Shown: positions 1 to 64,000 of the stretch, piece by piece | How the letters are laid out: each line of letters begins with the position of its first letter | How positions within the stretch are numbered: position 1 is the stretch's first letter | Assembly (NCBI GenBank): GCA_963826525.1 | Contig: CAWGXH010000003.1 | Coordinates: 288,001 to 352,000 of the forward strand | Direction: 5' to 3' | DNA length: 64,000 nucleotides | From: an uncultured Methanomicrobiaceae archaeon | Lineage (GTDB): Archaea > Halobacteriota > Methanomicrobia > Methanomicrobiales > Methanoculleaceae | Translations under genes and position numbers: made by a program | The notes under the pieces: generated by a model | The model's input: only the letters and a program-made list of their open reading frames with translations | Database searches by the model: none | What the model was told of the DNA's origin: nothing

Positions 1-840
1 GATAGGGTCTCTTCCGTGTGGTTTCCGGGGGTGCAGGCATCTGGATCAGGAACTCCTTATAACACCAATATCGATACGTTCGGCCCAGGCGGTAATAACG
101 ATAGCCCTGCCGGGAACGTGCGTCCATGCCGCCAGCTTTTTATGGGAAATGGAGGGCTATTTGGTCTCCATGGTGAGCCTGGTCGGTCATGAGATGATCA
201 TTGTGCATCGACGGGTGACCGGATCGTTCGCGAAAGTATTTCGATGTTTTCACGCAGCTGAGATTCTTATGTCAACGGATGATATCACAGCCGCCATAGG
301 GGGCCATTTTTCGAGATACCTATCCCCGCACGATTTTTTCATGGTGATGGATCGGGGAGCACGCTGCCCTGGCGTCCTGTTGTAATTTGCACGGCGATTT
401 TCTCCCCGATCTACCGTCCCGATGGCAGTCTCGTGCGGGTTCTCAAAAGCCGCACTCTCCATCGTTCATTTGCCGCAATCGGATGGCGAGCGCGGCCGTA
501 CGTGCCTGATTGTCATTGCTGCTGCAATTGTTGGAAAATCATTATATATCATAGAGATTATGGAGGTGTTTGCCTGAGGGAGGGATCACACCTGAAGGTG
601 CATCGCCGTGATGGGGTGAATGCATAAGTCGAGCCGGTAAAAGGCTTATGTATGACAAAGACATCCCATCGCAGTCCGAAATGTACCTAGGGTATGCATT
701 CGTCCCTCGGGCACCGTTCTTCTTGCAATGTACACCTTTCTTGTAGCCACGGGGCGCTGCTGTTCCCTTACGGTCTCGATCCTTGCACGATTTTTCAGCT
801 TTCAGTCTGGCCCCTTCGCCACCCCAGAGAGCCCACCTCC

Positions 841-861
841 GCCCTCCTCCGGGAGGAGGGC
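841..861. repeat. Perfect GC-rich inverted repeat GCCCTCCTCC-G-GGAGGAGGGC
   Basis: 10-bp arms read directly, in a region with no credible ORF. Confidence 0.6.
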
Positions 862-1399
862 AGTCCGTGGCGATAACCCATGTCACGTGCACGCCTCCCG
901 GCGCGACCGGCCGGGGATCACCGCACCCGTCCGGCTTAGCGGCGAGCAGTACAGCCGCGAGGAGCTGACCGCGGAGAGGAGGCCTTGCATTCCTCTGCGC
1001 CATGACCGGCACCGATCTGCCGGTGCTCGAGAACCAGGCGGCCTACCAACGCCGGGGTGGCTTCGGCATATCCGCGACGGGTCGGCGGCCGACGTGATCC
1101 TGGCCGCGGCGGATGCGCAGTGGGCGGCGGACTTCCTCACCGGGAACGGTGGGGGACGCCTCTTCTTTTTCGGACGGCGTCGCGGGCGAGCTTGCTCCCG
1201 GTGGTCGCTGCAGAACATCGCCCTGGTTCTTTGCGGTGTACGGGATCGCCGGCGGCCTCGCAGCGTGACGGCTGCTCCTGCCCGCCGCTCGCATCACCGG
1301 CTCAGGCCTGGGCATGCTCGCGGCTGTGTACAGAAAAAGTATCGACGCTGCTTCGCTGACTGGATACTCCTATCGGCTACAGTCCGGCTCGTTTCTACA

Positions 1400-1681
1400 T
1401 ATCACGCCTTTTTCAGCGTAAACTTGAATGCCGCCCCTCTCTCTGGATAGCCCGGCACCCGGTCATCGACCCGGACCCTGCCGCCGTAGCGCTCGACGAG
1501 TGTCCGGACGATATAGAAGCCCGAGCCCCTGGCCGCTTCCCCATGCCATGCCCCGCTCGAATCGGGAGAAGAGTTTTCCTTTCACCGCGTCGAGGTTCAC
1601 CGACACGAGGCCTGTCTCCTCCTGCACCCGCCGGATGGTGGCGACGTTCCGGAGGAACTCGCTCGTAGTTATTAATACCAT
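1400..1681 (-). pseudogene. Remnant of a sensor histidine kinase (HATPase_c C-terminus)
   Basis: Reads ...KLFSRFERG..GQGLGL(frameshift)YIVRTLVERYGGRVRVDDRVPGYPERGAAFKFTLKKA. The G2 box is present; N-box and G1 are missing. Confidence 0.7.
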
Positions 1682-1701
1682 TCCTGCACCAGGAGTGCAT
1701 C

Positions 1702-2688
1702 ATGACGCTCACATCCGAGGAGGTCGCGTGGGACGTGGACGGGATTTCTGTCCGGGGCACCCTGACCCGGCCTGCGGGCATGGGTCCTCACCCGGGAATC
1801 GTCTTCGTCGCCGGGAGCGGACCGACCGACCGTGACTGGTGCTCCCCCCTGCTATCCGGCACCAATTGCAGCGGCCGCCTGATGGCCGATGCCCTCACCC
1901 GTGAAGGGTTCATGACGTTGCGCTACGACAAGCGGGCCTCAGGACCGCATGCACAGGAGAACGCCCGCCTGCTCGTGGGCAGGATCAGCATGCAGAGCCA
2001 TCTCGACGAACTGATAGGTGCCGTCGACACCCTGCGCTCCGATAGCGATATGGACCCCGCCCGGCTATTCGTGCTGACCAGCAGCGAAGGAGCCATCCAC
2101 GCCCTGCACTACCAGCTGCAGGCGACGGACCGACGATTCGCGGCCCTCGTGCTCACCGGCGCCCCCGGCCGTTCCATCGGGCAGGTTGCCCGCAGCCAGC
2201 TCCTTGCCCAGACCGCGAACCTGGAAAACGGTGTTCTCCTGATGAACGAGTATGATGCCGCCATCGCCGCTTTCATGGCCGGTGAGCCGGTGACACCCGA
2301 TCCGTCTCTCCCGGAAGGGATGAGGGTTCTGCTCCTCAGTCTGACGGCTCCCGTCAACCTGCCGTTCTCACGGGAGCTCTGGTCGAGCGATCCGGCTGCC
2401 CTCATCGCGAAGGTGACGGAACCCGTCCTCGTCGTTATCGGGAAGAAGGATATCCAGGCCGACTGGCAGGCAGACGGCGGCGCACTGGAGCATGCGGCTG
2501 CCCGGGGCGGCAACGTCACGTTTGCATACCCTTCCTATGCAGACCATGTGCTGAAGCATGAGGAGAAACCGCGGGATGCGCTCGTCGCCGCCGACGTCGG
2601 AGCACGCTACAACAGCGAAGGGCGCAGGCTTGACCCGGAGGCGCTCGGCGTGATCGTGGACTGGCTTACCAAACAGGCCCGGCAATGA
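1702..2688 (+). CDS. Alpha/beta-fold hydrolase
   Basis: GSGPTDRD motif, RYDKR, nucleophile elbow TSSEG (G-x-S-x-G variant), GKKD acid, ADH histidine. Confidence 0.85.
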   Translation: MTLTSEEVAWDVDGISVRGTLTRPAGMGPHPGIVFVAGSGPTDRDWCSPLLSGTNCSGRLMADALTREGFMTLRYDKRASGPHAQENARLLVGRISMQSHLDELIGAVDTLRSDSDMDPARLFVLTSSEGAIHALHYQLQATDRRFAALVLTGAPGRSIGQVARSQLLAQTANLENGVLLMNEYDAAIAAFMAGEPVTPDPSLPEGMRVLLLSLTAPVNLPFSRELWSSDPAALIAKVTEPVLVVIGKKDIQADWQADGGALEHAAARGGNVTFAYPSYADHVLKHEEKPRDALVAADVGARYNSEGRRLDPEALGVIVDWLTKQARQ

Positions 2689-2749
2689 ACCGCCGATCCG
2701 GCTTTTCCGATTGTGCCGTCGGCCGGGACCGGAAGCTCCCGACTCGCTC

Positions 2750-2960
2750 TCACCGCTGTCGCGCACCGGCTTTCTTCAGCGTGAACCGGAACGCCGCCCC
2801 TTCCTCCGGCCGCCCGCCCGCCCGGTCCTCGACCTGGACCGTGCCACTGTATCGCTCCACCAGCGTCCGGACGATAAAGAGCCCTCCTCCACCTTCTCCT
2901 GCCGGATGATGCTGTACCTGTCCGAGGACTTCCATGTCGATCTCCCGGGCGGTGGGGGGT
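2750..2960 (-). pseudogene. Second histidine kinase HATPase_c C-terminal remnant
   Basis: GEGGGGLFIVRTLVERYSGTVQVEDRAGGRPEEGAAFRFTLKKA; paralogous to 1400-1560. Confidence 0.7.
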
Positions 2961-3072
2961 GAATATACCGGTGGTGAAACCTCGACAGGATGGTGCTGGA
3001 AACGCTCCCCTGCAAGGGAGGTCAGAATGAGGAGATTATACCATTTGGCGACAGAATTGAATGCACATAAAA

Positions 3073-3184
3073 TGCTGCGGGTGGGATCCGAACCCACGAT
3101 CTCCAGATGTCCCAGGTCTGGACGCTCCGTTTTTTCCTCAAAACCCTATGAGTCTGGCGCCCTAACCAGCTAGGCCACCGCAGC
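3073..3184 (-). tRNA. tRNA-Met(CAT), elongator type, with a 38-nt intron at 37/38 (3109-3146)
   Basis: Acceptor stem GCTGCGG/CCGCAGC, anticodon arm CCAGA-CTCATA|intron|A-TCTGG, T loop GGTTCGGATCC, bulge-helix-bulge at the splice sites. Confidence 0.93.
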
Positions 3185-3255
3185 ACGGAAAGTGCAGTAT
3201 AACAATGGCGCCCCGGCACATAAACCTTCTGATTTGAGGGGAAAAAGAAGGAGAA

Positions 3256-4732
3256 CTATTTTTTCGTATTCTGTACATAAACGTTCACCGCAGCGGCGAT
3301 TGCAGCGACTTCTTTCCCCTGCCGGAGCGACGCGGCGAGCGTCTGCATGCGGGTCTCCTCTTCGAGGAGGTAGCGTCGCAGGCTCTTGATGATATGCTCC
3401 TCCTGCAGGAAGTGAGTATGCGTATCCCCGGCGACGAAGTGGCGGTTGTTCATGATGGCGTGGTGGAGCGGCAGCGTCGTCTTGACGCCGAGGATGACGT
3501 ACTCGTAGATTGCCCGCCGCATCCGCTCGATTGCCTCCTTGCGGTTCGAGCCGTGGGCGCAGAGCTTCGAGATCATCGAGTCGTAATGTGCGGGAATGGT
3601 ATACCCCATGTGGATGCCGGAGTCGACCCGGATCCCGGGGCCTCCCGGCGACCGGTAGCGGAGGATCTTCCCCGGGTCGGCGGCGAAGTTGTTCAGCGGA
3701 TCCTCGGCGTTGATCCGGCACTCGATCGCATGCCCGCGGATGCTGATATCCTCCTGGGCGAAGGCAAGCGGTTCGCCCGCGGCGATGGCGATCTGCTGCT
3801 TGACAAGATCGATCCCGGTGATGAACTCGGTAATGGTGTGCTCCACCTGCAGCCGGGTATTCATCTCCATGAAGTAGTACTCTCCGTTCGAGTAGAGGAA
3901 CTCGACCGTGCCCGCGTTCGTATACCCGGCCGTCTTCGCCACCGTCACGGCCGATGCGGCCATCTGCTCGCGGAGCTCCGGCGTCATGATCGGGCAGGGC
4001 GCCTCCTCCACGAGTTTCTGGTGCCGCCGCTGGATCGAGCACTCCCTGTCGTAGAGGTGCACCGTCTCCCCGTTTGTATCCGCGAGAACCTGGAACTCGA
4101 TATGGCGGGGCTTCGTCGAGGTACTTCTCGATGAGAATGGTCGCATCGCCGAAGGCTGACTCTGCGATCCGCATCCCTTTGCCGATCGCCTCCTCGAGCC
4201 CCGTCTCATCCTCGACGATCTGCATCCCGATACCGCCGCCGCCGGCGCTCGCCTTGACGATCACCGGATAGCCGATCTCTGCGGCGATCCGTTTCGCCTC
4301 ATCGATACCGGCGACGCCTCCTTCGGTGCCCGGCAGCACGGGGACGCCGGCCTCGCGCATCATCTGCTTGCTGCCGATCTTCGAGCCCATCGCCTGAATC
4401 GTCCGTGAGGACGGCCCGATGAAGGTTATCCCCTGCTTCTCGCAGAGCTCGGCAAATTTACAGTTCTCGGCAAGGAACCCGTAGCCGGGATGGATCGCCT
4501 CCGCACCCGACTTCCCTGCGATATCGCAGATCCGCTCCATGTTCAGGTAACTCTGCGAGGGATGAGCATCGCCGACGCAGAACCCTTCGTCCGCATACTT
4601 GACGTGAAGTGCGTTTCTATCCGGTTTTGAGTAGATCGCCACCGTCTCGATGCCGAGCTCGCGGCATGCCCGCATCACCCGGATGGCAATCTCGCCGCGA
4701 TTTGCTACCAGAATCTTATCGAAATATTTCAT
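3256..4732 (-). CDS. pycA: Pyruvate carboxylase subunit A (biotin carboxylase); frameshift near 4118
   Basis: [44 protein letters not shown], split over two ORFs. Confidence 0.93.
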
Positions 4733-4772
4733 CTCGGAAGTCTCTCCTCGGTGAGTACTGCGAGATACATCG

Positions 4773-6516
4773 CTACTCCACGATCATCAGTACATCGCCG
4801 CTATGGACGACATCGCCGGCATCAACGAAGATATCGGTCACCTTGCCGTCACGCGGGCTGTGGATGGGGTTCTCCATCTTCATCGCCTCGAGGATGATGA
4901 GGGTCTCTCCCTTCTTCACCGTAGCGCCGCGCTGCACCGGGACCTTCAGCACCATGCCCTGCATATTGCTCTTCACGCCGCCGGCGACGTCGCCGCGGGG
5001 GATCTGCTCTCTTGCTACGGTAGCGGGGAGTGTCTCGACCGAACTTCCCTCGACCGAGATGATCCGCACCGAGAAGATCTCGCCGTCGACCTCCACCTCC
5101 ATGGAAGCGGGAAACTCGTTCCCACCCGACGGTTCGGGCTGGGGCTTTGGAATCTCCTCGGGCTTTCGCTCCCCCTTCAGGAACGACGGGGCGATGCTTG
5201 GGTAGAGGATGTAGGTGAGCACGTCCTCCTCTTTTCGGATGAGCCCGGCCTCCTCTGCCTGCTTCTTCATCTTCTCGTATACCGGCTCGAGGAGATCGGC
5301 TGGCCTGACGGTGACGACCGCCTCGTCACCGATGATGTGGCGTCGGATCTCCTCGCTGATAGGCGCCGGCGGCATACCGTAGAGGCCGCGGACGTAGTCC
5401 CGCACCTCCGTGGTGACGTTCTTGTAGCGTTCGCCGCAGGAGAACGTTGATCACTGCCTGGCTGCCGACGATCTGGCTCGTCGGCGTGACGAGCGGGGGG
5501 TAACCGAGATCTTCTCGCACCCGGGGAACCTCCGCCAGCAACTCCTCGTGGCGGTCGAGAGCGTCCTGCTCCTTGAGCTGGGAGATGAGGTTTGAGATCA
5601 TACCGCCCGGCAGCTGGTAGATGAGTACGTCGGAATCGACCCGCTCGGAGATCGGGTCGACCAGAGCGCCGTACTTCTCCCGGAGGTCCAGGCAGAGATT
5701 GCGCACCTTCCGAAGGGCGACGAGATCGATCCCGGTGTCCCGGGGCGTGCCCGCGAGGGATGCGACTACGCTCTCGGTCGGCGGCTGCGAGGTGCCGAGG
5801 GCGAAGGGCGACATCGCCGTATCGAGTATATCGACCCCGGCCTCGATCGCTGCCTGGTAACTGAACGACGCAAGACCGCTTGTCGAGTGCGAGTGGAGGC
5901 AGACTCTGATATCCATCTCCGCCTTGATGCCGGAGATGAGGTCGCGTGCCGCCGTCGGCGTGATCAGTCCGGCCATATCCTTGATGCAGATAGAGTCGCA
6001 GTCAAGGGCGTAGAGGTCGCGTGCCATCTGGATGAACGACTCGGTACAATGAACGGGACTTATGGTATAGGAGATCGCTCCCTGGAGATGGGAGCCGTTG
6101 TTCTTCACCTCTTCCATCGCCTTTCTCATATTCCGGATATCGTTGAGAGCGTCGAAGACCCGGAAGATATCGACGCCGTTTTGTGCCGCTGCCGAGACGA
6201 ACCGTTCGACGACATCGTCGGGGTAGTGTCGGTAGCCGACGAGATTCTGCCCGCGGAGCAGCATCTGAACGGGAGTATGGGGAAGTTCCGCTTTGAGGTC
6301 TCTCAGGCGGTCCCAGGGGTCTTCGTTCAGAAACCTGATGCTGCTGTCAAAGGTCGCCCCGCCCCATGCTTCGACGGAGAAAAAGCCTACGGTATCCATC
6401 GCACGCGCAAGGGGAAGCATATCCTCTGTTCGCAGTCTTGTCGCAATGAGAGACTGGTGCGCATCCCGGAGCGTAGTATCGGTTATAAGTATCGTATTTA
6501 GACTGGCAGCATACAT
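4773..6516 (-). CDS. pycB: Pyruvate carboxylase subunit B with biotin carrier domain; frameshift near 5440
   Basis: [36 protein letters not shown]-terminal EAMKM. Confidence 0.93.
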
Positions 6517-6566
6517 CGAAAGTACACCTCGGGGCTCGGGAATTTGCAATAAAGCCTCTCAAAACT

Positions 6567-7220
6567 TCACTGTACAACTATAAAAACATCACGAACGGGA
6601 ATGAATGCACAAATTGCGATGAATACGGCGAAAAATGCCCTGGCGGCTTCACGGCGATCGGGCTCGAATCTTGGGTGGATATGCCCTCCGTTCCGGTATC
6701 CCCTGACCGTGAGCAGTTTCGCCGTCTCCTCCGTGCGCCGCAGCTGGTTGATGATAATATTGGTGGTCAGGGGAGCGAGCGTCCCGATCGACGGCCGCAT
6801 TCCCTTGATGGCCATCGCCCGGGTTATCTGAGTAATATCCTGCTCGATGATCCGGAGGCTCTGCAGCCCCATCTCCGCAATGAGGCCGATATCGAACCCG
6901 ATCCCATCACCGAGGAGCCAGACCGAGACCTCGAGGAGCTCGCCGTCCTGCCGGTCGGCGTATGCCCAGGCAGCGATGAGGAGGATTACTGTCATCCTGA
7001 TCAGGTAGGAGAGCCCGTCGCCGCCTGAGAACCCGGAGAGAGCTGCAGAGGCTCCGATCATCACGATCACCCCGGCGAGGACTCTCGGATGCGGGAGCGC
7101 CCGCCACCGGGGTGTGAAAAGCAGCCACCAGATCAGTGCCGCCACCGCCCCGGTCACACTTGCAAATGCGGCGATGGAGAGCACCACCGTAACAAGAATC
7201 CTCAGCCGCGGATCCTGCAT
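6567..7220 (-). CDS. ECF transporter T component (BioN/EcfT-like)
   Basis: Hydrophobic protein from MQDPRLR, preceded by AGGAGG; AMAIKG and LTVRG coupling-helix motifs. Confidence 0.75.
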   Translation of the reverse strand: MQDPRLRILVTVVLSIAAFASVTGAVAALIWWLLFTPRWRALPHPRVLAGVIVMIGASAALSGFSGGDGLSYLIRMTVILLIAAWAYADRQDGELLEVSVWLLGDGIGFDIGLIAEMGLQSLRIIEQDITQITRAMAIKGMRPSIGTLAPLTTNIIINQLRRTEETAKLLTVRGYRNGGHIHPRFEPDRREAARAFFAVFIAICAFIPVRDVFIVVQ

Positions 7221-7901
7221 AGCGCCTCCTTGACATCGAGTGAGCGTGATATTCGAAGGCTGTGCGCCGAGCGTGAGGGCGTACCGCAGGTACGGCGGCG
7301 CCGATCGCCAGAGCGGGATGGCACCGGGAACCTCCCCGCAGGAGATCAGTCTGCCCGTCTCCATCTCGGAGATCGTCCGGACCCGGGGGAGAATCGAGCG
7401 TTCGTGGGAGAATATGATGGTAATACCGCTCTGCCGCTCCTCGATCGCCCTGCATGCGCGCACCTTTGCGGCACAGTCGAGCGAGCTGAAGGGCTCGTCG
7501 AGGAGGAGCAGGTCGGGATCTTTTGCAAACGCACACGCCAGAGTAAGTCTTTTGAGCTCGCCGCGGCTGAGCATCAGCGGGTCGCTCTCCTCCCGGCCGG
7601 CGAGCCTTGCCCGGGGAAGGATCTCGCCGGGATCAAGCCCCCACGACCGGACCTCCCCGGCAACCGTGCCGCAGGTGACGTGATACTCCGGGAACTGCAA
7701 CGAGAGCAGGGACGAGCCCACCCCCTCCCGGTGAACGCTGCCCCGCTCGGTTTTCTCTAAAGAGGCGAGGATGGCTGCGAGTGTCGATTTCCCGCTGCCG
7801 ACCGGGCCGCTGACCAGGTGGACGCCCTCCCCGAAGGAGGCGCTTGCCCGGAGCGTGAATGACCCCCGCCGGAGCGTGACGTCGTCCGCACGAATCAGCA
7901 T
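7202..7901 (-). CDS. ECF/ABC ATPase; 1-nt indel near 7240
   Basis: GPVGSGKS, LSRGE, LLLLDEP. The natural end DVKEALCRIRG* lies in another frame. Confidence 0.8.
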
Positions 7902-8569
7902 CCCCGCACCCTCCAGAGCGCCGGGTAAAAGCAGGTCTCCTCGAGGTGTCCGAAGACCTCCTCCCCCGTTCCGGCATGGCGGATGCATCCGTCCTCGATG
8001 TAGAGCAGCAGCTCCGCTTCAGCTGCCGTATCCATATTCTGCGTACAGGCGATGACCGATATCTCCGGCCGGCTCAGGATCGCGTTCTTCACCCGGCGGT
8101 TTGCCTCCTCGTCGAGGTGCGAGTCGACCTCGTCGAGGATGAGGAGTTCCGGGTCGTGAACCAGCGCCGCGGCGAATGCGACGAGCGCCTTTTCCCCGCC
8201 GGAGAGTTCGCCCGTCGCCTTTGAAAGGAGGTCCTCTATCCCGAGCAGGGCTGCGATCCCGTTCACCTGTGCCTCCGCCTCCCGGCAGGGGACGCGGGCG
8301 AATCGGAGCGATGAGGCTATCTCGTCGTAGACGCGTGAAAAGAGCATCGTCCTGTCGGGAAACTCCCCGACCCAGCCGATCCGGACGTCGGACGGTTTTC
8401 TCCCGTGCAGCGTGACCGAACCGCTCTCGGGCTCCTCCATCCCTGCACAGAGTTCAAGGAACGTTGTCTTCCCTGCTCCGTTCGGCCCGATAACGGCGAT
8501 CTGCCGGGCATCGGCAGAGAGCGAAGGAATGGTGAGGCGGCGATGCCGCACCCCGGAGCAGCGGATCAT
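7895..8569 (-). CDS. ECF/ABC ATPase (BioM-like)
   Basis: GPNGAGKT, LSGGE, LILDE. Confidence 0.85.
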   Translation of the reverse strand: MIRCSGVRHRRLTIPSLSADARQIAVIGPNGAGKTTFLELCAGMEEPESGSVTLHGRKPSDVRIGWVGEFPDRTMLFSRVYDEIASSLRFARVPCREAEAQVNGIAALLGIEDLLSKATGELSGGEKALVAFAAALVHDPELLILDEVDSHLDEEANRRVKNAILSRPEISVIACTQNMDTAAEAELLLYIEDGCIRHAGTGEEVFGHLEETCFYPALWRVRGC

Positions 8570-9066
8570 GCGACCCGTTTCCCGATCGAGTATGCTGCGG
8601 CGAGTTTGATCATATCGCCGAGCAGGAACGGCACCATTCCGAACAGCACCGCCGAGATGAACGGGAGCGATGCGGAGTACGAGAGCCAGGAGACCCCGAA
8701 GAGATATACGACGCCGGTCGCGGCAACAAGCCCTGCTATACGGATGCACTCGCTTTTCCGCTCGTAGGCGAGACCTGCGACCACTGCGGCGAAAACGAAC
8801 CCTATGAGAAACCCACCGGTCGGCCCGAGCAGCACGCCGAGCCCTGCCGTCCCGTTGTGAAAGACCGGAAGGCCGAGGGCGCCGAGGAGCACGAAGAGCG
8901 TGACCGGGATGACGGCATACCGGCGCATCGTGATGCCCGCAAGCATGACAAAGAGCGTCTGGAGCGTCAGCGGCACCGGGAAAAAAGGGATGGAAATCCA
9001 ACTTCCCGCGGCAATAAGCGCAATGAACGTCCCGCTGTAGGCGAGGATCTCTGCACGCTGTTTCAT
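8566..9066 (-). CDS. bioY: Biotin transporter S component BioY
   Basis: PVPLTLQT, GLPVF, GPTGGFLIGF; lies between birA and the ECF module. Confidence 0.93.
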   Translation of the reverse strand: MKQRAEILAYSGTFIALIAAGSWISIPFFPVPLTLQTLFVMLAGITMRRYAVIPVTLFVLLGALGLPVFHNGTAGLGVLLGPTGGFLIGFVFAAVVAGLAYERKSECIRIAGLVAATGVVYLFGVSWLSYSASLPFISAVLFGMVPFLLGDMIKLAAAYSIGKRVA

Positions 9067-9099
9067 CGTCAACCTCTCTATCATTCACTGGTTGACGAT
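9065..9099. promoter_or_regulatory. Putative BirA operator ATCGTCAACC-N15-GGTTGACGAT
   Basis: Perfect 10-bp inverted repeat with the GTnAAC...GTTnAC geometry of BirA boxes, at the bioY start. Confidence 0.75.
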
Positions 9100-9148
9100 A
9101 TGAAGATTGCCGAGAGCATGCCCGGTTGCTGTCAAAAATGAGTATGCG

Positions 9149-10135
9149 TTAGAGTTGGTAGCAGTCGCCGGCGATCACGCGCTCGATCCTGCCGTTATCC
9201 TTCCTGATGATGAGCGCACCGTGATCGTCGATATCGATCGCTTCGCCGTCGAAGGTCTTGCGCATCGTCTTGATCTGCACCCGGTGGTCGAGGGTGAGCG
9301 AGAGGCTCTTCCACTCGCGGATAATGGTCTCGTACTCCTCGCTCTCGAGCAGCAGATAGCGCTGCTCGAACTCTTTGAGCACCCGGGCAAGGAGCGCCAC
9401 CCGGTCGACGTCCCCGCCGGTCTCAGCCTTGAGCGAGGTGACGGTCTCTTTTAAGGAGGGGGAGAGTTCGTCGAGCAGAATATTGGCGTCGATCCCTATC
9501 CCGAGGAGACAGTAGTGGATGGTATCCGCTTCGGCGGAGAGTTCGAGCAGCAGGCCTGCGACCTTCTTATCGCCGATATAGATATCGTTCGGCCACTTGA
9601 TCAGCGCACCGATGTCGTACTCCCGCCTGATGGCGCGGGCGACCGCGATGGATCCGGCCATGGTGATCATAAAAAGTCGTTCGAGCGGGAGATTCGGTTT
9701 CAGCACGATGGTGCACCAGATACCCCCGGCAGGAGACGCCCACGACCTCCCGAGCCGTCCGACGCCGCCGGTCTGCTCCTCGGCGAGGATCACCATGCCG
9801 TGCAGGTCATCGGGGTTGCCCTCGTCGGCAAGTTTCTTCCCTACCCAGGTCGTCGACGCGGTGCGGTCGAAGTAACGCATCTGTTTGCCGATGAACTTCG
9901 TCCGGAGCCTCTTATGGACCTCGTGGGGAAGCAGCAGGGGTGTCGAGCCCGTCAGCCGGTATCCTGCCGTCTGGGACGAGGTGATAGCATACCCCATCTT
10001 CCGGAACTCCCTGATCTGTTTCCAGACGGCGGAGCGAGTGATCCCCAGGCGTTCTGCAATAGTCTCGCCCGATACAGGGCCGCCCGCTTCTTCGAGTATC
10101 CTCAATACATTGAGTGCCGTATCTCTCATGTCCAT
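9149..10135 (-). CDS. birA: Bifunctional biotin ligase/repressor with N-terminal HTH
   Basis: SGETIAERLGITRSAVWKQI HTH, QTGGVGRLGRSW, KWPND, KVAGLL. Confidence 0.93.
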   Translation of the reverse strand: MDMRDTALNVLRILEEAGGPVSGETIAERLGITRSAVWKQIREFRKMGYAITSSQTAGYRLTGSTPLLLPHEVHKRLRTKFIGKQMRYFDRTASTTWVGKKLADEGNPDDLHGMVILAEEQTGGVGRLGRSWASPAGGIWCTIVLKPNLPLERLFMITMAGSIAVARAIRREYDIGALIKWPNDIYIGDKKVAGLLLELSAEADTIHYCLLGIGIDANILLDELSPSLKETVTSLKAETGGDVDRVALLARVLKEFEQRYLLLESEEYETIIREWKSLSLTLDHRVQIKTMRKTFDGEAIDIDDHGALIIRKDNGRIERVIAGDCYQL

Positions 10136-10563
10136 TACCTTTTCGCTGCGGTCGACTCCGTCGGGAGTGGGCAGGGATCAGAGCCGCATACCTGCCGTTT
10201 GATCGTTGCATGGTGTTCCATAAGGCCTGCAATGTCGAAGATACCGGTGACGTCGACGATGCCGATGGCCGCTATTGCATCGCCGTTTCCGTCGCGCACC
10301 GGTGCGACGATAACGGGGACGCTCCGGTACGGCCCTGATGGCGGCGCCACCTTTCTGATGGCGTTGTGGCTCAGAACTTCCTCAAGAATAGGTCCTGAAT
10401 AGCGATCGTCGACGATCTTCCCTTCTTCGATGCGGACGCCCGGATGATCGCGTGATCGCGCCGTCACCGGCAGGCGACCGAGCAGTTCATGGATGCACTG
10501 CATAACCGGCACGAGATCGCGTGCAGTTGACGCAGCAGAAATAACATACTGATCCACGGCCAT
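10135..10563 (-). CDS. Conserved methanogen protein (DUF2111-like)
   Basis: LPVTARS..PGVRIE..YSGPILEEV..GPY..VPVIV..AAIGIVD pattern; stop overlaps the birA start (TAATG). Confidence 0.7.
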   Translation of the reverse strand: MAVDQYVISAASTARDLVPVMQCIHELLGRLPVTARSRDHPGVRIEEGKIVDDRYSGPILEEVLSHNAIRKVAPPSGPYRSVPVIVAPVRDGNGDAIAAIGIVDVTGIFDIAGLMEHHATIKRQVCGSDPCPLPTESTAAKR

Positions 10564-10589
10564 TCCCCATATTTCCCATAAATTTTAAC

Positions 10590-11168
10590 CTAAAATAAGG
10601 TTTCCCTATCGCCGCAGGAGAACGCCGCCAGAAACGCCCGTGACGGGTATTCGTGGATACTCGTAACGATGACCGTTCCTGCTCCGATATCGCGTTTCAG
10701 GACGATTGGCCTCCCGTCCTCGCCGGATGCAATCACGTCGGCATCGCTCCCGGCAAACGACCCGTCGCACTCAATGGCGCAGGGATCGTACCCCTCGATG
10801 AGAGAGGCATACGGGTTTTGTGCCGCAAACGAGATCGAACAGGGGCCGTAGGTGTGGCGATACCGGACGGTGAACGGCAGCCAGTCATACGCGTCCTGCC
10901 GGTCGTCCCCTGCCCCGAAGACGAGGAGCCTTCCTCCGTTCTCGACGAACCGACGGATACGGCCCTGCGATGCACGGAGGGCGGGCATCAGGTTCGAGTA
11001 CGCGGCGTTCGCAAACCCGGTCGGAATGATGAGCGAGACGAATCGGCCCCGGTAGAAGGGCGATGCGAGCATATGTGGAGTGATGTACTCGCAGCAGGTG
11101 CCGCAGTCCTCGATCAGCCTCCCGAACATAAGGGGAGTATCCCATATCAGGCCGGCTTTGCAGATCAC
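10590..11168 (-). CDS. Conserved hypothetical protein, possible class-I GATase-like fold
   Basis: GTG start overlaps the rtcB stop; LIIPTGF...IRRFVENGGRLLVFG. Confidence 0.7.
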   Translation of the reverse strand: MICKAGLIWDTPLMFGRLIEDCGTCCEYITPHMLASPFYRGRFVSLIIPTGFANAAYSNLMPALRASQGRIRRFVENGGRLLVFGAGDDRQDAYDWLPFTVRYRHTYGPCSISFAAQNPYASLIEGYDPCAIECDGSFAGSDADVIASGEDGRPIVLKRDIGAGTVIVTSIHEYPSRAFLAAFSCGDRETLF

Positions 11169-12601
11169 CCCTTGATCACTCCCTGCGGTTCGAGCCTCGC
11201 GACGATCGTCGAGAGGCCTACCCTGTCCACCACCCGGACGACCTCGTTGCTCGGTTTGTAGGCGCCCGGCGCCTCTTCGGCGAGCACCGAATCGGAGTGG
11301 GCGCGGACGACTATCCCCTCCTTCGCGAGCTGCTCTCGAAGATCCTTCCCCGTCATCTCTTTCTTTGCCTGTGTTCGCGAAAGAACCCTGCCGGCCCCGT
11401 GGCAGGTGCTGCCGAACGACCGCTTCATGGCGGTCGCCGTGCCGCGCAGCAGGTACGAACTCGTTCCCATGCTGCCGGGGATGATGACCGGCTGCCCGAT
11501 CTCTTCGTATACCGGAGGGATATCCGGTGCACCCGGCCCGAACGCACGGGTGGCTCCCTTCCGGTGGACACATACCTCCCGCTGCGTGCCGTCGACCGTA
11601 TGGCGTTCGTACTTGGCGACGTTGTGCGCAACGTCGTAGACCAGTCCCATCTCCTCGTACGCAATCCCGAAGGTCTTTGCGACGACATTCCTGACCTCGT
11701 GCATGATTATCTGGCGGTTCGCCCAGGCGTAGTTGGCGGCGCAGGCCATCGCACCGAAGTACGAGCGCCCTTCGGGAGAGTCGATTGGAGCGCACGCAAG
11801 CTGGCGGTCGGGGAGAGATATTCCGTACTTCTTCGTCGCCTTCTCGAGGATCTGGAGATGATCCGTGCAGACCTGGTGGCCGAGGCCGCGTGAACCGCAG
11901 TGGATCATGAAACAGACCTGGCCTTCGGCGATCCCCATCGCCGCCGCCGCCGCCTCGTCGAGGATCTCCTCCGCGACCTGCACCTCGAGAAAATGGTTGC
12001 CCGCCCCGAGCGTGCCGGCCTGCGGGAGTCCACGCTGCCGTGCTTTTGCGCTGACGGCATCCGGGTCGGCGTGCTCCATCCTCCCCTGCTCCTCGGAGTG
12101 GACGAGGTCGGAGGCCATTCCGAACCCGTGCTCGACGCACCAGCCTGCGCCGTCCGTCATCATGGCGGTCAGGTCCTTGTTCGAGAGTTTGTGGGCGCTC
12201 TTGGCGCCGACACCCGTCGGCACGGCCCTGAAGATATCCTCGATGAGTTCCCGTTTCGTTCCGGCGAGGTCATCAAGGGTCAGGGGCGACGTGACCAGCC
12301 GGACACCGCAGTTGATATCGAACCCGACCCCGCCGGGCGAGATGACGCCTTCGGTCATATCGAAGGCCGCGACCCCTCCTATGGGAAACCCGTATCCCCA
12401 GTGAATATCCGGCATTGCAAGCGAATTTCCGACAATGCCCGGCATCGTGGCAACGTTGGCGAGCTGCTGAACCGCGCCCGCCTCCAGCGTTCTGCCGAGT
12501 TCTTCCGAGAGGAAGAAGCGTCCCGGCACCCGCATTCCCGGGACAAAACCGATTGGAACCTCCCACTCGAACACACCCGCTCTCTTCACGCCCTCAATCA
12601 T
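11165..12601 (-). CDS. rtcB: tRNA-splicing ligase RtcB
   Basis: MPDIHWGYGFPIG, DINCG, GNHFLE, HN, HRKGAT, PGSMG, HGAGR. Confidence 0.96.
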   Translation of the reverse strand: MIEGVKRAGVFEWEVPIGFVPGMRVPGRFFLSEELGRTLEAGAVQQLANVATMPGIVGNSLAMPDIHWGYGFPIGGVAAFDMTEGVISPGGVGFDINCGVRLVTSPLTLDDLAGTKRELIEDIFRAVPTGVGAKSAHKLSNKDLTAMMTDGAGWCVEHGFGMASDLVHSEEQGRMEHADPDAVSAKARQRGLPQAGTLGAGNHFLEVQVAEEILDEAAAAAMGIAEGQVCFMIHCGSRGLGHQVCTDHLQILEKATKKYGISLPDRQLACAPIDSPEGRSYFGAMACAANYAWANRQIIMHEVRNVVAKTFGIAYEEMGLVYDVAHNVAKYERHTVDGTQREVCVHRKGATRAFGPGAPDIPPVYEEIGQPVIIPGSMGTSSYLLRGTATAMKRSFGSTCHGAGRVLSRTQAKKEMTGKDLREQLAKEGIVVRAHSDSVLAEEAPGAYKPSNEVVRVVDRVGLSTIVARLEPQGVIKG

Positions 12602-12610
12602 AGATATCCC

Positions 12611-13018
12611 TCATACATCGAAGAGTACGTCCACTCCATAGGTCTCATTCTCTTTAACAATTCGCAGCCCCGAATAGGAAATTCCCTTGATGATCGTCCC
12701 CCCGGCGTGTTTCGCAGGGTCGAACGGCTCTCCGTGCATTACTGCCGAGACGCTGCCGTCACGGACGTCTATCTCGAACATGCAGAGGACGACGTTCTCG
12801 ACATCGGTGATGAAGAGCAGTTCGGAGAGAAAATCGTGGAGCAGGGAATCAGGGTCGCCTGCTTCGAGCGTGAGCGTCTGCACGATACCGGCATCCTCGC
12901 AGGGGCCGTACATGACGGAGAAGAGGGCACGGGCTGCATCTGCAAAGATCTCGTTTAAGCTCGCGCCCCGCACGCGGACGAGGACATCTGCGGTATGCTC
13001 AAGTTCCTCGAAGGTCAT
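12611..13018 (-). CDS. Archease
   Basis: EHTAD N-terminus, IKGISY, VLFDV C-terminus; adjacent to rtcB. Confidence 0.93.
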   Translation of the reverse strand: MTFEELEHTADVLVRVRGASLNEIFADAARALFSVMYGPCEDAGIVQTLTLEAGDPDSLLHDFLSELLFITDVENVVLCMFEIDVRDGSVSAVMHGEPFDPAKHAGGTIIKGISYSGLRIVKENETYGVDVLFDV

Positions 13019-13021
13019 GTT

Positions 13022-13291
13022 TCAGAAGTCTTCAAAGAAGATCGGGATCATTCCCTTGTGAATGGTATCGAGGTAGCGCGCCTGGTATTTTGATATATAC
13101 ACGGTATAATCGCCGACGGAAACCACAAGATCCGTTGCCTTTGCCGGTTTCACCGATGTGGGCAGAAGGATGGGGCCGCTGCAGGATGTGCTTACCCGAA
13201 AGTCGCGTTTTCGTGAGAGAATATATGTTCTGACATCCTCCGTGACGAATATCGGATGGTCGGAGGAGTGGCTGCCGGTGTCGCTGTGCAT
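13022..13291 (-). CDS. Small hypothetical protein
   Basis: 89-aa ORF ending 3 nt before archease; normal composition. Confidence 0.65.
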   Translation of the reverse strand: MHSDTGSHSSDHPIFVTEDVRTYILSRKRDFRVSTSCSGPILLPTSVKPAKATDLVVSVGDYTVYISKYQARYLDTIHKGMIPIFFEDF

Positions 13292-13347
13292 GGTGCTCTG
13301 TAAATCTGGTAGTGGAGTTAAAAAATGGTTGTGGTTAGCGGCAGGTG

Positions 13348-13662
13348 CTATGCCGTTCTCAGGATCTGGGTCACGACCTCAAGATACTGATCTTTCATCT
13401 CGTACAATGTGTTTGTTCCCTCAGCGTTCCGTTTTACATGCAGAATTCCAATTCTGGATGCGATGATCCCCACCATGGAGGCGACGGAGTGGTAACTGAT
13501 GCTGAAGTGCTCCTGCAGCTTCTCATGGATCTGTGGGATGGTCAGCGACTTCACCTTTACGAAGAGATTCAACAGTTCGTGTCTGATACCATCCCTGTCC
13601 CGCGAGAGATAACCGTAGAGTCGAGACTCAATCTCTTTTTTGAGCTCAGCGGGCGATCTCAT
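13348..13662 (-). CDS. Winged-helix-like protein (DUF2551-like)
   Basis: YLSRDRDGIR...SVASMVGIIASRIGIL pattern. Confidence 0.75.
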   Translation of the reverse strand: MRSPAELKKEIESRLYGYLSRDRDGIRHELLNLFVKVKSLTIPQIHEKLQEHFSISYHSVASMVGIIASRIGILHVKRNAEGTNTLYEMKDQYLEVVTQILRTA

Positions 13663-13926
13663 ATGTGCTACTATTTCAGTATTTTATATATATTTTTCCA
13701 TTTTAATTATTTAACCCGGAATACGTCTGGAAGCATCCTCTCTGTCTGACATTTCCGCAATGACAATGGAAGAGGGAACATTCTCTCCGTGAAAAACGGC
13801 CGGTTTTGTGGGAAAGGCTCCGGGAGTTCCGGTTGGATATCCGGTTTCCTTAAGCATACGGAATAGATCCGCTGCGAACGGCTACAACTAACCCTTTAAC
13901 CTTTCATCGCTCACTACTACAGGACT

Positions 13927-14778
13927 ATGGCATTTGTCAATTATGACATAAATCGATACACTCCAAAGCAGATGGTGATTCTGCCTCTGGTTATCCTCCT
14001 CATTGCCATGGCGGTGCTCGGTGTCAGCACTATCATGACCGGGATGCCCGTGCAGGCGGGTATCGACTTTGCGGGAGGAACGGCCGTAACCGTCTTTACA
14101 TCCGATAGCAAAGAGACGATTGAGTCGTACTTCTCCGCATATCCGCTGCTCTCGATCGACGAGAGCATCAACAACGGCAGGTACCTGACGTTCGGGCCGA
14201 TGGACGATGCGGAGTTCCGTGCCTTTACTCAGCATGTCATCGAGCGGTATCCCGATGCCGGCATCGACCAGATCGGTGAGACCTTCGGACAGACGCTCCA
14301 GCAGCAGTCACTGATAGCACTGCTCTTCTCCTTCGTCGGGATGTCGATCGTCGTATTCCTCGCGTTCCGAAGTGTCGTCCCGTCGTTTGCCGTCGTCCTC
14401 TCGGCGTTCTCGGATATCGTCATCGCCGCTGCGGGCATGCAGATACTCGGTATCCCCCTCTCGCTCGGGACGACCGCCGCTCTCCTGATGCTGATCGGCT
14501 ACTCCGTGGACAGTGATATCCTGCTGACCTCGCGGGTCCTGAAGCGGAAAGGGAAACTCGATGAGAAACTCTCCGGCGCGTTCCGGACGGGTTTCATCAT
14601 GACGACGACGACCCTCTCGGCGCTCGTCGCCATGTGGGTGGTCGCGACCATAGGGCAGATCCAGATCATCAGCGCGATCGCCGGCGTCCTCATCATCGGC
14701 CTCACCATCGACCTTGTAAACACGTGGCTTCTGAATGCCGGGATCATCAAGTGGTACGTTCAAAGGGGTGGTACGTGA
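13927..14778 (+). CDS. secF: Protein translocase subunit SecF
   Basis: GIDFAGG, LIGYSVDSDILL. Confidence 0.93.
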   Translation: MAFVNYDINRYTPKQMVILPLVILLIAMAVLGVSTIMTGMPVQAGIDFAGGTAVTVFTSDSKETIESYFSAYPLLSIDESINNGRYLTFGPMDDAEFRAFTQHVIERYPDAGIDQIGETFGQTLQQQSLIALLFSFVGMSIVVFLAFRSVVPSFAVVLSAFSDIVIAAAGMQILGIPLSLGTTAALLMLIGYSVDSDILLTSRVLKRKGKLDEKLSGAFRTGFIMTTTTLSALVAMWVVATIGQIQIISAIAGVLIIGLTIDLVNTWLLNAGIIKWYVQRGGT

Positions 14779-16244
14779 TGAACAGTGATATACTCGGTAA
14801 ACTGCTGCGGGACTGGCGCGTTGCACTGATGCTCGTGCTCGTCATCGCTTCCCTCGTTGGGATCTATCTCGCACCGCCGGCCTTCCAGAACGGTCTCGAA
14901 GGCAACCTCCAGTTCGGCCTCGACCTCGAGGGCGGCTCCTGGCTGCAGCTTGAGTTCCAGTCGGTGATCGTGGGTTTTACGAGTGATCGCCCGGTCGATG
15001 AACTGGCCGCCGACCTTCAGCAGCAGCTCGATACCGAGGTCTTCGTCCTCGAAGACGGGCAGCACCTCGAGATCCGGAAAGACATACCGCGTTCCACTCT
15101 CGAGCCGGTCTTCACGGCCTCGGGAGCGACGCTGACGACGTACCAGATGGGCGTCTCGGAGGGGACGGCCGAGACCGTCAAGCGCATCCTCGAAGAGAAG
15201 GTCAACAGTCTCGGAACCCAGGATGCCAAGGTGAACCTCCTGACGCCGACCGGCAGTGACTACCCGGAGTACGTCCGTGTGGAACTTGCGGGCGTGGATA
15301 TGGCCACCGCGCAGGAGATCGTCGGGAAACAGGGTAAGTTCGAGATACGCATCCAGACCACCGGGAACGAGACGACTCACGTCCTCTTCGGTGACTCCAT
15401 CACCAGTGTCGGCTCGCCGAGCCAGAACCCGCGGGGCAGCAACAACTGGGGCGTGGGGTTCACGCTGGACGAGGAGGGCGCCGCGGCGTTCCGCCAGGCG
15501 GCGATAGACTACGGTGCGGTGAGCGACCCAAAGAGCCACGAACTCCTGATGCTCCTTGACAACGATACGGTCTACAGCGCCCCGCTCGACCCTGAACTTG
15601 CCGCACAGCTCCGCTCCCAGCCCGTCAGACAGCTCTCCGCCTCGACCGGGTACGGCGATGAAGGCCTCGAAGAGGCTATGGCGCTTGAGATCCACCTCCG
15701 TGCCGGTGCGCTGCCGGTCGATGTGCAGATCGTCGGCTCCGGTTCGGTGCCGGCAGCACTCGGCGAGCAGTTCAAGATAACGAGCCTTCTTGCCGGGCTG
15801 CTTGCGCTTGCGGCTGTCGGCGTTGTCGTCTACTACCGCTACCGGGAGCCGTATATCGTCATTCCGATGCTTGCCGTCAACCTTGCGGAGATCATCATCC
15901 TGCTCGGTATCGCGCGATACATCCAGCAGCTCGACCTTGCCGCGATCGCCGGGTTGATTGCGGTGCTCGGAACCGGTATCGACCAGCTCGTCATCATCAC
16001 GGACGAGGTGGTTCACGACGGGAAGGTTCCCTCGCCGAACCTCTACATGAAGCGCTACGGCAGGGCGCTCGGGATCATTGCCATTGCGGCGTCGACGATG
16101 TTCATCGCAATGCTCCCGCTGGCGCTGATGGATCTCTCCACCCTGCGTGGATTTGCCATCATTACCATCCTCGGCGTGGTGATCGGCGTGCTCGTCACGC
16201 GGCCCGCCTACGGGAAGATTATCATGGCAATCCTCTCCAAATAA
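14778..16244 (+). CDS. secD: Protein translocase subunit SecD
   Basis: GLDLEGG, LRAGALP, GTGIDQLVII. Confidence 0.93.
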   Translation: MNSDILGKLLRDWRVALMLVLVIASLVGIYLAPPAFQNGLEGNLQFGLDLEGGSWLQLEFQSVIVGFTSDRPVDELAADLQQQLDTEVFVLEDGQHLEIRKDIPRSTLEPVFTASGATLTTYQMGVSEGTAETVKRILEEKVNSLGTQDAKVNLLTPTGSDYPEYVRVELAGVDMATAQEIVGKQGKFEIRIQTTGNETTHVLFGDSITSVGSPSQNPRGSNNWGVGFTLDEEGAAAFRQAAIDYGAVSDPKSHELLMLLDNDTVYSAPLDPELAAQLRSQPVRQLSASTGYGDEGLEEAMALEIHLRAGALPVDVQIVGSGSVPAALGEQFKITSLLAGLLALAAVGVVVYYRYREPYIVIPMLAVNLAEIIILLGIARYIQQLDLAAIAGLIAVLGTGIDQLVIITDEVVHDGKVPSPNLYMKRYGRALGIIAIAASTMFIAMLPLALMDLSTLRGFAIITILGVVIGVLVTRPAYGKIIMAILSK

Positions 16245-16383
16245 CCTCATACAATACCCTCTTTTTCGTGACTGATTCCGCATTATCAGGGTTTAGCTGC
16301 CAATGCGCCGCTTCCGGAGGGCACGGGGATCGGCGATCATCTCACTGAGATCGACCGGATCGTGGGCACGCCCAATTCCCGGG

Positions 16384-16417
16384 CTATCGCATCGGGAGGA
16401 GGGTTTCCCCCTCCTGC
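16384..16417 (-). repeat. Internally shortened copy of the dispersed GAGGGGG...GATGCGATAG element
   Basis: Minus strand reads GCAGGAGGGGGAAACCCTCCTCCCGATGCGATAG, matching both ends of the copies at 17751 and 62641. Confidence 0.55.
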
Positions 16418-16660
16418 AAAGGGAAACGATCTCCGGTATGCATCCGTCAACGGTACGGCAACCGATATGCCGAACGTCTCTCTATCCGGGTGCGACATCG
16501 ACAGTCTCATATCGGATCGGTGCAGATGATACGAGTCCTAACCGAGAACACGCGTTTAGTTGGTGAAATTCGAAACGCGTTTGTCACGTCGCAGTTATCT
16601 GGCGAACAACAACCTTTATGTGCCCGTTCACCAACAAGATGTGTGAAAGGGGTACTGAAC

Positions 16661-16948
16661 ATGGCAAAACCTGTTTTGATGGACTTTTATGCAGAATGGT
16701 GCGGCCCGTGCCGCCAGCAGACGCCGATCATCGACCAGCTCAAAGAGAGGATGGGCGAGCGTGTGGAGATCCGGAAAGTCGACGTCGGTGTCGACAGCGC
16801 CGAGACGCGGCAGTATGCCTCGAAGTACGACATCCAGTTCGTTCCGACGATCGTCATCGAGAAAGACGGTAAACTCGTCGAGAAACTCGTGGGTGTCCAG
16901 GACCTGGAGCGACTCGAAGGGATCTTAACGCCGCTGGTGGAGCAGTGA
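16661..16948 (+). CDS. Thioredoxin
   Basis: DFYAEWCGPC and VPT motifs. Confidence 0.92.
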   Translation: MAKPVLMDFYAEWCGPCRQQTPIIDQLKERMGERVEIRKVDVGVDSAETRQYASKYDIQFVPTIVIEKDGKLVEKLVGVQDLERLEGILTPLVEQ

Positions 16949-17597
16949 GGATCGGCATCATCGGAGGAACCGGGGATATCGGAGAGGGGATGGCGCTCCG
17001 CCTCTCCACCGACCCACGAGGTCGTCGTCGGTTCGCGTGAAGCGGAGAAGGCCGTCGCGTCCTGCGCCGCCTGCGAGGCGATGCTCACGGAGCGGGGGAT
17101 CGGAGTGCAGTCTCCTCGGCGTCGCCAACCAGGCCGCCGTCGACGCGGCCGATATCATCGTGCTCGCCCTTCCGTTCAAACACGTTGCAGCGACGCTCGG
17201 ATCGCTCTCCGGGTTCGAGGGCAAGATTGTCGTCACCCCCGTCAATCCGATCGAGCGGTCGACCCACTTCTACTACGCACCGCCGCCGGAGGGCTCCGCC
17301 GCCATGATGGTGAAGGGGATGCTCCCGGAGAGCGCCACGGTCTGCGCCGCCTTTAACAATATCGCCGCGAAGAAGTGGAAGATACTCGACGAGGTGCTCG
17401 ACTACTCCGTCGCCGTCTGCTGCGACGACGAAGGGGTGAAGCGCCGGGTGATGGATCTCGTGAACGGGATATCGGAGCTCAAAGCCTGCGACGCAGGCCC
17501 GCTTGCGGCCGCATCCATGGTGGAGAGCGTCACTCCCCTGCTGCTCAATATCGGGCGGCTCAATAAGATGAGAGACGCCGGCGTCCGGTTCATCTAA
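16945..17597 (+). CDS. npdG: NADPH-dependent F420 reductase; frameshift near 17103
   Basis: RIGIIGGTGDIG, GSR, PPEGSAA, AFNN, VESVTPLL. Confidence 0.88.
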
Positions 17598-17750
17598 ATT
17601 TTCAACTTCTTTTCAAAAGACTCCGATGCCCCGGAGCGGTGTCGCACTCTTCGGGGGTGTGGGTTAGAGGGCGTCCAACAATGTCCCCGCGAACCCGGAC
17701 GGAGTGCCGATACACGATTGTCCGGAGTTTGTCCCGGGACTCTCCGGCAA

Positions 17751-17794
17751 GAGGGGGCTCTGCCCGCTCCTGCACCCTCCCCCCGATGCGATAG
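17751..17794 (+). repeat. Dispersed intergenic repeat, copy A
   Basis: 42 of 45 positions match 62641-62685. Confidence 0.75.
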
Positions 17795-18005
17795 CAGGAT
17801 ACGGCTGTGTTCGCTGGCCCGGCATATCTTGCAGTTCTATCTGCCGGTGCAGTGATTTACGAGTACTTCGGTCGGAATCGATCTCCGATGACCGAACGTC
17901 TGCGGGGTCTGCTCCTTTAAGGACAGCGGGTACGTGCCGAAATGAAATGCCATAAGAGCTTTGCCCGCCATACCGTAGATCAGCGAGGAAGACCCCTCGC
18001 GAGGT

Positions 18006-18555
18006 ATGACGAGAATGGACCGTGAGTTTGAACGAATCGGGAAACGCCTCTTCGCGGAGCACCTTGTCGGCGGCAGTTTCGGGAATATGAGCTGCCGGGG
18101 CGACGGCGGATTTCATATCACCCGCAGCGGATCGTACCTGGACGCCCGGGAGATGCCGGTCTTTGTGCCGGACGACGGAGCCGTGCCGAAGGGGGCGTCG
18201 AGCGAGTACCGGGTGCACCGGGAGGTCTACCGCAGGAGCGGCCATCGTGCCATTGTCCACGCCCACCCGGTGCACGCGGTCGCGCTATCCTTCGATACCG
18301 ATCGTATCGTGCCGATCGACAGCGAAGGAGAGATGCTCTGCCCCGCGATCCCCGTCGCCCTGGGCATGCCGGGCAGCGACGAGATCGCGACGTGCGTGGC
18401 GGAAGCCCTCGCCGGAGCGCCAATCGTCGTCGTCAGAGGTCACGGGACGTTTGCCGGCGGAAAAACGCTCGACGAGGCGTACCTCTACACCTCCGCTCGC
18501 AGAGTATGCCTGCCGGATTCTTCTCTTATCGGGGAGGTTTCGGGGGTCGCAGTAA
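18006..18555 (+). CDS. Class II aldolase/adducin family protein; frameshift near 18495
   Basis: GNMS, ITRSG, ASSEYRVH, HAHP, RGHG. Confidence 0.85.
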
Positions 18556-19450
18556 CTCGATCTCCCGGATAGGCTCCCGGTGAAACCCAAGGATCATGTC
18601 GCTGATGACGCCGAACATGAATATCTGAAACCCGATCGTGATGAGGAGCATCGTCAGCACCGTCAGGGGAAGATGCTCGATGTTCTGGAACCATTCGTAG
18701 ACGACATAGATGCCGGTTATGCCGCCCAGGATGGAGATGAAAAGCCCGATAATCCCGAAGTAGAAGATCGGGTTGTTCATCTTTGCGAGCCGGTATATCG
18801 TCGAGAAGATCCGAAGCCCGTCCTGAACGGGATTCAGTTTCGTCTCGGTTCCTGGCCGCTTGAGATACTGGATGGGAACGACCTCTGATCTGCTGCCCGT
18901 TTCGCACCGCCTCGACCGCCATCTCGGTCTCTATCTCGAAACCCGCCTCGGTCAGGTTCATCTGGCGGGCGGCCTCGAGGGAGAACGCCCGGTAGCCCGA
19001 GAGGATGTCGCGGAGGTCTCGCCCGTGCGCGAGCCGGAACATCAGGTTCAGGAGACGGTTGCCGATGAGGTTCAGCCGGGTAAGCGCCCCGTCCCCGGGA
19101 TTTTCGAGACGATCGCCGATGACGTGGTCGAATCCGAGGAAGAGCGGGTGGAGCATCTTATCGGCATCGGCCGGTGCGTAGGTGCCGTCGCCGTCGAGCA
19201 TGAGCGCGTAGGGCTGGTCGATGTACTCCAGCGCCTCGATGATGGCGTTTCCCTTCCCCTTTCCCGACTGCTGCCTGACGGTCGCACCGGCTTTTTTTGC
19301 AATATCGGGAGTGCCGTCGGTGCTGTTCCCGTCCATAACGAAGATATGGTGAAAACCCATCCGCTGAAACGTCGTGACGAGCTCTCCTATCGTCGGCGCC
19401 TCGTTCAGCGTGGGGATGAAGATGCAGACCTCATCTTTCTCGATACTCAT
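18526..19450 (-). CDS. aglJ: GT2 glycosyltransferase, AglJ-like; frameshift near 18886
   Basis: IPTLNE, DGNSTDGT, GKG, DGD, SGYRAF, FEIETE and two C-terminal TM helices. Confidence 0.82.
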
Positions 19451-19487
19451 CGGTATAGTAATATGAATTTTTATCATAAGGGCTTGC

Positions 19488-20054
19488 ATGCACATTGCCA
19501 AAAAGGGTCTGCGGGTACTCGGAATCGCCGAGAGTTTCTCCGGACGCGAGCGCTCGACCCTCGCGGGCATCGTGATGCGCAAGGATCTCCGGATTGACGG
19601 AGCGGCGTTCGCAACCGTCACCGTCGGCGGCATGGACGCGACAGAAGCCGTCCTTCGGATCGTCCGTGTCCTCGACCGGCGGGACATCAATCTCATCATG
19701 ATCAGCGGCAGCGTGATCGCCTGGTTCAACATCATCGATCCGGCAGCGGTCATGGATGAGACCGGACTCCCCGTGATCGTCGTCACCTACGAATCGTCGG
19801 AAGGTATCGAAGAGGACATCCTGCACCATTTCCCGGGCGACCCTGCGAGGCTCGCCGCGTACCGGAGGCTCGGGGGGCGGACGGCAGTCGATCTTCGCAC
19901 CGGCCACACGATCTATATCCGGCCGCACGGCATCGCCCTCGCCGATGCCGCCCGGCTCTGTGACGACGTTACCCTGGACGGCAAAGTTCCCGAGCCCATC
20001 AGGGCGGCACGGCTCGTCGCCCGGGGCACGATGCGGTCGGGTATCTGCGGGTGA
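19488..20054 (+). CDS. DUF99 family (endonuclease V-like) protein
   Basis: LGIAESF, GGMDAT, AWFNIID, VPEPIRAA. Confidence 0.8.
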   Translation: MHIAKKGLRVLGIAESFSGRERSTLAGIVMRKDLRIDGAAFATVTVGGMDATEAVLRIVRVLDRRDINLIMISGSVIAWFNIIDPAAVMDETGLPVIVVTYESSEGIEEDILHHFPGDPARLAAYRRLGGRTAVDLRTGHTIYIRPHGIALADAARLCDDVTLDGKVPEPIRAARLVARGTMRSGICG

Positions 20055-20133
20055 GGCATATAGGTGGTCTGTGAGAAAAAGAGTCATACTGGTGTAGTAT
20101 GGATTGGTCTCATTTCCAGGGGGTCTTGAGAAG

Positions 20134-21461
20134 ATGAAAAAAAGGTTATTTCAGAGAAGTTCCGATCCGGTGTATACCACCCTCGACGATTGGATTCTCC
20201 ACGAAGCGATTCCGTTCTCCGTTGATTCGTCCGAAACCCTCAATGCCTCCATCGACAGGGTCATCGCCTCACTCGGCGACCCGGTGGAACTCCTCGGCTT
20301 TGGGGAAGCACTCCACGGCGGCGAGGAGATTCTTCTCCTCCGTAACCGGCTCTTCCGGCGTCTGGTGGAGGCGCATGGATACAGCGCCATTGCCATCGAG
20401 AGCAGTTTCCCTCGTGCGCACGTCGTGAACGAGTACATCGCCGGCCGCGGCCCGGCATCGTACGAGGCCGTGCAGGAGACCGGATTTAGCCACGGGTTCG
20501 GCCGGCTCGACGCGAACCGGGAACTCGTGGAGTGGATGCGGACGTACAATGCCGATCCTTCCCACCCGCTCAAACTCCGGTTCTACGGCTTTGATAGTCC
20601 GACCGAGATGGTCGGCAGCGATAGTCCACGTCAGGTCCTGCATTTTGTCCTCGATTACCTCGCCTCGATCGATAGCGCCGGCAGTGAGGAGCGTCGCCAG
20701 CGCATCGACCTGCTTCTCGGCCGGGACTCCGATTGGGAGAACCCCGCTGCAGCGTTCGACCCGGCGAAGTCGATAGGACTCTCACCAGCCGCAACGGAGT
20801 CTCCGGATCGAGACGGAGGATCTCATTACCGAACTCTGCATACGCCGTCCCGAACTGGTGGCGAAGAGCGACAGAAGTCGCTATCTGGAAGCCGCGCAGT
20901 ATGCAGCGGTCGCACGGCAGTCTGCTGAACTATCATGCGGTGCTTGCGCGAACCTCGGCCGACCGGGTTAGCCGGCTGCTCGGCATTCGCGACGCAATGA
21001 TGGCGGATAATCTGGCACATGTGGTCTCCCGTGAGCGTGGCCGGGGGAAGGTGCTCGCCTTTGCTCACAACAGCCATCTGAAGTGCGGAAAGGCGGTATG
21101 GCACTTCGGCACCGACGTGTACGCATGGTGGCCGGCGGGAGCGCACCTCGATGTGACCCTCGGCCCGCGGTATGCCGTCATCGGTTCGGCGGTCGGCGTC
21201 TCGGATCCGAACGGGATCGGCACGCCCGAAGCCGGTACGCTTGAGGCGCTTCTCGCCGCCGCACCGGGGCCGGGGCGGTTTATTCCGACGCACAGAGGCC
21301 AGGGGCTTTTAGCCCCGGAAATCGCAGCGCTTCCGACCCGCTCGGGCAGTATGAAGAACCCGACCTACTTCCCACTCACTCCGGAGAGCTTCACCGATTT
21401 TGACTGGCTGGCTGTCCTGGATAGTGCGGCATACAACCGCGGTGGGCCGGCGCTCCCATAA
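20134..21461 (+). CDS. Erythromycin esterase family protein; two frameshifts near 20800 and 20920
   Basis: LGFGEALHG, IAIES, FYGFD, RDAMMADN, AHNSH. Confidence 0.85.
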
Positions 21462-21602
21462 TAGGACGGTTAACTGCAGTAAAGCGCTTCGACGTTCCGG
21501 CAGCGGTCAGGACGGCGGGACGTTCGGGTCGATGGGACGGGCGAGTGATAGCATCGGATAATCCGATGGGGGCTCCATGCACCGAGAAAAAAGTGGGGGT
21601 GC

Positions 21603-22474
21603 CTACCCCGCCGTCGTGAACTGCCAGACCTCCCCGGATATGTCAGGACATATCCCCGTCGGTCGCGGTCACCTGCCAGTAGTACGTGGTTCCCGCCTCA
21701 AGTGTCTCCGGCCTCAGGCTCGCCGAAGGCGCCTCGGTCAGTGCCTGCTCGTCGGGCGGCGTGTTTTTCCCGATAACGACCGTGTAGAGCAGGGGGTACT
21801 GGCCGAAGTTCTCGCCGTGCCAGGTGAGCGGTGTATCGACCGGTACATCGGTGGCGCCGTTCTCCGGGAACGGGGCGTCGGGCTGCTTCGGCGGGTCAAT
21901 GATTGCGTCGGGGCCGGGCGAGTCCTCCCCGTCTCCACCCCTGACGGTGAACGTCCAGACCTCACCCGGAACATAGGTACATGTCTCCATCGGTCGCGGT
22001 CACCTGCCAGGCGTAGGTGACGCCGGGCGTGAGGTTCTGCGGGTCGTACTCCGGCTCTTCGAGATCCTGTGCTACCGGATCCGCCGGCAGGCCGGCGCTG
22101 CCGAGCGAGATTGCGTAGCGCACCGGGTACTGCCCGGAGTCCTCGGCCGACCACCGGAGGACTGTATCGGCGGAGACGTCCGTCGCACCCGACGGCGGCA
22201 CCGGCATCTCGGGCGGGAAGGGAGGTTCGATGATCGACGTTTCGTCCGGTTCGGAGTCCTCGCCGGTATTCTCGGGGAGGAGATTCTGGCTGTCGGCCGG
22301 GAGCGATGCCTTCACCGCCGCATCTCCTCCGGCTGCATCCTCCGGGAGGAGCGAGACGGCGATCCCGGACGAGGCTGCTACCGGGATGGTCATGGCGATG
22401 AGCAGGAGGCCTGCGCAGAGCAGGACGGCAAAGAGAGGTCGCTGCTGGTTGGTGTCGTTTCTGGTTGTTGTCAC
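21603..22474 (-). CDS. Secreted protein with two FN3/Ig-like repeats; two frameshifts
   Basis: Signal peptide, then two units P.nGATDV...L.W...GQYP..Y...L..G.TY.WQVTATDGD...GEVW.FT. Confidence 0.65.
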
Positions 22475-22755
22475 TGGTATCCCCTCGTAAACTCGTTGAT
22501 CCGAGTGTCGGTGTCGGCCTCGGACAGACGCCCTATACGCGGGGGACCATATATAATTTTCGAAATTAAATAAAAACCTATAGATAAAATGCGGTCGAGC
22601 TGTTCCGGGAAAGATCGTTTTTCCACAGTCTTTGGGGTACACCCTCGCGAAAAATAGTTTTGTGGCTCCGGGAATTGCAGAGGCACCGTGAGAAAAGGTA
22701 ATATCTTGTGGGGAGTCGATGAGGTCGTCCGGTACCTGCTCCCTCGCTCCTTCGG

Positions 22756-23202
22756 TTATGCCCGGGTGATCATCGTTGCTATGGGACTGTGATGGAGGAC
22801 GAAGAGACTGACGCTTCCGAGGAAGAGCTGATCGAGCCTGCTCCTGCCGTGCGAGCCGAGAATAATGAGATCGGCCTCTAGCTCGGTGGCGAGACCGACA
22901 ATCTCCGGCCCCGGCTGCCCGAAACGCTTCTCCGGCGTGATCCGGACGCCTGCCGCTGCCGCCGTATCCACCGCATCCGCAAGGATATCCTCCGCCTCAC
23001 GCTCGAGCATCTCATAGACCGCCTGCTGGGCGACGGCCACCGGCTCCATATCGTTCATGGTGAGCGAGGGGTACAGCCCCACCTGAATGACATAGATGGC
23101 ATGGAGGTCGGCATCGAGTATCTTCGCCAGGGCAAGAGCGCATTCGAGAGCCTTCTTTCCCACCTCCGAGCCGTCGACTGCGACCAGTATCGTTTTTAGC
23201 AT
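22756..23202 (-). CDS. Universal stress protein
   Basis: ILVAVDGS, ADLIILGSHG, LFLGSVS. Confidence 0.92.
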   Translation of the reverse strand: MLKTILVAVDGSEVGKKALECALALAKILDADLHAIYVIQVGLYPSLTMNDMEPVAVAQQAVYEMLEREAEDILADAVDTAAAAGVRITPEKRFGQPGPEIVGLATELEADLIILGSHGRSRLDQLFLGSVSLFVLHHSPIATMITRA

Positions 23203-23279
23203 GGTTACCGTGCTCCGTTTCGCGTACACAGTTCAAGGCGCTGCACGGATAAAAATACGACCATTTGGTTCTGCCCGCG

Positions 23280-23810
23280 CTATGCGGTATACGAGTGGCG
23301 GGATACCCTCTTGCCGGTGTCACGGTCGAAGATCTCGACGGTAACCAGGTCGCCGGGATGGAGTGTTCCGTCGTTTAAGTTGATCCAGATGCGTTCGTTC
23401 GGGTTCCAATACATCCCCTGGCATCCGCTCCCTTTTATCGTCTGTACCCCGTAATGGGGCGTCGGGATAAAGTTTGCACCGTTCAGGGTTTCGATAACGC
23501 ATGGATATATCTCCTCGCCGTCCCGGTAAAACCGTGCCGTCAGGCGGTCGTTCTCGAATTGCACCGTGCCGTTGTTCCGGAGGGTCACCCTGCTCTCGTA
23601 GTTCAGGTTATAGGGAGGGTCGTTGTTTATGTGCTGGACCTCGGTGATGATGATCGACGGGGGCTCCGGCGGTGGCGGCGGCCAGGTCGGGAGCGTGAAC
23701 CCGCTGCAGAGGAGCCATACGATAAGCGCCAGGATGATCGTCAGGGCAACCATGAGCAGCGTCCCCTGCACCGGGGAAACGGCCTCCTCACTCTGCTGCC
23801 GCCGGTTCAC
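23280..23810 (-). CDS. Archaeal type IV pilin-like protein (DUF1628-type N-terminus)
   Basis: EA/VSPVQGTLLMVALTIILA class III signal-like segment. Confidence 0.8.
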   Translation of the reverse strand: MNRRQQSEEAVSPVQGTLLMVALTIILALIVWLLCSGFTLPTWPPPPPEPPSIIITEVQHINNDPPYNLNYESRVTLRNNGTVQFENDRLTARFYRDGEEIYPCVIETLNGANFIPTPHYGVQTIKGSGCQGMYWNPNERIWINLNDGTLHPGDLVTVEIFDRDTGKRVSRHSYTA

Positions 23811-23887
23811 AAAGTATTTTTTAAGAGGATCGTTCTGATAAGGATTGCGTTTGGGCCGCCCTCGAGCGTGAAAATAGTGGTATGCGC

Positions 23888-24229
23888 TTACTCCTGGTAT
23901 TCTTCAAGAGCAAGCTGGTATATCCAATCCAGGAGCCTCGCGCACTCTTCGGGCGTGCACTCCTGATCGCATCCGATGCAGGGCAGAATCTCAGTTCCGG
24001 CGAGAATAACCGACGGGTCGATTGCCCGTTTCTTCGCGCGGAGCAGGTATGTCTTGATCCCCTCATCCCGAAACTCGATACGCTCGATCAGGCCGGAATC
24101 CAGCAGCCTTTTAACGATGCGGGAACACTTCCGGCTGTCGATATCCAGCAGCTTCCAGAGTTCACTCTGGAGCACTCCCTGCCGGCGGGATTGAATGAGA
24201 TTGAGCGCTTCTTCCTCCTGGTCGGTCAT
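23888..24229 (-). CDS. wHTH plus Cys4 protein, RPC34/TFE-beta-like
   Basis: GVLQSELWKLL..DSRKCSRIV..L wHTH and PCIGCDQECTPEEC..L.DW; next to lsm. Confidence 0.72.
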   Translation of the reverse strand: MTDQEEEALNLIQSRRQGVLQSELWKLLDIDSRKCSRIVKRLLDSGLIERIEFRDEGIKTYLLRAKKRAIDPSVILAGTEILPCIGCDQECTPEECARLLDWIYQLALEEYQE

Positions 24230-24235
24230 ACGCAA

Positions 24236-24472
24236 TCAGATCAGGGGTGCAATGGTCAGGATGTTGTTGCCGCGAATGACGACTGTCCCGAGGGAGCGTT
24301 CCCGCTGTTCTCCCAAATACTCGATGGTTTCGTCCATGTGGATGTTTAAGTGCTCGTCCACTGCCATAAGCCTGCCCTCGAGCTTGCGGCCGTCGTCCTT
24401 AATTTCAACGACAATTTTCGAGTCTACTAGCGAAAAAACTTTTTTAACTGGAAGTACAATGCCGTTAACCAT
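24236..24472 (-). CDS. Sm-like (Lsm) RNA-binding protein
   Basis: GRLMAVDEHLN (Sm1) and IRGNNI (Sm2). Confidence 0.92.
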   Translation of the reverse strand: MVNGIVLPVKKVFSLVDSKIVVEIKDDGRKLEGRLMAVDEHLNIHMDETIEYLGEQRERSLGTVVIRGNNILTIAPLI

Positions 24473-24641
24473 CCGTTCTTATGTGGTTAGCGAGCGTAAT
24501 TAATTTTTCCATGAGCGGCAGCCGGGCGATGATCCCGGCTGTGTGGTTGATACGGCATCGGCGGCGGGGATTGCTCTGCATGCCGGATACGCGCCCTCAT
24601 TCAGACAAGTTTATTTTTCAAAACTACGATTTAATTGCATA

Positions 24642-25534
24642 ATGAAGACCCGCTCAATCCTTTTCATCGTCGTGCTTCTCCTCGCCACGGCCGGCTGCCT
24701 GCAGGCGCCCGAAGGTGCAGTAAACACCCTGACGGTCACCGACGACACCGGTGTGCAGGCCGTGCTCTCGCCTCCGATCGAACGAGTCATTTCACTTGCC
24801 CCAAGTGAGACCGAGGTCGTCTGCGCTCTCGGGGCGGATGCCCTGCTTGTCGGAAAGACGGATTACTGCAACTATCCGCCGGAGATCGAAGATGTGCCGT
24901 CGGTCGGCGGGCCGAAGACGCTCATGTCGAAAAGATCATCGAACTGCAGCCCGATCTCGTTCTCGCTACCACGGTAACCGATGCCACGAGGATCGAAGGG
25001 GTACGGGCGATGGGGATTCCGGTCCTCATCTTCAGGGTCGAATCGCTGGAAGACGTCCATCGCAACATCAACACCGTCGGCGCGGTGCTGGGCTGTCCGG
25101 ATGCGGCACAGACCCTGGTCGGCAGGATGCAGGAGCGGGAAGCGGCCGTATCCTCCGCGCAGACCCCGGCAGAACCGGTGAAGGTGCTCTATGTCCTCTA
25201 CGACGATCCGCTCTATGTGGCAGGGAACAATACCCTGCAGGACGACCTGATCCGCCGGGCTGGCGGTGTCAATATCATGGCCGATGCGGAGGGCTATGTC
25301 GTCGCATCCGACGAAGCGGTGGTCACCCGGATGCCGGATGTCATCATTGCCTCCACGTCGCATACGGCCGGTTTGGCACCGATCAAGGATAGCCTGCTCA
25401 CAAAATCCGTATTCAAGGAGATCCCTGCCTTCAGAAATGATCGCATCGTCACCATCGACGCCGACCTGGCCAACCGTCCGGGACCACGGATGATCGATAC
25501 GCTGGAGTTCTTCGCCGCATGCATACGCGAGTAA
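24642..25534 (+). CDS. btuF: Cobalamin/iron ABC substrate-binding lipoprotein; frameshift near 24923
   Basis: Lipobox [27 protein letters not shown]. Confidence 0.8.
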
Positions 25535-25545
25535 GCCCCCTGTGG

Positions 25546-26541
25546 ATGTATTCCGGCTGCTGCGTGCTCCTGCTGAGCAGCGCTGTTCTGGCGGTCTGTA
25601 TCGGAGAGTCGCCGATAGACTGCCGGACGGTGTTCTCCATCGTCCTTGGCCACCTGCTGGATCCCGGAGCCGGATATTCCACATCGGAAGAGACGATCAT
25701 TATGCTCATCCGCATCCCGCGGGTGATTCTCGCCGGGTTCGTCGGGGCGAGCCTCGCCGTATGCGGAGCGGTGCTCCAGAGCCTCTTTCGAAATCCCATG
25801 GCCGATCCGTTCATCCTCGGCATCTCGAACGGTGCTGCGCTCGGTGCCTCCGCAGTCCTGCTGTACGGCGTCTCGTTCGGCCTTGGTATCTTCAATCTCC
25901 CGCTGGCGGCGTTCGTCTCCGGGACCGTCACGATTCTGCTGGTCTATGAACTGGCGCGAACCGGGCACCGGGTAGCGACGAATACGCTCCTCCTCTCCGG
26001 GATTGCCGCAGCGGCGTTTATGTCCGCCTGCACCTCGTTTCTACTCTTCGTATCGAACGAAAACCTCCACCAGGTCATCTTCTGGATGATGGGCGGTTTT
26101 GCCGGCCGGACATGGGATCATGTCGCCATGCTGCTGCCGTTCACCCTGCTCGGCATCGGTGTCTTCCTGACCCTCGCCCGTCCCCTGAACGCACTGATGT
26201 TCGGGGAGGAGTCGGCGCTCTATCTCGGGGTGCCGGTCGAGCGGCTGAAGAAGGTTCTGCTCGTCGTATCGGCAGTCGTTACCGGAGCGGCGGTTGCGGT
26301 GAGCGGGATCATCGGATTTGTGGGACTGATAGTTCCGCACGTTGTACGGCTCGTCGCCGGACCCGACCACCGTACCCTGCTGCCGCTCTCGGTCTTCGTC
26401 GGGGCGACATTTCTCATCCTTGCCGATCTTCTGGCACGGCTCGTCATCGCTCCGGCAGAACTTCCCATCGGTGTCATCACCGCGCTCTGCGGTGCTCCGT
26501 TCTTTATTTACCTTCTTCGATCGCGGCGGGGCGGCATATGA
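25546..26541 (+). CDS. btuC: Cobalamin/iron ABC permease
   Basis: RIPRV, LFRNPMADP, GIIGFVGLIVPH, ELPIG. Confidence 0.88.
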   Translation: MYSGCCVLLLSSAVLAVCIGESPIDCRTVFSIVLGHLLDPGAGYSTSEETIIMLIRIPRVILAGFVGASLAVCGAVLQSLFRNPMADPFILGISNGAALGASAVLLYGVSFGLGIFNLPLAAFVSGTVTILLVYELARTGHRVATNTLLLSGIAAAAFMSACTSFLLFVSNENLHQVIFWMMGGFAGRTWDHVAMLLPFTLLGIGVFLTLARPLNALMFGEESALYLGVPVERLKKVLLVVSAVVTGAAVAVSGIIGFVGLIVPHVVRLVAGPDHRTLLPLSVFVGATFLILADLLARLVIAPAELPIGVITALCGAPFFIYLLRSRRGGI

Positions 26542-27814
26542 ACCGACTCGACGTGAACGGGTCGGGTATGCGTTCGGCAGCAAACCAGTCCTCAACGATG
26601 TCACCATGGCATGCGCCGAGGGGGAACTCATCGGCATCCTGGGACCGAACGGTTGTGGGAAGACGACGCTGATGCGGTGCATGGCAGGCTATCTCGTCCC
26701 GGATACGGGCTCGATCTGGTACAACGGCCGCCTGCTCGGCGAACTCTCTTCGCGTGACCTTGCCAGGATACGGGCGGTCGTGGAGCAGCAGCTCGTTACA
26801 CCGTTCGACTTTTCGGTCTACGATTACGTGATGCTCGGCAGGACGCCGTACCTTGGCCGGTTCGGGTCGGAGACGGCGGAAGATCACCGGCATGTCGAGG
26901 AGGCGCTCGGTCTGACCGGCAGTTACTCCTTCAGCGACCGGTCGATAGGCACCCTCTCCGGCGGCGAACTGCAGCGGGTGATGATCGCCCGGGCGCTTGC
27001 CCAGCAGCCGGGGATTCTCCTGCTGGACGAGCCCACATCGCACCTCGATGTCCGCTACCGGCTTGAGATCATGCACCTGCTCCGCGATCTCGCCGGTGAG
27101 AGAGCCGTCGTCGCGGTGATCCACGACATCAACGATGCCTATGCGTTCTGCGACCGCGTGCTGCTCCTGCGGCAGGGCAGGCCTGTCGCGTTCGGACCCC
27201 CTGCAGATGTCCTCACCTCCGAAGCGCTCAGCGATGTCTTCGGTGTCGTCGCAAGCCCGCTGGAGCATCCCGGGGTGGTGACCCCGGTTCTTTCGTTCAC
27301 CCTCCCCCGATCCGTTCGCCGCAGGCGGGCAGGGCGTGTGATTGTCATCACCGGGGGCGGCTGCGGGCAGCACGCCGTTTCGTCGCTGGTGCATGAAGGC
27401 TATGATGTACGGGTGGGCGTTCTGAATGAGGGCGACCGCGACCTCGAGCTCGCCCGCTCGCTCCGGTGCCCGGCGCTGACGGAACCGCCGTTCTCCCGGA
27501 TCAGGCAGAGCAGCATGGCGTCGCTCCGGGCATGGTGCGCTGATGCCGACGCGATCGTGCTCGTTGCAATGCCCGTCGGCGCGGGAAATCTCGGGAACCT
27601 CATCGTCGCGGAGGAGATGCTCGGGAAGAAACCCCTGGTGCTCTTCGCGCGCAACCAGACGTACGGCCGCCTTGATTTCACCGGAGGGCGCGGTGAAGAG
27701 GCATACTTCTTCGTCGCACGGGGCGCTCCGACCGCGGCGTCGGTCGAGGAACTGCTCATGCTGCTCGAGCGGGAGATCCCGCAGGCATCTTCTCCCTCCG
27801 GGGCAGAGGAGTGA
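26538..27814 (+). CDS. btuD: Cobalamin/iron ABC ATPase with C-terminal extension; frameshift near 26562
   Basis: GPNGCGKT, LSGGE, LLLDEPTSHLD, HDIN. Confidence 0.82.
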
Positions 27815-28031
27815 AGCTGCCGGAACCCCGGCTCTCCCCTCTCTCGCACCCTCGCGGTAAAGGCCGTGCTCGCGATCCGGCATTGACTGGAACTCTTCCG
27901 GCCGGCAAGGTGCACGAGGTTACTTCGATCCGAATTGGCCTTCAATTCCCGGGCACGTATGGGAGACCCTCACGAAGGCGGTTCAACCAATCGTGATAAT
28001 CGCTGTTATTGAGAAGAAGAGAAAAAAGGGG

Positions 28032-29129
28032 TTATTCGGGGAGAGACTCCCATCTGTCTTTCAACTGCTTTTCGACGCCGGGGAGGGTCGTGTACTCCAT
28101 CTCGTCGAGCGAGAGCCGGTGGGGCTCGAAGGGTCCGTGGTTGCGCATCATGTCGGATATCTCGCAGCACTTGTCGCGGACGCGGTCGAAGGCGGGGTCG
28201 TCGAACATATCGGCAGGCCCGACGAGCTTGCAGTCGGAGACCTGGAACCCGAGACAGATGACCCGGGGCGGACCGTCGAACTGGGTACAGTTGGCGTCAC
28301 AGACGCCGACCGGCATGAACGGGCCGTGGTGCGAGCCGCGCATCCAGCCGGCGACGAGGATCGGTGTCCGGAAGGGATCGATGACCTCGCCGACCGACGG
28401 GAATCCGCTCTGTGCGCGGACAATCATCACGGGGTCGTCCTTGCCGACGTAGCGTCCTGCCATCATGTTCAGGCGCTGGGTGCTCGTCGACGCGGCAATC
28501 TCGCCGCTCTTCTTGTAGACGGCCTTGATCAGGTACCGGGACGGCGCGCCGATGTAGGCGAGCAGGTTGTACGTGTCCTCGGGTGTGTTGAAGTAGATCC
28601 TGCGCTTCGCGATGACATCGTGGATCTCGAAGGTGAACCCGTCGTGCATGGACGGGTCGATGACGAGGCCCGACGTGTTGAAGGGGTCTGCAAACATCTT
28701 GTAGAGGAAGAAGTTCCAGGCGCCGGGCTCGGTCTTGTCCGCCATGAAGACGAGAATAGGATCGCTGCCGCGCTCCTCGAACTCCATCTCCGCGACGCCG
28801 GGGCCCATGCCCTTGACGTTGCCGCTGAATGCGTCGCTGAGGAGGTCCTGTCCGGCACCGTAGAGTTTCATCTCCTTTGCAATCTTGGCGCACTCCATGA
28901 AGACATTCCAGGCGAGTTCGTGAATCTCGGCGTTATCTTCACCCTTCGTGTGGGTCATGATGAGCTCGAGATCGTCCCCGCAGTGGGTGACAAAAGAGTC
29001 GGTTATCACCGTGCCTTCGGCTTCTTTCAGCATCTGCGCTGCTTTCTCGAGAAGCCTCGGGTGCGTGCGGGAGTGCCCGGGAAAACTCCCGACATCTGCT
29101 TTTATTACTGATACGGTAGTCTTTGCCAT
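28032..29129 (-). CDS. fbp: Fructose-1,6-bisphosphate aldolase/phosphatase (class V)
   Basis: IKADVG, GDD, LYGAGQDLL, DKTEPGA, YVGKDDP, RGSH. Confidence 0.96.
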   Translation of the reverse strand: MAKTTVSVIKADVGSFPGHSRTHPRLLEKAAQMLKEAEGTVITDSFVTHCGDDLELIMTHTKGEDNAEIHELAWNVFMECAKIAKEMKLYGAGQDLLSDAFSGNVKGMGPGVAEMEFEERGSDPILVFMADKTEPGAWNFFLYKMFADPFNTSGLVIDPSMHDGFTFEIHDVIAKRRIYFNTPEDTYNLLAYIGAPSRYLIKAVYKKSGEIAASTSTQRLNMMAGRYVGKDDPVMIVRAQSGFPSVGEVIDPFRTPILVAGWMRGSHHGPFMPVGVCDANCTQFDGPPRVICLGFQVSDCKLVGPADMFDDPAFDRVRDKCCEISDMMRNHGPFEPHRLSLDEMEYTTLPGVEKQLKDRWESLPE

Positions 29130-29233
29130 AGAATCACCAATAGTACCATAGGCCTAGCCCTTATGGGTAATAGGCTTTGCCCTATATGTACATACGCTGA
29201 AAGAGAAAAAATGTTGTTGAGTGAGCTTCTCGG

Positions 29234-29699
29234 TCACTCGATCTTGATTGCTTTGCCGCGGTTGAATTTGACCTCGAGAACACCGTTTTTATAGGACGAC
29301 TGCATCGAGTCTGCGTCCACGGAGGGGAGGTCGACGCTCGTCAGACTGGTTTCCGCCGGCGATGACGGTCAGCGTACTGCTGATGAGTGACAGGTGGATG
29401 GAGTCTTTCTCGGCACCCGGCAGATCGATAGCCACCGTCACCTCACCGTCGGTCATATACACTTCAGCAATCGGTTCGATGGAACCCTCCGACGAGGGCT
29501 GATCTCCGGAGACGGGGACTGCTCCGCTCTCGACGGGCTTTGCCTCCTTTGCGGAGTCGGCATCGGTTATGATGATCTTGAAACCGTATGCGAAGGGTCT
29601 GTTCATATCCCCCTGATCTTTCATGCCCTGTTCCATGAGGCGTTTCATCAGTTCGTTGAGCTGCTGGAAGATGTCTGCTGGGCTGTCACTCATATGCAT
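29234..29699 (-). CDS. Hsp20 family small heat-shock protein; frameshift near 29340
   Basis: YGFKI, EP..EV, DLPG, and SYKNGVLEV in the second frame. Confidence 0.8.
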
Positions 29700-29801
29700 C
29701 ACTGTCGGTCTGGTTATTGCTGATGTCGCTCGGGCGGTAATGGTCTACCGCCGCTGGGGAATCGCCCCCTCTCCGGCAATGCGGAGATGGGGAGTCTTCC
29801 G

Positions 29802-32222
<2,421 letters not shown>

Positions 32223-32245
32223 ATGACTGACCTCCTCATGGTATG

Positions 32246-32260
32246 TTTACCATAGGTAAA
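32246..32260. promoter_or_regulatory. Palindrome TTTACC-ATA-GGTAAA just downstream of the cdc48 TATA box; candidate heat-shock repressor site
   Basis: Perfect inverted repeat with an AC-N5-GT core; TTTTTTATAC lies just upstream on the minus strand. Confidence 0.55.
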
Positions 32261-32296
32261 TCCCAATAGTATAAAAAAGTATCTCTTAAGTGAGTG

Positions 32297-32860
32297 TTAC
32301 CGGCAGGTGATGATGCCCTTTTCCGTGACGATATACTCCATGGCGATGTCATCCGGCTCGAATGGGAGGCGATCCACCTCCTGGCAGGAGTATGCTATCC
32401 CGATCCTGACCGGGTGCGGGCAGCGTTCGAGGAACCGATCGTAGTACCCGGCACCATACCCGAGGCGGTTCCCCTGCCGGTCGAAGGCGAGCATCGGGAT
32501 GACGACGACCTCGACATCCGCCGGATCCGCGGGGATCTCGTGGCCCAGGGGCTCGGGAACGTTAAAGGTGCCGGGGGCGAGGACCGAGAGTTCGTTGATG
32601 TACGAGAGCCGGAGACTGCAGGTCTCCCGCTCGATGATCGGAACGACGACGCGCTTTCCTCCGGCGAGGAGACTCGCGATCAGCTCCTGCGTCTCGACCT
32701 CCGGGGCTTTTGCGGCATAGACCATGATCGTCGTGTAGCGATCGAGCAGGGGTGCCAGCCTCTCCCGGATGGCGCTGCTCATCCGGGTGACGGCGTCACT
32801 GGAGAGCTCGTTCCGCACGGCCTTTACGTGCTCGCGGATCTGCTGTTTTGTCCGGCTCAT
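32297..32860 (-). CDS. 5-formyltetrahydrofolate cyclo-ligase family
   Basis: KQQIR, EP, PMLAFD..GNRLGYGAGYYDR, DIAM. Confidence 0.92.
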   Translation of the reverse strand: MSRTKQQIREHVKAVRNELSSDAVTRMSSAIRERLAPLLDRYTTIMVYAAKAPEVETQELIASLLAGGKRVVVPIIERETCSLRLSYINELSVLAPGTFNVPEPLGHEIPADPADVEVVVIPMLAFDRQGNRLGYGAGYYDRFLERCPHPVRIGIAYSCQEVDRLPFEPDDIAMEYIVTEKGIITCR

Positions 32861-32945
32861 CTGTACCCTTGAGTTCGACCGGAATCCAGATAAGGTTTGC
32901 AGCCCGTCCGCCCGGACGGCCAACCAAAAAAAAGTGTCGGGGATA

Positions 32946-34221
32946 TCAGAAGGAGAAGTGCCGGGAGACGATCTTGAGTGCGCAGAAGTCGCCGCACATC
33001 GTGCACGCATCGGTATCGGCGGGCGAGCGCTCGTCGCGGATGGCACGGGCACGCTCCGGGTTGATGGCGACGGCATACTGGCGCTCCCAGTCGAGGTCGC
33101 GGCGTGCGTGTCCCATCTCGAGGTCGGCGTCGCGCTTCTTGAGCTTGATCATATCGCCGACGTGGGCGGCGATACGCGAGCTGATCACGCCTTCGTAGAC
33201 CTCTTCGGCGTTCGGGAGCGCCAGGTGCTCGGCAGGGGTGACGTAGCAGATGAAGTCCGCGCCGTGCGACGAGGCGATCGCGGCGCCGATGGCGGCGACC
33301 CGGTCGTCGTAGCCGGGGGCGATATCGGTGACGAGCGGGCCGAGCATGTAGAACGGCTTACGGTTCGTGACCCTCTTCTGGAGGACGACGTTCGTCTCGA
33401 TCTCGTCGAGCGGGATGTGCCCGGGCCCTTCGACGATCGCCTGCACGCCGAAGTTGTGCGCCTTGTCGGCGAGTTCCGCGTTGATTAAGAGCTCCTGGAT
33501 CTGGGCGCGGTCGGTCGCGTCGTGGACGGCGCCGGCACGCATCCCGTTCCCGAAGGAGAGCGTCACTTCGTGCTCTTTCAGGATCTCGAGGAGGTAATCG
33601 AACTCGGCGTAGAGCGGGTTCTCTTTCTCGTTGTGCAGCATCCACGCGGTCATGAATGCTCCGCCCCGGGAGACCAGGCCGCCGTGGCGCCCCTGGTTCT
33701 GCAGGCGCTTCATCGTCTCATAGTTGATGCCGGTGTGGATCGCCATGAAGTTCGTACCGAGCTTCGCCTGCTCCTCGGTCGCCTTGAAGATGGCGTCTTC
33801 CTCCATGTGGATGACGGCGCCGAACTTCCGTGCGGCCTCGATGAATGCCTGGTAGAGCGGCACGGACCCGACGGAGAGATCGGTGGCCTCGACGACCCGG
33901 CGCCGGATCTCGAGGAAGTCGCCGCCCGTGGAGAGCTCCATCAGAGAATCGGCACCGGCCACGCTTTGCCTGCCGCGCCTTCTCGACCTCGTTGTCGATA
34001 TCGATGATATCCGAGGAGGTCCCGATGCTTGCGTTGACCTTGGTCCTGAGGCCTTCGCCGATACCGCAGAGCGCAACGTCACGGTAGGGGGAGACCGGGA
34101 TGACGATATGCCCACCGGCGATGCCGCGCCTGACAAAATCTTCGGGGACGCCCTCCTGCCGGGCGACGATCTTCATCTCTTCGGTAATGATGCCCTTCTT
34201 TGCATCCTCTATGAGACCCAT
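32946..34221 (-). CDS. thiC: Phosphomethylpyrimidine synthase ThiC; frameshift near 33962
   Basis: [43 protein letters not shown]. Confidence 0.93.
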
Positions 34222-34398
34222 ACTACTATCGTTGGAAGAAAGAGTAATTAAAGGCTCTTTTTTGGGAATCGGGAGGAAATTGTGCTTGTTCTCTTCGCAA
34301 GTAAATTTGTTTACTATTAGTCAGGTACAGTTGCATTGCACGGATGCGAACTTATTCAAGAAAACCGAGCCAATTATGCTGTTATGAGGGTAGATGGC

Positions 34399-35107
34399 GT
34401 GAAGGTGAATTTCGGAGGCCTTGTCCCGATCAGCACCGTCGACTGGCGTGGACGCGCCGTCTGCACGGTATTCTTCCGCGGGTGCTCCGCGGACTGCTAC
34501 TACTGCCACAACCGTGCCATCAGGAGCGGCGAAGACCGGCGCGATCTCGATGAGATCGTCGCACTGATCGGCGAGTCCCGTCTCCTCATAAGCGGCGTGG
34601 TCTTCTCCGGCGGCGAGGCGACGATGCAGCCGCAGGCTCTCGTCCGTCTTGCCGAAGAGTGCAGAAATCTCGGGCTCCTCGTCGGACTGCATACGAACGG
34701 CGTCTATCCGGAAACGCTCGCGGAGCCTATCGACCGGCACCTCGTGGATATGGTCGCGCTCGACATCAAGACCACGCTTCGAGCACTACGACGATCTGCT
34801 CGGCCTCGCCTGCACGGAGCAGGTGAAGCAGTCGCTCGCCCTCTGCAAAGAAGCCTATCTGCGAGGCGATCTCGAGTCGTTCGAGGTTGTGGTGACCATG
34901 TTCCGTGGACGGGAGGACGATGTCCGGTATATCGCCCCGCTCGTGGAGGAGGTGCCCCTGGTACTCCAGCAGGGAGTCTTCGCCGCCGCATCTCCACTGA
35001 CCCGGAGCGATCTCGAGACGCTCGCCGCCCCACTCCGCCGGCAGGTGAGGATCCGCACCCGCGAGGAGGGGGAGGTCACGTTCGGGGCGGGCTCCCGGGA
35101 CGAGTGA
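34399..35107 (+). CDS. Anaerobic RNR-activating-type radical SAM protein; frameshift near 34778
   Basis: STVDW, FFRGCSADCYYCHN, SGGEAT, HTNG, LDIK. Confidence 0.85.
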
Positions 35108-35330
35108 GCGTGTCCGTGCGGATTCACGATCGGTCGTTAAGCATAATATACTCAGGAACGCACCTTACTGAACGGAACCATTCGTCGCGTGCTCCGCCTG
35201 CGGGCAGCGACTACTCTCTGCACGAGCCGGAAAAAAGCATCCGGTCGATACGGTATACCGGTGTGCAGGATTTCCCGAAAACCCGGGAGAACGGAAGTTT
35301 TTTGAATGGAGTAGAGGGAGATTTGCGTTG

Positions 35331-35879
35331 ATGAGGGTCATAGGTGTTGTAGGACTGCCGGGGAGCGGTAAAGGGGAAGTATCCCGGATTGCCCGGGAGA
35401 ATGGTATCCCCGTCGTGGTGATGGGCGACGCCATACGGAGGCGCGTGACGGAGGCGGGAATGCCCACGACCGACAAAAACCTCGGCGAGATGTCGCGGCG
35501 TCTCCGCGAAGAGATCGGGATGGACGCCATCGCCAGGCTCAGCATACCGGTGATCGAGAGCCGGTCGTCCCCCGTCGTGCTGGTGGACGGGATCAGGGGA
35601 GACTACGAGGTGGAGACGTTCCGGCGGCAATTCCCGGACTTTCTGCTGATCGGCATTCGCGCATCCTTCGCAACCCGCCTCGCCCGCCTCGTACAGAGGG
35701 GGCGTTCCGACGATACATCCGCTGCTGCAGATCTGCAGTGCCGGGACGAGCGCGAACTCGGCTGGGGGCTCGGCCGGGCGCTCGAGCAGGCCGACACCGT
35801 GATCGAGAACGACGGAACGGTGGGCGACCTCGCCATACAGGTGCGCGAACTCCTTCGGCAGGCAGGGAGTCTGCCATGA
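35331..35879 (+). CDS. UPF0200 / archaeal dephospho-CoA kinase-like P-loop kinase
   Basis: GLPGSGKG, MGDAIR, DGIR, RGRSDD, RDEREL. Confidence 0.85.
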   Translation: MRVIGVVGLPGSGKGEVSRIARENGIPVVVMGDAIRRRVTEAGMPTTDKNLGEMSRRLREEIGMDAIARLSIPVIESRSSPVVLVDGIRGDYEVETFRRQFPDFLLIGIRASFATRLARLVQRGRSDDTSAAADLQCRDERELGWGLGRALEQADTVIENDGTVGDLAIQVRELLRQAGSLP

Positions 35880-36650
35880 CCTTAAAGCCCTACTTCTCCT
35901 CGTCGTCGAAGGTCTGGGAGCCCCGGAACTGGATCTACGGGATCGAAGAGGCAGGGTATGCCGGGTGGGAGATCGTCGCGGACGGCAGGTACCGGTTCGA
36001 TAATCCCGGGACGTTCCGGGAGATCCGGGAGGAACTTTCGAGCACCGGCCTTGCCGCATCGGTGCATGCACCCTACAGCGACCTGAATCTCGCCTCGGTG
36101 AACTATCCCATCTGGCGGGAGTCGGTCGGACAGATCTGCACCTGCATCGAGTATGCGGCGGAACTGACCGACCGGGTGATGCGTCCATCCCGGTTTCGCC
36201 TCGCCCGTCGGGAAACTGGTGCCCGAGAAGATGTGGGAGATGCAGAAGAACGCGCTCGTCGAGATTGGACGCTTTGCCGCCGACCGGGGCGTCCTTGCAT
36301 GCCTTGAGAATATGATCAGCATCCGGGAGTTCCTCTGCCGGTATCCGGAGGAGATCCTCGGCATGACCGAAGACATCGAGGGCGTCGGCGTTACGTTCGA
36401 CGTGGGGCACGCGAACACGAACGGTGCCGTCGGATCGTTCCTCCCGTACCTGAACCGGATAAACCACGTCCACGTCCACGACAACCACGGAAAGCAGGAC
36501 GAGCACCTGCCGCTCGGGGACGGGACGGTCGACTGGGAGAGCGTCGGGCGAGCCGTCGCCGCCGAATACTCCGGGATAGTCGTCGTTGAGGGGCGGACGC
36601 TCGACGAAGCGAAACGGAGTCTTGCAGCTTTCGGGAAGTGGTTCGTATAG
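35876..36650 (+). CDS. Sugar phosphate isomerase/epimerase (AP endonuclease 2 fold); frameshift near 36181
   Basis: HAPYSDLN, LEN, DVGHA, HVHDNHG..DEH. Confidence 0.85.
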
Positions 36651-37594
36651 CCGGCGAGACGCTCCACGTCCACTTCCTCGGCACCGCCGGGGCGCTCCCC
36701 GCTCCGCAGAGGAACCCCTCCTGCATCATGATCCGGCGGGGCTCGGACGCAATCCTCTTCGACTGCGGCGAGGGTGCGCAGCAGCAGATGATGCGTGCAC
36801 GGACGGGTTTTGGCGTCGACGCGATCTTCGTCACCCACTGGCACGCCGATCACTTCCTCGGCATCTTCGGCCTCGTGGAGTCGCTCTCCTTCATGGGGAG
36901 GACGGACGAACCCCTCCACATCTACGGCCCTGACTGGGTGCACGAGTTCATCAGTGTCCTCCGAACGGTCGCCCGGCATAACGTTCGGTTCCCCGTCCAC
37001 GGGCATACCCTCGGGCACGGGGACGTCGTACCGTTTCCGGGGTTCACGGTCAGGGCGTTTGCCACGCGCCACGGCATCACGAGTCTCGGCTACGTCCTCG
37101 AAGAGGATGAGCGCCCCGGGAAATTCGACAGAGAGCGGGCGATCGCGCTCGGCGTCCCGCCGGGCCCGCTCTTCGGAAGGCTGCAGCGCGGCGAGACCGT
37201 CAGGATAGTGCGGGACGGCAGTGATGTCGAGATCCGGCCCTCCGATGTCATGGGCGAGCTGCGGCCCGGGCGGAAGGTCGTCTATACCGGGGATACCCGG
37301 CCGATGCAGCAGGAGAGCGGGGTAGCGGGGATGATGCAGGATGCGGATCTCCTGATCCACGATGCGACCTTCGACGATGAGGATGCCGCGAGAGCGGCCG
37401 AGGTTCTCCACTCCACGGCGGGGGAGGCCGGGGAGGCGGCGGAAGCGCTCAATGCCCGGATGCTGGCTCTCGTTCACGTAAGTTCCCGCTATACGAGCAC
37501 GGCAAACCATATACGCGATGCAAAGAAACGATATACGGGAGAAATCATCGCACCGGCCGATCTCTCGGTGCTTGAAATAACCTACAGGAGCTGA
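36638..37594 (+). CDS. rnz: Ribonuclease Z
   Basis: FLGT, DCGEG, THWHADH, GVPPGP, GDT, HDAT, HST. Confidence 0.95.
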   Translation: MVRIAGETLHVHFLGTAGALPAPQRNPSCIMIRRGSDAILFDCGEGAQQQMMRARTGFGVDAIFVTHWHADHFLGIFGLVESLSFMGRTDEPLHIYGPDWVHEFISVLRTVARHNVRFPVHGHTLGHGDVVPFPGFTVRAFATRHGITSLGYVLEEDERPGKFDRERAIALGVPPGPLFGRLQRGETVRIVRDGSDVEIRPSDVMGELRPGRKVVYTGDTRPMQQESGVAGMMQDADLLIHDATFDDEDAARAAEVLHSTAGEAGEAAEALNARMLALVHVSSRYTSTANHIRDAKKRYTGEIIAPADLSVLEITYRS

Positions 37595-37607
37595 GTGACG
37601 GTGGACG

Positions 37608-38814
37608 GTGATACCGATGGTGCAGGGCATAGCGAGCCGGTACCGCCTCATTCTGACCGGTCTTCTTGCCCTGCTCGTCACCACTGCAGCGGGTAGCATC
37701 GCCGGGATCTATCTCGGATCGGCAGCCGACGTGCTCGCACTGATACCCGGCCTGATGGTTCTCCTGCCGGCCTCGATCGACATGCGGGGGAACATCTCCG
37801 GCGTCTTTGCATCCAGGCTCTCGAGCCTCGATGCACCTCGGCGAGTTCGAGGTGGCCTTCGATGAGGGCTCCGTCCTCGGCGACAACCTTCGTGCTTCCC
37901 TGATAATCTCCGTCCTGACGGCATTCTTCCTCGGCATCGTTGCGAACGCCGTCGGCATCGCCTTCGGTATCGAGGTCCTCGGCGTACTCGATCTCGTCCT
38001 GATCTCGCTTCTCTCCGGGGTGCTCTCGAGCATCGTCATCCTCCTGTTCACCATTCTCCTCTCGATCGCAAGTTACCGCTACGGGCTCGACCTCGATATG
38101 GTCGGTGCACCGGCCGTGACGACCGCCGGGGATATCGTCACCATTCCGGTACTCATCGCGTCCGCCGTTCTGGTTATGGTACTTCCGCCGGAGGTCAGAA
38201 CCGTGCTTGCTCTCGCTGCAGTCGTGACCGTCGCCGCCGCCCTCGTCTACACCCGGGCCGCGAGCGCGTCCGTGAGAAGGCTCGTCACCGAGCGGACACT
38301 CCTTCTTCTCCCGCTCTCGCTTCTCGGGATTCTGGCGGGAGCGACCTACGAGGCCGGGCTTGACGAGCTCGTCGCCTTCGCTGCATTTCTGATCCTCATA
38401 CCGCCGTACATGGGAGGGCTCGGTTCCATTGGCGGCATCCTCGCATCCCGCCTCGCAACCGAGATGCATATGGGAACGATATCGCCTGCGCTTCTCCCCG
38501 GGCGCGAAGCGGCGCATCACTTTATTATCACCTACTTCTATACGTTGATACTGCTTCCTCTAATAGCGGTAATCGCCCATGCGGCCGCGGTTCTGCTGGG
38601 GCTCGCAAGCCCCGGCCTCGGGGTGATGGTGGCGATCAGTCTGCTCGCAGGGCTCCTGATCGTAACGCTGGTGAATGCCGTGGCCTACGTCACTGCCAGC
38701 GTCTCGTTCCGTTACGGGCTCGATCCGGATAATTTCGGTATCCCGGTGATCACGAGCATCATCGACCTGATCGGCGCGACCGCGCTTATTGCCGTGATAA
38801 ATATCGTGCTATAG
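37608..38814 (+). CDS. MgtE-type membrane transporter (duplicated MgtE domain); frameshift near 37828
   Basis: RGNISG..ASRLS, GLDLD, GLDPDN..IPVITS..D. Confidence 0.82.
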
Positions 38815-38824
38815 TGAAAGATAT

Positions 38825-40048
38825 ATGAAAAGAACGCTAATGAGACCTATGATGGAACGTGACTATCAGCCGGTCAGCTTCAAGGATGTCCTGATAGAGA
38901 TGAAGGATATCTCCGAGCTGATGGTTGACCTCTCATATTCCGCCATACTCTTCGACAGTAAAGAGATTGCACTTGAAGTGATCAATCTCGAAGAGAGCAT
39001 GAATAAACTGGTCTACCAGGCCAGAATTCAGAGCGTGCTCGGAGCAAGACGGCTCGAAGAGGCGGAAGCGATGAGCGGGATGCTCCAGGTGGCCGAGGCC
39101 GCAGAGAAGATCGCAAACTCCGCCTCGGACGTCGCCAAGCTCATCTTAAAGGAGGTCCGGTTTCCGGCGGAACTCAAGAGGGTTCTTCCCGAGGCCGAAG
39201 AGGTCGTGGCACGCGTTGTGGTCGACGCCGGAAGCGACCTTGACGGACGGACGCTCGGCGGCCTGAAGCTGCAGAGCACGAGCGGTATGCAGGTGATCGC
39301 CATCCGCCGGGGCAGGGGATGGATCTATGATCCGGGCAGGGAGACCGGGATCGCGGCCGGAGACATTCTGCTCGCGAAGGGTCCTGAAGGGGGCGCCGAA
39401 CTCCTCTCCCGGATGGCGGGCGCCGGGGAGTATCCCCGCCGGGAACCGCGGACCACCGGCATCCCCGATGACCTCGACCGGGTCGTCAAGCTCATCATCG
39501 AGATGAAGAACATCAGCGAGCTCACCGTCGGGCTTGCCTACACGTCCCTGCTCTTCAACAACAAGGAGGTCGCTCACGAGGTGGTCGTCCTCGATGCGGC
39601 GATGGACGACATGCGCTACGACCTCGATCTCTGGATCCTCGAAGCGGCGAAGAAGATCGACGACGTGAAGGAGCTTCGGGGACTGCTCTATATGTCGTCG
39701 TTCGCCGAGGCGATCAGCAATGCGGCCCGTGCCGTCGTCGATGTCCTCCTTCGCGACATCGAGATCCCGCCGGTCTTCAAGAAGATCGTCCGCGAGTCGG
39801 ACGAGATCATCACCCGGGTACCGGTGGGCGCATCCTCTCCCCTCGTGGGACGAACGCTCAAAGAGGCCACCCTCGGGACGGTCACGGGGATGGTGGTGCT
39901 CGCGATAAAGAGCCGTGACCGGTGGATATACCGGCCCGGAAAGAACGTCTGCCTCCGGAGCGGTGATATTATCATTGCGAAAGGCAGAAGAGATGGTGAA
40001 TGCAGGCTCTACGAGCTTGCCGGGTTCACGCGTGAAGAATCAGAATAA
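38825..40048 (+). CDS. Tandem PhoU/TrkA-C domain protein
   Basis: Two EMKxISEL..LxY units, each followed by an RCK_C domain (IAIRRG..WIY.P). Confidence 0.82.
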   Translation: MKRTLMRPMMERDYQPVSFKDVLIEMKDISELMVDLSYSAILFDSKEIALEVINLEESMNKLVYQARIQSVLGARRLEEAEAMSGMLQVAEAAEKIANSASDVAKLILKEVRFPAELKRVLPEAEEVVARVVVDAGSDLDGRTLGGLKLQSTSGMQVIAIRRGRGWIYDPGRETGIAAGDILLAKGPEGGAELLSRMAGAGEYPRREPRTTGIPDDLDRVVKLIIEMKNISELTVGLAYTSLLFNNKEVAHEVVVLDAAMDDMRYDLDLWILEAAKKIDDVKELRGLLYMSSFAEAISNAARAVVDVLLRDIEIPPVFKKIVRESDEIITRVPVGASSPLVGRTLKEATLGTVTGMVVLAIKSRDRWIYRPGKNVCLRSGDIIIAKGRRDGECRLYELAGFTREESE

Positions 40049-40062
40049 TTGGGAGAATCACA

Positions 40063-41898
40063 ATGGCAGATACGACAGATACGATCGTTTACCGGCTCAG
40101 CGCGAACTGTGACCTCGACGAGGTCGAGGAAGGAAAGATGTACCTCGGGCGGGTCCAGGGCTTTGCTACTTTCGGTGTCTTTGTTCAGTTAAACGACCGG
40201 ATAAAAGGACTTGTTCATAAAAGCAATATTAAATCGGAGCATAGTGAGCGCGATCCGATCATCGTCGAGGTGCTGCAGATCAGGAAGAACGGCAATATCG
40301 ACCTTGAAGAAGTGACGCCGCAGGTCTACCAGACCGAGACCGTGACGAAGGCGATGCCGACGATCCGCCTCTCCGACCTCGGGCGTAAGATCGGCAGGAC
40401 GGTGATGATCGAGGCCGAGGTGGCGCAGATCAAGCAGACCTCAGGGCCGACCATCTTCACGCTCGTGGACGAGTCCGCCACCGAGAACGCCGCTGCGTTC
40501 ATCGAGGCGGGAGTCCGGGCATACCCCGAAGCGCAGCTCGGCGACATCGTCGGCGTCGTCGGCGAGGTGATGCAGCGGAATAATCAGCTCCAGATCGAGG
40601 TATCCTCGCTCTCCGTCCTCGAACCCGAGGATGCAGACCGGGTGCGAGCCCGGATCGATAAGGCGCTCGACGAGCGGGCGGAGCCTGAAGATATGCCGTT
40701 CCTGATCGAGAGCGACGTCTTCGAGCGGCTGAAACCGGCGATGCGGAACGTGGCGAAGCAGATTCGAAAGGCGGTCTTTACCGCGCAGCCGATCGTTCTC
40801 CGGCACCACGCCGATGCAGACGGGATCTGCGCCGCCGTTGCGGTCGAGACTGCCGTCACCGCCCTTCTCCGGGAGAGCGGCGGGGACTTCGACGCCGAGT
40901 ACTTCCTCTTCAAGAGGGCTCCGTCGAAGGCTCCGTTCTACGAGATAGAGGATATTACCCGGGACCTTGATTTTGCCCTGAAGGACAACATCCGGTACGG
41001 TCAGAAGATACCGATGATCCTCCTGATGGACAACGGATCGACGGAAGAGGATGTGCCGGCGATGAAGGTTACCCAGATCTACGGGTTCCCGGTCGTCGTC
41101 GTCGACCACCACCACCCGGACGAGATCGTGGATCAGTACCTGGTCGGTCACGTCAACCCCTACCACGTCGGCGGCGACTTCGGGATCACCGCAGGCATGC
41201 TCGGCACCGAGATCGCCCGCATGATCAATCCGGCGGTGGAGGAGCAGATCAAGCACCTGCCGGCGATCGCCGCTGTCGGCGACCGGAGCGAGGCTCCGGA
41301 GCGGGCACGCTACCTGGATCTCGCCTCGCCCGCCTACTCCGAGCAGCACTGCAAGGATATCGCGCTTGCTCTCGATTATGAGCAGTTCTGGCTCAGGTTT
41401 AACGACGGACGTGAGATCGTCAAGGATATCGTCAATTTGAGCGGCAACACCGAGCGGCATATGAAGTTCGTCGACCTGCTCACGACCGAGGCGAACTCTG
41501 CTATCGAAGAGCAGATGGAAGCGATCATGCCGCATGTGGTCTCGCGGGTTCTGCCGAATGGAGCGAACCTCTTCATGCTGGACGTCGAGATGTACGCTCA
41601 TCGGTTCACATTCCCGCCGCCCGGTAAGACCTCGGGCGAGGTTCACGACCGCCTGGTCCGGCAGCATCCCGGCGAGCCGGTGGTGACGCTCGGGTTTGGG
41701 CCCGACTTCGCCGTGCTGCGCTCGAAGGGCGTCATGATGAACATCCCCCGGATGGTCCGGGAACTGCGGCAGGAGATCATCGGCGGCGGCGTCAACGGCG
41801 GCGGACATCTGGTGGTCGGGAGCATCAAGTTCGTCGAAGGGATGCGGGATGCCGTGCTCGAAGACCTGATCGAGAAGATCGGCCAGGCACCTATCTGA
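40063..41898 (+). CDS. RecJ-like DHH phosphoesterase with S1 and OB folds
   Basis: FGVFV S1, QTSGPTIF OB, HHADADG, DNG, DHH, GGGH. Confidence 0.9.
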   Translation: MADTTDTIVYRLSANCDLDEVEEGKMYLGRVQGFATFGVFVQLNDRIKGLVHKSNIKSEHSERDPIIVEVLQIRKNGNIDLEEVTPQVYQTETVTKAMPTIRLSDLGRKIGRTVMIEAEVAQIKQTSGPTIFTLVDESATENAAAFIEAGVRAYPEAQLGDIVGVVGEVMQRNNQLQIEVSSLSVLEPEDADRVRARIDKALDERAEPEDMPFLIESDVFERLKPAMRNVAKQIRKAVFTAQPIVLRHHADADGICAAVAVETAVTALLRESGGDFDAEYFLFKRAPSKAPFYEIEDITRDLDFALKDNIRYGQKIPMILLMDNGSTEEDVPAMKVTQIYGFPVVVVDHHHPDEIVDQYLVGHVNPYHVGGDFGITAGMLGTEIARMINPAVEEQIKHLPAIAAVGDRSEAPERARYLDLASPAYSEQHCKDIALALDYEQFWLRFNDGREIVKDIVNLSGNTERHMKFVDLLTTEANSAIEEQMEAIMPHVVSRVLPNGANLFMLDVEMYAHRFTFPPPGKTSGEVHDRLVRQHPGEPVVTLGFGPDFAVLRSKGVMMNIPRMVRELRQEIIGGGVNGGGHLVVGSIKFVEGMRDAVLEDLIEKIGQAPI

Positions 41899-41945
41899 CC
41901 CGCGTCCCCGGGAAATCTCCCGTTACACTTCTCTCCGGTACGATC

Positions 41946-41972
41946 CGAAGCGGGCCCCTTGCGGCCGCTTCG
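41946..41972 (+). terminator. Hairpin followed by T-rich sequence after the DHH gene
   Basis: CGAAGCGG...CCGCTTCG, 8-bp stem. Confidence 0.35.
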
Positions 41973-42162
41973 TGTTTCCGCTCTCTTTTCGGGCTCTCCG
42001 GGGCTTTTTCAAGAGCCTCGTACAAAGAAGTCTCTGCTATTCCAACCTCACGGGATAGCCCATCGCCACCTCGTCTCTGGGGAAAACTTCCGGCCGACGC
42101 CTCCCCTGCATTGTATTTCGACCGAAATATAAATATGCAATTATCGTTCAGAGGGTCTCCTT

Positions 42163-43057
42163 ATGTCAGTCAACAGACGAGCGCTTACAGGCCTCCTGAT
42201 GGCCCTGCTGGTGGTGGGATGCATCATCGCCACACCGGCAGCGGCCGGGGTCGTGAGCCCGACAGAGGCACCGACCGAGATCCCGCTCGGTGAAATAACC
42301 GTGAATGAAACGGTGGCGACCGAAACTCCTTCTGCCACGGAGACCTCGATCAGCGGACAGGCCGTGACGGAGACGGAGACCGTTACCGAGACCGTGACTG
42401 AAACCGTTACCGAGACGGTAACCGAAACGCCTACCGAGACGGAGACCGTTACCGAGAGCGTTACCGAGGAGCCCATAGCCGCAGAGGCAGCTGAACCTGA
42501 GCAGTACAGTGATCCAGGTCGAGCCGGGAGAGACGATCACGGTAGGCAGCGATCCGCAGTCTTTCGACCTCACCGGGCTTCGGAACACGACGGGCGGTGA
42601 AGACCTGCCCATCACCGAGCTGCGTGCGTACGACAACGATAATCCCGAGACAGGCACCCTTGTAAATACCGTCGACGTCGGTTCCGACGACTCGGACGTC
42701 GAGCTTTCGGCATCCGACTTCGGCAACACCTTCGGCATGTACTACCCCTACGACGGGCAGAATGTTGTCGACAACCCGATCGATGTCACGGAGGAGAGCG
42801 GTAGTGTCGTAGATAATCAAACGGCCAACGAGACGACGACCACCGAGGTGACGGAAACACCCAACGAGACGGTGACAACCGAGACGACGACCGAGGAAGT
42901 GACGACGGAGATGACGGCACAGCCGACGTTCACGACGATGCAGGAGGAGACGACGCCCTCACCGACAACGACGGCTACTCCGGTCTCGATTCCGATCGTC
43001 CTCGGGGCTCTTGGCATATTCGGCCTTCTGATCGCCGTGAGGAGGAACAAGAGATAA
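42163..43057 (+). CDS. Thr/Glu-rich cell-surface glycoprotein with C-terminal anchor; frameshift near 42508
   Basis: Signal peptide, TETV repeats, NET/NQT sequons, TPVSIPIVLGALGIFGLLIAVRRNKR tail. Confidence 0.78.
42361..42470 (+). repeat. Degenerate 12-bp tandem repeat encoding (TETV)n
   Basis: ACCGAGACCGT(G/T)-like units read directly. Confidence 0.7.
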
Positions 43058-43318
43058 ATCTCCGCTCCATTTTTCCCGCCGGAACGACTATCATTCTTCT
43101 CAGCATACACCGATCTACAGGAGCGTAACCTCCGCTCTCTTCCTTGCGGAGAGGTGTACGCGTCTACATCCCGGTTCTCCCTTCGAGTACGGTAACAACC
43201 TCTCAAAGACAACCGGAATATCAATAATCCGTTAAGCTCCGGTGCAATCGGGGTTAACAAATAGGTAAATATATATACTGTGCTGGATAAAATGGAGCTG
43301 CTCACGAGGGAAGAGTTA

Positions 43319-43570
43319 ATGTCTACAAAGGACCGTATTCGGGAGAAGTACAACGAAACCCAGCGTAAAATCCTGTATCATCTGAAATCCGGTATGAAAA
43401 CGGGGAAGTCGTACTTCAAGTCCAAATATATCGCGAAAGATCTCGGTCTTTCGCCAAAAGAAGTCGGCATCAACCTTGCGATCCTCTCGGAGATCTGTGA
43501 TGAGCTCGATATCACGCGCTGGAGTTACTCAAACAGCACCACGTGGCGGGTGACCTCCCGGGCATCATAA
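43319..43570 (+). CDS. Small winged-helix protein
   Basis: YFKSKYIAKDLGLSPKEVG...WSYSNSTTWRV. Confidence 0.8.
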   Translation: MSTKDRIREKYNETQRKILYHLKSGMKTGKSYFKSKYIAKDLGLSPKEVGINLAILSEICDELDITRWSYSNSTTWRVTSRAS

Positions 43571-43600
43571 TATTAATGGCATAAGTTCCTATTTTTCTCC

Positions 43601-43786
43601 ATGAAAGTTGTCGACTTTGTAGCACCGGTTGAGTTTGTTGCAGACATCAACGAAGAGAAAGACTGCCTCATGTCCCAGGACAAGATAAGCGGCGGCCAGA
43701 ATGATCTCTGGTTCAACATCGACGTCCCGAAAGGCCACGGAGTGAAGGCGGGAGACCGCGTCCGCATCACCATCGAGAAGGTCTGA
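43601..43786 (+). CDS. Small beta-rich hypothetical protein
   Basis: 61 aa, GDRVRITIEK end, typical codon usage. Confidence 0.65.
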   Translation: MKVVDFVAPVEFVADINEEKDCLMSQDKISGGQNDLWFNIDVPKGHGVKAGDRVRITIEKV

Positions 43787-43828
43787 TCCCAAAACCGGGC
43801 AGACCTAAAATCGGCCTGCCTTCCTCGC

Positions 43829-44431
43829 TCATGCTCCGCGATCTGCGCCTGCCGGGAGTGTCTCAAGGCTGATGACATACCGGTCTACGTTCTCGCACCC
43901 GACGATCAGGTAGTAGGTGCCGTCGCTGGTCTGGACGTTCTTTATGATCGTGCCCGGGTAACGAAGACTCGGCTCCTTCGACGATGCCGCCCGTCTCCGC
44001 ATCGATGAGAGCCATCCGGAACAGCGCAGCCTGCGGCCGTATATCGGCAGAGACCGTGCAGTTCATCCGCCATACGGGGGATGGTACCGAGAACACTTCT
44101 GTCACGCCGCCGTCCGATCCCTCGACGTAGGCGAAGGGAACCGTGCGGTTTGTCTTCCAGGGGATATCGGAACCGCCGAACGAACTCAGGTTGGACGGAA
44201 GGTAGTACCGGGGTACTTGCGATAGTCGGCCTCATACGCGATTCTCTGCGGCCCAGGGGCGGTGGTCGCCATGGGCGTTATGCCGGGATTGCCGGGGGTG
44301 GGTGTCGGGCCAGAGATCACTGCAGGTTCGGTCTGGTCTGCCGGGATATCGGATGCCTGGCCGAAGACAACCGCTACGACGGCGACGACCGCCAGTGCCG
44401 CGAGAATACTAAAGAGATCCCACTTATCCAC
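43829..44431 (-). CDS. Membrane-anchored hypothetical protein; two frameshifts
   Basis: N-terminal TM, Pro/Thr linker, globular domain assembled from three frames. Confidence 0.55.
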
Positions 44432-44599
44432 TAAATATGAATAATCCGGGCATTTTGAAATAGGTTTCGCATCGTGAGCGATTAACGCCGTCCGTGCATC
44501 CGAAGCACCGATTGCATAGCCGCGTATCTGTTTCCCGGGAATAAGCGGGCAGAAAAGAATTGTTTATATACGGCCAACTGGATACTGTCCTGATAGACT

Positions 44600-44860
44600 A
44601 TGGATATGCCGGAGGTACGCACATGGGTGATCTTTTACCTTCTCTCATTTGTCGTACTGCTGGTGGCACTCTTCCTCACGACCCAGGAGAGCGGGCAGCT
44701 CTGGATCAGCCTTACGCTCATCATCATCGTCGTCGGGATCAACTTCACGATGCTCTTTTCGGAACTGAAGCGGCAGAAGGAGAGGAGAGAACTCATGAAG
44801 AAACTATCCGGAACTGAAGGCACCCCATCGTGTATCGATGCCACCGGGCGCAGGTGGTGA
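44600..44860 (+). CDS. Small two-TM membrane protein
   Basis: Two hydrophobic segments and a charged tail. Confidence 0.65.
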   Translation: MDMPEVRTWVIFYLLSFVVLLVALFLTTQESGQLWISLTLIIIVVGINFTMLFSELKRQKERRELMKKLSGTEGTPSCIDATGRRW

Positions 44861-45456
44861 GACGTCTGGTCGACGATTCCCTCCTCCCGCCGCATGTCCG
44901 TGAACGGGAGTACTGGAGACAGTACCGGGCAATGCGCACGATGATCGTGCGTCTCACCTCGCAGCACGAACTGGTGCGGCAGATCAGGGGAGAGCCGGCG
45001 ATCCCGGCGCAGGTGCAGGAGACTGCGGTGAAAGCGCTCTCTGCCGATATCGAAGAGACCCGGCATATCTTCGGTGAGGTGCTCGAAACGCTCATCACGA
45101 CCGGCATGCAGACCGCACACGCCCTCGACATCGAGACCGCGGTGACGATACCCCCCGACTCCGATCTCATCGAGGTGCTCGAGTGCCTGCTCTGGGTAGA
45201 CGGCACACCGGAGCGGATTGTACCGGAGATCGGCAGTGCTCTCGTCGCTTTCGGGATACGGCAGGGTCACGGCACTCCTATGCGAGCGCTCCTTGAATTT
45301 TACCAGACCGAAGAGGTCCGGTACGACAGGCTCCTCGAAGGCTCTCTTGAACGCTGTTCTCTGCAGATCATGCAGGAGATCTATCCCGCAAAGCAGTATC
45401 GCATCCGGATGAGACTGCCGGCGGAGGCCCTGATCGGGCGCGGCATCCTCTCGTAG
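44857..45456 (+). CDS. Hypothetical protein
   Basis: About 200 aa; GTGA overlap with the upstream gene; typical codon usage. Confidence 0.65.
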   Translation: MRRLVDDSLLPPHVREREYWRQYRAMRTMIVRLTSQHELVRQIRGEPAIPAQVQETAVKALSADIEETRHIFGEVLETLITTGMQTAHALDIETAVTIPPDSDLIEVLECLLWVDGTPERIVPEIGSALVAFGIRQGHGTPMRALLEFYQTEEVRYDRLLEGSLERCSLQIMQEIYPAKQYRIRMRLPAEALIGRGILS

Positions 45457-45514
45457 ACCGGATCAGGTTCTTCGGAAAGTATCGGGATGCTGGCTGCCAT
45501 GGAAAAGGAGGGGT

Positions 45515-46333
45515 CTAAGATACCTTTTTGGTCAGGATCTTCTGCGTACTGTTGTAGGGGGAGAAGAGGTGCTCGACCTCCCGGCCTAGATACTCCGTCT
45601 TTCCCATGATGTAGTATCCGTCGGATAGCAGGGCACTGTGGAACATACGGGCAAGGTCGTTCTTCTGCTTCTCCGAGAAGTATATCGTGACGTTTCTGCA
45701 GCTGATGACGTCGACGTAGCGGATGGCGGGTATATCGCTCATCAGATCGTGGTGCCTGAACTTGACGAGGTCTTTGATATGCGGCTTGACCTCGAACATG
45801 CCGTCGTCCCGGGCGATAAAGTGCTTGCGAAGTTCCCGTTCGCCGACGTGTTCGACGGCCCTTCGGTCGTACACGCCCCCCGCCGCTTTTTTGAGCACTT
45901 CCCGATCGATATCCGTCGCGTAGATCGTGACGCCGGCACCCGGCCGCGCTGCGAGGAGGTCGTGTGCGAGTATGGCAAACGAGTACGGCTCTTCTCCCGT
46001 TGCACACCCGGCGCACCATATCCTGATGGTGCCCTTCTTCTGGAGGAGCGAGGAGAGGATCTCCTGACGGAGAACCGCATACACCTCCGGGTCGCGGAAG
46101 AACCTCGTGACGTTTATGGTGAGAGCGTTCCTGAGCAGGTCGACCTCCTGCGGGGTCGCCAGAAGATACTTGTGGTATTCTTCATAACTCTCGTTCTTCG
46201 TGAGGCGCATCCGGGAGAGAATTCGCCGTTTGATATAGTCTTCCTTGTAGCTTGAGCACCGGATCTGAACCAGTTTCTCAATACTTCGCTGGAGCGATGA
46301 AAATGCATCCATGTGCTGTCTGTCGTCCCCCAT
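45515..46333 (-). CDS. cheR: Chemotaxis methyltransferase CheR
   Basis: TINVTRFFRD, WCAGCATGEEPYS, ATDID, CRNVTIYF. Confidence 0.95.
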   Translation of the reverse strand: MGDDRQHMDAFSSLQRSIEKLVQIRCSSYKEDYIKRRILSRMRLTKNESYEEYHKYLLATPQEVDLLRNALTINVTRFFRDPEVYAVLRQEILSSLLQKKGTIRIWCAGCATGEEPYSFAILAHDLLAARPGAGVTIYATDIDREVLKKAAGGVYDRRAVEHVGERELRKHFIARDDGMFEVKPHIKDLVKFRHHDLMSDIPAIRYVDVISCRNVTIYFSEKQKNDLARMFHSALLSDGYYIMGKTEYLGREVEHLFSPYNSTQKILTKKVS

Positions 46334-46376
46334 CGTGGCGCACTGTACGGTGTGTTGGAAAATCCCTGCAGAGTGG

Positions 46377-46853
46377 TTACGTGTTCCGGTATCCGTCAAC
46401 GCTGCTGATGACTTTTAAGATGTCTACCCAGATAACGAGACCTTTTCCCTTCTCCGAATCATCAGTCCCGCTCTTGATGATGCCCTTCACGAACGAACCG
46501 ATGTTCGACGATATGCCGTCGCTCATCTTCTCGACGTCCTTGTCCTGGATCTGGATCACACTGTGAACGTCGTCGACGATGATGCCGACGTTCGCTCCGC
46601 CGGTTGCTTCGGGGATCAGGACGACTATCTTCTGGCTCTCGGCGATCTGGCTGTCCGCAAGCCCGAGGAGGTTCTTCAGGTTGATGATATTCGTGATCTC
46701 GCCCCGGAGGTTGATGATGCCGGCGAGGTAGTGAGGGGCGCGGGGAAGGGGAGTGATCGGCATCATCTCCACGATCTCCCGGGCTATCTGGATGTCGAGG
46801 GCGTAGTGTTCCGCCCCCAGTTGAAATTCTACCACATCGATGGTGTTTGTCAT
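46377..46853 (-). CDS. cheW: Chemotaxis adaptor CheW
   Basis: ITPLP..P..GIINLRGEI, GIIVDDV. Confidence 0.93.
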   Translation of the reverse strand: MTNTIDVVEFQLGAEHYALDIQIAREIVEMMPITPLPRAPHYLAGIINLRGEITNIINLKNLLGLADSQIAESQKIVVLIPEATGGANVGIIVDDVHSVIQIQDKDVEKMSDGISSNIGSFVKGIIKSGTDDSEKGKGLVIWVDILKVISSVDGYRNT

Positions 46854-46863
46854 GGTAGATACC

Positions 46864-49800
46864 TCAGTTCAGACTGAACCGTTCCATCATCTTCTTGAGT
46901 TGTTCCGCCATCACTGCAAGTTCGTGCGATGCGCTGCCGACCTCCTGCGTCGACGCACTGACCTCTTCGGCAAGGGCGGCCATATCCTCGGTCCTTCCCA
47001 TATTCTCCTTGTTCATGTGGGTCGAGTCTTCCATATTCTGCATGACGTGGTTGGTGGAGTTTGCCTGGTCCTCGGCAGCTTTCGTGATCTCCGTGATACC
47101 GTGGGCAACCACTTCCGCCTCGTCGATGATCCGGTTCAGGGCATCGATCGCCTTATTGACGCTCTCGATACCCGCCTGGATCTCGTTGTGCGACGACCGC
47201 ATCGACCCTGCCGTCTTGTCGCTGCTGGCCTGGATCGACAGGATCATATTCGCGATATCCTGGCTTGCACCTTTTGACTCTCCTGCAAGGTTTCTGATCT
47301 CTCCGGCAACCACCGCAAAGCCCCGGCCGTGTTCGCCGGCCCTCGCGGCCTCGATGGCGGCGTTCAGTGCGAGCAGGTTCGTCTGGTTGGCGATATCGGT
47401 GATCAGTTTGACGATGTTGTTGATCTCCCGCATCTGCACATTCAGATCGGTGATCTCCTTCACGCTCTGCTCTGAGATCTCCTCCACATACTGCATCTTC
47501 TTCGTGGCGATCTGTCCGAGGGCGGCAGCATCGTTCCCTTCCTTTGCGGCCTTCGATGCGTGGTCCATGACCTCCTGGGAGGTGCTTGCGATCTCTTCGA
47601 TGGATGCCGAGAGGTCGGTGATCTCCTGGCCTATCTCCTCGATCTTCTCGAGCTGCCGCCGGGCGTCCTCGCTCGACTGCTGCGTGGAGAGTGCCACCTG
47701 CTCGGTTGCCCGGATGATCTCGTCCGAGCTCCTGCTCACCTCCTTTGTGGTCTGCTCGACCTGCTCGGCGGCCTTGACCACTTCCTTGAGGAGTGCCCGG
47801 ATGGCGGTGGCGGATGCGTTATAGTCCTCCTTCACCCTCTTGAGCGGGTCGTTCGCCCCAACCGTGACGGATGCGGTCAGGTTTCCCTGGGCCATCGCAC
47901 TCAGCGCCTCGCCGAGTTCTTCCGCACTCCGGGCGAGGACTGCATTCTCCTCCTGTGCAGTCTCCATAAGCTGCCGGATCTGCTGCTCTTTCTCCCGCTG
48001 CTCCGTGATATCGAGGTAGATGTAGAAGGCGACGTCGATCTTTCCGTATTTATCGAAGATCGGGATTCCGTAGAGGATAAGGAACTTCTTCACGCCGTCC
48101 GGCCAGGTGACCAGCATCTCCGATACGGATAGTTTTCCCTTCTCATAGCAGGCGTAGAAGTCGTCGCCGGAGAGCACCTTGATGTTAAAGTCGGAGAGCT
48201 TCTTGGCCATCAGCTCGTCCCGGGTGCCTCGCCATACCTGCTCGTACGTCTTGTTGATGTCGATCCGCTTCTTCTCCTTATCGAGCACGGCGATGGCGAG
48301 CGGGTTATTCTTGATCATCGTCTCGACGCGGTGCTGTGCGGCCTGGGACTCGTCCATCTTCTCGTGGAGATCCGTCCAGTCGTTCCAGACGTAGAAGGCC
48401 ATCTCTATCTCGCCGTTCCTGTCGAGGATCGGGATGGCGTTCAGGGTCAGGTACTTCCGCACACCGTCGGGCCACTTGACGCGGACATTCGTCGTCGCCC
48501 GCTTCTTCGTCTCGTAGCAGGCGTAGAAGTGGTCGCCGTCGAGAACCTCGATGTCGTAGTCGTAGAGTTTCTTTGCAATCGTCTCTTCGCGGGTTCCGCG
48601 CCACATCCGGGCATACTCGTCGTTGATGTCGATCCGGCTCTTGTCGGCGCGCAGAACGGCGATCGCAAGCGGGTTTTCCTTGATCATCGTGTCGTTCCGC
48701 TGCTGTACCTTCTTGACCTCCTCCATCTTCTCGTGAAGATCCGTCGTGTCGTTCCAGACGTAGAAGGCCATCTCTATCTCGCCGTTCTTATCGAGGATGG
48801 GGATGGCGTTCAGGGTCAGGTACTTCCGGACGCCGTCGGGCCACTTGACGCGGACGTTCGTGGTCGCCCGCTTCTTCGTCTCGTAGCAGGCGTAGAAGTG
48901 GTCGCCGCTGAGAACCTCGATGTCGTAGTCGTAGAGTTTCTTTGCAATCGTCTCTTCGCGGGTTCCGCGCCACATCCGTGAGTACTCGTCGTTGATGTCA
49001 ATCCTGCTCTTGTCTGCCCGCAGGACCGCGATGGCGAGCGGGTTTTCCTTGATCATCGTGTCGACGCGGTGCTGTACGGCTGTGGTCTCGTTCATCTTCT
49101 CGTGAAGATCCGTCGTGTCGTTCCAGACGTAGAAGGCCATCTCTATCTCGCCGTTCGTATCGAGGATGGGGATGGCGTTCAGGGTCAGGTACTTCCGCAC
49201 ACCGTCGGGCCACTTGACGCGGACGTTCGTGGTCGCCCGCTTCTTCGTCTCGTAACAGGCGTAGAAGTGGTCGCCGCTGAGAACTCTCGATGTCGTAGTC
49301 GTAGAGCTTCTTTCGCAATCGTCTCTTCGCGGGTTCCGCGCCACATCCGTGAATACTCGTCGTTGATATCGATCCTGCTCTTGTCTGCCCGAGGACGGCG
49401 ATCGCGAGCGGGTTCTCCTTGATCATCGTGTCGACGCGGTGCTGCATCCGCCTGATCTCTTCCTCCTCTTTGCGGAGGCTCGGTGATGTCGTTGTAGACG
49501 TTCAGGAGAGCGCTGAGTTCGCCCTTCTCGTTCAGGATGGGAATGCCGTGCTGCTCGAGGGTGATAGGTTCCGGCCGGAAACTCGACGACGATCTCTCCA
49601 AGCGAGCGCTGTTTCTGGACGATGGCCTTCTTGATGCCGTCACCGCTTCTTCGACAGAATCTTGAAATCCCGAAGAGACATCGCCATTATCCGTTCGCGT
49701 GGAATACCGCTGAGTTTGACGAAGGCTTCATTGGTGATCGTCACGCCGAACTCTTTATCGACGACGAGCATCGGCATCGGGTTCTGCTCGATGAGCACCT

Positions 49801-50470
49801 CCGTCTGTTTCTGAAGGCCGGTGATCTCGGCCATCTGCGCCTTCAGTTCCTCTTCTTCCTCCCGCAGTTTCGTCACGTCGTTGTAGACGATCATGATCCG
49901 GTCAAGCTCGCCCTTCTCGTCGAGGATGGGGATGCCGTACTGCTCGAGGGTGAACGTGCCGGACGGGAACTCGACGACGACCTCGCCGAACGCTTTCTTC
50001 TTCTCGGCGATCACCCTTTTGATCCCGTCGCCCTTCTGCGAGACGATAGTAAAGTCCCGGAGCGCCATCTGCATGACCCGCTCGCGCGGAATACCGGTGA
50101 GTTTGACGAAGGCCTCGTTCGTGACCGAGACGCGGTACTGCTGGTCGACGACGAGCATCGGCATCGGGTTCTGCTGGATGATCTCATCCGAGCTCTTCCG
50201 GAGATTCTCGATCGTCTGCATGCCGTGCTGTATCTCTTCCTCCTCTTCCGCCACCTTCTCGAGGAGCGCGTTGACGGAGGCTGCGAACGGCTTATAGAAC
50301 TCCGGAATGCCCGAGAGATCGATTCGCGCGGAGAAGTCTCCGTCGATTGCCGCCTGTAAGGCCGTCTCGACGACCGGAGGGATCTCCGCGGGCGATCCTG
50401 CCTTCGGCATTCCGTTCGCGCCGGAAACGGCTCCGGTGAACAGCGCTTTTCTTCCTGGTTTGTCAGTCAT
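46864..50470 (-). CDS. Cytoplasmic methyl-accepting chemotaxis protein with six PAS-like domains; several indels at 49280-49650
   Basis: [30 protein letters not shown]; no TM helix; 2 NPMPML-type plus 4 NPLAIA-type PAS units; HAMP-like segments. Confidence 0.9.
47990..49460 (-). repeat. Four tandem 369-bp units (three near-identical) encoding 123-aa PAS domains
   Basis: TTCCAGACGTAGAAGGCC at 48383, 48752 and 49121; divergent fourth unit 369 bp further. Confidence 0.9.
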
Positions 50471-50491
50471 ACTCTTTCATCCTCTGTGGTA

Positions 50492-51406
50492 TCAGTCCCA
50501 ACTCTTTATGGCGGACGCAATGGTGCGGTACGTTTCCGCGGCGTCGCTATCGGGTGCATAGTGCGATATGGGGAGTCCCCGCTGCTGCGTCTCGTAGATC
50601 CGCGGCGAGTACGGGACGGTGAAGACCTGTTTGAACTGCTTCTTGACTTCATTCTCAAGGGCAATCAGCCGTTTCCGCTCTTTTTCGTCGTCGGGGGATG
50701 ACCGGGGCCCGAAGAGACGCTTGATAAAGAGAGCAAGCCCTCCGGCGGCGGGCTCTTCCCTGCCCGACTCTGTCCAGCGTGTCAGGATTGCAACGTCGGT
50801 CTCGATTCTGGCGCCGAGGAGGTCTCCCATGTCTTCGAAGATCGTGGAGAGTGTCCCTATTCCCTTGAGCGCGAATGTGCCGGGATCGAGCGTTACGATG
50901 GTGTGATCCGCAGCAACGAGCCCGTTGATGACGAACTGGCCCATACTCGGCGGCGTATCGATCAGAATATAGTCGTACGCGGGCACGACCGCAGCCAGCA
51001 GTTCCTTAAGGATGCCGGCACGGTCCTCGATGTTGTAGAGATACGGTTCGACCCCGACGAGATCCAGCGTTGCGGGTGCGAGATCGATACCTGCCTCCGT
51101 CGTGACGATGATATCCGGGACGGTAACGTCCGGAAAACCCTCGAAGACTCCCATGAAGGCGTCATACATACTCCGTTCAAGAGAGTCGGGATCGATGCCG
51201 AGGCCTACCGTGGCGTTTGCCTGCGGATCGCAGTCGACGACGAGTACTTTCTTCCCGTCCTGCTGAAGAAACCCTGCAATGTTAATGCACGATGTCGTTT
51301 TGCCAGTCCCACCTTTATGATGGGCGAACGCTACAATGGTAATGCTAGCACCCCTGCTACGTCTATTTGCAATATGTATTCTTAAATCTATTTTTTTAGA
51401 CCGCAC
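50492..51406 (-). CDS. ParA/Soj/MinD-family ATPase; start uncertain, probably near 51350
   Basis: KGGTGKTT, DCDPQANAT, LIDTPP. Confidence 0.9.
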   Translation of the reverse strand: MRSKKIDLRIHIANRRSRGASITIVAFAHHKGGTGKTTSCINIAGFLQQDGKKVLVVDCDPQANATVGLGIDPDSLERSMYDAFMGVFEGFPDVTVPDIIVTTEAGIDLAPATLDLVGVEPYLYNIEDRAGILKELLAAVVPAYDYILIDTPPSMGQFVINGLVAADHTIVTLDPGTFALKGIGTLSTIFEDMGDLLGARIETDVAILTRWTESGREEPAAGGLALFIKRLFGPRSSPDDEKERKRLIALENEVKKQFKQVFTVPYSPRIYETQQRGLPISHYAPDSDAAETYRTIASAIKSWD

Positions 51407-51593
51407 CCCTGCGCTGCCGAATTTTGGATTTCCGTATACCAGACCTCCAGAATCATCCGAAATATCTCTGCGGGAGGTTCCCGGCGGGATGACGCGACCG
51501 GTTCACGGGTCAGTCCGGGATTCATCGTATCGATCTCCCGCCGCCGAATCTATTTAGTAAGGAATAACTGGCTCTCTGGTATACACTCAACTA

Positions 51594-51944
51594 ATGTCCC
51601 ACAAAACTACGGTCTTCTGCATCCTGCTCCTCTTCGCAGTCATCGGAGTTGCCGGATGCCTCGGCACCGGTTTCGGTGACCTGACCTACGACGGCGAGGC
51701 GCTCCATGTTCAGGTCGAGAGCTCCCGTAACGCGACCGACGCCGTTCTTCAGGTCACCCTGACCGAGATCGACGGGTTTGAACAGCGGCAGATCTTCTCG
51801 GAGGCCACGTATGTCGATCTCGCGGCGGGAACGAACGAGTATACTGTCCCCGTCGAGCTCGCGCCGGGAACCTATCGGGTCTACCTCTACCTCTTCATCG
51901 GCGACGAGCGTGGAGCCTCCGTGATCCGCGACCTGCAGGTGTGA
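51594..51944 (+). CDS. Hypothetical lipoprotein
   Basis: Lipobox VAGC followed by a beta-rich domain. Confidence 0.7.
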   Translation: MSHKTTVFCILLLFAVIGVAGCLGTGFGDLTYDGEALHVQVESSRNATDAVLQVTLTEIDGFEQRQIFSEATYVDLAAGTNEYTVPVELAPGTYRVYLYLFIGDERGASVIRDLQV

Positions 51945-51950
51945 TCCGGC

Positions 51951-53607
51951 GTGCGCCGTGAAGGATTATCAGTAGCCCGTGGGCTTTTGCCCGCGGACAC
52001 GGTTTTTACGAACTGCGAGATCTACAACCCTTTTGCGTGTGGCTTTGAGTCTACCTCGCTTGCGGTACAGGACGGGCTCGTCGCAGGGCTTGGCGACTAC
52101 GCCGGACGCGAGGAGATCGATCTCGGCGGCTCACTGGTCGTCCCCGGGCTGATCGATGCCCACGTTCACATCGAGAGTTCGCTGCTGACGCCGGCAGAGT
52201 TCGCCCGGCTCGTCCTCCGCCACGGGACGACGACGGTGGTGACCGATCCGCACGAGATCGCAAACGTCTGCGGGGCGGCGGGGATCGAGTATATCCTCCG
52301 GGAGAGCGCCGAAACGTCCCTTGACGTCCTGGTGATGCTCCCGTCCTGCGTCCCCGCAACACCGTTCGATATGGGCGGGGCGAGCCTCTCGGCGGACGAT
52401 CTCCGCGAGTTCTGCGGCCAGGGCCGCGTCATCGGCCTTGCGGAGATGATGAATGTTCCCGGCGTTCTCGCGGCCGATCCGGAGATCGAGCGGAAACTCG
52501 ACCTCTGCGAGATCGTCGACGGGCATGCCCCGCTGCTCACCGGAAAGGACCTGAACGCCTACGTCTACGCAGGGATTACAAGCGATCACGAGTGCACGCT
52601 CCTTGCGGAAGCGCGGGAGAAACTCCGCCGGGGCATGTACATCATGCTGCGCGAAGGCTCGACGGAACGAAACCTGGCCGAGCTCCTGCCGGTCGTTACC
52701 GGCTGCACGTCATCGCGGTGCTGTTTTGCGACCGACGACCGGCATGCCGATATGCTGCTCGCCGCGGGGCATATCGACGACTGCATCAGGAAGGCCGTCG
52801 CGCAAGGGTGCGAGATTGAGATCGCGCTCCGGATGGCCACGCTCTCCGCCGCGGAACGTTTCGGGCTCCACGACCGGGGGGCTCTTGCTCCCGGCAGGCT
52901 TGCGGACTTCTGCGTCGTCGACGACCTCGCATCGTTCCGGGTGAGCCGGACGTTCAAACGGGGGATCGAGGTTATCGACCCGGGTTACCGGGTTCCCGCC
53001 GCGATTCGGCGCCCGCTGGTGGCAGTCCCGCCCGATGCCGATACGCTCCGGATATCCGGCAGCGGCAGCGCACGCGTTATCGGCCTCGTCGAAGGCCAGA
53101 TCATCACCGAGGATCTCCGCTTCGAGGTGAACGGCGATCTGATCCCCGATACCGACCGGGATATCCTGAAAGCCGTCGTCACCGACCGCTACCGCGGCAA
53201 GGGGTCGGGCGTCGGGCTCGTTCACGGCTTTTCTCTCACCGAGGGGGCGCTCGCAAGCAGCGTCTCGCACGATTCCCACAACATCGTTGCGGTCGGTGTC
53301 GACGACGCCGATATCATCGGAGCGATCGCGAGAGGTGATCCGGCTCGGCGGGGGAATGGCGGTGGTCGACGGCGAATCGGTCACGACGCTGCCGCTCGAA
53401 TGCGCGGGGCTGATCTCGACCCTCCCGTATACGGAGGTGGCGGAGAGGCTCGGGAAGCTCGAAGAGCACGCACGAAGCCTGAACGCGGTTCAGAGCCCGT
53501 TCATGTACCTCTCGTTCCTCGCGCTGACCGTGATCCCGCACCTGCGGGTGACGGAACGGGGCGTCTTCGACGTCGTGGCTTTCTCCGACGTCCCGCTCTT
53601 CGTCTGA
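51951..53607 (+). CDS. ade: Adenine deaminase; frameshift near 53330
   Basis: PGLIDAHVHIESS, DPHEIAN, EMMN, DHE, REGS, TDD, SHDSHN, LSFLALTVIP. Confidence 0.93.
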
Positions 53608-53664
53608 TCGGCTAAACCCCTCCCTCTTTTCAGAATACGGCGATTACCACCGCTCCGGCGGCCA

Positions 53665-53955
53665 TCAGAACAGCTCCCCCGCCCGGGTGCCGGCATCTCC
53701 CTCGCCGAAGAGGCGTCCGCCGATGACGACCGTGATAAGGATGCTCAGCCGTTTCATTGCGATCACGTAGGGCACGATCTGCACGGCGAGGGAGATATCC
53801 GTCGTCCGGAACGCCCGGTAGTAGAGGGCTGCTGCGACGGTATTCACCCCCGCCGCGAGAATGCCGGCATCGGTATCCCCGACGTACCGCTTCACGAGCA
53901 GGTAGTACGCCGCGTCGAGCAGCGCGCCTGCGAGGGCAAAGATGACCCAGTCCAT
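53665..53955 (-). pseudogene. Internally deleted EamA/DMT transporter remnant
   Basis: Juxtaposed DMT pieces (W..FAL.GA, AFRTTDISLA, VPYVIAMKRLSIL, FGE) in only 96 aa. Confidence 0.55.
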
Positions 53956-53994
53956 CGCGGCCGCACTGAGCGGCCAACGGTATATACCTCTTCT

Positions 53995-54772
53995 TCACCG
54001 GCCGGGGCGCCTCATAATCTGAAGCCCGATCTGACCCGGGGCGATGAGAAAGATGCAGAGGAGGATTATCGGCTGGTGGAGGAAGTAGATGAGCGAGCGA
54101 GTGGCGGCCGAGGTATGCGAGCGGGCGTGCACCATACGGCTCCGCGAACTCTGCACGAAACCCTCGAACACCGCCCGGGTAGAACTTCTGCCCGAAGTAG
54201 AGCCCGAAGAGGACGAGGCCGAACCAGGGGAGGAGCGGGACGTAGTCGAGGCTGGTGAACGATGCGGGGTGTATGCCGAACCAGAGGAGCGGCCAGGGGC
54301 CCGTTATGCCGTTCGTGACGTATCCCGCGAGAAGAGCGGCAACGCCGAGGATGAGGTTCGCCGTCTCGAAACGCAGGAAGAAGGGGGCGAGCATGATGGC
54401 GATGCCGATGAAGTGAAGGATCCCAAAGACGATGTATCCCGACGGGAGGAAGAGCCAGGTTATCGCGGTGATGACAAGCCCGTAGCCGAAGATGGTAGCT
54501 CCCCGCCTGAGATACTTCCGGGTGAGCGCGGGTTCGTCGAGCCGCCTGCTCGTCCGGGCGTGGCTGATAGTGAGCGAGACGCCGACGAGGAAGACGAACG
54601 TCGATGCCGTGAGGTAGGCGACCATCCGCCAGAACCCGCTCGAGACGTTCACGGGAGCGACGCCGAAAAAGTTCAGATCGAAGACCGCGTGGAAGAGGAT
54701 CATCGCGACGACGGCGATGCCGCGGGCTGCGTCGATCTCCCAGTATCGCCCGGAAATCGGTGTCTCGGTCAT
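53995..54772 (-). CDS. DUF1624 / HGSNAT-like membrane protein; frameshift near 54095
   Basis: RYWEIDAARG, MILFH, FLVGVS, FGILHFIG, DYVPLLPW, GRHSL. Confidence 0.85.
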
Positions 54773-55029
54773 GGTTCCGTTAAAATGCGACCCGCCGTAT
54801 CTCGGCGCCGCATCGGGGGCACGATCGGAGTTCATCGATCTCCCGCACCTGCTCCTCGGTCGGCTGATTGTAGATCCGGGAGAATCCACAGGACTCGCTG
54901 CACTCGAGAACAATAAAGAGGCTGCATATTCTGCCCATATCCCGACACATCCTCGCCGCGAACGTTCCCCTGGTGTTCCGGCTAACCTATTCCGGTAGGC
55001 GTCCGGGGGTCATAAGCATAGTTGTGCTT

Positions 55030-55764
55030 TCACGGGCGCAGCACGTCCCGACGCCCCTGGTCCACGGCATGATCCGGGCGGAGGCCGAGGTGCCCGATAA
55101 GCGCCGAGAAACCGGTGAGCACATAGTCCGCGCCGGTGTTGCCTCTCTCCCCTGTGCGCCAGTCGCCGTAGCTCGCAAAGGCGGTCAGCATCCCGAGGTC
55201 CCTTCCCGGGGCGATGTCGCGATTCGGGCTGTCCCCGACCATCATCGCCTGGTGCGGCTCCGCCCCGAACCGGGCGAGGGCGTACAGGAACGAGTCCGGT
55301 GCCGGCTTTCGCTTCCCCGAGATATCGGGGGTGACGACCAGTTCGAAGAGATCCAAGAGTCCCGTGCGGGTGAGCCGCCGCGTCGCCTGGGCATATTCCG
55401 CATCCGTGACGACGGCAAGCGAAAGGCCGGCATCCCGGAGGCAGGAGAGCGTCGTCTCCACATCGGGATACGGGGTAATGCACTCGAGTTTCACGTCCTC
55501 GTAGATCCGGCAGCAGGCAGCGAACGTCTCCGGACAGACTACTGCGAGGGTATCGAGGTAGTCCCGGATATTTCCATGGTCTTCAAAGCCATGAACTCCC
55601 CGAAGGAAATAGCCGAAGAGCTCTTCTTCGTCCCCCGCCCCGACCTGCTCGACGATACGCCGGCAGGCCTCGCGTTTTGCAGACACGAAGTCGAAGAGCG
55701 TATTGTCCATATCGAATAAAATGGCGGTTATCTCTCGATCCCGAGCTCTGCAAGCCTTCTGCAT
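55030..55764 (-). CDS. HAD-superfamily hydrolase (subfamily IA)
   Basis: FDMDNTL, VVTD, KP, GDSPNRD. Confidence 0.9.
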   Translation of the reverse strand: MQKACRARDREITAILFDMDNTLFDFVSAKREACRRIVEQVGAGDEEELFGYFLRGVHGFEDHGNIRDYLDTLAVVCPETFAACCRIYEDVKLECITPYPDVETTLSCLRDAGLSLAVVTDAEYAQATRRLTRTGLLDLFELVVTPDISGKRKPAPDSFLYALARFGAEPHQAMMVGDSPNRDIAPGRDLGMLTAFASYGDWRTGERGNTGADYVLTGFSALIGHLGLRPDHAVDQGRRDVLRP

Positions 55765-56739
55765 AGTGTTAGTTCCCCCAAAAATTTCCGGTAGAGTCCG
55801 TCGTCCGAGAAGCGGAGTTTCACCTCGTCGAGAGCGTTTCCTTTCCCCCCGTACTCCCCGAAGATGACGACGCCGCTACAGTCGATGAACCCGAATGCCG
55901 CGGAAAGCGTGAAGAGATACTCGAGAAATGCTCCCGCGGTGCAGGATGCCGCCCGAACCCGATAGGGCCGCTCGAAGAAGAAGTACTCGAATCCCCTCGG
56001 CGTCGCAGATATCGGCCATATAGATATCCGCCGTCAGCAGGACGGGAAGGGCGTATCGCTCCTCCTCGAACCGCCGCATTGCCTGGGCGATCTTCCGATC
56101 GTTCTCGCTGTTCCGGTGCGAATGCTGCCCGGGCGACGCTATCTCGGTCGCCCGGTCGCGGATGCTCCGGTACTCCCTGAGGGCCAGGTATGCGGCTTTC
56201 CGGGATTTCTTGGTGCGTTTGTTCTCGAGTTCGGCGATGAGCGATGCATGTTCCGGTGCATACCCGGCAAACTCGGCGATCCTGCCGGTGCTGTACTTGT
56301 GGTTGATGGCAAACGTGATCTCGTCCCGGACCGTATCGACGATGAGGTACTTATGAGGAGCGATGGCAGGATTGACGGACGCAAAGCGCTGGTAGAAAAG
56401 GTTGGTATCGAGCCCGAAGAAGACGTCCTTCTTCAGCCGGTGGTAGGCGGAGAGCATCCCGTCGAAGGTCTCCTGGTTGTCGTACCTGATGATGCCGCTC
56501 GCAAGCGCGCACTCAAGAATGTCCGAGTAGGACGGAAGTTCATTCGCGACGGAGCCGAAACGCTCCTGCGAGGTCCGGATATCGTCGCTGTCGGCACGGA
56601 GGTCGAGTTCGTAGCCGGTGCCCTTCGGCCGTGCCGTCAGCAGGTCGTGGTCGTAGAGGGGATAGGAGATGCTGATCTCCCCGTCCATCAGGTTGAGGAG
56701 GATCTGCAGTTCGCCCGCGACGATGGTGATATCGCTCAT
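55728..56739 (-). CDS. PIN-domain protein with N- and C-terminal extensions; frameshift near 55991
   Basis: GLDTNLFY, VRDEI, ENDRKI, LLTAD; corrected frame ends ...CRRLAELGIER* at 55728. Confidence 0.8.
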
Positions 56740-57245
56740 GGGGAGTTCCTCCGCCCGGCCTCTTCTGAAAAGTCCCTGATCTCCTGTATCCGGAGAGGAA
56801 TCATCATATACGGCTTTGCAATATCCTCGACGCTCTTCATTGCCAGGTAGTATATGTGCCGGATCTCCGTCCCACCCGCAGCAACGGCTGCGAGGGCTCC
56901 TGCAATCGTGGCTTTCCTTCCCGAGGTGATGTCGAGTGCGATGAGGAACCCTTCACCTGAAAGCCGCTCGACGAGGGAGCCGACCGTCCGCCCGGCACCG
57001 ACAAAATCCGCCTCCTCCACAAGCTCGAGGAAGATCTCCGGGTCTGCCCCATAGGCCTCCGAGATGATCCCGATCGCCGCCTTTGCCGTTTCTGCGTTCT
57101 CTGCATACGGCCGTTCCGCAATAATATAGACCCGCTCGGGGCGAAGGCCCCGCTCCCGGAGGACGGCATAGTAGGTGTTGACGAGAGCCCACGTCGACCG
57201 CCCGAGAGGAGTTATATAGGCATCCTGTGGCATCGGCATCTCCAA
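56736..57245 (-). CDS. Stand-alone CARF-like protein
   Basis: ITPLGRS (motif I) and LDITSGRK (motif II) in a 169-aa Rossmann-like protein. Confidence 0.75.
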   Translation of the reverse strand: MEMPMPQDAYITPLGRSTWALVNTYYAVLRERGLRPERVYIIAERPYAENAETAKAAIGIISEAYGADPEIFLELVEEADFVGAGRTVGSLVERLSGEGFLIALDITSGRKATIAGALAAVAAGGTEIRHIYYLAMKSVEDIAKPYMMIPLRIQEIRDFSEEAGRRNSP

Positions 57246-57573
57246 AGAGATTCTGGTCTTCCTTCTTCAAAACTCTCTCCCGGATCTATATAGTTTTTTT
57301 CCGGTGGGATCGCCGTCGCCCGTGGGGCGTTTTGCCGGCTCGAAAACCGTTTTTCTGTTCTTCTTCGATCTGCTTACGGCGGTTTTTCAAAGAGATTGTC
57401 TTTTTGGGAAACGGCTTAATCTGGTTCTGATTTCACATCTGAGATTTAATAGGGGCTTATAGGGGAAACAAACCCCTCAGAAAAAGAATAAAATTTGGTA
57501 AGAATTTTATGATAAGTCCGCTAAAAGGGGTACTTGAGCGCTACGCTTCAGAGATCCGTGAAGGGAACGAGCG

Positions 57574-58185
57574 ATGACGAGAGATGCAGGACCAGGAACG
57601 CCTGAAGAGATCTGGGGTCTCGTCGACCCCGACCAGACGAGAAAGATGCGCCGGGACGCGATCGAGGACGGCGAGCTTATCGAGATAACCCGGATGGGAA
57701 AAGACATCGGCATACGCTACCCCCTTGCCGTATCGGCACGGGCGGCGGAGCGTCTGGTGCCGTTCCCGAACATCCCCCAGGATACCGTCACGGAGAACCT
57801 GTGGGATACGCTCCATGCATTCCGGGAGAAGGCATCGAGCACCCCCGAAGCGGAGTTTATCTTCTCGGTGAGCCTCTACCTGAACGGTCTGGTGCCGACG
57901 CTGACGTTCAAAGCGACGGTCTCGGCGGGGGACGAGGGCGAGCCGGTCATCACCATAATGACCCCCGAGGAAGACTGGGAGAGTGTCGGCGGCGGCGTCC
58001 CGTCTTCCGATAGCCCTGCCGGGCCCGCGCTCTTTACCGTCGATGATGTTGCGCGCCTGCTGAAGTTCTCCCCCTGCCGTATCCGGGCCTTCATCCGGGA
58101 CGAGAAGATTCCCGCCGTCAAGTGCGGAGGGTCGTGGCGTATCAGGCGGTCGGATATCGAGCGCATCATCACCGACGGGTTCTGA
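57574..58185 (+). CDS. DUF6573-like domain fused to an excisionase-type HTH (HTH_17)
   Basis: RRDAIEDGELIEI...GIRYPLAV...LWD...GDEGEPVITIM; LFTVDDVARLL...IPAVKCGGSWRIRRSDI. Confidence 0.72.
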   Translation: MTRDAGPGTPEEIWGLVDPDQTRKMRRDAIEDGELIEITRMGKDIGIRYPLAVSARAAERLVPFPNIPQDTVTENLWDTLHAFREKASSTPEAEFIFSVSLYLNGLVPTLTFKATVSAGDEGEPVITIMTPEEDWESVGGGVPSSDSPAGPALFTVDDVARLLKFSPCRIRAFIRDEKIPAVKCGGSWRIRRSDIERIITDGF

Positions 58186-58317
58186 GAACCGATCCGCTCC
58201 CCTCCCGCGGAAAGATTCTGTCTTCGGACCAACCCCCTATTTTTAGTTTGCGATTCTGGATTCGCCATATGAGGAAACGTATATCCTTTTTATACGTGCT
58301 AATGTAGATATTAGTGC

Positions 58318-61300
58318 ATGCGGACGAGTGGCATGCCCTTTTGTCGGATCTGCACCGGTACATCGGGCGCCGGGCTCTCCGACGGCATGACGAGCAGCGC
58401 TGCCTGTTACGGGAGAGGTTACCTGCCGTACGGCACCGGGTGCGCGGGCATGCTTGCACTCGTCGCTCTCCTCTGCACCCTCGCTCTCTTTGCCTCCCCG
58501 TCTCTCTCCTTCGATACCGTTCCGGTCTCCCCCGATATGCCTCTCGTGGCAGTGGCCGGACTCTTTGGCGAGAGGGGCCGTTCCCTGCTCGGCAGGTTAT
58601 GGCGTACCGGGGAGCCGAAGGAGACTGCCGATGAACCGGGTTCTGCGGAGAGGAAGATCGTTCCCGCAGAAGACGAACCACGTCCACCGGCTATTCCTAG
58701 AGGAGAGATGCCCCTCGCGATCCCGGCCGCCGCCGACGATCCATCCACAATCATCGAACGTCTTGATGCCATCCCCGTCATTGCGGAACAGGTACTCGGC
58801 GTTTGCCGCGCTCGATGCCGCCGAGTTTAAAAGCCGCATGAGTGATTCGGCAGCCGCTCTTCTGGAGGATGACGAATTCGCCGGGAGTTTTTTAGAACCG
58901 CACCGCTCCGAAGAGACGGATCCCTTCGAAGAGGAGGCGGCTTGCGGGGGGAACGAACCTGTTCTTGACCCGGCTCCGCCCGAGGATCTTGCGGCCCTTC
59001 CGGCCGAAGAGTCCGGGATGCTGGAGGATGCTCTCTCCGAACTCGAAGCGATCGATCTGCCGGAGAGCGACCCGGCGTTCCCGGATCTCGCGATCGATGA
59101 GTGCGAGCCGGAGACGGACGAACCCGAATACGGTGCTCTCTCTCCCGACGAACTCGTTACACGCCTCGGGAGCGATGATGCGGACGAGCGTCGGCGTGCG
59201 GTACAGGCGCTCGGAGCGATCGGTGCCGAGGCGGTCGGGCCGCTCATCGGCGTGCTCGGCGATGCGGGCGATCAGGTCAGGTGGGCTTCCGCGGATGCTC
59301 TCCGGATCATCGGCACTCCTGCTATTCCGTCCCTGATCCGTTCTCTCAAGGACCCCGCCCTGCAGCTCGGCGCCGCGACGGCACTCGTGAAGATGGGCGA
59401 ACCCGCGGTGCCGCACCTCATCGAGGCGCTCATCGACGGAGACCGCGATATCCTTATCGGAGCAGTGTACGCCCTCGAGGAGATTGGCAAACCGGCGATA
59501 CCCTACCTTGTCCCGGCGCTCACGCGTCCCGAAGAGGGGCTCTCGAGGAAGGCTGCCGAACTCCTCGGAGAACTTGGATGGAAGCCGGAAGACGACGACG
59601 GGCGGATCGGCTACCTGATCGCCCGGGAAGAATGGATTGCTATCGCAGAACTCGGCGAACCCGCGGTCGACCCGCTTATCGAACTGCTCGCATCCTCCGA
59701 CCCGGGTGTCCGGCGGAGTGCGGCGCGGACGCTCGGCGCGATGGGGGAGATTGCCGTGGACCGACTGGCCGCGGTTCTCAGGGAAGGTGACCTGCAATCG
59801 CAGAAACTGGCCGGGCTTGCTCTCGCAGATATCGGCACGCCCGCGGTCGGGCCGCTTTTCGGGATGCTCCGGATTCCGGAGATCCGGACGACGGCCGGCG
59901 CGGCGCTCGCCAGGATCGGCGAGCCGGCGGTGCAGCCTCTTCTATCGGCGTTGCAGGGCGCGGAGGATGATTGCCGAGAGACCCTGCAGGGCATTCTCGT
60001 CGGCATCGGCGAGCCGGCGGAGACCGCGCTCATCCAGGTGTTGATGACGGGCGGCACGGATGAAGGCCGGGTCGCGGCACCGGTTCTCGAGAGGATGGGC
60101 TGGGAGCCGTGGAACGATCACGAGCGGGCTCACTATCTGGTTGCAAAGGAGCAGTGGACCGAGCTTGCGCTGCTCGGTCAGGCGGCGCTCGCTCCGCTTA
60201 TCCGGGCAGTCGCGAGCGACGACCCGTCTATCCGGCGTGAAGCAGCGGAGACGCTCGGTCAGCTCGGCGATGCACAGGCCGTCCTGCCTCTCGTGCGTGC
60301 CCTCGACGACGAGTTCATCCGCATCGAGGCCGCAGAGGCACTTTTCAGAATCGGCAATCCCGCCGTCGCCCCCCTCCTGCAGGTGCTCGAACAGGGCGAC
60401 GGGGAGGCGCGAAGGCTTGCAGCCGAGATCCTCGGACGTATTGGCCGTGCAGAAGCGACCGGGGGGCTTATCCGGGCTCTGTATGCCGGAGACGACCGCC
60501 TGCGGAGAGTGGCGGTGGACTCCCTTGCGGCGATCGGCGAGCCTGCGGTGGCTCCGCTGATTGCAACCCTCGGCGAGGATGACGACCTGCAGATGAGCGG
60601 GATCCTCGCGCTTGCACGGATTGGGGCGAGCAGTCTCGACCCGCTCCGGAGTGCTCTTGCTTCCCGGAGCCCCCGGGTTCGGGCGGGAGCTGCAGAGGCG
60701 CTGGAGCGGCTCGGCTGGTCTCCCCGGGATGATACGGACCGGGCACGGTATCTGGTCGCACGGGAGCGGTGGGTGGATGCTGCAGCCCTCGGGGAGCCGG
60801 CAGTGGCTCCGCTCATCGATGCGTTCCGTGACCCGGACGGAGCAGCCCGGGCCGGTGCCGGGGAAGCGCTTCTACGCATCGGGGCAGGTGCGGTGCCGTC
60901 GCTCATCGGTCTTTTTGACGACGATTCGTCCCGTGAGGCGGCGGCGGGGCTGCTTGAACGGATAGGCGTTCCTGCGCTCGACCCGCTTCTCCGGGTGCTC
61001 GGCGATGAGCGAACCGGCAGAATTGCGGCGGATATTCTGGTGCGGATCGGCGAGCCGGCCGGCCGCGCGCTGGTGCCCGCTCTCACCAGTCCGGACGTTC
61101 TGCCCGAAGCGAGATACGCACTGACCGCCATGGGTATCCGCGCCGTCGAACCGCTCGTCGATGCGCTCCGCGACGATCGCCTTCGACGGGAGGCTGCCGA
61201 TATCCTGCTCGCGATCGGGAGCGATGCCTATGCTCCGCTCATTCGCGCGCTCTCCGATCCCGATGAGGATATCCGGCTCGGCGTTGCTGCGGTCCTTACC

Positions 61301-62569
61301 CGTGTGGGAACGGCTGCGGCGGACGATCTCGTCGATGCCCTCGGATCGGATGATTTCAGGGTGCGCCTCGGTGCTGCGGAGGTCCTCGGGCGGATCGGGT
61401 GGCGGCCTCGGAGCGAGGCGGAGGCTATCCACTACCTTCTCGCGAAGGAGCAGTGGACGGAACTTGCGCGCCTCGGCGCTCCGGCGGTGGCTCCGCTCAT
61501 CCTCGCCCTCAGCGACCCCGACGGGGACGTGCAGATGGGGGCGGCTTCGGCACTCGGTATGATAGGGAGGCCCGCCGTAGCGCCCCTTATCCTCGCGCTC
61601 CGTGACGAAGATGCGGTCGAGAGCGAAAAGGCGATCGAAGCGCTGCGGAAGATCGGGGAGCCTGCCATAGATGCGCTGATCCAGGCATTCCGGGACGAGG
61701 ACTGGCAGATCCGTCTCGGAGCGGCGCGGGCGCTCGTCAGGATAGGAACTCCGTCGGTCGACCCGCTTATCCAGGCGCTACACCTCGGGTCGCCTTCGAT
61801 CACGATGGGTGCCGCAGCCGCGCTCGGCAAGATAGGCGATCCGAGAGCCGTCGACTCCCTGGTGCTGGTGCTCCTGCAGGAGGACTGGCATATCGGCAGG
61901 CTCGCAGTGCATGCTCTCGGGATGCTCGGCGAGCCCGCTATCGATCCGCTGACGCGGGTGCTCAAAGACGGGAGCGAGACGGCCTGGAAGGGTGCCGTGG
62001 CTGCTATCGTGACGATCGGCGAGCCCGCAAAGCCGCGGCTCTGCGAACTGCTCGCGGACGATCATTTCCGGGTTCGGGCAGGGGCTGCGGAGGCGCTGGA
62101 TCGCCTGCACTGGAAGCCGGCCGATACGGTTGCCCGCGCCCACTACCTGATCGCAAAAGAGCAGTGGGTCGATCTGGTGCACCTCGGCGGAACTGCCGTC
62201 GAACCGCTCATCGGGGTGCTCCGTGACGGTGATGACAGTATCAGACGGCGGGCTGCCGGGCTCCTCGGGGAGATCGGGGACGCTCGCGCCGCAGAGCCGC
62301 TTCTTTGCCTGCTCTCCGACGACTACCACAGTATCCGCCGGGAGGCTGCAGCCGCGCTCGTCAAGATAGGAGAGCCGTCGGTCGGACCGCTCATCCGTGC
62401 TCTTGCGAGCGGTGACGAAGACGTCCGGCGGCGGGCTTGTGGAGCACTCGGGGATATCGCGAGCGTCGAGGCGGCAGAGCCCCTCCGTCAGGCGCTTACC
62501 GATGCGAGCTGGCACGTGCAGCAGGCCGCACGCGATGCACTTTTGAAGATCCGGCAGCGGCGCGGGTAA
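58318..62569 (+). CDS. Giant HEAT/PBS-lyase repeat protein, probably with N-terminal hydrophobic anchor; start uncertain, frameshift near 58792
   Basis: Dozens of AA.ALG.IG.PAV.PLI.AL units after an acidic linker. Confidence 0.88.
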
Positions 62570-62640
62570 GCGGCCCGTACAGGTGCCGGACGCTTAATCG
62601 CGAACGGAGAGTTCCCGTCATAACTGATAGTCCGGAGCAG

Positions 62641-62685
62641 GAGGGGGCTCTGCCCCCTCCCGCACCCTCCCCCGCGATGCGATAG
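62641..62685 (+). repeat. Dispersed intergenic repeat, copy B, with GGAGGGGGC-TCT-GCCCCCTCC hairpin
   Basis: 42 of 45 positions match 17751-17794. Confidence 0.75.
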
Positions 62686-62894
62686 GTGGGATTGGCCGTG
62701 TCCCCGGTCCGACATGTATTGCCGTTTTTTGTTGATCGACTCCGGAAGATTACTCCAATCAGAATTGATCTTTTCATTCCCGGACACTTCTCCGACCGGC
62801 TACAATGCAGCGGGGCGACGCAGAATTTCTGCAGGAGAATGGAGCGCGTATGCTCGATGCGCGTAACAATAACAGAATCGGAACAAAACTGTGA

Positions 62895-62979
62895 TGCGAG
62901 GGGAGCGATTTGAACGCTCGGACCCCTTCGAGACTAGGCCCTCAACCTAGCGCCTTTGACCTGGCTCGGCAACCCTCGC
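62895..62979 (-). tRNA. tRNA-Leu(GAG)
   Basis: Acceptor stem GCGAGGG/CCCTCGC, anticodon arm CTAGG-TTGAGGG-CCTAG, long variable arm, GTTCAAATC. Confidence 0.95.
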
Positions 62980-63194
62980 ACGTGTCCTCTATATAGAATG
63001 CTGTGCCCCCTAAAATAGATTGCTCTTCGTTCCCGGGGTGGCGGCCTGCGGGGAAGGACTCATTCCCCTCATCCACCCGATCTGCATCCTGTTTTTTCCT
63101 TGGATACTGCGGCCGCCGTGGTGAACGGCGGGGCGCCAACGCCCACCAACCGGCATCGGTGTATATTTATCCGCATCGCTCCAATCTCTGACGC

Positions 63195-63696
63195 ATGTGG
63201 GCTGAGATCCTGCGGGAGTTCTCCGACTCGCCGTCCCAGTGCAGAGTGGTGCGTTTTCTGCTGGAAAACGGTTTCGGCGTCAACGAAGACGGCAGAATCG
63301 TATGCAACGGAGTCGAGATTCCGGCGACGCATATCGGAAAGGCGATCGACACGGACCGGCGCGTCGTGGACGCCACCGCCCGCCGCATCCTCGCCATCCC
63401 CGCTCTCAGAGATGTCTTCACGCATATGCGGGCGTCTCCCGATCTCTCCCGGGTCGCCGAGGCGCTGGGTCTTTCCGTGATCACGCTCATCCCGAAGAAT
63501 GCGCAGCAGAAAGGCATCGTCGGTGCGGCGGTGGCGGTGCTCGTGAACCACCAGCTCGCGATTAGGCAGATCTTCGTGACCGACCCCTACTTCGCCGAAG
63601 AGCCGAAGCTCGTCATGATCCTCGACGAAAAAGTGCCTTCCGTGGTCTTCGAGGAGCTCCCGGGCGCTTCCGCAGGTAAAACAACTGATTATCTGA
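63195..63696 (+). CDS. ACT-domain amino acid metabolism regulator; frameshift near 63660
   Basis: LLENGF.V, DRRVVD, GIV..V...IRQ...DP; corrected end LPQVKQLII*. Confidence 0.82.
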
Positions 63697-64000
63697 AGAG
63701 TTCCATCTCCAGATACAACCGGTACATCCGTCTTCTCATCTTTCGCGGGAGATCGATCGAGCGGAGGAGCCGCTCCTCGATGGTGATCACCCGCGTCCCT
63801 TTCACCAGATTATCCGCATGGGCGACGATCTTCTCCTCGATGGTGCGGGGCAGCGCGTCGCGGGGCAGCAGGCCGAGCAGGGATGCTTCGTCCGCCGTCA
63901 GCCCGGCGCCGATATGCCGCTCGACGATGGAGATTACCGGCGCGGGAAGGCCGAGCGAGCGGCATACCTCCCCTCCCGCCTCCGCATGATCGAGCCCGTG
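63689..64000 (-). CDS. HD-domain protein, 3' part only
   Basis: HGLDHA, ERHIGAG, PRTIEEKIVAHADNL. Confidence 0.8.
   Translation of the reverse strand, partial: HGLDHAEAGGEVCRSLGLPAPVISIVERHIGAGLTADEASLLGLLPRDALPRTIEEKIVAHADNLVKGTRVITIEERLLRSIDLPRKMRRRMYRLYLEMELFR

Follow-up and report, generated by a model that had tools for sequence, protein, structure and literature searches.

Does a CARF gene that overlaps a gene for a PIN-domain protein, on an archaeal chromosome and away from any CRISPR locus, represent a defence system or something else? CARF domains receive the signals of type III CRISPR systems, for which cA4 serves as a messenger. To our knowledge, CARF sensing without Cas10 has few worked examples (RtcR and Panoptes). 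The locus considered here lies in a 64-kb stretch of DNA, referred to below as the window. A first-pass annotation of this stretch had singled out three overlapping genes as a possible undescribed defence or stress system, in which a split sensor and effector, or a toxin and antitoxin, were accompanied by a HAD phosphatase that might clear the signal. The features of the locus are as follows.

56736..57233, minus strand: gene 1, stand-alone CARF protein (CARF_m1 clade); the ATG at 57233 gives 165 aa
55728..56739, minus strand: gene 2, predicted PIN RNase of the 336-aa type, frame restored; a 1-nt insertion breaks the window copy
55030..55764, minus strand: gene 3, HAD-IA phosphatase, 244 aa
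55990..55991, minus strand: extra base (T on the coding strand), which shifts the gene 2 frame after residue 250
57286..57300, minus strand: putative archaeal BRE/TATA element, AAAAAAACTATATAG, recognised by eye some 55-65 nt ahead of the start of gene 1

The list of open reading frames (ORFs) places all three genes in the same orientation on the minus strand at 55030-57245. The mechanical ORF of gene 1 (56736-57245) encodes 169 aa from a TTG; the ATG at 57233 is the start of its homologues. Direct reading of the sequence located the ATGA stop/start overlap between genes 1 and 2 at 56736-56739. As read, the gene 2 ORF (55876-56739) encodes 287 aa, the last 37 of which are out of frame. Both a pairwise DNA alignment and the blastn indel listing revealed one extra T in the window relative to its nearest relative, G110 (GGGGAT[T]CGAG, approximately 55990-55991). 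With this base skipped, the gene 2 frame is open to a TAA at 55728-55730, and the restored stop overlaps the HAD ATG (55764) by 37 nt. Past the insertion the frame stays open, with 92% identity to G110, which itself carries an unbroken 336-aa gene 2 ORF with both overlaps as in the window. Of 100 relatives' loci, nearly all yielded a full-length gene 2 ORF (328-348 aa), the remaining ORFs being cut by contig ends or bearing spurious upstream extensions. Isolated 1-nt insertions also disrupt adjacent housekeeping genes in the window and cas1 on another contig of the same genome; other such insertions in the window lie at 53331, 54018, 54093, and 63659. Among the sequencing runs listed, four DNA runs contain a small share of this sequence and no RNA run does; the contigs aligned to the window leave 55951-56139, and with it the extra base, uncovered. 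Given the extra base relative to G110, the intact downstream frame, and these similar insertions, the frameshift in the window copy is probably an assembly error; if real, it would leave this copy without its C-terminal domain. A programmed frameshift was considered and rejected: relatives have intact ORFs wherever the contig allowed, and there is no slippery run at this position.

Gene 1 encodes a true CARF domain of the CARF_m1 clade, as judged from its PADLOC match, its structural neighbours, and its conserved pocket motifs. It matched the PADLOC profile PDLC01971 ('CARF_m1--CARF') with an E-value of 1.3e-57 (192.3 bits, profile positions 2-154 of 156). The best other named CARF clade was CARF3 (E 2.8e-06), the unclassified 'CARF_PIN' profile PDLC01068 gave E 4.6e-13, the CARF_m13 profile (a Crn1 clade) gave merely E 5e-4, and the CARF7 profile was not among the 15 PADLOC profile matches of the protein. 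Foldseek returned 40 PDB matches at E<=1e-3 for the gene 1 model, and the leading ones were all CARF proteins (Csm6, Cam1, Crn1, Csa3, Can2, Card1, and SiRe_0806). The top 50 VIA entries were likewise all CARF (Z 10.8-15.1); the nominal best was the ring nuclease Sis0811 (Z 15.1), with the Z values of the CARF classes all within about 2 of one another. The model is of moderate quality (pLDDT 75.4, with a tail below 50). A search of PDB sequences with the CARF-family profile gave only chance matches to eL36. In sequence, gene 1 shows LGRS, within GRS(T)WA, then LDITSGRK, and a C-terminal KPYMMIP tail. Strand 1 is followed by Gly-x-Ser/Thr and strand 4 by D-x-T-x-G-x-K/R, and we take such GRS-type and DxTxGxK motifs to be the pocket signature of CARF domains. 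Across 77 representatives of the family, down to 21% identity, N19, P32, D101, T103, K107, Y129, and P146 were at least 90% conserved.

Gene 2 is a predicted RNase of the PIN_4 type, 336 aa long and Rrp44/SMG6-like, built of an N-terminal alpha/beta domain (residues ~1-100), a PIN_4-like domain (~101-260), and a C-terminal domain (~263-331). Its acidic motifs are DTN at 111-113, E140, ND at 213-214, and TAD at 236-238; within them D111, T112, N113, E140, D214, T236, A237, and D238 were invariant in 25/25 aligned relatives. The window ORF scored 19.0 bits with Pfam PIN_4, below the cut-off of 21.9, and 20 of the 25 relatives matched the same family at E<=0.1 (best 1.6e-9). Structural comparison used a model of the G110 orthologue (pLDDT 93.3), residues 100-260 of which gave VIA Z-scores of 9-12 to the PIN domains of MJ, Rrp44, SMG6, and AF0591; VapC scored lower, at Z ~8, compared with Z 10-12 for MJ, Rrp44, and SMG6. 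The ESM Atlas returned the family's own clusters, plus leads to an Alba+PIN_4 cluster (TM 0.65) and a Thermoproteota cluster (TM 0.58). A profile search of PDB sequences with the PIN family yielded spurious multi-repeat matches to TAL effectors, none with a significant stretch, and the single-sequence search of the PDB returned nothing useful.

Genes 1 and 2 together correspond to a protein, here split, that elsewhere exists as a single chain. On the fused PADLOC profile PDLC01973 (465 positions), gene 1 covers positions 3-152 and gene 2 covers 219-395. The two gene products likewise align by VIA to successive parts of one solved protein, SiRe_0806: gene 1 to residues 1-138 (Z 13.7, rmsd 2.9, 130 residues) and gene 2 to residues 152-418 (Z 16.0, rmsd 4.2, 244 residues). 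An exhaustive profile search found 8 fused proteins of 485-531 aa among the 150 best CARF_m1 representatives. A search by word index for such longer chains had returned none; since the profile search later recovered eight, that blank reflects the sensitivity limit of the word index. One fused relative, P0126, shares 43% identity with the PIN protein across the full length of the latter, and the three fused sequences that were read (P0126, P0141, and P0171) retain a [KR]PYxMIP motif and a linker. In the window and in every examined locus, CARF and PIN are two genes with an ATGA overlap. Much of the first-pass description was thus confirmed: the three genes and their overlaps (given the frameshift correction), the motifs of all three products, the CARF fold of gene 1 (by PADLOC profile, Foldseek, and VIA), and the additional N- and C-terminal domains of the PIN protein (by alignment, the G110 model, and VIA). 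Its proposal of a split sensor and effector gains support from the existence of fused CARF-PIN forms.

Both genes, always adjacent, occur in 64 of the 201 genomes of the order, the same 64 for each gene. Adjacency held at 20/20 loci and, across five archaeal classes, at 79/80. Most genomes with the pair have one copy of it, and there is no variation inside genera (37/37 genomes of g2, 12/12 of g8). Among the families of the order it is patchy (0/43 genomes in f6, 1/39 in f4, 7/43 in f5), which indicates that it is dispensable. In a tree of CARF and PIN together, each of the five classes formed one clan, and the 4 changes required were the minimum possible; named homologues occur in species of Methanoculleus, Thermococcus, Palaeococcus, and Geoglobus. 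Based on the uniform genera and the agreement of the tree with taxonomy, the pair appears to be an old, vertically inherited module of archaeal chromosomes.

The first-pass annotation had also reported that cas10, CRISPR arrays, and CD-NTases were missing from the 64 kb, and searches with Rfam, TRF, and Pfam agreed. TRF detected no CRISPR array in the window, an Rfam gathering search returned one tRNA and nothing else, and Pfam assigned only housekeeping families among the 53 window ORFs. No cas10 was found in the window or in its whole genome of origin (87.6% complete), where cas1 is present on another contig. That genome also had no GGDEF match and no real CD-NTase, its sole SMODS match (22.5 bits, below the cut-off) being a CCA-adding enzyme. 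mCpol (PF18182) was absent from the same genome and from all 46 genomes of the family, and SMODS exceeded its cut-off in 3/46, with only one of those matches strong. Neither a CD-NTase nor another cyclase gene was found within the conserved operon. Among the 64 genomes that hold the pair, cas10 exceeded the cut-off in 4 and gave no match over the cut-off in 60. Of five distant holders, one had a Cas10 palm. On these counts of cas10, Cas10 palm, mCpol, and SMODS, the pair appears to be independent of CRISPR, as the earlier description had supposed. Two of the four cas10-bearing holders, G029 and G032, have a type III-A locus about 8 and 19 kb from the pair, respectively. Those loci possess CARF effectors of their own. 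Between them and the pair lie 9 ORFs in G029 and about 25 in G032, none with a defence match apart from two in G032, a Csa3-like HTH and a TnpB/Cas12f-like ORF.

Gene 3 matched the Pfam families Hydrolase (PF00702; 2.7e-28, 100.1 bits, cut-off 26.4) and HAD_2 (PF13419; 1.9e-26, 93.7 bits) and carries intact motifs, FDMDNT at residues 17-22 (the DxDxT nucleophile motif) and GDSPNRD. Its match to TIGR02253 (CTE7; 4.7e-32, 111.5 bits) lies under the 169.75 cut-off of that subfamily, to which it is not assigned. The HAD gene lies downstream of the PIN gene in 59/71 testable loci and is operon-linked in most classes, so arranged that co-transcription with the pair is predicted. Orthologues are found in 185/201 genomes of the order, however, including 121 of the 137 without the pair, where they occupy the same chromosomal backbone. 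The HAD therefore does not appear to be a dedicated part of the system, contrary to the suggestion that it might serve to clear the signal. A second recurrent neighbour, a gene for an RNase J-like beta-CASP protein (MBL+RMMBL), lies upstream of the pair in 19/46 diverse loci. Neither partner appears obligatory: the HAD is missing at the pair locus in 8/8 Thermococci, and a search of the window's genome of origin with L043 as query did not turn up the beta-CASP gene. McrBC and VapBC-like modules interrupt the operon in Archaeoglobi, as in variable regions. The real VapBC-like pairs at two loci, L097 and L107, look quite unlike the CARF-PIN pair.

With moderate confidence, we read the pair as a CARF_m1-type CARF-PIN ribonuclease in two halves that acts independently of Cas10, in RNA turnover or stress rather than in mobile defence. 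This reading draws on the lack of Cas10 dependence, the vertical inheritance, the apparent co-transcription with the HAD gene, and the upstream RNase J-like gene in many lineages. We infer a sequence of steps as follows: the CARF subunit would dimerise, and its GRS and DxTxGxK pocket would bind a small adenylate-type nucleotide or an RNA end. The conserved KPYMMIP tail would dock the CARF protein onto the N-terminal domain of the PIN protein, forming a complex that recreates the single-chain CARF-PIN architecture. Occupancy of the pocket would then switch the PIN_4-type active site (D111, E140, D214, and D238), which would cut RNA. Because the closest solved relative binds cA4, the pair might also play a cOA-dependent role, for example by way of an unrecognised cyclase.

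Several other explanations deserve to be weighed against this ribonuclease of RNA turnover. The pair could be an antiviral effector of abortive infection, with cOA supplied by a type III system, an unrecognised cyclase, or the infecting element itself and leading to non-specific RNA decay. SiRe_0806 was crystallised with cA4, the structural neighbours of gene 1 are all cOA-binding CRISPR ancillary proteins, and the family is present in PADLOC, a library of defence genes; the type III-A loci near the pair in two genomes and the insertions in Archaeoglobi operons point the same way. We nevertheless judge an antiviral role unlikely, given how few holders carry cas10, that mCpol was found in none and a real CD-NTase in at most 3 of the 46 family genomes, how uniformly and vertically the pair is inherited, and that its surroundings in the window are those of housekeeping genes; the last two points also tell against the earlier view of these genes as a candidate defence locus. 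The neighbouring type III-A loci, with their own effectors and largely non-defence ORFs in between, weaken the case from proximity. A guard of the Panoptes type, in which an ever-present ligand holds the PIN RNase off until a viral sponge or nuclease removes it, has a precedent in the CRISPR-independent type II Panoptes system (mCpol, CARF-TM, and cA3, as described in the excerpted text of PMC13577387). With mCpol missing throughout the family and no cyclase in the conserved operon, such a guard is highly improbable here.

Three further alternatives concern what the CARF protein itself does. It might bind no ligand at all and have a structural or regulatory function, the pocket motifs being retained because they help it to dimerise or to hold a PIN protein that processes RNA constitutively. 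The failure to find a known signal-making enzyme in the holders, and the behaviour of the pair as core genes within genera, would both suit that idea; the most conserved positions, however, are those of the pocket signature D101-x-T103-x-G-x-K107 together with N19, as ligand binding predicts, and we consider a ligand-free CARF quite improbable. Still more doubtful is that gene 1 is a stand-alone Crn1-like ring nuclease merely situated beside an unrelated PIN gene. The first-pass annotation had likened its motifs to those of Crn1, and gene 1 is indeed CARF-only and of Crn1-like size, with Ser/Thr after the first strand and Lys in DxTxGxK, and Sis0811 was its nominal best structural match. The CARF_m13 match is far weaker than that to CARF_m1, though, the narrow spread of Z values fails to single out the ring nucleases, and the fused CARF-PIN forms, strict adjacency, and shared phyletic pattern argue against a chance neighbourhood, as does the lack in most holders of any maker of a ring-nuclease substrate. 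We give least credence to the toxin-antitoxin pair that had also been proposed, in which the PIN protein would be the toxin and the CARF protein its antitoxin. PIN domains are frequent among toxins and many such pairs share the ATGA overlap, but the pair here is usually single-copy, genus-uniform, and vertically inherited, with a tree that follows taxonomy. Its PIN protein has three domains and resembles Rrp44, SMG6, and the MJ PIN domain more than VapC, and the upstream partner is a CARF protein without a DNA-binding antitoxin domain. Natural fusions of the two exist, and the real VapBC-like pairs at L097 and L107 are dissimilar.

A more specific version of the favoured RNA-turnover ribonuclease can be offered only tentatively. 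In archaea that lack Cas10, mCpol, and CD-NTase, an endogenous CARF ligand may switch a dedicated two-subunit PIN RNase within a regulated pathway of RNA decay and nucleotide recycling that includes the beta-CASP and HAD proteins. The ligand might be an adenylate-derived messenger of unrecognised source, or RNA ends with 2',3'-cyclic phosphates. If so, signalling through CARF domains would be older than CRISPR immunity or separate from it, and type III systems would have recruited their CARF-PIN effectors from this housekeeping module. Whatever its ligand, the pair is a clean test case for Cas10-free CARF sensing, with a strongly conserved pocket, a strictly coupled predicted RNase, and a place in every sampled genome of whole genera having no known oligoadenylate cyclase. 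The identity of the ligand would reveal either a new archaeal source of oligoadenylate-type messengers or a second non-immune use of CARF domains. The locus also counsels caution in annotation: neither a CARF match from a defence library nor 'CRISPR-associated protein' as a UniRef name is enough to call a locus one of defence.

Comparison with known systems places the pair more precisely. It is neither a CBASS system, in which a CD-NTase accompanies the effector, nor an ancillary module of type III CRISPR, for which Cas10 would be expected in the locus or genome; none was found in the window or in its 87.6%-complete genome, and in holders with such a locus nearby the pair lies 8-19 kb outside it. 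VapBC systems combine a small DNA-binding antitoxin with a toxin of ~130 aa and have a patchy, multi-copy distribution. The window pair has the PIN fold and the overlapping two-gene layout in common with them but differs in size, domain content, type of partner, copy number, and inheritance. Crn1 ring nucleases are small CARF proteins with the same fold as gene 1 (Z 11.5-15.1) and similar pocket motifs. Those enzymes belong to type III loci and act alone, whereas gene 1 is paired with or fused to PIN, mostly in genomes without cas10, and it falls outside both Crn1 clades, CARF_m13 (Sso2081/Sis0455) and CARF7 (Sis0811/Sso1393), as these are assigned in the excerpted text of PMC9638899. Type II Panoptes resembles the pair in having a CARF effector, under cA3 control, that works independently of CRISPR; it nonetheless needs an adjacent mCpol, its effector is membrane-bound, and it is a mobile defence system of bacteria. 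RtcR also employs a CARF domain outside CRISPR immunity and provides a precedent for an RNA end as ligand, being a proposed sensor of tRNA halves with 2',3'-cyclic phosphate ends (PMC10159003, in excerpt). RtcR is a bacterial sigma-54 activator of an RNA repair operon and its output is transcription, in contrast to the putative RNase of the window pair.

The closest relationships are with the CARF_m1 clade and its one solved relative. The pair is a member of the clade as represented in PADLOC-DB (PDLC01971 and PDLC01973), with no defining difference. The profile names presumably derive from the 2020 NAR classification of CARF domains by Makarova and co-workers. Since the family is catalogued in PADLOC-DB, and a cA4-bound relative has been solved, the pair is not undescribed, contrary to what the first-pass annotation suggested. 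The literature searched contained nothing on SiRe_0806, on 'CARF-PIN', or on CARF with PIN domain and Methanoculleus; the excerpts of PMC12409355, PMC9638899, PMC12669027, and PMC11229360 mention CARF_m13 and PIN effectors and contain nothing on CARF_m1. SiRe_0806 itself, from Sulfolobus islandicus, was deposited as a 'PIN domain-containing protein' in apo form (PDB 9JXW) and with cA4 (9JXX), the titles of these entries being the source for its binding of cA4; the window lineage, by contrast, mostly lacks cas10. It is a single chain of ~418 aa compared with two genes of 165 and 336 aa in the window, and identity is just 17-18%, with a weak match at the sequence level (E 0.0064). Its overall architecture is nevertheless that of genes 1 and 2 joined, with a PIN-type effector and the CARF pocket signature shared between them.

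The three genes overlap and share one orientation, and an ATGA at 56736-56739 is common to the stop of the CARF gene and the start of the PIN gene, just as the first-pass annotation had described.

55030-55764, minus strand: HAD gene, ORF of 244 aa
55876-56739, minus strand: PIN gene, ORF of 287 aa as it stands
56736-57245, minus strand: CARF gene, ORF of 169 aa from TTG; homologues begin at ATG 57233, giving 165 aa

The last 37 residues of the PIN ORF have no counterpart in relatives, and its matches in a search of 201 genomes all end at query residue ~250-258. DNA alignment with the nearest relative (genome G110) located an extra T in the window at ~55990-55991 (GGGGAT[T]CGAG); once it is skipped, the frame stays open as far as a TAA at 55728-55730, giving a 37-nt overlap with the start of HAD, in agreement with the corrected stop at 55728 proposed earlier. 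The G110 PIN ORF is intact (336 aa, both overlaps present), and relatives' PIN ORFs are full length (328-348 aa) wherever the contig permits. Isolated 1-nt insertions also interrupt the adenine deaminase gene (~53331) and an HGSNAT-family gene (~54018 and ~54093) of the window; genes for an erythromycin esterase, CDC48 and an ABC ATPase are split there as well, as is cas1 on another contig. Each of these broken housekeeping genes either shows lone 1-nt indels when compared with G110 or has its ORF divided between frames (window sites 53331, 54018, 54093 and 63659; split ORFs 20104-21461, 29938-32222 and 6567-9088; G000:C4:25563-26373 in the window's own genome), which points to assembly indel errors rather than pseudogenes. 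Because like insertions break other genes, the frameshift in the PIN gene is also taken to be an assembly error.

No Pfam or NCBIfam model matched the CARF gene product above cut-off. The PADLOC profile 'CARF_m1--CARF' covers it end to end (E 1.3e-57), and its AlphaFold model, built with 18 homologues (pLDDT 75.4; <50 in the C-terminal 35 residues), matched 40 PDB chains at E<=1e-3, the leading ones all CARF proteins; the best 50 entries in VIA-align were likewise all CARF proteins (Z 10.8-15.1). Together with an LGRS motif following strand 1 and LDITSGRK following strand 4, these neighbours uphold the initial call of a CARF domain. Seven positions (N19, P32, D101, T103, K107, Y129 and P146) are at least 90% conserved among 77 representatives reaching down to 21% identity, and make up the pocket signature and a C-terminal PYxMIP motif.

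The PIN gene, judged from its sequence and from the orthologue in G110, is predicted to encode a three-domain PIN RNase with intact catalytic residues. Pfam PIN_4 scored 19.0 bits against the window's ORF, under the 21.9 cut-off, and matched 20 of 25 relatives (best 1.6e-9). The acidic set seen originally is indeed kept: D111-T-N, E140, D214 and T-A-D238 are invariant in all 25 aligned proteins. Modelled from the intact ORF of G110 (pLDDT 93.3), the orthologue had as its top PDB match SiRe_0806, a single-chain CARF-PIN protein from Sulfolobus islandicus whose structure was determined with cA4 (Foldseek 4.8e-6; VIA Z 16.0, rmsd 4.2 over 244 residues, model 1-332 on chain 152-418). Its next VIA neighbours are PIN domains of an M. 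jannaschii protein, Rrp44, SMG6 and Nob1 (Z 9-12). An ESM Atlas query with a relative's PIN gene (L031:8752-9762) returned a 464-aa neighbour cluster (TM 0.65) with Alba in 43% of members and PIN_4 in 30%; as a lead only, this suggests that the same effector body may also be fused to an RNA/DNA-binding domain replacing CARF.

The two genes are halves of one ancestral protein. The CARF protein maps on SiRe_0806 residues 1-138 (VIA Z 13.7) and the PIN protein on residues 152-418; on the 465 positions of the fused PADLOC profile 'CARF_m1--CARF_PIN' they occupy 3-152 and 219-395. An exhaustive profile search yielded 299 clusters at E<=1e-3, and 8 among the best 150 of these were of fused length (485-531 aa) with CARF N-terminal. 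One fused cluster, P0126, shares 43% identity with the PIN protein over its residues 181-508. In all three fused forms read (P0126, P0141 and P0171) the [KR]PYxMIP motif is kept and is followed by a linker of 20-30 residues and then by ELxxLLN, with which the PIN part begins. The split relation proposed in the first-pass annotation is thus substantiated by the SiRe_0806 mapping, the fused profile and the fused relatives. We infer that the CARF tail, disordered yet highly conserved, is a putative docking element onto PIN.

The halves are strictly co-inherited. Across 201 genomes sampled evenly from the order Methanomicrobiales, the CARF and PIN genes occurred in the identical 64 genomes, adjacent and nearly always in one copy. 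By family the pair was found in 41/43, 12/12, 7/43, 2/20, 1/39 and 0/43 genomes, and two genera (g2, 37/37; g8, 12/12) carried it throughout. Named homologues of the CARF gene include those of Methanoculleus, the closest being M. taiwanensis (90% identity). A scan of species genomes returned 151 relatives, and we kept 80 loci from Methanoculleus, Methanofollis, Methanoregulaceae, Archaeoglobi, Thermococci, Thermoplasmata, Methanosuratincolia and one Nitrososphaerota bin; the PIN gene follows the CARF gene in 79, the exception being a 1.8-kb contig. A tree of the CARF+PIN concatenate (45 rows, those with cut ORFs dropped; the 38 Methanoculleus-group loci, L051-L088, represented by 8 random draws, 6 of them within length filters) resolved five classes as one clan each, with 4 changes, the minimum possible. 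Such a topology is typical of ancient vertical descent accompanied by losses, and unlike that of a mobile island. Two rows labelled as bacterial, L118 (Spirochaetota) and L126 ('bacterium'), have operons almost identical to the Methanoregulaceae row L115 and the Thermoplasmata row L128, respectively; both contigs are probably archaeal and were wrongly assigned to bacterial MAGs.

In 18 of the order's 20 loci the HAD gene comes after PIN in the same orientation, as it does in 59 of 71 species loci with enough downstream DNA; the other 12 are all eight Thermococci plus L051, L113, L126 and L128. Since the link recurs in several classes and the ~37-nt PIN/HAD overlap is widely kept, the association is old and multi-class. 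HAD homologues (45-54% identity) occur in 185 of the 201 genomes, comprising all 64 holders of the pair and 121 of 137 non-holders. Non-holders of one family (f4) carry HAD in a window-like backbone (HAD, EamA-type gene, HGSNAT gene, adenine deaminase), CARF-PIN being absent upstream. In a HAD tree of 65 rows, copies with and without the link are intermixed (4 changes, 3 of them forced by well-supported branches), and the unlinked copies of f4 form a clade that is sister to the linked one of Methanoculleus. The tree and the shared backbone therefore indicate that the pair was lost or gained beside a persisting HAD gene, which counts against the dedicated signal-clearing role first suggested. 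HAD is not a dedicated part of the pair; a looser metabolic tie, such as dephosphorylating nucleotides from RNA decay, is possible.

Upstream, 19 of 46 diverse loci encode, in the same orientation, a ~512-aa protein that combines a metallo-beta-lactamase fold with an RMMBL domain and bears a distant likeness to RNase J (TIGR00649 6.6e-20, below cut-off). Its gene lies directly before CARF in Methanoregulaceae, Thermoplasmata, L103, L109 and L111, and a few kb away in most Archaeoglobi; one query of the window's genome did not find it. Loci with this gene directly upstream include L043, L045, L046, L103, L109, L111, L113, L115, L116, L127 and L128, among others. In four Archaeoglobi loci (L089, L093, L094 and L096) an McrBC pair (AAA_5 + McrC) lies between this beta-CASP gene and CARF, and in two (L097 and L107) a MazE-type antitoxin and a small PF01850 PIN toxin separate CARF from PIN. 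A DUF2284 gene is upstream in Thermococci and Methanosuratincola loci, and an HFX_2341_N + winged-helix protein, weakly Csa3-like, occurs in seven loci. Other features of the window were observed as follows:

3073-3184, minus strand: tRNA match, 112 bases against a 71-position model, probably carrying an intron
48141-49453: tandem repeat (369 nt x 3.6 copies, 88% matches) of PAS-type modules within an 826-aa methyl-accepting chemotaxis gene
57574-58185, plus strand, divergent from the operon: DUF6573 fused to excisionase-type HTH_17; beside the operon only in the window's family (7/20 loci)
58454-62569, plus strand: 1371-aa protein, almost all HEAT/PBS-lyase repeats (14 HEAT_2 stretches), conserved beside the locus within the family

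The pair mostly occurs without known cyclases. Of the 201 genomes, 12 have Cas10 matches above cut-off (four weaker N-terminal matches, all in non-holders, were left out of the count), among them only four holders (G004, G029, G032 and G068). The pair is thus conserved outside type III CRISPR, which it does not always accompany: 60 of 64 holders have no Cas10 over cut-off. A Cas10 palm domain is present in one of five distant holders, a set that includes two complete genomes of Methanosuratincola. Searches of the window's genome, which is 87.6% complete, found no cas10, mCpol or GGDEF, and the sole SMODS match is the CCA-adding enzyme; within its family mCpol was found in 0/46 genomes and SMODS over cut-off in 3/46, one strong. 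The window itself holds housekeeping families only and no detected CRISPR array, confirming that cas10, arrays and CD-NTases are missing from the 64 kb. Two holders have complete type III-A loci, starting ~8 kb and ~19 kb from the pair:

G029:C2 ~366.7-376.4 kb: complete type III-A locus (L154)
G032:C1 ~357.5-366.3 kb: complete type III-A locus (L155, L156)

Both include their own CARF effectors. Among the 9 (G029) and ~25 (G032) intervening ORFs, the only defence matches are a Csa3-like HTH and a TnpB/Cas12f-like ORF in G032. That two of four cas10-positive holders have type III-A this near is closer than chance would suggest.

The pair sits in an RNA-nuclease and phosphatase operon. In the reading we favour, and consider rather probable, a CARF dimer would bind a nucleotide or RNA end and dock by its tail on the PIN subunit, gating RNA cleavage in regulated RNA turnover or a stress response. 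The main rival, an antiviral effector that depends on cOA from an unknown cyclase or from the type III system of those genomes that have one, can draw on the cA4-bound SiRe_0806 and on the two nearby type III-A loci; we judge it improbable. A toxin-antitoxin pair is less likely, and VapC toxins match the PIN model at about Z 8, below the M. jannaschii, Rrp44, SMG6 and Nob1 domains. Also less likely are a ligand-free CARF partner, Panoptes-like guard logic and a stand-alone ring nuclease.

In the literature that our search covered, we found no study of the family's ligand, CRISPR independence or HAD/beta-CASP context. The family is catalogued in PADLOC-DB under CARF_m1 profiles and a relative has been solved; it is therefore not the undescribed defence or stress system first supposed. 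The early likening to Crn1 was rejected by clade: the ring nucleases Sso2081 and Sis0455 belong to CARF_m13, according to PMC9638899, whereas the CARF gene matches CARF_m1 and reaches only E 5e-4 with CARF_m13. The closest known system is joined differently: SiRe_0806 (PDB 9JXW apo, 9JXX with cA4) holds CARF and PIN in one chain, whereas in the window two genes cover successive parts of the same architecture.
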